Source: a virus
Lineage: Duplodnaviria > Caudoviricetes
Reading direction: 5' to 3' (one strand)
DNA: 31,075 nt
IMG/VR virus record: IMGVR_UViG_3300025127_000148
Location: 1 to 31,075 of that record
The notes beneath the pieces were generated by a model, which made no database searches, was not told the DNA's origin, and saw only the letters and a list, made by a program, of their open reading frames with translations. The translations under genes were made by a program, and so were the position numbers. Of the stretch, positions 1 to 31,075 are shown one piece after another; within the stretch, counting starts at the first letter, position 1, and each line of letters starts with the position of its first letter.

Positions 1-24
1 TTTAGGATCTCTTTTTTTTGCCAT
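1..24 (-). CDS. Possible 5' end of a basic protein (MAKK..RDPK), running off the window
   Basis: ATG at 24 overlapping the end of the 2..127 ORF, in keeping with the coupled chain; only 8 codons visible. Confidence 0.4.
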
Positions 25-127
25 TACCTATAACACCTTTTAAAGTTTTAGCTTGTGCAGCGTGTGTTTTAGATGCTTTGTTAAGACCCTTAATAACTTT
101 TTTTATTTTTGCTTTTGCTTTTTTCAT
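2..127 (-). CDS. 41-aa Lys-rich hypothetical protein
   Basis: Hand translation MKKAKAKIKKVIKGLNKASKTHAAQAKTLKGVIGNGKKKRS; ATGA overlap with the upstream ORF at 124-127. Confidence 0.7.
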   Translation of the reverse strand: MKKAKAKIKKVIKGLNKASKTHAAQAKTLKGVIGNGKKKRS

Positions 128-231
128 ATTCTTACTTTATATTTATCTCTCCAATAGTTTTGTCTTTGAAGTAATCTAACTTTATATTCTAGATCACTAA
201 TACCTAGTATTTTTTTAATAAAAGATATCAT
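124..231 (-). CDS. 35-aa hypothetical protein
   Basis: Hand translation MISFIKKILGISDLEYKVRLLQRQNYWRDKYKVRI; TAATG coupling at 231 and ATGA coupling at 124-127; GGAGG lies shortly upstream of the start. Confidence 0.7.
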   Translation of the reverse strand: MISFIKKILGISDLEYKVRLLQRQNYWRDKYKVRI

Positions 232-410
232 TACTTATATCCTCCACCTGCAGCTTTGTATCTTTTAGCTAGCATCTGGGCTTTTCTTGCTGACCATTGT
301 CCAGGCTTTCCGCCCTTTGATCCAGCCATGATAGAGTTAAACATACGTTTTCTCATACCAGGTTTAGTATAGTTGCCTGCTTTATTTACTGTGCTTTTTT
401 TCTTCGCCAT
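231..410 (-). CDS. 59-aa basic protein with GSKGGKPGQWSARKAQ motif (recalled as DUF5872-like)
   Basis: Hand translation MAKKKSTVNKAGNYTKPGMRKRMFNSIMAGSKGGKPGQWSARKAQMLAKRYKAAGGGYK; AAGGAG upstream; 29-nt overlap with the 382..1050 gene. Family name is from memory. Confidence 0.85.
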   Translation of the reverse strand: MAKKKSTVNKAGNYTKPGMRKRMFNSIMAGSKGGKPGQWSARKAQMLAKRYKAAGGGYK

Positions 411-1050
411 CTTTTATCTCCTTATAATCATAATCATAACTGCCTTCTTCATTTTCATCAGTTATCCATTTTGATGTGTCTTCCACAGACCATATCCTAG
501 TATTAACTAATCTATGGATGAGAGGTTTGCTTGGATCTGCTGCCATAGAAGGATCAAAGATCCTTAGTCTATTGTTGGGTTGAATTGCGTAATTACCATC
601 ATCTAATTCTATTACATGGCCACACTTATGTTGATCTGGTTTTTCTGCATAACCAAAATCTAGCTCATTGTAGTCACCAGCACACCAATCAATTGTAAAT
701 AAGTATGTACCTTCTCGTTGTTTCTTTCTTCTAGAAGTATATATCATTTTACAACCTTGTAATTGATAAAATCTAGTGACACTTATGTTGTAACTAAAAG
801 AATCCCATAACATTAATTCATTTAGTGGTAGTTCTTTTACACCAGGTTTTTTACAAAATGCTGATATAGGTGCTCTCCACCATATACCACCATCTGTCAT
901 CATGTAGTGAAACAAAGGTACTTGTTTAGGGATAGATGTAAAACCAAATACCACACATTCAAAGTATTTATCGTGTGAATCTTTTTGATCCCTAAGAAAG
1001 TTACCACGAACATAACATTCTATTGGTGGGATATTAGCGTTAAGATACAT
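382..1050 (-). CDS. Conserved phage hypothetical protein, 222 aa, soluble and aromatic-rich
   Basis: Long ORF coupled by TAATG at 1050; motifs YLNANIPP, HKCGH and QPNNR recalled from marine phage hypothetical proteins. Confidence 0.85.
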   Translation of the reverse strand: MYLNANIPPIECYVRGNFLRDQKDSHDKYFECVVFGFTSIPKQVPLFHYMMTDGGIWWRAPISAFCKKPGVKELPLNELMLWDSFSYNISVTRFYQLQGCKMIYTSRRKKQREGTYLFTIDWCAGDYNELDFGYAEKPDQHKCGHVIELDDGNYAIQPNNRLRIFDPSMAADPSKPLIHRLVNTRIWSVEDTSKWITDENEEGSYDYDYKEIKDGEEKKHSK

Positions 1051-1376
1051 TAGTTAGCTAAAGGGTTAGAAGATTTAATTTTAATTTCTTCTATCTGTAT
1101 TTTTAATAATTCTATTTCTTTTTCAACTATTTTTACAGATGAATTATCATGTGTATGGTCAAAGTCATGACTGTGAGAAGTATCTTTATTCTCTAGTGCT
1201 GTAACTTTTTCTTCTAATACAGCTATTTCTGCTGACCAATCTTTACCACCAGATGCTCCCTCTAATGCATCTAGTTTAGTTACAATCTCACCATACTTTA
1301 CAAAGCCACCACCTATTGCTGCAATAACTCCAAGTAATGCTGCTACACCTGCTAGTTGATTTTTTATTTTATCCAT
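1050..1376 (-). CDS. Membrane-anchored coiled-coil protein with His-rich insert
   Basis: N-terminal TM LAGVAALLGVIAAIGGGFV; heptad segments IAVLEEKVTALE and IELLKIQIEEI; SHSHDFDHTH between them. Confidence 0.85.
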   Translation of the reverse strand: MDKIKNQLAGVAALLGVIAAIGGGFVKYGEIVTKLDALEGASGGKDWSAEIAVLEEKVTALENKDTSHSHDFDHTHDNSSVKIVEKEIELLKIQIEEIKIKSSNPLAN

Positions 1377-2745
1377 TTTTTAATTGCTCCAGTTCTATTA
1401 GTATTTGTTTCTTTTTAATATCTATTTGATTTAGTTTATCATTTACAATTGCTATAGGATCTGTAGATATATAACTACTTAAATTTTTATCAGTATATAA
1501 TTGTCTTAAATCCTGTATTTGTATTTGATCTAAATAAATATTTTCACTTTTATAGAAGGGTACGTCATAAACATCAAGAGACACTTGGCTACTTGCCATA
1601 GCATCTAACTTAATAATATTTTTAATTTGTAAATTCTTTGAAATATCTTTAATATCTTTATCAACTTTGTCCATAATTTTTACTAGATTAGCTTTGATTG
1701 TTTCTTTCGATTGTATATTTTTTTGCTTTGAATTACTTTCATTCTTAACTTCGGCAGTCTTAGTAGTTTTGCTATTGGGTTCTTCTTCTTTTTCATTAGG
1801 TTCCTCTGCCATTTTTGTAGGTGCTTCTTCTATTATTTCCTCTTCTGTAAATTCTTCTTCAATTGTTTCCTCTTCCATTACTTCTTCTTCAATCATAGAT
1901 TCTTCTTCCATAACTAATTCTTCCATGATTTCTTCTTCCATAATTTCCTCTTCCATTGGCATTTCTTCAACAGCCATTAGAACAGGTTCAAAACTAATCT
2001 CTTCAAATTCTTCTGCTACTTCTAAAGTAGGCTCTTCAAAAAAAGTTATTAACTCTTCAAATAATTCTTCAATAGCTACAAATTCTAATTCTTCAAATAC
2101 TTCTTCAATGTTTTCAAATGCTTCTTCTATTTCTTGCACGATAGAAGTTTCTATGACTGCGTCATCATATGTCATAGTTACAGATATATTATCTACATTA
2201 GGACCACCTAAAGTTGCAGGTGCATTAGCATCTGTTGCAGATATATTTATATTACCTGTATAAGATCCTTCACCATTATAAATTAATCTATCTGTAAAAT
2301 TAGCACCTTCGATACCTGTTGTATCAGTTCTAATTGTAGTATTTGATGCTAATATATTACCTTCTTCATCTTTAATAGTTAATACATTTGTAAATGTATC
2401 AGCATCACCTGACCCACCCCAACACCCAGTGACATTGCACTCGCCATTTTGTACTTCAATTGTTGAATCTAATGTAATACCATTATCCAACATATTTTGT
2501 GTAATAGTATCGGAACTTAAATCAAAGTCTTGATTAATAGAACCACTATCACCAAACTCTAAATCATAATTACTAGGAACATTATTTAATTCACAGCAAT
2601 CATTTAATACTTGTACATCACCAGAGGTAGTCCAACTATTCGCATTACCAGTTTCAAAGTTACCATTGGTAATTAAATTACCTGTAGTTATCTCTTCAGC
2701 ATTTACAACAGTAAATAAAAATAAAAAAGCTATTAACCATTTCAT
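1369..2745 (-). CDS. Exported protein: signal peptide, CBM/galactose-binding-like beta-sandwich, Glu-rich linker, C-terminal helical domain
   Basis: MKWLIAFLFLFTVVNA-EE signal peptide; NLITNGNFETG...W and VDNISV motifs typical of CBM4/9-like jelly rolls; four Cys; long EEExx tract. Confidence 0.85.
   Translation of the reverse strand: MKWLIAFLFLFTVVNAEEITTGNLITNGNFETGNANSWTTSGDVQVLNDCCELNNVPSNYDLEFGDSGSINQDFDLSSDTITQNMLDNGITLDSTIEVQNGECNVTGCWGGSGDADTFTNVLTIKDEEGNILASNTTIRTDTTGIEGANFTDRLIYNGEGSYTGNINISATDANAPATLGGPNVDNISVTMTYDDAVIETSIVQEIEEAFENIEEVFEELEFVAIEELFEELITFFEEPTLEVAEEFEEISFEPVLMAVEEMPMEEEIMEEEIMEELVMEEESMIEEEVMEEETIEEEFTEEEIIEEAPTKMAEEPNEKEEEPNSKTTKTAEVKNESNSKQKNIQSKETIKANLVKIMDKVDKDIKDISKNLQIKNIIKLDAMASSQVSLDVYDVPFYKSENIYLDQIQIQDLRQLYTDKNLSSYISTDPIAIVNDKLNQIDIKKKQILIELEQLKNG
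1822..1968 (-). repeat. Degenerate 15-bp (5-codon) tandem repeat encoding an (EEExx)n acidic tract
   Basis: Protein reads MEEEIMEEEIMEELVMEEESMIEEEVMEEETIEEEFTEEEIIEEA; plus strand shows recurring ttcttcttccat/ttcctcttccat units. Confidence 0.8.
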
Positions 2746-2954
2746 TCTAATATAAGTTTTTTAATTGACTTTGATCCGTCTATGTTAGATTCTAACTCAG
2801 CCATTGATTTTATACATTGATATTGTACTGATTTTTTTGAAGTTCTCATTGCAACTCTTTTTCCTTTGAGACAGTTGGACATAGACTCTTGTATTCTATG
2901 TTCTTTAATTTCTCCGTTGACAATCATAAGTAGGGCTATAATTAACTCTGGCAT
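2742..2954 (-). CDS. 70-aa hypothetical protein with hydrophobic N-terminus and two Cys
   Basis: TAATG coupling at 2954 and ATGA at 2742-2745; GGAG upstream; LIIALLMIV stretch; SNCLKGKR...YQCIK. Confidence 0.8.
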   Translation of the reverse strand: MPELIIALLMIVNGEIKEHRIQESMSNCLKGKRVAMRTSKKSVQYQCIKSMAELESNIDGSKSIKKLILE

Positions 2955-3328
2955 TAGTGTGCTCCATTTGCTCTAACTTTATCTTTTAATACTTCAATAT
3001 CTTTTAGTGCTTTATCTAATTGATCTCTTAAAAATTCTATATTGACTTTGTTAGTCATATTCATCTCTTGAGTCTCTTCCATTTTTTCTACTGACTTATA
3101 GAGATCTTCTAGTAAAAAATGCTGCTCTTGGTCCACAGGTACTTGTTCAGATTTTTTAAGCAAATCATTTTCAAATAATTCTCTTGATGTCTCTAGAGAT
3201 ACTAGCCTTGCAGTTAATTCTGTATATGCAAATACACCAGCTGCAACTAAAACTATCAATGAGGCAACTGTTTTCATCGGCATCTGCACAGCTGCTTGTT
3301 CCGATATTTTTAAAGGTTTGTTACTCAT
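2954..3328 (-). CDS. Single-TM coiled-coil protein, 124 aa
   Basis: TM TVASLIVLVAAGVFAY followed by long heptad-rich helices; overlaps neighbours on both sides. Confidence 0.85.
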   Translation of the reverse strand: MSNKPLKISEQAAVQMPMKTVASLIVLVAAGVFAYTELTARLVSLETSRELFENDLLKKSEQVPVDQEQHFLLEDLYKSVEKMEETQEMNMTNKVNIEFLRDQLDKALKDIEVLKDKVRANGAH

Positions 3329-3419
3329 CTTTCTTTTTATTTTTTTTAAATAATTTATCTATCCAAGATGTCATTATATCTAATAAATCACAAAATTTAT
3401 ATATGTATTTATCTATCAT
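3321..3419 (-). CDS. 32-aa amphipathic peptide
   Basis: Hand translation MIDKYIYKFCDLLDIMTSWIDKLFKKNKKKDE; ATGA overlap at 3416-3419 and 8-nt overlap with the next gene, exactly filling the gap. Confidence 0.7.
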   Translation of the reverse strand: MIDKYIYKFCDLLDIMTSWIDKLFKKNKKKDE

Positions 3420-4105
3420 TTAGGTGCTGACCAATTTTTTAATTTTTCAATTCTCTCTTTTTCTTCTTCTGCTGCTATTTTTTCTTGTTCTATTTTTTCA
3501 AATTCTTTTTGCATTGCTAATTCTTCTGCTTCATCTTTTTTCTTTCTATCTTCCATACGTTTTACATATGTATCATAGTCTGGTCTTTCATGATCATATT
3601 TAGACCATAGGGCCTCTGCTTCTTTACCTATTTTACCATCAATAGGACAAGGTGTACCTGCTTGTATCATAGATTCAAATACTCTTTCATCTTGACAAAG
3701 TATAGCAACAGCTGCAACTTTCATACCAAAGTCATTTAATATTCTAGCTAACTTTAGTCTTTCACAATTTTTGTCTATTGCATGCTTACCACCACTAATA
3801 CCTATACCAAAAGTTTGAACACCTAATGATACCCCAACTGCACAAACATCTTGTGTCATACTATTGTATGATGGCGCACCTGCACTTGGTGGAGCTGATC
3901 TAATATTAGAATTAGTTGTATTATTAGTAGTGCTATTAGAACTAGATCCAGATTGATAAGTTGTTGTAGCAGTAGATGTATATCCACCTTCAATAGCAGT
4001 ATTAGATCCAGACGTATTAGTCTGAGTTGATCCTGCTATAGCTGCAGTTGTTACACATGCAGATATTATTAATAATGTTAATATTAGTATTAGAGGGTTT
4101 TTCAT
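3416..4105 (-). CDS. Exported (possibly lipo-) protein with Ser/Thr/Asn-rich linker and four-Cys domain
   Basis: Signal MKNPLILILTLLIISAC (lipobox-like ISAC, also a possible AIA-G SPase I site); S/T/N tract; APPSA.AP...DVC...NCERLKL...GMKVAAVAILCQD...AGTPCP; charged C-terminal helix. Confidence 0.88.
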   Translation of the reverse strand: MKNPLILILTLLIISACVTTAAIAGSTQTNTSGSNTAIEGGYTSTATTTYQSGSSSNSTTNNTTNSNIRSAPPSAGAPSYNSMTQDVCAVGVSLGVQTFGIGISGGKHAIDKNCERLKLARILNDFGMKVAAVAILCQDERVFESMIQAGTPCPIDGKIGKEAEALWSKYDHERPDYDTYVKRMEDRKKKDEAEELAMQKEFEKIEQEKIAAEEEKERIEKLKNWSAPK

Positions 4106-4107
4106 AT

Positions 4108-4332
4108 TTAAGTATCTTGTTCTTGTGCTTCGTCTTCATAACATGCAAATTTAATATATAATCTATTAGAGTTAACTTGTAACTCTCCTATTTCTTCTAA
4201 TTTAATTAACGATTCTGTATATCCTGTTTTTAAACATTCATATTCGCTATCAAATTGTGTAGGGTAAATATATGGTGGTATGCAAGAATCAACTATATAT
4301 GAACACAGTATAAGTGCTAAACTAAATTTCAT
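4108..4332 (-). CDS. 74-aa hypothetical protein with hydrophobic N-terminus and four Cys
   Basis: MKFSLALILCSYIVDSC...YECLKTGY...IKFAC; TAATG coupling at 4332. Confidence 0.8.
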   Translation of the reverse strand: MKFSLALILCSYIVDSCIPPYIYPTQFDSEYECLKTGYTESLIKLEEIGELQVNSNRLYIKFACYEDEAQEQDT

Positions 4333-4478
4333 TAAGCCCCATTAAAAGAGTCTTCATCTAACTCTTTATTAGGTGCGCATTTACAATTTTCGCATGTGCA
4401 TACACCATATTCATCTGCATGAAGATCTCCATCGCAGTGACATTCGTGATGACATTTCTTACAAATATTTTTTTTCAT
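4332..4478 (-). CDS. 48-aa Cys/His-rich metallothionein-like peptide
   Basis: Hand translation MKKNICKKCHHECHCDGDLHADEYGVCTCENCKCAPNKELDEDSFNGA: 8 Cys and 4 His; ATGA coupling upstream, TAATG downstream, AGGA before the start. Confidence 0.8.
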   Translation of the reverse strand: MKKNICKKCHHECHCDGDLHADEYGVCTCENCKCAPNKELDEDSFNGA

Positions 4479-4552
4479 TTATATCCTGGTTCTAAAAATA
4501 ATGCCATTAATACTAGTAATATAATTAGAACACCTGTGAAGTAATAATTCAT
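4475..4552 (-). CDS. 25-aa single-TM micropeptide
   Basis: Hand translation MNYYFTGVLIILLVLMALFLEPGYK; GGGGT SD-like motif upstream; its stop overlaps the next start (ATGA). Confidence 0.65.
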   Translation of the reverse strand: MNYYFTGVLIILLVLMALFLEPGYK

Positions 4553-4574
4553 AATTATACCCCATAGCGTTATT

Positions 4575-5006
4575 TTATTTTTTAACTAAAGATCCACCAA
4601 AATACAGACCTATAATAGCAGATACTAAGTTAGTATCTAATGGTGTAATTACTAAACTATTAGATGATAAGGTTATCCATTTCATTACTTCCTTTTCAGG
4701 TAAGAATAAAAATGAAGGTTTAAATTCTAAATAGCCTACAATTACACTAACATCTGGTTGTAGCAGTGGTAATAATTTTGGCAATAGCACTATTGCAAAG
4801 ACTGCAGTTAATGCTATAATTCTTCTGGTCCATTGAAAGCCTACGTTCTCGTACTCTCTCGCTTCTTTAAAACCTTTCATCTGAACATCTGCTCTTTGTA
4901 AAAGTAGTTTTTGTTCAGCTTGTTTAGCCTTAATACTTTGTGACCATATGCTCATTACTCCACCTAATACAGTGGACCCAAGCATTGTAATCATCTCAAA
5001 TGGCAT
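4575..5006 (-). CDS. Putative holin-like membrane protein (3TM-holin style)
   Basis: Hydrophobic N-terminus, charged helix, WTRRIIAL-TM, terminal TM ending IIGLYFGGSLVKK, resembling GTA-type 3TM holins; near the muramidase; AAGGAG SD. Confidence 0.6.
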   Translation of the reverse strand: MPFEMITMLGSTVLGGVMSIWSQSIKAKQAEQKLLLQRADVQMKGFKEAREYENVGFQWTRRIIALTAVFAIVLLPKLLPLLQPDVSVIVGYLEFKPSFLFLPEKEVMKWITLSSNSLVITPLDTNLVSAIIGLYFGGSLVKK

Positions 5007-5008
5007 TG

Positions 5009-5218
5009 TTACTCCTTTTTATTTTTGTCTTCTAATTCTTTTATTTTTTTATTTGCATCATCTAGATCTTGTGTAAGATGTTCTAGCTTTTGCAAGGTAC
5101 GTTTATTAGCAGAGTCTTTGGCCTTACCAGCATCCTGCAACTCAGCAACTTCTTGCTTGAGGATTCTGACTTGGTCTTTATACTCACTAATTATATCCTG
5201 ATATTCAGGTTTAGACAT
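5009..5218 (-). CDS. 69-aa soluble coiled-coil protein
   Basis: Continuous heptad pattern, no TM; fills the gap between neighbours. Confidence 0.75.
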   Translation of the reverse strand: MSKPEYQDIISEYKDQVRILKQEVAELQDAGKAKDSANKRTLQKLEHLTQDLDDANKKIKELEDKNKKE

Positions 5219-5229
5219 TTATCGGTGTA

Positions 5230-5331
5230 TTATGATATTATAACACCCAGGACAAAACCTGCAACTGCCGCAATGACGCAGTGCTTATGTTTTCCCCATA
5301 ATTCTATTGCTTTATTCTTAATATCTTCCAT
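5230..5331 (-). CDS. 33-aa tail-anchored membrane peptide
   Basis: Hand translation MEDIKNKAIELWGKHKHCVIAAVAGFVLGVIIS; strong SD AGGAG 8 nt before the ATG. Confidence 0.75.
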   Translation of the reverse strand: MEDIKNKAIELWGKHKHCVIAAVAGFVLGVIIS

Positions 5332-5345
5332 AGTATTTTCTCCTA

Positions 5346-5561
5346 TTAATAAAATAAACCTATTAATGTTAGTATTGTTGCTCCAAGGCCACCTAGTATT
5401 ACATAGATTATCTTGTCTATCTTACCATGTAGCTTATCTATATCCTCATGTATATGTTTAAGGTGATTATTTTTTATTGAACTTACTTCCCTTTTTAATC
5501 CTGTGATATATCCATATATTGATATAAGGTGTTCACTGGTTGTTTTGGGTTGTTTAGCCAT
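5346..5561 (-). CDS. Coiled-coil plus C-terminal TM protein (XhlA/holin-accessory-like architecture)
   Basis: IKNNHLKHIHEDIDKLHGKIDK coil followed by IIYVILGGLGATILTLIGLFY; TAATG-coupled to the muramidase. Confidence 0.7.
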   Translation of the reverse strand: MAKQPKTTSEHLISIYGYITGLKREVSSIKNNHLKHIHEDIDKLHGKIDKIIYVILGGLGATILTLIGLFY

Positions 5562-6247
5562 TAATTTTCTAAATCTGAAAGTAAACTTGGAAATAAATAT
5601 TCAGCTTCTCTTTTTCTTCTAGAACCATATCTATCACCAAAATTTAATAAATTATTATATGCTTCTTGCCATTGATTATTAGTTGCCTGTCTCCAAAAAT
5701 TAGGTGTTTTCGTTTGTAAATTACCATATTGAAAAGCTACTGATGCAAGGACTGTTGCTTTTTCTTTTGATAAATCATTAAATGAAGTCTTTGTAGTTGT
5801 TTCCCATGCATTTCTAAGATTTTTAACAGCCTCTTTTTTAGCAAATTCATTTATAATTTTAGCTTGTTTTTCAGTAACATTTAAAGTATTATTATTTAAA
5901 AAATTTTCTGCTTCTTCACCTTTTAAACCTAAATATGGTTTAAGTGTTTTCACAATATCTTCTGGTAATCCTTGTAAATCATTTTCATCTCTAGCACCAA
6001 GATCAAAACCACTTGCAATAGTTACGCCAGATTTAGAACTTTTTGCATCAGGAACATAACCTTTTGTTTCAAAACCTTCTTGCTCTAATATAAAATCAAA
6101 ATCTATATTTTTACTTTCACCTAACATTTGATCAGTTTGCTGATTAACATTAGATTTTTCTTTAGATGTAATTAAATTTTCTGTTTCAGCGTTTACATTA
6201 CTACTCATAATTAATATTATTAATATTGTTAATTTAATTTTTACCAA
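5561..6247 (-). CDS. Pesticin C-terminal-like (T4 lysozyme fold) muramidase, putative endolysin
   Basis: IDFDFILEQEG..GYVP....SGVTIASGFDLG, LKPYLGLKG, TVLASVAFQYG, PNFW, FGDRYGSRRKREA match the pesticin muramidase family; TTG start at 6247 is uncertain. Confidence 0.85.
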   Translation of the reverse strand: MVKIKLTILIILIMSSNVNAETENLITSKEKSNVNQQTDQMLGESKNIDFDFILEQEGFETKGYVPDAKSSKSGVTIASGFDLGARDENDLQGLPEDIVKTLKPYLGLKGEEAENFLNNNTLNVTEKQAKIINEFAKKEAVKNLRNAWETTTKTSFNDLSKEKATVLASVAFQYGNLQTKTPNFWRQATNNQWQEAYNNLLNFGDRYGSRRKREAEYLFPSLLSDLEN

Positions 6248-9200
6248 ATAATTCTTGTGTTTGTTCTTTTAATGCACCAGTTACAGTAGGTATCATCTCA
6301 CTAAGAGGCACACCTTCTTGATAATCTATTGGTACATTTACATCTTGAATAAATTTATTTCTTATTTTATCGTACTGCTCGTTTAATTCATTAACTCTTT
6401 TATTATATTCTAATTCAGTAATTTTACCACTAGCAACTTTATTTGCTTCAATTCTTATTTTCTCTTGTATACCTTTAACTTTTCTTCTAAACTCAAATCC
6501 TTTGATAGTTCTTAATCTTCCTACATCAGTTTTATTTATTTTAAAACCAAGAGTATTTAAAAATGCCATAAATTCAGTTTCGTCTCTTCTTAATGGTGAT
6601 TTATCTTCTCTAGCTTTTCTTATTCTTTCTGTTGAATACGAGCCTGGTACAAATGGAAAGTTAGGTATTAATTTTTTTAATGCAAAATTTGCTCTTACTG
6701 AAAAATCATCAAACTCAGAAACACCTTGCCCCTTAATTTTATCACCTCTAAATAAATCAAAACCTAACATAGGAAATAAAACTTCTCCAGCTATACCAAA
6801 ATTAGCTTGTAAAGGCTGTGGAACTAAAGGTATTGTTCCAGAGTTTAAATCAAATATATCTCCACCTGGTACAAATCTAGTTACATTAACATATCTAGAT
6901 GCATCTGTAGTAGGAATTTTTATATTCTTGTGAGGTAAAAAAGGTAATCCACCTACCTTACCTTTTTGTTCTTCTGTCATAGCTGCACGTTCTGCTTCTG
7001 GTGCACCTTCACCTAGTAACTCACCTAAATTATTTAATCCATATCCTAGCACTGCATATTTAGCATATTTCCAAGGTCTAACTACAGCTGTTTCTGCAAG
7101 TATAGGTACTACTCTGTATGTGTAAGCTAAAAAAGGTGTTGGTAAATTTCTTAAACCATTTATACCTGGTGCTTGAATATTATAATCAATGAAAGATTTT
7201 CTTGCATCTTGTGCTGCTCTAACTTTACTGTAACCTTTTTTTCTTCTATCCATATAAAGAGCAAGTCTAAATATAGAATCTTCTAAAGCATAATACTCAG
7301 ATAATTTTGCTAGTCCTAGTTTATTTTTTACAATTAAATCTTTGTATATAAAATCTGCTAAGTTTACTCCATTTTCAAAAACATCTTTATTAGGATCAAC
7401 ATTATAATATGCAGGTTTTATATTATCTGGGTCTAGTATGCCACCTTTTAATTCTTGTTTTACATAATTACTAGAAAATGCACCAAGGTTACTTGCCTCT
7501 TCTAATATTTTAACAGACTTACCTGCACTTTGATTTTTAAATGCTGTTACTGCTGCAGGTAAAAAACTAGCACTGCCATCAACTAAATCTAATAAAACTA
7601 AATTACTAACCATGTTATTAACATGAACAGTAGGATTCCATGCAGTTTTACTAGCTTTCCATACTTGATTTAGTGCTCTGTAACCTCTACCAAAAGTACT
7701 TGAAGGGCCTTCTGCAATTTTATTTATTTGAAAAATATTTTCATATATTTCTCTTGGTATAAATTTACCTGCTAATTTACCATAAGTTTTTTGTATAGTA
7801 CCTGATCTAGTAGAATCAGGAACTTTTACTAAATCTAATCTACTTATTTCATCAGCTGATGGTGCAGTCTTAGTAAAAGTTTGTGCAGCTAAGTCACCAT
7901 AAAATTTATATCTCGGTAAAGTTTGCGCCATTAATCTGCCAGTTTCCATGATAGCAAATGCACCATCTTCTATCTCAGACATACCAAGACGTTCTTGTTT
8001 CGTATATTCCCATCTAGCAGTTAGTATAGCTTGATTTGCTTTTTTAGGATCATTAGCTAATTTTTTTACTAATTGAGGTGTTGCTTTTTCAGACTCTCCG
8101 CCTACTTTGTCTACACCTTTTACCTTATCAACATTACCAAATAATTCCCAACCCTTGTGTCCTTGTAAACGAACAAGTTTACCTTCATTATTTAATCTAA
8201 ATGCTTTATTTTTACTAAATGAATTAACCCAATCTCTAGGTGTTATTTTTTCAAGAACACCCCTAGCTCTTAACTCAGAACCAATCTTTGATACATCTTT
8301 ACCACCATAAGTTCTTTTAATATATCTCTCTATATTTCTTTGTGCAGTTTCTTCTGTAATCAAACCTGCATCAATATACATTTGAGTTATTTTAGTAATT
8401 TGGTTTCTAGCTTTTTTACCTAACTGCGCTAAATCTTTTGGGACATCATTATATTTAATATCACCTTCCAGTAAATTGTATAATACTTTTCTTTCATCAG
8501 TAGTTAATTGATTTGCTTGCTGGTATATTCTTAAAAATGATAATTCAATTTTTTCTTTTAAACCAGATAAATCTTTTGTCTCTAATTCTTTTACAACTTT
8601 AGGAACTTTGTAGCCATCAACAAATGCTTTAGCTAAGAAACTTGCTATACTTAAATCTTTTTCTACATCATCTACACCTAATTTTTGTCTTCTACTTTCT
8701 TTTACAAAATCAGGAACTTGAGTTTTTTTAGCTAACTTTATACCGCCATATCCCATCATAAAGCCAAGAGCTGCTCTTGAAAATTTTTCGGTCACACCAC
8801 CTTGCAACTCTTCTGGTAGTTCTACACCAAATAATTTATCATCATCAGGTAATGCAAATCCATACAATGCACCTGCAGCACCTGTTCCAAACTCACCAGC
8901 TTTAGGTCCTACTGAAAAATAATCATCATAAATTTTTTGTGCTTTTTTAGTATAAGCACCTTTAATTTTTTCTGTACCTTCAGCTATTGGTTTAGTTACG
9001 GCTTGTATAGGTTTTGCTATAGGGTCTGTAACTGGTTTTACATAAGAACCTAATATAGTTTTAAAAAATTCTCTAGGGCCTCTTAATATATAATCCCTAT
9101 TAGTATCTTTTCCAGGTCTACCATCTAGTCTATCTATTTGTTTAAATTTTATTTTTTCTCTAACAATAGCTTCTACTTTACCTCTACCTTTTACTTTACC

Positions 9201-10010
9201 TTTTCTTTTACTTTTTTCTAAAGTTTTTCTTGTACCTTTAAAAACATCTTCTTCACCAGGTAAAGATATAGTTCTTTTTAAATTATCAGGTAGTTTTGCT
9301 ATATCTTCATCAACAGGTCTTTGCTCTTCTAAAAGTTTATTAACTTTTCTAATACCTGCAGCTTCTAAAGTTTTACCTATTGCTGGAGATAAAATAGCAC
9401 CACCTAAAGCACCAGCAGCTGCTTGTTTATATCTTTCATCAAATAATAAACTATTTTCATCTACATATCCTAGTGCACCTGCTAGTCCCCCAGAAACACC
9501 ACCAGCCATAGCCATTTGATAAAGTTTTCTACCTCTAAGTACAGGTATTAACCAAGTTACAGGATCTAATATTGCTCCACCAAAATATGCTGCAGCTATT
9601 AGTCCACCACCTTCACCTTGTAATGCTGCGTTTAATTTAGCTTGTTGTGTTTTTAAATCATCATCCATTAAAAACACTTTTTCACCACCAAAAAATTGCG
9701 TAACACCTCTAAACGTATCTGTTAAACCTAAGACAAAAGCATCACCAACACCAAATTCAGTATCAGGATTTGTGTAAAGTTTTGTAAGAGATTTATCTTG
9801 TTCTTCTTCTGGTAGTAAATCTTGAAATAAACCAGATTCGTTTAATTGATATTTTTCATCAGGTGTATCTGAAAATTTAAATTCATTTTTTATAGGCTCA
9901 TCTCTTTCTTCTTCAGATAAGAGATCAATAAACATATTATTAGATTTTGGTTTATCTTCAAAACCTCTATCCTCTTCAGGTAAGAGATCCTTAAATATAT
10001 TTTCAGCCAT
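6234..10010 (-). CDS. Large internal virion/ejection protein, 1258 aa
   Basis: Largest ORF, last of the post-fibre block; Gly/Ala-rich membrane-seeking segments (AMAGGVSGGLAGALG); helical C-terminal region with DY...PFLAYTYR typical of podophage ejectosome proteins. Confidence 0.75.
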   Translation of the reverse strand: MAENIFKDLLPEEDRGFEDKPKSNNMFIDLLSEEERDEPIKNEFKFSDTPDEKYQLNESGLFQDLLPEEEQDKSLTKLYTNPDTEFGVGDAFVLGLTDTFRGVTQFFGGEKVFLMDDDLKTQQAKLNAALQGEGGGLIAAAYFGGAILDPVTWLIPVLRGRKLYQMAMAGGVSGGLAGALGYVDENSLLFDERYKQAAAGALGGAILSPAIGKTLEAAGIRKVNKLLEEQRPVDEDIAKLPDNLKRTISLPGEEDVFKGTRKTLEKSKRKGKVKGRGKVEAIVREKIKFKQIDRLDGRPGKDTNRDYILRGPREFFKTILGSYVKPVTDPIAKPIQAVTKPIAEGTEKIKGAYTKKAQKIYDDYFSVGPKAGEFGTGAAGALYGFALPDDDKLFGVELPEELQGGVTEKFSRAALGFMMGYGGIKLAKKTQVPDFVKESRRQKLGVDDVEKDLSIASFLAKAFVDGYKVPKVVKELETKDLSGLKEKIELSFLRIYQQANQLTTDERKVLYNLLEGDIKYNDVPKDLAQLGKKARNQITKITQMYIDAGLITEETAQRNIERYIKRTYGGKDVSKIGSELRARGVLEKITPRDWVNSFSKNKAFRLNNEGKLVRLQGHKGWELFGNVDKVKGVDKVGGESEKATPQLVKKLANDPKKANQAILTARWEYTKQERLGMSEIEDGAFAIMETGRLMAQTLPRYKFYGDLAAQTFTKTAPSADEISRLDLVKVPDSTRSGTIQKTYGKLAGKFIPREIYENIFQINKIAEGPSSTFGRGYRALNQVWKASKTAWNPTVHVNNMVSNLVLLDLVDGSASFLPAAVTAFKNQSAGKSVKILEEASNLGAFSSNYVKQELKGGILDPDNIKPAYYNVDPNKDVFENGVNLADFIYKDLIVKNKLGLAKLSEYYALEDSIFRLALYMDRRKKGYSKVRAAQDARKSFIDYNIQAPGINGLRNLPTPFLAYTYRVVPILAETAVVRPWKYAKYAVLGYGLNNLGELLGEGAPEAERAAMTEEQKGKVGGLPFLPHKNIKIPTTDASRYVNVTRFVPGGDIFDLNSGTIPLVPQPLQANFGIAGEVLFPMLGFDLFRGDKIKGQGVSEFDDFSVRANFALKKLIPNFPFVPGSYSTERIRKAREDKSPLRRDETEFMAFLNTLGFKINKTDVGRLRTIKGFEFRRKVKGIQEKIRIEANKVASGKITELEYNKRVNELNEQYDKIRNKFIQDVNVPIDYQEGVPLSEMIPTVTGALKEQTQELFGKN

Positions 10011-10019
10011 AATTATAAA

Positions 10020-11240
10020 TTAAATTTGTCTTAATATAGATTCATTAAACGCACCCAGTTCTTTAAGTCTTTCTATAGCACGCCCTCTTGCCTGTTCTAC
10101 TCTTTTAATTTTTTCTTCTTCAGATAATACCTGACTATCATTTATTTTAGCTGTGATTTCTCTTAAATCATTAATTACTGTTGCTGGAGATCCACTAGCA
10201 CCACTCGGTATTTCAGTAGTTATTTTAGGATCTTCTCCAACATCTACTTTACTAACAGCTGGCGTATCAAATTTTTTACCATCACCTGGCATAGCCCCTA
10301 CATCTGTTGGACCTACATCTGCTGGTTGTGCTTGTGTAGTACCTAAAGGTAATGTACCTGTAAAACCTTTAATACCTCTTCGATCTAATACACCTTGAAC
10401 AAATTTATCTCTTGCATAATTTGTAAAACCAAGATTATAGCCATTATTAACCGCATCATCATATCCTTGTTTTATAAATTGCAATGTTACATATCTAGCA
10501 TCTCTAAAACTACCATCTGGATTTTTATCAGCGGGTATAGAAAAATTATATTTATTTTGAACCCTATCAAAAAATTGTTTATCAAAAGCTCCTGCAGCTA
10601 TTTTTTCAAGTTGAAGATGTTTAGGATTATTAATATCATATGTTTCATCAACAATATCTAGTAACCCACCAGTTTGATCTACAGTTGGCTGCATTTCTGT
10701 ATCCATTTTAGAAGGCTGCTTAACTCCTACCTCTGCAATATCCTCACCTTCGTTAGGAAAAAATACACTCATAACATTCATATCTCCAGGACCACCTGGC
10801 ATAGTTTGAAATTGTTTTCTTACAAATGCATTTTTTTCATCAAATGATTCAGCTCTTTTTTTTCTTCTTTCATTAAATGACGTTTCAATATTTTTTATTT
10901 GTTCAGGTTTAAGTTCAGCTACTCTCTTTAAAAATATTTCAGTTTGTTGTGCATTAGTAGTAGCAAATCCACCAGCTTCACTATCTGCAAATTGAGCAAA
11001 TGGTAAACCTTTATCTCTTTTTATTTTAAGAAAATTATTATATCTTTCTTCTTCTTGTTTAATAAAATTTGGTCTATCTTCATTAAAATATTGTTCAGTC
11101 GCTAATTCTATATATTTAGCATTTCGTGCATCAGCTGCCCTAGTATTTTCTATCTTTTCTGTTAAATAACCTATTGCAATATTTCTAGCAGGTCTTCCTA
11201 CTTCTTTTGCTACGTCTGCTATTTTATCAAAAAAACCCAT
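10020..11240 (-). CDS. Putative internal virion/ejection protein, 406 aa
   Basis: Position in the ejection block; amphipathic N-terminus MGFFDKIADVAKEVG, helical body. Confidence 0.6.
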   Translation of the reverse strand: MGFFDKIADVAKEVGRPARNIAIGYLTEKIENTRAADARNAKYIELATEQYFNEDRPNFIKQEEERYNNFLKIKRDKGLPFAQFADSEAGGFATTNAQQTEIFLKRVAELKPEQIKNIETSFNERRKKRAESFDEKNAFVRKQFQTMPGGPGDMNVMSVFFPNEGEDIAEVGVKQPSKMDTEMQPTVDQTGGLLDIVDETYDINNPKHLQLEKIAAGAFDKQFFDRVQNKYNFSIPADKNPDGSFRDARYVTLQFIKQGYDDAVNNGYNLGFTNYARDKFVQGVLDRRGIKGFTGTLPLGTTQAQPADVGPTDVGAMPGDGKKFDTPAVSKVDVGEDPKITTEIPSGASGSPATVINDLREITAKINDSQVLSEEEKIKRVEQARGRAIERLKELGAFNESILRQI

Positions 11241-11242
11241 TA

Positions 11243-11731
11243 TTAAATCTCCTCAGTCTCAGGCTTAGACATTATACCTTTTTGTTTAATTTCTTCTTGA
11301 ACTTCTTGTCCTATTCTTTTTGCTTCTTGTTTTAATCTAACTGCTGACCTTATTTCATTTTTATTTGTAATATCATCCATAGATACTTTAATATCTTTAA
11401 TACCTGCCATTACACCTATAGTTAAAATCATTTTCATTACAGGCTCTGCAATTATAAAAGCTACATCTGGAGTAAATTTTCCATTTAAAAATCCACCAAA
11501 TAATGCTGCTCTACCTATAGCTTCTACAGGTACACCTGCATCTAACAAAGCTATAACTTGCTCTGCAATTTCTGGCTCTGACATTTTATCCCATAAGTAA
11601 TCTGCAGCTTCATCTGTTTCTACAAATTGTGGCGGATGTTCCCAAGGGTAATTGCCTGGCTCATCTGTTAGTGACTGTCCAGGAATTGGGGTATCAAATG
11701 GGTTTCCTATACCTTCTCCAAATTCATCCAT
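11243..11731 (-). CDS. Conserved phage protein, 162 aa (ejection-block associated)
   Basis: AAGGAG SD; PFDTPIPGQSLT.EP..YPWE.PPQF motif recalled from HMO-2011-like phages. Confidence 0.75.
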   Translation of the reverse strand: MDEFGEGIGNPFDTPIPGQSLTDEPGNYPWEHPPQFVETDEAADYLWDKMSEPEIAEQVIALLDAGVPVEAIGRAALFGGFLNGKFTPDVAFIIAEPVMKMILTIGVMAGIKDIKVSMDDITNKNEIRSAVRLKQEAKRIGQEVQEEIKQKGIMSKPETEEI

Positions 11732-11740
11732 AATATCTCC

Positions 11741-12091
11741 TTATACTACTTTTCCTTTTACTGTTCTAGCAACTTTATATTTTTGTGTGTAATACTTACC
11801 TAGTCTTGCATCCCATGCAGCATATAATGTCTCAGGGCTAACTGTTCTTGCATAATCTACAGCTGCTCTAGAGCTTGATGGCCTACTATATCCCATTCTA
11901 CCGCCAAACCTTGGCATTTGTACATTTGTATCTACAGGGCTAAATGGACCACTATCTACACCTTCTATTTTAGTAAATAATTTATCTGTAAACCCTGTAA
12001 CGGCAGTAGTTACACCAGTGGGTACACCAAGTTTACCTGCTCCCCAAGTTATTGCAGCTTTTGTAGCTTTTTTTAATATATCTCTAATCAT
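11741..12091 (-). CDS. Hypothetical protein, 116 aa, possible small ejection protein
   Basis: GAGG SD; amphipathic Gly/Ala/Thr N-terminus, basic C-terminus. Confidence 0.7.
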   Translation of the reverse strand: MIRDILKKATKAAITWGAGKLGVPTGVTTAVTGFTDKLFTKIEGVDSGPFSPVDTNVQMPRFGGRMGYSRPSSSRAAVDYARTVSPETLYAAWDARLGKYYTQKYKVARTVKGKVV

Positions 12092-12100
12092 TAATTACCT

Positions 12101-13498
12101 CTATAAACTAAATCCAAATTTACCAATCAATTGATACAGTGCATCTTTAGATGCTTGATCTTGTAATTCAAAAGCTGTAGATCTTTCCATAGCTGCCATA
12201 GCTAAGTTATGATTTCTATTCTCTGCATTTTCTGAAGAAGTATTTACCCATGATGCTTCATCTCTCCATTGTTGCCATAAAGATGATAAGGCCCAGTTAG
12301 ATAAATTTAATATGTTTTGTGCATTAGCTTGATTAGCAGCGTTTACTGCAGCTGTATTAGCTGTGTTAATAGCTCTTCTCCAAACTACGTTTGATTGGTC
12401 AATTTCTTTTTGATTGTTAACATTAAACTGTTGTCTTTGATTCTCTAGTGTTGCATTGTATTGATTTAAAGTAGCTTCTCTTTTTGCATTAGCTTCGTTT
12501 ACTGCAATAGTATTTTGTGTATTTAATGCATTAACTTTACTTTTTTCTGCTTCAGCAAATTTATTCATTGCATCTATTCTAGCAGAGTTTTGTTCAGTTA
12601 TAGTTGCACTTAGTTTATCATAAAATTGATTGACTTGATTTTGACTAGATGCATTAAATTGAAATGCAGCATTAGCAGCAGCTTGGTCTGATAATAAAAA
12701 TGATTGTCTAGTATTTAAGTTTGCTAAATTAGCTTGTTGTTTGTTAGACAAATTAGCCATATCCATTTTAAGATATGCTTGTGCATTAGTGATATTAGCT
12801 TGTTGATTATTCGACAAGTTTTGAAATATCATCTGCTTATATGTAGCAGCATCTTGTGCAGCTATAGGTATAGCAGATTGCATAATACCTTCAGCTAATG
12901 CTTCAGCTGCCATTGAACTAGCACTTAAACCTCTATTAGCCATTGCGGCTTCAGTAGCTTTTGCAGCACCTCTAGCCCATACTGGTAGGGGATTACCAGA
13001 AGCTAATGCCGTTTGTACTTCATTCTGTAATGTTTGTAATTGTCCTTTTACTGTAGCATCAGATGTAATAGTTCCTTGAGCTGCAGTCATAGGAGCTGAT
13101 ACAGTTCCAGTTGCAGCAGTAACTGTAGGAGTAGATCCTGCAACTTGTGCAGCTGTCATAGTTTGTGCAGCTTGTGCAGTTGGTGCTGTAGTAGTTGCAG
13201 CTGTTAATGCACCTGGTGCAGCTATAGTTGGTGCTGCGGCAGTTGTAGGTACAGCAGCTGATAAACCTGTACCTGGTGTTGCAGCTGTTACAGTAACAGG
13301 AGCTTGTCCTGGTTGTCCTAATAATTCTGTTGTCCCAGTTTGCTGTAATTGAGGATTAATTGTTGTGCCTTTAGGTAGACTAGGTGTACCCGCTGCTAAA
13401 CTCTCTATAAGACTTACAGCTTTGGCACTACCTGTTTGCTCTGTTTGAGTAGGTGCTACTGAGCCTTTTTGTAGTTTTATTTCATCTGGTGTTGCCAT
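12101..13498 (-). CDS. Ala/Thr- and Gln/Asn-rich ejection (DNA pilot-like) protein
   Basis: Low-complexity A/T/P N-terminal third; PVWARGA...MANRGL.ASSMA motif; 11-residue Q/N periodicity. Confidence 0.75.
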   Translation of the reverse strand: MATPDEIKLQKGSVAPTQTEQTGSAKAVSLIESLAAGTPSLPKGTTINPQLQQTGTTELLGQPGQAPVTVTAATPGTGLSAAVPTTAAAPTIAAPGALTAATTTAPTAQAAQTMTAAQVAGSTPTVTAATGTVSAPMTAAQGTITSDATVKGQLQTLQNEVQTALASGNPLPVWARGAAKATEAAMANRGLSASSMAAEALAEGIMQSAIPIAAQDAATYKQMIFQNLSNNQQANITNAQAYLKMDMANLSNKQQANLANLNTRQSFLLSDQAAANAAFQFNASSQNQVNQFYDKLSATITEQNSARIDAMNKFAEAEKSKVNALNTQNTIAVNEANAKREATLNQYNATLENQRQQFNVNNQKEIDQSNVVWRRAINTANTAAVNAANQANAQNILNLSNWALSSLWQQWRDEASWVNTSSENAENRNHNLAMAAMERSTAFELQDQASKDALYQLIGKFGFSL

Positions 13499-13623
13499 TA
13501 TCTTCCTTGTCTATTGTATTTTTTTTGTGATCTTTTTTCTGATTTATTTTTATTTTTTTTGTGAACCCTTGGTCTTTTTTTTGGCTTTGGCCTTTCTACG
13601 TATGCTTTAAACTTACGTGCCAT
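13498..13623 (-). CDS. 41-aa extremely basic peptide
   Basis: Hand translation MARKFKAYVERPKPKKRPRVHKKNKNKSEKRSQKKYNRQGR; TAATG coupling at both ends (13623 and 13498). Confidence 0.8.
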   Translation of the reverse strand: MARKFKAYVERPKPKKRPRVHKKNKNKSEKRSQKKYNRQGR

Positions 13624-13910
13624 TAGGGTTTAGTTGGCCATGTTACATTATTAACATCTTCAACTGTTGTAAGTCCATTTGTTATGTCTCTTAAATTTTT
13701 TCTGTAAGCACTCATGTCAGCAGATAATGTATGATCTGATAATGCTAAATAATCTGTCTCAGCGAGTAGTGTATTTCTTTTATCTCTTAAAACTTCCATT
13801 GCTCTATCAAAAGCACCGTCTGCCCATGCTTTATCTTCAGCATCTCTTACAGCTTCTTCTTCTGCTGTAAAGGGTATTCTAATTCCATTTACTAATTTTG
13901 TTCTTGCCAT
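13623..13910 (-). CDS. Tail fibre assembly chaperone-like protein
   Basis: LRDKRNTLLAETDY...YRKNLRDI...VTWPTKP is the Tfa/Phage_tail_APC-type signature. Confidence 0.85.
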   Translation of the reverse strand: MARTKLVNGIRIPFTAEEEAVRDAEDKAWADGAFDRAMEVLRDKRNTLLAETDYLALSDHTLSADMSAYRKNLRDITNGLTTVEDVNNVTWPTKP

Positions 13911-14470
13911 TATGTTCTAACTCCATAGATTGTAATTGTTCCACTTGATAGATTACCGCTTGATGAGGCAAACTTTATATTGTTTACTGCCGCAGTTACA
14001 TTTGTTGTTCCACTAATTCCCATTTGCATTGCTACTGTACCACCAGTATCTGCAAAAGCTGACATATAAGTGCAAAATTTATCTGCTGCTGAATTTCTTA
14101 AACCATGATACATAGCTTCAAAATTTGTTTTTTCTCCAGTGTCTGCTCCTGAATTAAATCTAGTTCCTGATATTCTTAATGATTCTTTATTTGCTGCACC
14201 TCTAAATGTTGAGGTGCTATCACTATCTGAAGATCTTCCTGAATGTAATGCTTGAGCATAGCCACTAGTTGAGTAGCTTGACCCATTATCTGTTGAAAGA
14301 GTAACTTGTATTCTTTGGTCGTCACTAGCAAGAACTATATTTGACCCAATAACTTTGTATGTTTGATAAGCATCAGTAATAATAGTATTATCAAAAGTTA
14401 CTGCAGCATCATTACTAATTGTTGCTGTTGAAAGTTTTACTAAACCATTAGTGCTTACTATTATTGACAT
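13910..14470 (-). CDS. Tail fibre tip / receptor-binding beta-sandwich protein
   Basis: AGGAG SD; S/T/G-rich; ends AVNNIKF.SSSGNLSSGTITIYGV, a fibre C-terminal pattern; followed by a chaperone gene. Confidence 0.7.
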   Translation of the reverse strand: MSIIVSTNGLVKLSTATISNDAAVTFDNTIITDAYQTYKVIGSNIVLASDDQRIQVTLSTDNGSSYSTSGYAQALHSGRSSDSDSTSTFRGAANKESLRISGTRFNSGADTGEKTNFEAMYHGLRNSAADKFCTYMSAFADTGGTVAMQMGISGTTNVTAAVNNIKFASSSGNLSSGTITIYGVRT

Positions 14471-14492
14471 ATTTTTAATCTCCTATCAATTG

Positions 14493-14810
14493 TTATCCTT
14501 TAGGGTTATCGTCTTTAATTTTTTTAATTCTTGTTTTCCATGCATCTATGTCTTTATAGATTTCATCTAGCTGATCCCCTATGTCTCCATATAATTTTTT
14601 ACGAGTAGCTCTAACTGTGTTATTAGATTCTTCAGTATTACCCGCAGTTTCGTATGATGCTATTTGGGAGTCTGTTGGCTTATCAAAACTATAAGCCCAA
14701 GATTTAATATAATCTCCAGAACCATCATTTTGTAAAGATACTTTTGTATCGTTCCATGTATCAGAGTTAGCCTCTATATAAAGTTTTACTTTTGTGTAAA
14801 GTGATGCCAT
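14493..14810 (-). CDS. XkdW-like / fibre chaperone-like protein
   Basis: LQNDGSGDYIKSW...KPTDSQ N-half and R...Y..IGDQLD.IY....W...I..IK..NPK C-half; follows a fibre gene. Confidence 0.65.
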   Translation of the reverse strand: MASLYTKVKLYIEANSDTWNDTKVSLQNDGSGDYIKSWAYSFDKPTDSQIASYETAGNTEESNNTVRATRKKLYGDIGDQLDEIYKDIDAWKTRIKKIKDDNPKG

Positions 14811-14812
14811 TA

Positions 14813-15655
14813 TTATGCTCCTATAATTCTATGTGCCATAAATCTTACTTCATAACTACTTCTTGTATTTTCACTTTGTCCAGCATTTTGTCTAGTATAA
14901 ATTTCTAAGTAATCATCAGCATCTAAATCAACTATAAGAGTAGCTGAAACTCTTGTATCAGCATCAGATCCTGTTCCATTATAAGCTAATTCACTATATA
15001 GTGAAGAACCATTTTTATATGGATAAATCCCTACATATGCACCAGCTGGGTGATTAGTCATAGAGACAACAGCTGTCATTAAATACTTACCTACTACACC
15101 AGGGGTAAAACGACTGCTTGCAAATGTACCATCACTATCAAATAATTCTGTATCAAAAGTAACTTTAGTAGTTGTATTGTTTGATATTGTTTGAGCACCA
15201 CTTTTATAAGCAAGAAAAGATGGTGTATTAGAAATTAAACTAAAATCAATTCTTTTTAAAGTGCCTGCATCCGATACAAGAAGTTCATCAGTTGAAGCAG
15301 GTTCGCTAGTTAAAGCGGTTGTTCCTGAAATAATATCATTATTTAATTTAGCAGCGGTCACTGTATTATCTGAAGGTGTACCTAAGTCTAATACATTACC
15401 TAATAATATTACAAAATCAATAGAATCTGTTGTTGCTAGATTTGATGCAAAGGTCAGGGTAGACCCTGAAACTGTATAAGAATCTGTTGGTGCTTGAATT
15501 ACCCCATTAAGTGATACTAGTATATGATTGGGACTTTCTGGGGACACGTTAGAACCGCCTACCTGTAGGGTATAGGCAGCCTGTCCATTGACGACACTAA
15601 TAGCATCGCACTTTTGAAAGTTTCCGACTGTCGGTGTTTTTCCTATGTAGGCCAT
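14813..15655 (-). CDS. Tail fibre protein with C-terminal C1q/TNF-like head
   Basis: MAYIGKTP start; VSLNGVIQAP..YTVSGSTLTF domain; PSFLAY...KVTFDTELFD...F...RFTP...GKYL...LDADDYLEIY is a C1q pattern; AAGGAG SD. Confidence 0.8.
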   Translation of the reverse strand: MAYIGKTPTVGNFQKCDAISVVNGQAAYTLQVGGSNVSPESPNHILVSLNGVIQAPTDSYTVSGSTLTFASNLATTDSIDFVILLGNVLDLGTPSDNTVTAAKLNNDIISGTTALTSEPASTDELLVSDAGTLKRIDFSLISNTPSFLAYKSGAQTISNNTTTKVTFDTELFDSDGTFASSRFTPGVVGKYLMTAVVSMTNHPAGAYVGIYPYKNGSSLYSELAYNGTGSDADTRVSATLIVDLDADDYLEIYTRQNAGQSENTRSSYEVRFMAHRIIGA

Positions 15656-15673
15656 ATTTCTCCTTAATTAATT

Positions 15674-16738
15674 TTATCTTGCGTTGTTGGGTATACCTGT
15701 TGATGTTACGAAGGGTGATTCTGCAAATGACATATAAAGATATGCTGTTCCAGAATTATTTACACCACTATCACTACCTCTTATTTTTACTCCATTACTT
15801 AAAATATCTATTCTCCATGAAGAAGTGTCTCCCTCTGTACCATTTGTATTTGCTAAAATTTGATCGTTTCTATCATTAAATCCTAGTCTTTTATTATCAT
15901 ATATATTCCAAGCCTCACCAGAAGTTGATTTTAACATAAACCATGCTGGTTTAAATCCTGTATAAACAAATGTTCCATTAGCATTTCCATTTCCTATATA
16001 TGATCCTATTTTAGAATATCCTTTAACTGAATGAAAACAATATGCTAACATATTATCGCTTGAACCATTATGTGCATTATTACTTCCAACTGTAAATACA
16101 GATGCTGTTGGTGCAGTTGGTGTTGAACCCCATGTAACAGCACTACCAGGGTTTGTGCTACCTTTAGTATCGTTCCATTCCATGTAATATCCATTACCAC
16201 CTGTCATAGTATTACCAGCAACAGTTTGTCCAACTCTCCAATCAGCAGCATCACTTCTATTTCTTACTACATACATTTCTGGTGCTGAACTAAGTCCATG
16301 TCCTATTGTTGCATCCGATCCATTACCTGTCCATGTTACAATACTAAATCCAGCAGTAGTGTTTGCTGAAACTGTTGAAGTAATACTTCCATTTGAGTTT
16401 GATGCAGTTCCATTAGCACCTAACCAGTTCCATGAAACAAAATTATCACTACTATTATTTGCACCTGTTAAATTTCCAGCTATAGTAAAACCATCTGATC
16501 CAAAAGCTGAAATACCATTAGAACTTGTATATTCAGAATCTGTATTATCTGATTCAAGATATTTTGTTGTTCCTCTAACAGCATCATATAATTGATGTGA
16601 ATTATTAGTGCTTCTATTTTTTAACCAAATCCAATCAGGTTGAAATCCAACTCCTGTAATAGCGTTTGATGAACCATTACCAGTATAAAGAACAGTGTTA
16701 AAAAACAATCCTGGGTTATCAATAGTTGTATAAGCCAT
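15674..16738 (-). CDS. Tail fibre-associated beta-rich repeat protein
   Basis: Three repeats: YTGNG...GVGFQPDWIWLKNR, WTGNG...HGLSSAPEMYVVRNR, YIGNG...TGFKPAWFMLK. Confidence 0.75.
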   Translation of the reverse strand: MAYTTIDNPGLFFNTVLYTGNGSSNAITGVGFQPDWIWLKNRSTNNSHQLYDAVRGTTKYLESDNTDSEYTSSNGISAFGSDGFTIAGNLTGANNSSDNFVSWNWLGANGTASNSNGSITSTVSANTTAGFSIVTWTGNGSDATIGHGLSSAPEMYVVRNRSDAADWRVGQTVAGNTMTGGNGYYMEWNDTKGSTNPGSAVTWGSTPTAPTASVFTVGSNNAHNGSSDNMLAYCFHSVKGYSKIGSYIGNGNANGTFVYTGFKPAWFMLKSTSGEAWNIYDNKRLGFNDRNDQILANTNGTEGDTSSWRIDILSNGVKIRGSDSGVNNSGTAYLYMSFAESPFVTSTGIPNNAR

Positions 16739-18135
16739 TATCCGAACTCCGCTAAGTTTTTACTGCATAATGCAAAGTAACCTGATGGTACTGCATATTC
16801 AAAATTACCATGGCCATTAGCATCACTGTTTCCTGATGAAATTGAAAAACTAGGATTACCAAAATTAAAAGAATACTGATCTGTTCCAGATGAAGAATTA
16901 TTTATAACTACTGGTAAATAAGTTCCACTTATACTTGAAGCCATTGGATTTGAGCCTGCTGCTGGATCGCCAGAGTTATAAAAAGTTCCATTTTCTCCTA
17001 TATAAAACTTTCCGTTATCCATATCTAAAGCAAATATTAAAATATCATTTGTTGTTGATGAACTTCCATAAGAGCCTTGATCTGAACCATTTAAATAATA
17101 CTTTCCATTAAATGTATAAACTGTGTAAGAATTATTATAAGAATTATTCCAATCTCCATCATCTCCTTTAATACCTATATAAGCATTATCAGGTGCATTT
17201 AATCTTTTAGCTTCCCAATACCATTTACCAGAACTTACACCAAATGTTGCTTTATATCTTCCACCTTGAAATTCAGTATTACCTTCTGATGCAGTTATAG
17301 ATCCTGTAAAATCTAAAGGGTTTAATGTTGCAAAATTATTAGTACAAGTATCAGTAGTTTGATCTATAGATGTTAAATTATTAACAGTAAAATTATTTCC
17401 ACTTAATGATGAATCTGTACCTAAACTACTTGAATTTTTAAATTGTAAATAAAATCCATTAGTGCCAAAATCTAATTTAGTTAAAATTTCTTTTGGCTTC
17501 CAAATTGTAGGGTTGGCGGAATCAAATTCTCCAAATGATGTTGGGCCAAGTGCTTGACCATCAACAAAACAAACTTCTGCCATATATCCAGAAAAATAAT
17601 AATTATTAGATCCACCACCACCATTTCCTACATGTGACGTAGAAGTAGATGACATATATTTAACTACATAATTTTGATCTGGATATGTTTCTGTACCAAA
17701 ACTTGTTTCTTGAGTACCATTAATATATAGTTTAACTCTATTACTTGATGTGCTTTGTGTTGTGTCTATTTCTACAAGTATATGATACCAAGCAGATAAA
17801 TCTCTAAATTCTCTATTTGTTTTTAAACCAATTGCAGTTCCTGAACCATTTGATGGTTGTGCATAAACAAAAAATTGATCTGAACCATTATCAAAATGAG
17901 GTAAAAATCTACTAGCATTACTTGTACCATCTTGATAAGCCCATATTGATTGTGGATTAGATTGTGCTAATTTACCTCTTTTAACCCATGCAGATAAAGT
18001 TCCTGTTGTAAATCCACTTCCAGAACCTGTTTGTGTTAAACTATCAGCACTACCATCATCAAATCTTAATGAGTTAGCAACTTCAAAGGGGTTAGAGTTA
18101 CTAGGTGCAGGATATAAAAAACTATTTATTGGCAT
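16738..18135 (-). CDS. Tail-associated protein with ConA/LamG-like and SPRY-like domains
   Basis: TLSAWVKR...WYHILV..D...RVKLYING...FSGYMAEVCF (LamG-like); SGKWYWE...YIGI...DILIFALDMDNGKFYIGENG (SPRY-like). Confidence 0.8.
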   Translation of the reverse strand: MPINSFLYPAPSNSNPFEVANSLRFDDGSADSLTQTGSGSGFTTGTLSAWVKRGKLAQSNPQSIWAYQDGTSNASRFLPHFDNGSDQFFVYAQPSNGSGTAIGLKTNREFRDLSAWYHILVEIDTTQSTSSNRVKLYINGTQETSFGTETYPDQNYVVKYMSSTSTSHVGNGGGGSNNYYFSGYMAEVCFVDGQALGPTSFGEFDSANPTIWKPKEILTKLDFGTNGFYLQFKNSSSLGTDSSLSGNNFTVNNLTSIDQTTDTCTNNFATLNPLDFTGSITASEGNTEFQGGRYKATFGVSSGKWYWEAKRLNAPDNAYIGIKGDDGDWNNSYNNSYTVYTFNGKYYLNGSDQGSYGSSSTTNDILIFALDMDNGKFYIGENGTFYNSGDPAAGSNPMASSISGTYLPVVINNSSSGTDQYSFNFGNPSFSISSGNSDANGHGNFEYAVPSGYFALCSKNLAEFG

Positions 18136-18755
18136 TAACTCTCCAATATAGGAAGTTCGCCTAATGGTCTTGTTACAGATCCATCCTCTTGTTTTGTGTA
18201 AGTGTATAAAGTTTCAAGAGCTGGTGTATCACTAGCATTTGTAATAGCTGTTTCCATCTCAGCTGCTTTAGTTCTTACTGCTGCTCTATGAGTTGTAATA
18301 GATGATGGTACTGCTGTGCCTGCATCTGCTTTTCTAATTATATACCAATCTGTATCTTGTAATATTCCTGCAGCTTGTTGTTTAATTGTTCTAATTAATT
18401 TTGTTTTTAATCCTTCAACTGCAACATCACCTACATCTTTACCTTCTGGTATGTTACCGTCTGTTTTATCTTTAGATGTCCATAGAGTATCTGCATGTGC
18501 TTTAGCTGTGGCTGTACCCCAAGATCTAGTTACTTTACCACTTCCAAATGTAAAAGATTCATTAGTATTATTATACCATTCTTTATTTTTATAATTAGTG
18601 CTATCTGTTGTAACTTCATAAAGACCTATAGCTTCTTTTTCTGCTTTAGACCATTTATAAAATATATCTGGTGCGTATTGATTTCCATTATGTTCAAATC
18701 CTGTTGGACCAGGAAAAACTCTAGTTACTGAATTATTTACTACTAATGCGTACAT
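18135..18755 (-). CDS. Tail fibre assembly chaperone-like protein, 206 aa
   Basis: C-terminal ILQDTDWYIIRKAD...VPSSITTHRAAVRT resembles Tfa-type chaperones. Confidence 0.65.
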   Translation of the reverse strand: MYALVVNNSVTRVFPGPTGFEHNGNQYAPDIFYKWSKAEKEAIGLYEVTTDSTNYKNKEWYNNTNESFTFGSGKVTRSWGTATAKAHADTLWTSKDKTDGNIPEGKDVGDVAVEGLKTKLIRTIKQQAAGILQDTDWYIIRKADAGTAVPSSITTHRAAVRTKAAEMETAITNASDTPALETLYTYTKQEDGSVTRPLGELPILES

Positions 18756-18756
18756 A

Positions 18757-19161
18757 TTATGATAATGTTAAATTTTTATTTCTTCCAACTTCTAACCACT
18801 TAGATCCATTGTATCTGAAAACAAAAACATCTCCTTTGTTAGCTGTTGTTGTTAATGTAGGTGCAGTATCTGCGGCAAATTCAAATACAGCGTTCCATGT
18901 TAAAGTTCTTGATCCTGTTCCATCTTGTATCACAAGTATAGATATAAATTGACCAGTAGTATTATTGGTAGGAGCAGCCATTGTTCTATTACCACCTAGT
19001 GTTAATTTACATACGTCTTGTGTAGATGCATCCCAAGTAACTGTAGCTTGATCTGTTAATGTAGATTCACTGTAATTTAATTTAGCAGACGTAATTAAAT
19101 CATCTGCTATATCTGATGCAGTTAATGCTACTGAAGCAGGTTCTTTACCTATGTAACCCAT
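18757..19161 (-). CDS. Short fibre/adapter protein, 134 aa
   Basis: MGYIGKEP start; ITSAKL motif; LTLGGNRTMAAPTN...ILVIQDGTGSRTLTW...DVFVF.YNG.KW domain common in phage fibres; GGAG SD. Confidence 0.75.
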   Translation of the reverse strand: MGYIGKEPASVALTASDIADDLITSAKLNYSESTLTDQATVTWDASTQDVCKLTLGGNRTMAAPTNNTTGQFISILVIQDGTGSRTLTWNAVFEFAADTAPTLTTTANKGDVFVFRYNGSKWLEVGRNKNLTLS

Positions 19162-19162
19162 C

Positions 19163-19528
19163 TTACGTTATCTCCATTATAGACAGTGTACCAGAAACTT
19201 TATCAGCTACAGAGCAATCTATTTTAATTTCATCTGTTGCTTCTAAAACTACTTTACCACCCGACAAAAGTTCTAGCGAACTCCCTGCAGGGATTGACAC
19301 ATCTTTAACTAAAAATGATGTACCGTTTGCAACGTCATTTGCACCACCTCTATTTCCTGTATCACTAACTAATTCTACTTCAACAGTAACTGCTGATGTA
19401 TGAATATTAGTAAGGATAAGTCCAAGAACAACAGTAGTTGTACTTCCTGCACAAGTGTACATTTTATATGGCGTTCCAGCCGAAGCTGGCTCTGCTGCAA
19501 AGGTTACTACCTTAAAAGTATTTGCCAT
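19163..19528 (-). CDS. Conserved virion structural protein, 121 aa (putative fibre hub/adapter)
   Basis: AGGAG SD; all-beta pattern MANTFK...TTVVLGLILTNI...LVKDVSIPAGSSLELLSGGKVVLE..D; directly follows the main fibre. Confidence 0.75.
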   Translation of the reverse strand: MANTFKVVTFAAEPASAGTPYKMYTCAGSTTTVVLGLILTNIHTSAVTVEVELVSDTGNRGGANDVANGTSFLVKDVSIPAGSSLELLSGGKVVLEATDEIKIDCSVADKVSGTLSIMEIT

Positions 19529-19552
19529 TTATTATCTCCTATTTATTATTAT

Positions 19553-19580
19553 ATTATATCGTTATATTTTAAAAAGTCAA
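19553..19580 (-). promoter_or_regulatory. Near-consensus sigma70 promoter
   Basis: Minus strand TTGACT (19580-19575), 16-nt spacer, TATAAT (19558-19553), in a 58-nt intergenic gap of an otherwise tightly packed operon. Confidence 0.7.
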
Positions 19581-19586
19581 TGATTA

Positions 19587-21650
19587 TTATCCAAGAGCAA
19601 TTGCTAGAGCTGTGGGATCATCAATATTTGCACTAACTAAAGTTACTACTCTAGATAATGCAGCTTTTCTATTTGTACCACCTGCACCATCATCTACTAT
19701 AATTAAATCAGATGTAGTTAAATCTGCACCAATATCTGTGCCACCATCAATGTCTATATCTGCTAAATCTACACCACCATCTGGAAAAACTGGATTTTGA
19801 GAAAACGTTACAACACCACCTGATGAAATTGTCATAGCATCTACATCACTAGTTGATCCAATTGTACCACCATCTTTAATTATAATATCATCTGCAAATG
19901 TTACAACGCCATTACTATCTCCAGAAATCCATGTTGTGGTAGATGAACCATCATAACCAGATATTTTTAATTGTCTGTTTCCTGTTGCACTATCTGCATC
20001 AACATTTGCACCAATCATTACATTACCATCTCCTGTAGTAATATTATCTCCTGCAGATTGTCCAATTACTATATTGTTATTTGCAGATTCCATTTGTGCA
20101 CCTGCCGATCTACCTATAGCAACGTTACTTGAACCTGTAAAAGAAGCATCTTCTAAACTATCTACTCCTAAAGCAAAGTTACTACTCCCTGTTGCATTAC
20201 CAGAACCAGCATTACGACCAATATATACATTTGATCCACCAGTAGTTATTGCAGTTCCAGCATTACTACCTAAACAAATATTTTGATCTCCTGAAGTAAC
20301 AGAATTTAAAGCAGCATCACCAATACCAAGATTATCTTCAGCTGAAGACAAAGTTCCTGTCGTTGCATGTCCAATTAAAAATGATCTTGCAAAATTAGTT
20401 CCACCAAATTTACCAGCTATTAAATCTCCTGTAAGATCAGGTAAAGTATGAACAGCATTACTTCCAACTGAGTGTGGTTGTGGTTGTATTTTTTGACCAT
20501 GTGAATTACTTTCACAATTTAAAACTAAAGCACCTTGATTAGTGTTACCTTTAATTACAACTGTTCCTGTACCATTAGGAGCTAATTCTATATTAGCATT
20601 TGATGTAGTTACAATATCTTGACCATTCATGTCAAGATTACCACCTAATTGTGGTGTAGTATCTTCAACTACATTTGATATTGCACTTGATGTAGCTAGT
20701 CCTGATACAACTGTTGACCTTGCAACTTTTTTAAGGCCACCACCTGAAGTATCAACTGCTAAGAATACATCATCACTAGCTATTGTAGATATTTCTGATA
20801 ATGAACCTACTGCTACTGAATTAAAGTTTGTACCATCTGCAATTAATAAATTACCAGATGTATTTGTACCCATAGTAATATCATCACCAGATACTGTAAG
20901 ATCTCCAGTTACAGTTAAATTTTGTGATGCTGTTACATTACCACTTGAATCAATAGCTATAGCATCTGTGTCAGATGTGTGACCTATATTAGTGCCATTA
21001 ATAATTATGTTATCAACTGTTAAAGTTGTAAGTGTTCCAACGGATGTAAGATTAGGCATTGCTGTAATCTCATCATCAAAGTATGCAGATAAATCTGTAA
21101 CTGCAACTTGTTTCATTGTACCACCATCATTTAGTACAACTCTATCAGCATCAACAACTGTTGTTGAAGTAGCTGATGTATCACCATCAATTATATTTAA
21201 TTCTGTTGCTGTAGAAGTTACACCATCAAGGATATTAAGTTCTGCTGCAGTTGATGTTATAGCTGTACCATTATAATTAATAGCATCAACATGTGCTGTG
21301 CCATCTACATATAAATCTTTAAACTCAAGAGAGGAAGTTCCTAAGTCTATATCATTATCTGTAATAGGTACAATAGCACCATCTTGTATTCTTAACTGCT
21401 GTACAGCAGCTGAAGATACTTCTACATAAAATTCTAAATGATTATTACTTGTATCTACAAGTATTTTATTTAATGAGTCTGCATCTCTAAGTGTACTAAT
21501 AGGGCCACCCTCACCTGCTGTTCCGTCATGTGAGTGTCCTGTTGTTGCATGAAACGCAGCCAATACTTGGTTAAACTCATCATTGGAATGAGCTGCAAGT
21601 ATAGTATCACCTGTAGTGAAACTAGACTGTCGTGCCGAATAGCCTGCCAT
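19587..21650 (-). CDS. Main tail fibre protein, 687 aa
   Basis: N-terminal tail-attachment region (NDEFNQV..AF...TGHSHDGT.GEG), TAAELNILDG repeats, N..IG..AG beta-roll repeats, C-terminal ALAIALG; follows the nozzle. Confidence 0.85.
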   Translation of the reverse strand: MAGYSARQSSFTTGDTILAAHSNDEFNQVLAAFHATTGHSHDGTAGEGGPISTLRDADSLNKILVDTSNNHLEFYVEVSSAAVQQLRIQDGAIVPITDNDIDLGTSSLEFKDLYVDGTAHVDAINYNGTAITSTAAELNILDGVTSTATELNIIDGDTSATSTTVVDADRVVLNDGGTMKQVAVTDLSAYFDDEITAMPNLTSVGTLTTLTVDNIIINGTNIGHTSDTDAIAIDSSGNVTASQNLTVTGDLTVSGDDITMGTNTSGNLLIADGTNFNSVAVGSLSEISTIASDDVFLAVDTSGGGLKKVARSTVVSGLATSSAISNVVEDTTPQLGGNLDMNGQDIVTTSNANIELAPNGTGTVVIKGNTNQGALVLNCESNSHGQKIQPQPHSVGSNAVHTLPDLTGDLIAGKFGGTNFARSFLIGHATTGTLSSAEDNLGIGDAALNSVTSGDQNICLGSNAGTAITTGGSNVYIGRNAGSGNATGSSNFALGVDSLEDASFTGSSNVAIGRSAGAQMESANNNIVIGQSAGDNITTGDGNVMIGANVDADSATGNRQLKISGYDGSSTTTWISGDSNGVVTFADDIIIKDGGTIGSTSDVDAMTISSGGVVTFSQNPVFPDGGVDLADIDIDGGTDIGADLTTSDLIIVDDGAGGTNRKAALSRVVTLVSANIDDPTALAIALG

Positions 21651-23200
21651 TATCTTCTTCCTCCTGGGGTAAATTCTAATTGAAATCCTTTAACTGAAAA
21701 TGAGTCTGCACTATTTTGATCATCTATTTGTAATGCTACTGCAAATCCAGATCCTTCTACTGTTTGTCTTACTAATGGAACACCTGATGCATCATATAGT
21801 GAACTACCATAAGTTGCAGCTCCATATTGTCCAGCACCACCTACACTTGGTAGTGCAATTTTTGCTGGTTGTGGACTATTCTGGTCATCATAATTATATC
21901 TAAGAGCTAAGTTTGCATCAATAGATGTACCTTCACCTTCATAGTTTAAGTTAACTCTTTGCATATATTTTCTAACACCTGGATCTCCCATTACCATATC
22001 AGGTGATCTATATACTGCTTGTATAGTACTTGTAGTTGCACCTGTAGCAAAAGTATTTCCTGTTTCCATTTTATAGATGAATCCATCATAACCACCAAAT
22101 ACTTGTGTTTCTACACCACTAATAAAATCTGAATCTGTGCAAGCTGGTTTAATACCAACCATGTCTGCATATTCAAATCCTATTTGTCCTGTATTAGGAT
22201 TATTTTTTAATACACCTATAATTCCTTTTGATGATAGTTGTCCTGTGGCTGTAACTGGATAGAATAATCTATATTGAGATTTTGATCTAATTACTACAGA
22301 AGATATTCTATCTAATGTAATTTCATCAATTCTAGATTGTATTTGTCTAGATATAGATCCAAGTTCAACGTCACCAATTCTAGCCGTACCAGCAATAGTT
22401 CTTAAACCATCTGGTGCTAAAAATATAACATCACCACCAATCTCTTGAATACTACCACCATCTCTACATCCAATATTTCTAGTTACTTCTTGTACTGCAA
22501 AATTACTTGAGGATGTACCTGTTAATTTATAAATTCTATCTTCACAAAATATAATTAATTCATTCCTAAATACTTTCATTCCAACTACAGTAGAGTCAAC
22601 TTTAAATGATCCTGCTCCACTAGCCGATGTAAAATTATCTTCTTCAAATGGTACACTAAATATAACTTCTTGCGAATTAGTTGCACCTGCATAAAACATA
22701 TGATTTTGAAATGCTTTTACAAATTTAGGATTACTTGGAGCTGTACCACCACCTGTTGCATTTACTACATCAACTGCAAAACTAGAATTAATTATTTGTG
22801 CAGCTGAGTGTCCTGTTGCTATAATTAATTTATCTGTACCATTAAAATTAAATTTTTCAAAATCGTATGCTCTAGTAGATGTACCTAATCCAGTTGTTAA
22901 AGTTGTAAAACTACCACTAGTTGTACCTCTATGTATATCACCACCTCTAGCTACAATAATCTGTCCATTAAATATTATTGAACAATCTACTACTAGACTA
23001 GTATTACTAGATCCTTGTGGTACAATTGTAGTATTATATAATGCTGTTCCACTAACACGTCTGTATCCACCTTTTATATCAGGTTCAAAATTTTGTAAGA
23101 TAAGTGCTTCACCAGGTCTCATTGAAAACACATCTTTGTTCAATGTCAACCCACCAGCACAACTTACTACAAATGGTGATATTAAATCAGTAGTTGGCAT
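21650..23200 (-). CDS. Tail nozzle (tail tubular protein B / P22 gp10-like)
   Basis: GGL start motif; beta-propeller patterns FQNHMFYAG, FRNELIIFCEDRIY, IGC....SIQEIGGDVIFLAPDGLR; position after the adaptor. Confidence 0.8.
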   Translation of the reverse strand: MPTTDLISPFVVSCAGGLTLNKDVFSMRPGEALILQNFEPDIKGGYRRVSGTALYNTTIVPQGSSNTSLVVDCSIIFNGQIIVARGGDIHRGTTSGSFTTLTTGLGTSTRAYDFEKFNFNGTDKLIIATGHSAAQIINSSFAVDVVNATGGGTAPSNPKFVKAFQNHMFYAGATNSQEVIFSVPFEEDNFTSASGAGSFKVDSTVVGMKVFRNELIIFCEDRIYKLTGTSSSNFAVQEVTRNIGCRDGGSIQEIGGDVIFLAPDGLRTIAGTARIGDVELGSISRQIQSRIDEITLDRISSVVIRSKSQYRLFYPVTATGQLSSKGIIGVLKNNPNTGQIGFEYADMVGIKPACTDSDFISGVETQVFGGYDGFIYKMETGNTFATGATTSTIQAVYRSPDMVMGDPGVRKYMQRVNLNYEGEGTSIDANLALRYNYDDQNSPQPAKIALPSVGGAGQYGAATYGSSLYDASGVPLVRQTVEGSGFAVALQIDDQNSADSFSVKGFQLEFTPGGRR

Positions 23201-23450
23201 CTTTATCTTTTTCTCTCTTTATAGATAAATTTTGTAATCGTTCTGTTTCTTTATTTGTTAATGGACCAAAAAGGTCTGACTTAGATTCTTTTGTTTTTAA
23301 TAACTCAAAATCTTTTTTTTCTCTTTTAATTAAATTAGTATCACTTTGATTATTTAAACCATTATTCATAACTCTAGTAGCTTTTCTTTCAGCATATCTC
23401 ATATTATCTTCTGGTTCTTTCATTTTATTTTCTCTAAAATCCATAGCCAT
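23187..23450 (-). CDS. 87-aa charged hypothetical protein
   Basis: TAATG coupling at 23450, GGAGG upstream, 14-nt overlap with the nozzle gene. Confidence 0.7.
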   Translation of the reverse strand: MAMDFRENKMKEPEDNMRYAERKATRVMNNGLNNQSDTNLIKREKKDFELLKTKESKSDLFGPLTNKETERLQNLSIKREKDKDANY

Positions 23451-24553
23451 TATGATACTCTGCCTCCTATATTTGTAGCAATACTTTCACCTATTGTGTC
23501 GCTACGCATATAATCATTTTTAGTAGCGTAGTCTACTTTTAATAATCTAAGTTTTCTTTGAAAATCTCTATCTGCTAATTGAGCATGTTGTGGATCTGAT
23601 CTTAACATATATGTATAATATTTAGCTCTATCTACAATTAGCGTACCAAATCTATCAGGTAAACTCATGTTATCGCCATGTGCTGATAAATCTGTGTGTG
23701 TAGCATAATAATCATAATGCACTGTGTATTCATTTGTGTTTGGTCTTGGGCTAACACCAAATGCAGAATGATCTGGTAATATATAAACTCTTAATGGATC
23801 AGAATAATTACCACTATTATTTGTATCATCAGTTACTTTATAAATTTGTAAAAAATTATCGTAAGATACATAAACTAATTTTCTAAGAGGTATATCACTT
23901 CTAGATATTCTTACATAATCAACATCTAATTGTACACCATCTGATTCTACATAAATAAAAGATGTCTGTGCTGTAGCTGTAAATGTAGTATTTAATATAG
24001 CACCTTCTCTAAAATTAGTTACAGCTCGTGTTGTATTTAAATTTTGTGTTCCACCTGCAGATGTACCAACTCTAACAATTAGTCCACTTGTTGAACTGTT
24101 TGGGCTTAATACTCTAAGTTGTAATTTATAAGTTTTATTTACTGTAGTATTAATAGCTTGATATGCAGCTGCATCATTAAGATTTAATCTACCATTACCG
24201 CTTGAAGTATGAGATGGTGATCCATCACCAGTTGTCCAACTATTTATGTTAGATGTAAACTCACCATTAGTAACTAATTCTTTTGGTTTAAGAAAAAATG
24301 AATCCATATCTGCTTTTCTAAAGTCAGCTGGAAAATCATATTCGTTATCGCCAATAGTTAAATCTTGTGATGTTCTTGAATACAGCAAAGGTATCTCACC
24401 TGTTTCATTATAAATATCATGAATACCTTTATTTATAAAATCTTTAACTGCAGTTTGTATACCTCTACTAGAGGCAAACGTACTTGAAGTTAATTCTGTT
24501 TCGTTTAATTCTCTAAGTACTCTGTTTGTGAGTGTTAGGTAAGTTGTTGCCAT
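23450..24553 (-). CDS. Head-tail adaptor (tail tubular protein A-like) with inserted CBM-like domain
   Basis: YLTLTNRVLRELNE N-terminal helices and LPDRF..LIVDRAKYY C-terminal helices typical of adaptors; residues ~92-217 look like a jelly roll. Confidence 0.8.
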   Translation of the reverse strand: MATTYLTLTNRVLRELNETELTSSTFASSRGIQTAVKDFINKGIHDIYNETGEIPLLYSRTSQDLTIGDNEYDFPADFRKADMDSFFLKPKELVTNGEFTSNINSWTTGDGSPSHTSSGNGRLNLNDAAAYQAINTTVNKTYKLQLRVLSPNSSTSGLIVRVGTSAGGTQNLNTTRAVTNFREGAILNTTFTATAQTSFIYVESDGVQLDVDYVRISRSDIPLRKLVYVSYDNFLQIYKVTDDTNNSGNYSDPLRVYILPDHSAFGVSPRPNTNEYTVHYDYYATHTDLSAHGDNMSLPDRFGTLIVDRAKYYTYMLRSDPQHAQLADRDFQRKLRLLKVDYATKNDYMRSDTIGESIATNIGGRVS

Positions 24554-24710
24554 GTTGTAATAAATTTAAAATTTTGTCTAGTTTTTGTTCTTGGTCATCA
24601 AGTCTTTTTTCTAATTTAATAACCCTCATAGTATTATCAACTGGCCCTAACGGAATAATTTTTTGTCCTGTACTAGCTCTAGTTTTTTTTGTTAAATCAT
24701 GAATAGCCAT
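24513..24710 (-). CDS. 65-aa hypothetical protein with short coiled coil
   Basis: AGGAG SD; RVIKLEKRLDDQEQKLDKILNLL; 41-nt overlap with the adaptor gene. Confidence 0.7.
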   Translation of the reverse strand: MAIHDLTKKTRASTGQKIIPLGPVDNTMRVIKLEKRLDDQEQKLDKILNLLQHGNNLPNTHKQST

Positions 24711-24740
24711 AGATCTCCTAAATATTATAAGGGGTATTAA

Positions 24741-24767
24741 TTAAAGGGGGCATATAGCCCCCCTTAA
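24741..24767 (-). terminator. Intrinsic terminator-like hairpin after the capsid genes (probably leaky)
   Basis: TTAAGGGGGGC-TATAT-GCCCCCTTTAA on the minus strand just after the 24779 stop; short interrupted U tract. Confidence 0.75.
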
Positions 24768-24778
24768 AATTAAACAGA

Positions 24779-25243
24779 TTACACAGCAGTGTCGTGCTGA
24801 GAGTCTGTATTTCTATCAGTTTCGTCAATACCTGATACATCACATAGTACAGCGAATACTCTGATCTTACCTGCAGATGAAGCTGCATCTAAGACTTTAA
24901 TATCCAAAGTATCTGCACTTGCAACTATAGTTCTAGCTGTAGCTGTTGGTGCAGAAAACCCTGTAGCGTTAGTGTCGCCATCAGCGTATCTGTCAATGTC
25001 TCCACCTGTGATACCTAAGTCCATAGTAACTGAAGAAGATAATGCAGTGATTACCTCAATTCCAGCTTCCATGATTAAAGTTTCAGCAGGGATGTCTAAG
25101 CACTGAATAATATCATTCTGTGCTGCACCGCTGTCGCCATTAATTGCTGATACATCAATTGTATTTTCAACTAAGTAAGGTGTTCTACCATTAGCAGGAT
25201 GCCCAGTAGTTCCACCAGCACCTGTTACATTATAAGTTGCCAT
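24779..25243 (-). CDS. Probable capsid decoration/minor capsid protein
   Basis: Immediately after the MCP and before the terminator; AGGAGG SD; beta-rich DIIQCLDIPAETLI...MDLG...DTLDIKV...GKIRVFAV. Confidence 0.7.
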   Translation of the reverse strand: MATYNVTGAGGTTGHPANGRTPYLVENTIDVSAINGDSGAAQNDIIQCLDIPAETLIMEAGIEVITALSSSVTMDLGITGGDIDRYADGDTNATGFSAPTATARTIVASADTLDIKVLDAASSAGKIRVFAVLCDVSGIDETDRNTDSQHDTAV

Positions 25244-25264
25244 AGTTCTCTATTATCCTCCTAA

Positions 25265-26203
25265 TTAACCTATTGTTATTACACCAGATCTTACTGCTTC
25301 GTCTCTAAGAATTTTTCTTCCATAAACGTGTAAGCCTCTGACTACGTCTGCGAATGAATCAGGGTCTCTGATTAATTCAGTTTTTGCGATATGATTTACA
25401 GTCGCAACTCCTGACGCATGTCCATATAAAAATGCAAACTCATTTGATCCTGAAGAACCAAAAGTATGAGATGCTGCAGATCCACTAGACACTGCAATAG
25501 CATTTGTTGAGTACATGTTAAAACCAAATAATGGTCTGTCTGTGACTTTACCATTTCTGATTTGAGATGCACCGCCATCAGCCATTACTGATTGGTCAGA
25601 TAGTTTAGCACCTGCTTTTCTTAATTGCTCAAAAAATTCAGGTGGTGCAACTAGCCATCTATTTTCTTCTGGCACATCATTTTTATCAAGAACTTTTTTA
25701 GCTGATGATACAACATCTGCTAAAGTGTCAACTGCTGCGTCACCATCAATTGGTGAACCATCAGTTCCAGTATCACTAGCTGATGTAGAAGCGTTATCAT
25801 AGATAAACTTCAATACATTGTAGTCATACGCTTTTTTTAATGAATATGCACCTGAAGAGGTTGCAAGAGCTTCAAAGTTTACATGAGATTGTCTTTCTTC
25901 AATATCATCAACTTTAAAAGCAAAGTATGAACCTTGGTCAACAGTCATAGTTATTTGGTCGTCAGCTAATATTTGTGTATCAACTGTTTGACCTCTAGCA
26001 TAATCTTTAACTGTGATTGTGGGCTCTTTAATGATCTTTACTGTGTCACCAAAGTTTTCAATTTCTCCAGCGTAATCAGTGTTAGTAATATCTTCTACCA
26101 CTGATGCTCTTCTGAAGAACTTCTGAACTTTCTGACTAAAGATTTGTGGAGTAAAATTACCTTGTGCAAGGTTATTATATCCTGTTGAACTTCCAAAAGC
26201 CAT
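25265..26203 (-). CDS. Major capsid protein (HK97 fold, P22-coat-like/HMO-2011-like)
   Basis: GNFTPQIFSQKVQKFFRRASVVEDITNTDYAGEIENFGDTVKI, VPEENRWLVAPP, RDPDSFADVVRGLHVYGRK; strong SD AAGGAGG. Confidence 0.93.
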   Translation of the reverse strand: MAFGSSTGYNNLAQGNFTPQIFSQKVQKFFRRASVVEDITNTDYAGEIENFGDTVKIIKEPTITVKDYARGQTVDTQILADDQITMTVDQGSYFAFKVDDIEERQSHVNFEALATSSGAYSLKKAYDYNVLKFIYDNASTSASDTGTDGSPIDGDAAVDTLADVVSSAKKVLDKNDVPEENRWLVAPPEFFEQLRKAGAKLSDQSVMADGGASQIRNGKVTDRPLFGFNMYSTNAIAVSSGSAASHTFGSSGSNEFAFLYGHASGVATVNHIAKTELIRDPDSFADVVRGLHVYGRKILRDEAVRSGVITIG

Positions 26204-26237
26204 GGTTGTTCCTCCTTGTTATTGTTTAGTTAGATTG

Positions 26238-27167
26238 TTATCGTTGTTCAATCCTACCTTCTAAACGAGCAAGGTCAATCTCTTTTTCAAATTTTTCAAA
26301 CTGGTAAGGTTTTAATCTTGCAATCTCACTAGCTGTCCAAATTTTTTTCTTTGGTACGTCAGAGTCATTAGCTTTCTTAGTTTTAGAAATTGCTTTAGCA
26401 GCTTCTTTCTTAACATCCTTTTCTTCTTTTTTAGTTAATGTACTTAAACCACGATCCATTTTATATAGATCAATAGCTCTTGCAGCTAACTTAGAATTAG
26501 ATGTATTTTCATACAGCCAATTTTGAATAGTAGGATCTTGTTGTTCAGCCCATAAATGAAAATCTTCATTTTTACGAAGATCATTAAAATCAGGATGAAC
26601 TTTTAAAAGTTCTACTTCAGCTTTTTCTTTTGCAATTTGTTCTTGCTGGAGTTGAAGGTTTTTAAATTTATCTTCAATTTCTGCAGTTCGAGTAGTAGCT
26701 TTGTTCATTGCAATGGTTTCTACCATATCATAAACATCGGGATACTCTTTTCTCCATGCTTCTAATTCTTCTTTAGATTTAGGAGCTACAAATTGTTTTG
26801 CAGTTGACTCTAATTGTGTACGCAAAGAAGAAAGCTCTTCCTTGTGTTTTTGAATTGTAGAATCATAGTGTCTTTTCAAATCGTCATAACGTTTTTTAAA
26901 AACACGATCTTCAGCTTTTGCAGGGCGTTCAGCGATAGGAGTAGCCTTTTGATCTAATTTGTCTGCAGTCTCTTCAGATGCATTGGTGTCCTTCTGTTCG
27001 GTTGCTGCTTCTGCTTCTTTTTCTCTTTGTTCCCTATGAAACTTTGTTAATTCACCTTTAGCAAATGCTTCAACTTCTGGATCATCTTCTCCATAATTTT
27101 TATTATAAGGATTTGCTTCTTGTACACTAACTTTAGTTTCTTCAGAAACCTTCTTTTCTTCTTCCAT
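26238..27167 (-). CDS. Capsid scaffolding protein
   Basis: Directly upstream of the MCP; acidic N-terminus, coiled coil FKKRYDDLKRHYD, HPDF motif, C-terminal helix pair ending ARLEGRI. Confidence 0.85.
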   Translation of the reverse strand: MEEEKKVSEETKVSVQEANPYNKNYGEDDPEVEAFAKGELTKFHREQREKEAEAATEQKDTNASEETADKLDQKATPIAERPAKAEDRVFKKRYDDLKRHYDSTIQKHKEELSSLRTQLESTAKQFVAPKSKEELEAWRKEYPDVYDMVETIAMNKATTRTAEIEDKFKNLQLQQEQIAKEKAEVELLKVHPDFNDLRKNEDFHLWAEQQDPTIQNWLYENTSNSKLAARAIDLYKMDRGLSTLTKKEEKDVKKEAAKAISKTKKANDSDVPKKKIWTASEIARLKPYQFEKFEKEIDLARLEGRIEQR

Positions 27168-27185
27168 TATTTTTACCTATTGGTT

Positions 27186-27211
27186 GAGTGCCTTATGGGT
27201 AAGGGTAGCTC
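27186..27211 (-). promoter_or_regulatory. Leader hairpin upstream of the scaffolding gene
   Basis: GAG-CTAC-CCTTA-CCCA-TAAGG-CA-CTC in a 68-nt intergenic gap; no U tract. Confidence 0.45.
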
Positions 27212-27235
27212 TATTCCATAATTTGTGGGCTGATA

Positions 27236-27787
27236 CTAAGCAAGTTCTCCTTCAGTATCAATAGTATTGAACTCTTGTTCCATACCAGATTCTTCAGTTT
27301 CTGCCATTTGTGTATCAGGTGGCACAGTTGATTGTCCCATCTCAGTTCCAGACATATCAGTAATTAAACTTTGTACTGCTTGTGTCTCATCACCACTGTA
27401 TCTTTTTGTTGCAAAACTTTTGAACATAGATACAGGTATAATAACATTTTCTTCTTTAGGACCAGCAGCTTCTACAAGAGGAGCTAACTCTGGTGCTAAT
27501 TGGACTAAAACATTACTAACAGATGGAGATAGAACTGCAGATAATACAGCTTTATCTTCATCTGGTAAATTTTGTACTTTTGCTATTAAATCATTTGTAG
27601 GCATCTGTGTAGTATCTTGCATAGGTGCTTCTTCTTCCATAGGTGCAGATGCAGGTTGTTTTCTTTCAAATAGTTTATTCATGCCTGATAAATTAGGAGC
27701 ATTTAATTTTTTAGGTGATTCATTTATTTTACCTGTCATTGTATTTTGATCTTTAGCAACAGTGCTTTTCATATCTACTATAGCCAT
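27236..27787 (-). CDS. 183-aa acidic hypothetical protein
   Basis: TAATG-coupled at 27787; helical core flanked by low-complexity M/E/Q/T tails. Confidence 0.8.
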   Translation of the reverse strand: MAIVDMKSTVAKDQNTMTGKINESPKKLNAPNLSGMNKLFERKQPASAPMEEEAPMQDTTQMPTNDLIAKVQNLPDEDKAVLSAVLSPSVSNVLVQLAPELAPLVEAAGPKEENVIIPVSMFKSFATKRYSGDETQAVQSLITDMSGTEMGQSTVPPDTQMAETEESGMEQEFNTIDTEGELA

Positions 27788-29409
27788 TATTTTTTACCTG
27801 CCCAATAACAAATAGGTTCTAATATTTTATTATAAACTTTACCTAATAACGAAGGTTTACTATTAAACATTACATGTTTTAAATGTTGTGTTCTATGTTT
27901 TGCAAAGTGTGCACCTATTGCTTTTATAATATTACTTTTATGCATAGCTTTTACAAAAGGTTTAAATAATTTATGATACCCCTCTTGGTGTTGTATAGTT
28001 AAATATTTTTTTTGGTATATATACCATATCTTCATTGCTTTAGCCCAGTCTTGTAATCCTGTAGTTTGATACATAGCAGTACAAACTATACTTTTACCAC
28101 CGTTAGATGGTCCTCCACCTTGACCCATATAATCTGTATCTCTACCTAATCCTGTTTTACCAAAACCTGTAACATTAGTTTTAGTATTACCCATTCTTTC
28201 ATCTCTATCTTGTGCTTTACCTTCTCTGTAATCATTAAGTTCTTTTTTCATTTTCTGAGTATCATCATAAAATTTATCACCAGGACCATAACCTTTTTTC
28301 TCAATAGTTTTTTCTCTTTTAGAAACTCTTTTTGCACCAGCTAAATTTAAATTACCAAATGCAGAAACTCTATTCATACCTGCAAATAGATCTGTTGCTG
28401 GATTACCACCAATTCTACCATCACCTCTATCTGTAAAATATCTTTTATTAAAATTAACTGCTGCCTCTGTTTCATTACGAGGTTTGCCTAATTCTCTCAT
28501 TACTGCTATTCCTGGTGTTACAAAATCTTTTAATGCTGTACCGACTGATTGTACAAAAGTTTGTTTAGCAGGTACAGAAGGTTGGCCTTGTATAATTGCA
28601 TCAGGCACTCTAGGTGATATAGTACCACTAGCTAATTCTGCTTGTTTCATAGCCATTGTTTTTGATGGGTCTGCTGATATACCTAATGTATTAGAAGCAC
28701 CCATTCTTCCAGTTGGATCTAACATTTCAGGCATAGCACCTTGTGCAACTTCTGATTTATCACCAGGGAAACCTAACGCTGCTCTTTCTGATGGTTTAGT
28801 AAATTTAGTTTGATCTGTTTTAAGTTTTGGCCCTTTTAAAGTTTCTAATAAGCCTGATAAAAATTTAGGTTTTCTTTTTTCTTTTTCTGCAGCTGATAAT
28901 TTTAATTTGCTTTGCGGTGTTTGAACACTAGGTAACATATCTTGCCTTTGCAATTGTTCTTGTGATACAGTTGATCTACCAAACACAGATTCAGTTGGAT
29001 CTTTAATTCTAGTTCCTACAGCATCGTCAAATGTATCTGCATCAAATGTTCCTTTACGTTCTCCAGCTACATCTCTCATATTAGGTTTATCAAATGTTGT
29101 TTGTAAACCTTTACTAACATCTGTAGCACTTTTTAACATTTTTTCTGTAGTAAACTGATCATCTTTATCATCTTTCTTAGGTAATAAAAATGCTGCTTTA
29201 GTTTGATCTGCAGTAGTTGTACCAGTTTTATCTGCAGCTGTTTCTGTTTTTGCAGCTGTAGTTGTTGCAGCAACAGCACCTAATTCTGGTAACTGTAAAG
29301 GTGCAATTTTGTCAAACCCAGTTTCTTTTAAAACATAATTACCTTGTGCATCACGGACTATAGAAACAGTTCCGCCACCTTGTCTTTTTGAATCAAATGT
29401 TTTTACCAT
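27787..29409 (-). CDS. 540-aa largely disordered protein with C-terminal GGKSIVCTAM domain (probable virion/ejected protein)
   Basis: Low-complexity body, Gly-rich linker, then a compact basic/aromatic domain IVCTAM...GYHKLFKPFV..M...LEPICY. Confidence 0.8.
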   Translation of the reverse strand: MVKTFDSKRQGGGTVSIVRDAQGNYVLKETGFDKIAPLQLPELGAVAATTTAAKTETAADKTGTTTADQTKAAFLLPKKDDKDDQFTTEKMLKSATDVSKGLQTTFDKPNMRDVAGERKGTFDADTFDDAVGTRIKDPTESVFGRSTVSQEQLQRQDMLPSVQTPQSKLKLSAAEKEKRKPKFLSGLLETLKGPKLKTDQTKFTKPSERAALGFPGDKSEVAQGAMPEMLDPTGRMGASNTLGISADPSKTMAMKQAELASGTISPRVPDAIIQGQPSVPAKQTFVQSVGTALKDFVTPGIAVMRELGKPRNETEAAVNFNKRYFTDRGDGRIGGNPATDLFAGMNRVSAFGNLNLAGAKRVSKREKTIEKKGYGPGDKFYDDTQKMKKELNDYREGKAQDRDERMGNTKTNVTGFGKTGLGRDTDYMGQGGGPSNGGKSIVCTAMYQTTGLQDWAKAMKIWYIYQKKYLTIQHQEGYHKLFKPFVKAMHKSNIIKAIGAHFAKHRTQHLKHVMFNSKPSLLGKVYNKILEPICYWAGKK

Positions 29410-29614
29410 CTATTTTATTCCGTTTGTTCGCCTCTTCCAGGTTGAGTATTTGACGCACTAAAGCCAGCTTCCCCTGGCATCGGTACATTGCCTGTTCCGA
29501 TGTTGCCACCTCCAGCTCCTGATGGATCTGTTGGCGAAGCTCCTGGAGGTACTGGACTAGCCTGTCCCATTTGACTTTGTCCTCCAGCAGCGGCTGTATT
29601 GTTTTGATTTCCAT
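29393..29614 (-). CDS. 73-aa helical protein overprinted on the portal 3' end
   Basis: +1 frame relative to portal; amphipathic helices and MYRCQGKLALVRQILNL motif like the small gene that follows the portal in podophages; GGGA upstream of the ATG. Confidence 0.7.
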   Translation of the reverse strand: MEIKTIQPLLEDKVKWDRLVQYLQELRQQIHQELEVATSEQAMYRCQGKLALVRQILNLEEANKRNKIDGKNI

Positions 29615-31075
29615 TTGCCATTCCCATTATTTGTGCATAGATCGCAGCTTTCTCTGGATCATTAATTAATTGATCTGGATCAATATCTAAAGACTTAGCA
29701 ATTTCAGTTAAACATGTATGCCATCTAACAAAAGGTGCAAGTGCAGGATTAGCTGCTGTTTGCATAAATGTCATTAGTCTTTGAGATCTTACTTCTTTCT
29801 GCATCAAAGAAGAAGTGCCTTGAGCTTTAATCTCTAGATCACCTTGTATATGTGGAGCATCATCATTGAATTGCATGTTCCAATAAAACAATGATTGTCC
29901 TAGGGGCTTTAATAAATAGTCATCAATATTTTTAATTACTGTTTTAATACTTAAAGCTGCAGCACCCATTAGCATTGACATACCTGATGCTGTTCTAGTT
30001 GTAGATTGTACACCTGTTGCTCCATGTGAGTATGAAGGTATACCAGTTGCTTCATCAGCTAACTGTCTAAACTTATCAAACATTTGTAAATTTTCATATG
30101 CAGTATTAGGAAACTTTAATCCATGTACTGCTTGTCCTGTCTGGCCGCTTTGTCTTCTAAATATTTTACCAGGAAATACTTTCATGTCTTGTCCAGGTAC
30201 TAGCATTGTTTCATCAACATCAAATACTAAATTACCTGCAAGTGCTAAGTTATCAATAGCCATTCTTGCATGACCATTCATAACCATTTGAGAGTCTTCC
30301 ATGTTTTCTGGAATACCAATACCAAAGAATTGATATGGATTTAATTCGTATGGACAAACTAAATAAGGTATTCTAGTTGGTGTAAATGGATTTTCAACCA
30401 TTCTTAAAACTTTATTACCACATACCCAAACATTAACATGTATGTTGTCTGAATCTGCGCTGTACATTAAACCACATTCATCTGCAGTTTTTCTATCTAT
30501 TATACCCCAATATTCTAAAACTTCAAATCTATTTTTATAAATTGTTTGTATATTCTCTCTATCATACAGAGAAGATTCAAATCCTCTTGTTTGATAGTTA
30601 GGTCCCATTTGTAAACATTCCATTACAGCTTCTCTATCAAACATTGGTTTATCTGCTAGATCTTCAAACTGTGCTTTATTGTATGAGTGTCTTTGAATTA
30701 CAAAATCACAATCATCCATAGTTGTAGCATTTGGATCTGGATAAAAATCCCAACATGATACAGCTTCTATAGATGGAACAGCTTTTGTTTTAGTTGCGTG
30801 AACTCTTTCAATATTTCCTTCATCATCTTCTGCTGTAGAAAATGCATGATATTCTTTTGTGTCTGTAAATGGTCCTTTTAAAATTCCTGTACCCATCAAT
30901 GCCATTTCAAAAAATACATGACGCATAATTGTAATAGCTTTACTTTCCTCAAGCTGATCATGTATTAACTTCTGCATTTGTTCTGCAGCCATTCTAGCTG
31001 GTTCTATTTGTGGAGAACCTGTATAAGATGGACCTTCTTCAAAACCTAAATTTTCATATTCTTGATTTAGGTTTT
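29415..31075 (-). CDS. Portal protein (5' truncated by the window edge)
   Basis: Frame stays open from 30992 to the edge (..NLNQEYENLGFEEGPSYTGSPQIEPAR-MAAE); GTGILKGPF, WDFYPDP, EVLEYWG, PYELNPYQFFGIGI, ADEATGIP, RTASGMSMLM are P22/T7-type portal motifs. Confidence 0.92.
   Translation of the reverse strand, partial: NLNQEYENLGFEEGPSYTGSPQIEPARMAAEQMQKLIHDQLEESKAITIMRHVFFEMALMGTGILKGPFTDTKEYHAFSTAEDDEGNIERVHATKTKAVPSIEAVSCWDFYPDPNATTMDDCDFVIQRHSYNKAQFEDLADKPMFDREAVMECLQMGPNYQTRGFESSLYDRENIQTIYKNRFEVLEYWGIIDRKTADECGLMYSADSDNIHVNVWVCGNKVLRMVENPFTPTRIPYLVCPYELNPYQFFGIGIPENMEDSQMVMNGHARMAIDNLALAGNLVFDVDETMLVPGQDMKVFPGKIFRRQSGQTGQAVHGLKFPNTAYENLQMFDKFRQLADEATGIPSYSHGATGVQSTTRTASGMSMLMGAAALSIKTVIKNIDDYLLKPLGQSLFYWNMQFNDDAPHIQGDLEIKAQGTSSLMQKEVRSQRLMTFMQTAANPALAPFVRWHTCLTEIAKSLDIDPDQLINDPEKAAIYAQIMGMANGNQNNTAAAGGQSQMGQASPVPPGASPTDPSGAGGGNIGTGNVPMPGEAGFSASNTQPGRGEQTE

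What the first reader, a model, noticed from the sequence alone, without database searches (positions are those of the whole stretch)
1050..4552. Translationally coupled module of exported and membrane proteins: candidate undescribed phage envelope complex
Seen: nine consecutive genes (25, 48, 74, 229, 32, 124, 70, 458, 108 aa) joined by overlaps or a 2-nt gap, downstream of the muramidase and holin-like genes. They include two clear signal-peptide proteins, two TM plus coiled-coil proteins, small hydrophobic-leader proteins with even Cys counts, a CBM-like domain and a long acidic linker. Established: podophage virion proteins are not Sec-exported, and Gram-negative lysis normally needs spanins, of which I see no canonical Rz/Rz1 pair. 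Inference: a stoichiometric periplasm-spanning machine built in the infected cell, such as a non-canonical outer-membrane disruption system, a receptor-masking/superinfection-exclusion complex, or an uptake or adhesion device.
Basis: partly seen in the sequence, partly recalled or inferred. Interest (0 to 1): 0.8.

Follow-up and report, generated by a model that had tools for sequence, protein, structure and literature searches.

The report
Widespread phage envelope-spanning protein trio
The nine genes are not one unit: three of them form a gene trio found together in hundreds of aquatic phage genome fragments and matching no characterised family, which likely builds a bridge from the inner to the outer membrane of the infected cell and would hold a sugar-binding protein at its surface, while the other six travel separately.

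Summary
The nine ORFs and their tight junctions are real, but tight packing is usual in this SAR11-type podophage genome and runs past the stated end. Comparison across related loci splits the block. (1) A trio: 229 aa (exported, lipobox in this clade, Cys-bracketed amphipathic beta-hairpin), 458 aa (exported, swappable head, acidic stalk), 108 aa (inner-membrane anchor, coiled coil, C-terminal NPL). An NPL-ended anchor follows the 229-aa gene in 232 of 251 loci (upstream control 0 of 144), in podo- and myophages of several hosts; one clade adds three more exported genes (48 of 48). (2) A separate 124+70 aa pair (114 of 117), common in cultured pelagiphages, with divergence unrelated to the trio. 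(3) Four passengers. The 229-aa core has 1,140 sequence clusters, a confident model and no Pfam or solved-structure match. Best reading: a trans-envelope anchor with an outer-membrane hairpin ring that displays the 458-aa protein (0.45); main rival: a non-canonical spanin (0.3; endolysin nearby in 85 of 176 loci).

The parts
3416..4105 (-). Trio gene 1 (229 aa): exported protein, lipobox at Cys17 in this clade, Ser/Thr/Asn-rich segment, Cys88-Cys114 bracketed amphipathic beta-hairpin, small helical domain, charged C-terminal helix; inferred outer-membrane ring subunit
   Evidence: only PHROG 20531 (unknown function)
1369..2745 (-). Trio gene 2 (458 aa): signal peptide, CBM-like head (about 17-195), acidic stalk (196-325), helical C-terminal domain; inferred displayed or periplasmic cargo
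   Evidence: 40 full-length window-like relatives span 446-620 aa
1050..1376 (-). Trio gene 3 (108 aa): N-terminal TM helix, coiled coil, invariant C-terminal NPL; inferred inner-membrane strut
   Evidence: N104, P105, L106 invariant in 35 sequences
2954..3328 (-). Pair gene 1 (124 aa): TM helix plus coiled coil, no Cys; separate unit, i-spanin-like topology
   Evidence: (45 phage records, 40 named Pelagibacter phage); PHROG 20984 unknown
2742..2954 (-). Pair gene 2 (70 aa): two conserved Cys, short acidic-hydrophobic N-terminus, no lipobox
   Evidence: follows the 124-aa gene in 114 of 117 loci; Spearman 0.84 with 124; PHROG 24646 unknown
4475..4552 (-). 25-aa free-standing copy of the leader peptide that other phages fuse to the 229-aa family and to an alternative hairpin protein; likely a relic
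   Evidence: (profile hits 61 ORFs that are also 229-aa homologues)
4332..4478 (-). 48-aa Cys/His-rich peptide without leader; passenger, metallothionein-like by recalled resemblance
   Evidence: no Pfam hit
4108..4332 (-). 74-aa four-Cys protein; passenger, often elsewhere on the opposite strand
   Evidence: opposite strand in 12 of 29 loci; PHROG 19893 unknown
3321..3419 (-). 32-aa amphipathic peptide with basic tail; passenger, present or absent
5561..6247 (-). Context: pesticin-type muramidase upstream

Best explanation
The 229-, 458- and 108-aa genes form a conserved trio that likely builds a trans-envelope anchor in the infected cell: the 229-aa protein would oligomerise so that its hairpins form a small outer-membrane barrel, the 108-aa coiled coil would reach up from the inner membrane and dock by its NPL tip, and the 458-aa protein would be held by its C-terminal domain with its swappable, likely glycan-binding head out on a long acidic stalk. 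Shown: gene linkage and order, signal and TM features, the hairpin pattern and model, head swapping, stalk and coiled-coil length variation. Inferred: oligomerisation, membrane insertion, binding among the three, surface exposure, and purpose (adhesion of the infected cell or masking of surface glycans against competing phages). The 124+70 pair is a separate unit and the four small genes are passengers.
For: NPL-ended TM protein within 3.6 kb downstream of the 229-aa homologue in 232 of 251 loci against 0 of 144 upstream; seen in pelagiphages HTVC033P, 023P, 202P, Baldr, 115P, myophage Mosig, Roseobacter phages CRP-207/CRP-810 and a freshwater podophage. Hairpin: positions 96, 101, 103 hydrophobic in 95-99% and 93, 102, 104, 106 Gly/Ser/Thr in 82-98% of 136 sequences, charged residues at most 6% at any of 90-106; the model places two strands at 89-97 and 102-110 on a helical base (mean pLDDT 83.5, hairpin about 66-73). 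Lipobox in 19 window-like sequences; a short lipoprotein paralogue of the helical base lies upstream in 33 of 71 CRP-207-like loci. The middle gene has a signal-type N-terminus in the clade examples read, and its head changes between clades (CBM-like, Cys-rich, helical, other beta). One clade adds three further exported genes between middle gene and anchor (48 of 48). The trio is dispensable and has no endolysin found nearby in two clades (1 of 25 and 0 of 38).
Against: An endolysin lies within 2.5 kb in 85 of 176 loci, of four unrelated families, which favours a lysis role. Within the window-like clade the trio's divergence correlations (0.27-0.42) are no higher than with the flanking 222-aa gene (0.17-0.47). 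The window's 108-aa family links to the other NPL families only weakly by profile (E 3e-4 to 0.12), and middle-gene C-termini are detectably homologous only between two clades. Only 31 of 315 homologues show a lipobox. In the HTVC115P-like clade 37 of 46 homologues end in a TM helix, which a pure outer-membrane ring does not need. The CBM call is sub-threshold. The loci come from a few query-driven sets and are not independent.
Confidence: 0.45

Rival explanations
1. The trio is a non-canonical spanin system: the 108-aa protein acts as i-spanin, the 229-aa lipoprotein or hairpin protein as the outer-membrane partner, and the 458-aa protein ties the complex to the wall until the endolysin frees it to fuse or rupture the membranes.
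For: Topology matches an inner-membrane coiled coil meeting an outer-membrane lipoprotein by its C-terminus (PMC6139136 passages). Endolysin within 2.5 kb in 38 of 38 freshwater-type and 30 of 36 six-gene loci; families T4 lysozyme-like, GH19, M15, GH108. Signal plus beta region plus C-terminal TM in 37 of 46 HTVC115P-like homologues recalls u-spanin layout. Five of six cultured pelagiphages with the 229-aa gene lack a 124-aa hit, as if the two units were alternatives.
Against: Gene order is reversed relative to Rz/Rz1 and a large exported gene intervenes; lysis linkage was found in only 1 of 25 and 0 of 38 loci of two clades; trio and pair co-occur in 19 of 29 window-like loci; three extra exported genes in one clade have no place in a spanin.
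Confidence: 0.3
2. The trio is a periplasmic superinfection-exclusion or lysis-delay tether: nothing is displayed outside, and the complex stiffens the envelope or blocks DNA entry of competing phages.
For: Accessory distribution, position interchangeable with a different hairpin-plus-coiled-coil pair (both never together in 62 loci), exported non-enzymatic proteins.
Against: Location among late and lysis genes fits exclusion poorly (own knowledge: exclusion genes are usually early or lysogenic); swappable heads on long stalks fit an outward-facing role better (inference).
Confidence: 0.12
3. The 124+70 pair is the actual outer-membrane disruption device of pelagiphages, or a virion accessory, independent of the trio.
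For: Present in 40 Pelagibacter phage records of several genome types, tightly paired (114 of 117; Spearman 0.84), i-spanin-like topology of the 124-aa protein.
Against: The 70-aa protein has no lipobox or clear signal peptide; several cultured pelagiphages have no hit.
Confidence: 0.25
4. All nine proteins form one stoichiometric complex.
For: Tight junctions.
Against: Independent assortment and uncorrelated divergence; the 48-aa and 32-aa peptides lack leaders.
Confidence: 0.03

Closest known systems
Two-component spanins (lambda Rz/Rz1, T4 PseT.3/PseT.2)
   Same: Type II inner-membrane coiled coil of variable length with a conserved C-terminal tip; a lipoprotein partner; frequent position beside holin and endolysin.
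   Different: Partner gene lies upstream, not nested or directly after; partner has a hairpin domain and usually no lipobox; a large exported third gene with swappable head; no PHROG spanin hit.
Unimolecular spanin (T1 gp11)
   Same: One clade of the 229-aa family has N-terminal signal, beta region and C-terminal TM helix.
   Different: The window's protein has no C-terminal TM (0 of 48 window-like homologues); it comes with two partner genes.
Curli/T8SS secretion channel CsgG-CsgF, including the pelagiphage T8SS cluster (PMC9599517)
   Same: A phage-borne export or display system for SAR11 cells, moved between phage families; CsgG is an outer-membrane lipoprotein that builds a barrel from hairpins (recalled).
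   Different: No Pfam match to CsgG, CsgF or curlin in the trio; an inner-membrane coiled-coil partner; different gene set.
Chaperone-usher pili
   Same: The six-gene version holds a 163-174 aa and a 107-130 aa exported beta-rich protein that recall a pilin and a chaperone (recalled resemblance only).
   Different: No usher-sized gene; no profile or PDB sequence match; fold model too poor to test; these genes are absent from the window.

Membership tests
Two-component spanin | Type II inner-membrane protein with periplasmic helices | tested here: met
   108 aa and 124 aa: single N-terminal TM by hydropathy, then coiled-coil-type sequence; sequence-level only
Two-component spanin | Outer-membrane lipoprotein partner with lipobox | tested here: inconclusive
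   229 aa has a lipobox, as do 18 close relatives, but only 31 of 315 homologues overall; an SPI-like site follows it; 70 aa has none
Two-component spanin | o-spanin gene embedded in, overlapping or directly after the i-spanin gene | tested here: not met
   No lipoprotein-like ORF in or after the 124- or 108-aa genes in any frame; 229 lies upstream
Two-component spanin | C-terminal binding of the two subunits and rescue of Rz/Rz1 lysis defect | not testable with these tools
   Complex prediction unavailable; rescue needs bench work
Unimolecular spanin | N-terminal lipobox plus C-terminal TM helix in one protein | tested here: not met
   No C-terminal TM in 0 of 48 window-like homologues; present in 37 of 46 HTVC115P-like ones
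Curli T8SS (CsgG/CsgF) | Pfam CsgG, CsgF or curlin domains | tested here: not met
   No such hit for the nine proteins or for 107 members of the 229-aa alignment
Curli T8SS (CsgG/CsgF) | CsgG-like fold | tested here: inconclusive
   Wide fold search of the core model: best Z 2.8, none at 5 or more; absence does not exclude it
Chaperone-usher pilus (six-gene relatives) | Ig-like pilin and chaperone folds | tested here: inconclusive
   No PDB or Pfam match; model pLDDT 39
Chaperone-usher pilus (six-gene relatives) | Large usher barrel gene in the operon | tested here: not met
   All six genes are about 100-305 aa
CBM_4_9 / galactose-binding-like domain (458-aa head) | Profile match above cut-off | tested here: inconclusive
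   13.7 bits against cut-off 25.9, residues 22-44 only; no PDB match better than E 0.22
Disruptin (phiKT gp28 type) for the 32-aa peptide | Cationic amphipathic peptide that rescues spanin defect | not tested
   Amphipathic, basic-tailed by sequence; no comparison run

The most novel reading that the evidence does not exclude
Aquatic phages of several families carry an undescribed, usher-free export and display system built from a self-assembling disulfide-clamped hairpin ring and an inner-membrane NPL strut, ranging from a three-gene adhesin version (this window) to a six-gene pilus-like version, used to remodel the surface of infected SAR11, Roseobacter and freshwater cells.
Probability: 0.35. 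Interest if true: 0.85.

Novelty: categorically new. Interest (0 to 1): 0.68.

Why it matters
SAR11 phages are among the most abundant viruses in the sea, and my searches found no account of how they breach or remodel the outer membrane. A large, mostly phage-borne family (1,140 clusters at 50% identity) with a fixed three-gene layout gives a defined, testable candidate. Either outcome is new: a phage-built surface display device affecting aggregation or competition of infected cells, or a further class of outer-membrane disruption system. Cultured phages carrying it (HTVC033P, HTVC023P, HTVC202P, Mosig, CRP-207) make it directly testable.

Tried and rejected
Nine-gene unit: rejected. Translational coupling as evidence: rejected, genome-wide. 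Pfam/PHROG for the nine: only unknown-function PHROGs. PDB by sequence for 229 core, pilin-like, chaperone-like and 458 head: nothing significant. ESM Atlas: only hypothetical viral clusters, no named hit. Fold search of the 229 core: no match at Z 5 or more among 48,161 chains, hairpin barely tested; Foldseek against PDB was never accepted. Model of the pilin-like relative failed (pLDDT 39) and was not searched. Complex prediction: not available, no verdict. Homology of 70 aa to 74 aa, and of the second and third hairpin families to the 229 core: not detected. Cellular origin: beyond the two centre genomes, 1 of 400 sampled alphaproteobacterial and 0 of 399 gammaproteobacterial genomes matched, one more not scored. 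RNA runs: two small-share holders kept as contigs, transcription not shown. Literature: six searches listed no paper describing this trio; subscription journals are mostly not covered. Earlier scan findings: none.
Full report
Setting. The window is a whole 31-kb phage record with portal, capsid and tail genes on the minus strand. The closest cultured match to its first 6.3 kb is Pelagibacter phage HTVC033P (59% covered, 79% identity), and 50 of 73 matching records are Pelagibacter phages; a SAR11 host is inferred from this.

Observation. The nine ORFs exist as stated and all eight junctions are overlaps or a 2-nt gap. This is not distinctive: 18 of the other 32 junctions examined are as tight, and the chain continues through genes of 222, 59, 35 and 41 aa. 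The 48-aa and 32-aa peptides have no hydrophobic leader. No protein matches a characterised family; four match unknown-function PHROGs.

The block splits. Gene maps of 172 loci plus the window show two linked units and passengers. The 124-aa gene is followed by the 70-aa gene in 114 of 117 loci with enough flank, yet only 5 of 29 loci fetched with the 124-aa query carry the 229-aa gene. Among 29 window-like loci fetched with the 229-aa query, 19 carry the 124-aa gene, 13 the 74-aa gene adjacent, 14 the 48-aa and 14 the 32-aa. In 27 dereplicated loci holding both units, pairwise divergence of 124 and 70 correlates at 0.84, but with the trio at -0.01 to 0.10. Among cultured phage records the 124-aa gene has 45 hits, the 229-aa 13 and the 458-aa 5. 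The 25-aa ORF is a free copy of the leader that other phages fuse to the 229-aa family.

The trio. I fetched further loci with three distant 229-aa homologues and one genome scan. Of 251 loci with a homologue and at least 2.6 kb downstream, 232 have a 70-300 aa protein with an N-terminal TM helix and NP[LIMF] in its last 12 residues within 3.6 kb downstream; the same test upstream gives 0 of 144. These loci come from a few query-driven sets and are not independent. Between the two lies an exported gene whose head differs by clade: CBM-like in the window and HTVC115P types (profile probability 94% between them), Cys-rich in a freshwater type, helical in a Roseobacter-phage type. Its stalk is 42% acidic in the window, and 40 full-length relatives span 446-620 aa. 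The NPL proteins span 79-274 aa; links among clades are strong for some pairs and weak for the window's family. A fifth clade inserts three more exported genes, giving a six-gene operon complete in 48 of 48 loci with enough flank. Two of the additions recall a pilin and a chaperone; that resemblance is recalled and was not confirmed. Against my reading, the trio's internal divergence correlations (0.27-0.42) do not exceed those with the flanking 222-aa gene (0.17-0.47).

The 229-aa core. It has 1,140 relatives at E 0.001 or better among 50%-identity clusters and is rare in sampled cellular genomes; the one extra cellular hit has an Asn-rich N-terminus and no trio in the 2 kb read. In 136 diverse sequences Cys88 and Cys114 bracket an uncharged segment with alternating hydrophobic and Gly/Ser/Thr positions. 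AlphaFold2 models it as two nine-residue strands on a confident helical base (mean pLDDT 83.5; hairpin about 66-73). No solved chain matches by sequence or at Z 5 or more by fold. Such a hairpin is what one subunit contributes to an oligomeric membrane barrel (own knowledge; CsgG and pore-forming proteins). Nineteen window-like sequences keep a lipobox; a short lipoprotein paralogue of the helical base precedes the gene in 33 of 71 Roseobacter-phage-type loci; 37 of 46 HTVC115P-like homologues instead end in a TM helix. Different anchors on one domain point to an envelope location but do not fix which membrane takes the hairpin.

Mechanism. I commit to a trans-envelope anchor that displays the 458-aa protein (0.45). 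Shown: linkage, order, export and TM features, hairpin, head swapping. Inferred: ring formation, binding of the NPL tip, surface exposure and purpose. The main rival is a non-canonical spanin (0.3): an endolysin lies within 2.5 kb in 85 of 176 loci, from four unrelated families, though in only 1 of 25 and 0 of 38 loci of two clades (eight query proteins, so a floor). Five of six cultured pelagiphages with the 229-aa gene lack a 124-aa hit, and a different hairpin protein with its own TM coiled-coil neighbour takes the trio's place in Skadi-type and HTVC027P phages, never together with it in 62 loci.

Comparison with known systems. Spanin features are taken from passages of PMC6139136. The trio meets the i-spanin topology, fails the gene-arrangement test and is inconclusive for the lipoprotein test. 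The pelagiphage curli cluster (PMC9599517, abstract and passages) is a precedent for a phage-borne secretion system in SAR11 phages but shares no Pfam domain with the trio. Extra lysis factors and spanin-free lysis are known (10.1101/2024.01.23.576932, abstract; 10.1101/515445, search listing). Six searches listed no description of this trio; the library lacks most subscription papers and I read no supplements, where these genes may be tabulated.

Verdict. The nine-gene complex is not real as a unit. Inside it lies a widespread, apparently undescribed three-gene envelope system of unproven function, plus a separate near pan-pelagiphage pair. Interest 0.68.

Noticed in passing
L424:5068-8631, L425:5242-8908, L176:3607-6740 and L428-L507: Six-gene version of the trio with pilin-like, chaperone-like and second Cys-bracketed hairpin genes, often directly before a 3TM holin and a GH19 or GH108 endolysin.
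   Followed up: partly
L093:5273-6155; Skadi phages and HTVC027P: An alternative pair (99-aa TM coiled coil plus about 190-aa exported Cys-bracketed hairpin protein with the same leader as the 25-aa ORF) stands before the 124+70 pair and was never found together with the 229-aa gene in 62 loci.
   Followed up: partly
window 4332-4478: 48-aa Cys/His-rich peptide conserved in many pelagiphage loci, metallothionein-like by recalled resemblance; no Pfam hit.
   Followed up: partly
window 1683-1796 (minus strand, inside the 458-aa gene, other frame): A 37-aa basic ORF matches PHROG 20887 (E 2.5e-4) and weakly DUF7230; possible nested gene or remnant.
   Followed up: no
window 1050-1376: The 108-aa coiled coil is interrupted by a His-rich stretch of variable length in its relatives; possible metal site or flexible hinge.
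   Followed up: no
L258:3895-4107 and relatives: About 70-aa lipoprotein homologous to the helical base of the 229-aa family but lacking the hairpin, overlapping the start of the full gene.
   Followed up: partly
window 382-1050: 222-aa gene (PHROG 3704, labelled ferredoxin; annotated PurM in HTVC023P) sits either before or after the trio in most window-like loci; the labels conflict.
   Followed up: no
window 5561-6247: The pesticin-type muramidase had no homologue in the other 172 loci mapped; relatives have other genes at this position.
   Followed up: no
L419:988-2046: A cellular-looking alphaproteobacterial homologue of the 229-aa core with long Asn-rich repeats before it and no trio in the stretch read.
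   Followed up: no

Follow-up and report, generated by a model that had tools for sequence, protein, structure and literature searches.

The spanins of tailed phages are the nearest described counterpart of the locus studied here. According to the excerpted text of Kongari et al. 2018 (PMC6139136), spanins (lambda Rz-Rz1) occur in embedded, overlapped and separated architectures, with transitions proposed to proceed via duplication-deletion or stop-codon read-through; that text states that no spanin family combines embedded with overlapped or separated members, and reports that the part of the i-spanin encoded by the overlap has diverged. Viral overprinting, as characterised in the part of Pavesi 2021 (PMC8227390) drawn on here, yields two proteins from one DNA with the younger frame of low complexity, and our locus resembles it in both respects. 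Like the spanins as presented by Kongari et al., the portal gene and a small gene of certain marine tailed phages form a same-strand +1 nested pair that is found in three architectures. The likeness is one of gene layout only, since these are head genes and not lysis genes: instead of the spanin hallmarks (membrane anchor in the host gene, nested lipoprotein signal, lysis cassette) there is a portal and a soluble helical ORF in a head module. Unlike the spanins, one homologous pair occurs in all three layouts with one escape bracketed by the tree, and both dual-coded sequences remain recognisable after separation. Gene E within gene D of phiX174 is an example of viral overprinting; unlike that type, the nested gene here is likely old, the tail of the gene that contains it new, and the overlap appears to have been undone later. 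To our knowledge few long overlaps of the fully nested kind have been described in tailed phages, the spanins being the case studied best. A literature search by titles and beginnings of abstracts, partial in its coverage, returned no description of this locus, and the word 'overlap' is absent from the main text, as excerpted, of the HMO-2011-type phage paper (PMC9038755). What appears to be new is the occurrence of nested, partly overlapped and separate states of one pair, together with a separate clade that by sequence lies within the nested clade, with the motif kept and the linker shorter.

The window, that is the whole stretch of 31,075 nucleotides that was analysed, has a G+C content of 33% and is assigned by its portal alone to a HMO-2011-type pelagiphage (marine, SAR11-type) of the HTVC033P lineage. 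The portal matches PF23899 SU10_portal (E 5e-33) and phrog_332 (E 8e-73). The head module lies on the minus strand in the order portal, small gene, 540-aa unknown, 183-aa unknown, phrog_13678 protein and major capsid protein. HTVC033P (MZ892993) has the same gene order, a portal (gp77) 89% identical to that of the window and the same 200-nt nested ORF (82% identical), which its record, unlike our reading, leaves unannotated. The features of the locus are as follows.

29415..31073, minus strand: portal gene, HMO-2011 type, 3' 552 codons, the 5' end lying beyond the window
29622..29625, minus strand: SD-like GGGA, 7 nt upstream of the small-gene ATG, made of portal codons at the end of the core
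29393..29614, minus strand: nested small gene of 73 aa from its ATG, read in the +1 frame; belongs to an unnamed post-portal family and is predicted to fold as a helical hairpin
29415..29614, minus strand: dual-coding stretch of 200 nt, portal stop included
29529..29614, minus strand: portal linker of low complexity, for the most part shadowing the first helices of the small protein, with heterozygosity peaks at portal codon position 1
29460..29528, minus strand: portal tail motif, Asp to Phe, 23 codons, both frames constrained
29415..29459, minus strand: extreme portal tail, for the most part shadowing the last helix of the small protein
27787..29409, minus strand: next gene, 540 aa, without family match, overlapped by the small gene over 17 nt

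An initial annotation, made from the letters of the window, had described the 73-aa ORF in the +1 frame over 29415-29614 with its 17-nt overlap with the next gene, quoted a peptide from each frame and counted 35/60 G+C at 29461-29520; coordinates, peptides and composition are all present as described. The small ORF extends 22 nt beyond the portal stop. The 540-aa gene downstream has no match in Pfam, PHROG or NCBIfam; it combines a low-complexity body with a distinct C-terminal domain of about 105 aa containing Cys, Trp, His and Tyr, and its slot is highly variable among relatives.

The overlap of the portal end and the 73-aa +1 gene is real, and the two are a true same-strand gene pair. The open +1 frame by itself is weak evidence, because 56% of 100,000 synonymous resamplings of this Gly/Pro/Gln-rich tail stay open. 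What takes the ORF beyond chance is its homology to free-standing genes, combined with selection and a conserved ATG with an SD-like site. A HMM built from 15 non-nested post-portal genes only gives the window ORF 42 bits over 57 ungapped columns, in agreement with the initial annotation, according to which a small helical gene follows the portal in many podophages, and the same HMM gives the nested ORFs of HTVC103P, 104P, 033P and 115P 27-51 bits. Substitutions were compared among 41 dereplicated close relatives by pairwise NG86, which is biased in overlaps and was applied to related sequences: pN/pS in the +1 frame is 0.35 over the overlap versus 1.30 in the same frame over 299 single-coding portal codons, and portal-frame pS falls from 0.347 in single-coding codons to 0.122 in the overlap. 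The +1 ORF is intact and nested in 69/69 loci selected by portal similarity that reach the portal end (76 loci in the set, 7 without portal end; 4 further hits were counted with another set). The same holds for 117/117 loci with a detected portal that were chosen by a portal-frame pattern (120 in the set, 3 without detected portal), the loci from the separate searches being partly the same contigs. Both the frame-specific selection and the uninterrupted frame in close relatives thus agree with the hidden gene that the initial annotation had proposed. After dereplication to 60 nested loci, 59 have the ATG at the expected position and none has a +1 stop over the motif, while an SD-like 4-mer precedes 57 of the 59 nested ATGs versus 166 of 1788 (9.3%) other +1 ATGs in the same portals.

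The dual-coding locus is real and was previously unannotated. The expectation that gene callers would drop the hidden gene was correct for the GenBank records of all four cultured nested phages (HTVC033P, 103P, 104P and 115P) and incorrect for metagenome gene callers, which often do predict it (66 clusters). Metatranscriptome contigs of relatives from 4 runs in 3 studies span the stretch, and such contigs are uninformative on strand, level and frame. RNA folding gave nothing notable (z of +1.1 near the start, -1.7 and +1.2) and no excess of promoters or terminators was found.

By homology the small protein is a member of an unnamed family of post-portal helical hairpins that is usually free-standing. 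A profile of 110 members reached 1583 clusters at E<=0.001, and the AlphaFold model is a helical hairpin that has an additional short helix at its N-terminus (mean pLDDT 90.6). Homologous post-portal hypothetical proteins include HMO-2011 gp50, CRP-13 gp56, phiM6 gp11 and CHOED gp90 which, unlike the nested ORF of the window, are free-standing or overlap by <80 nt. Searches of PHROGs, Pfam, NCBIfam and PDB sequences gave no usable match, nor did the ESM Atlas with two homologues as queries. Foldseek against PDB and BFVD returned nothing at E<=0.001, the best BFVD rows being uncharacterised phage proteins of 70-75 aa, and VIA-align gave generic hairpins only (best Z 7.3). From its constant post-portal position in the head module the small protein would likely be a head-assembly accessory, and from its Gly and Pro content the portal tail would be a flexible arm carrying a docking motif. 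The phiRIO-1 gp50 gene, a post-portal gene missing from the virion protein table in the consulted portion of PMC4819975, was considered as a relative, its homology to the small family not being demonstrable (5 bits by HMM, hhalign probability 0.4%).

Three layouts occur among relatives. The nested layout is found in 4 of the 24 named phage records, partial overlap in another 4 and separation in 16, and among 120 motif-selected loci these numbers are 15, 27 and 71, the remainder comprising 2 without the gene, 3 truncated and 2 without portal hit. The nested register is fixed, Gln-Gly of the small protein being offset by one base from Pro-Gly of the portal in 267/270 anchored loci (16 more were not anchorable), and Pro-x-Pro-Gly-Glu of the portal motif coincides with Arg-x-Gln-Gly-Lys of the small protein. 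Partial +1 overlaps of about 50-90 nt between the small-gene start and the portal end recur in HMO-2011, CRP-345, CRP-1 and distant phages such as Rollin (loci L160 at 3532-3605, L162, L173, L180, L532 and L533); the small gene is unannotated in CRP-345 and CRP-1, and the annotations of HMO-2011 gp50 and of the Rollin gene use later starts. An additional short gene separates portal and small gene in CRP-3 (L167, 3626-3790), and a 564-nt gap does so in L503. Two loci (L181, L247) have the portal motif yet lack a small gene in the 700 nt that follow the portal stop, where sequence is available, possibly by loss or relocation, and in L603 and L579 the portal frame is broken in the contigs, by assembly error or in reality. 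HMO-2011-type portal loci also turn up in numerous marine MAG and SAG assemblies whose taxa are unrelated (L506-L531), likely as co-binned phage contigs, among them a Pelagibacteraceae assembly with the nested layout (L519).

One group of separate layout, hereafter the L433 group (L433, L435, L561-L566, L579 and L582), has portals close to those of nested loci, the L433 and L435 portals being 79-85% identical to that of nested L449. In a 59-row IQ-TREE phylogeny of the portal core, this group and L581 fall inside nested lineages with support of 100/100, 99/94 and 100/98, and at least two layout changes are needed; on 30 rows the AU test rejects a clade made up of nested loci alone (p-AU 9e-7). 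Escaped tails retain the whole motif or half of it and have +1 stops in 10/10 examined. The tails of L433, L565, L566 and L582 have lost the first half of the motif and kept the second, like the CHOED-like short form. Judged from these sequences, one related lineage likely went from nested to separate while keeping both.

As to which frame is older, the small gene is also found behind portals of just 24-30% identity, the printed tails of which lack the motif, and is the more widespread of the two sequences because it occurs after such distant motif-less portals. For the same reason the portal tail is likely the younger, overprinted frame and the small gene the older one, as far as their distribution tells. 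The initial annotation had the small gene overprinted on the portal, a direction that is probably the reverse of what happened. A de novo overprinted small ORF was rejected in view of its free-standing homologues behind these distant portals and the 1583 clusters of its family. Both the narrower distribution of the portal tail and its low-complexity composition, as a new frame would show, are observed: the tail has 23% Gly and 12% Pro, and its content of G/P/S/T/N/Q/A/E is 83% versus 49% in the core.

How the two came to share DNA can be read in two ways. We favour, at a level of confidence midway between belief and disbelief, that the portal was read through into an old small gene and that the pair was then repeatedly released, because release is visible in the tree and the route is mechanistically simple. 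A late merger, which we hold to be possible though somewhat less probable, would start from two separate sequences, as in roseophages; a single event of duplication and deletion in the pelagiphage lineage would have joined them, motif DNA coming to encode the small protein anew, and only the L433 group and L581 would have reverted. The distant outgroups, all of which are separate or overlap by <100 nt, agree with such a merger, and a comparable route was proposed for spanins, as the text of Kongari et al. 2018 (PMC6139136) excerpted here has it. Nested and escaped loci form one clade, weakly supported, in two FastTree trees and a quick 30-row tree, which also fits a merger, and nested DNA is like non-nested portal-motif DNA and far less like non-nested small-gene DNA (28.0 vs -1.7). 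Against it, a homology of 57 ungapped columns would need to be rebuilt on the conserved motif of another gene, the tree shows un-nesting and no recent merger, and CHOED-like small proteins group with nested ones (weak 67-column tree). The portal tree splits at depth into a five-way polytomy, in which the roseophage/HMO-2011 and CHOED-like clades stand beside three nested lineages, and a tree with roseophages arising among nested lineages, which would also argue against a merger, is not rejected (p-AU 0.21).

If the portal was read through into the small gene, its motif would have been born as a shadow of that gene, for which the nucleotides fixed by both frames are suggestive only. Compared with 15 distant small genes, the non-nested motif has its best fit at the nested register, which ranks 1/23 in all 15 jackknife runs, with p 0.003 at the register and 0.058 over all registers; against roseophage-type small genes p is 0.53-0.63 over all registers, and among the several variants of this test significance was approached only with distant small genes. 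Whole-codon DNA profiles of the non-nested motif and non-nested small genes placed the nested register at rank 8/103, which is not significant.

The escaped loci bear on how the separation was made. Both flanking genes of the L433 group are nearest to those of its nested sisters, and the free copy of this group looks like a local insertion because the downstream gene is closest to that of the nested sisters. Import of the free copy from a CHOED-like phage, followed by decay of the nested ORF, is a possible though less likely source given these inherited flanks, the direct junction of the free copy with the portal stop, and the nested proteins that were the top BLAST hits for 5/5 queries. Such an import would account for the grouping of L433-group proteins with MQM1/CHOED-type proteins (82/78), for escaped proteins' BLAST scores that are similar to the nested and CHOED-type groups, for the first long gene past the small gene of L581, which is scaffold-like as in CHOED-like loci, and for the lack of a DNA relic of duplication, none having been detected in L433 and L435. 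Escaped free proteins score 14-29 bits better on the nested than on the roseophage-type HMM, a difference whose minimum is +17 for held-out nested proteins and whose maximum is -24 for free ones. CHOED-like free proteins are about as close to the escaped proteins as nested ones are, and the 67-column small-protein tree is compatible with duplication and import alike. No locus with both a nested and a downstream copy was seen among the loci scanned. L581 may be a recombinant.

The initial annotation also allowed for a frameshifted portal isoform. A +1 frameshift fusing the portal to the hairpin would profit from an ORF that begins exactly where the portal core ends, a plausible fusion point, but is very improbable given a dedicated start site with conserved ATG and SD-like sequence, a +1 frame that upstream of the ATG is open for at most 4 codons in 54/59 loci and carries a stop directly before it in 8/59, homologues that exist as stand-alone genes, and the unremarkable RNA structure near the start (z +1.1).

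Over the dual-coding stretch the linker and the extreme tail are governed chiefly by the small protein, and the central motif is constrained by both frames. In linker and extreme tail, variation is greatest at portal codon position 1 (heterozygosity of 0.17 and 0.30), which is the wobble position of the small gene, and in the window's clade portal pN/pS is 0.85 in the linker and 1.43 in the extreme tail, the latter versus 0.21 in the +1 frame (last 10 codons examined). Over the motif both codon positions are quiet and small-gene pS is 0.126 versus 0.266 and 0.457 on the flanks. Sixteen residues of the motif are conserved at 76-100% in 92 non-nested loci, where synonymous codons are freely used and, in 77 of the 92, +1 stops lie over the motif. 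The motif codons of the 60 nested loci are locked, the central Gly for instance being GGG in 60/60. Since the motif is conserved even where its codons are free, it is selected as portal protein; the HMO-2011 motif, which lies upstream of its small gene, is identical to that of the window at 21/25 residues (eye count). The length from core to motif is 49-56 codons in nested (n=30), 34-59 in non-nested (n=54) and 32-34 in escaped loci (n=6), and linker length is set by the nested gene. The suspicion of the initial annotation that the conserved portal tail is a shadow of the hidden gene therefore holds for the linker and extreme tail and fails for the motif. A tail without any function of its own, conserved solely through the hidden gene, would suit the wobble-dominated variation and high portal pN/pS of the linker and extreme tail but is scarcely credible, given the codon-free conservation of the motif, the lowered small-gene pS over it and its survival in escaped lineages.

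We are thus fairly confident that the last 200 portal bases are selected in two frames, giving a Gly/Pro-rich tail and a likely separately translated 73-aa protein that likely acts in head assembly. Translation of the small gene would likely begin at an SD-like site and ATG of its own; both are conserved, and both are made up of portal codons where the folded core ends. Within the head, a flexible tail could present its motif as a short peptide for docking, and the hairpin could assist assembly in association with portal or scaffold, a proposal from gene position and composition to which we give an even chance. The portal frame would have been extended over the older small gene, the tail later gaining a function of its own. 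The pair was un-nested at least once within the nested clade, as placed by the tree, presumably by means of duplication; further un-nesting on the stems of the roseophage/HMO-2011 and CHOED-like clades is a possibility on which we are evenly divided.

The locus adds a missing gene to abundant ocean pelagiphages and indicates a large unnamed post-portal family (1583 clusters). Closely related sister lineages stand on either side of an escape, and the locus offers a rare natural test of how an overlap is gained and undone, in which the cost of dual coding and the release after separation are measurable in genomes and cultured phages (HTVC033P versus CRP roseophages), as is the emergence, if it occurred, of a functional motif out of a frame shadow. 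It is tentatively proposed, with slightly less than even confidence, that the motif of HMO-2011-type and CHOED-like portals was born as the shadow of an ancient head-assembly gene, became functional and was freed several times by duplication, pelagiphages having kept the ancestral nested form. If so, most descendants would carry a conserved peptide whose de novo origin is now invisible, and one gene pair would have run through the whole natural cycle, from overprinting through dual constraint to escape.
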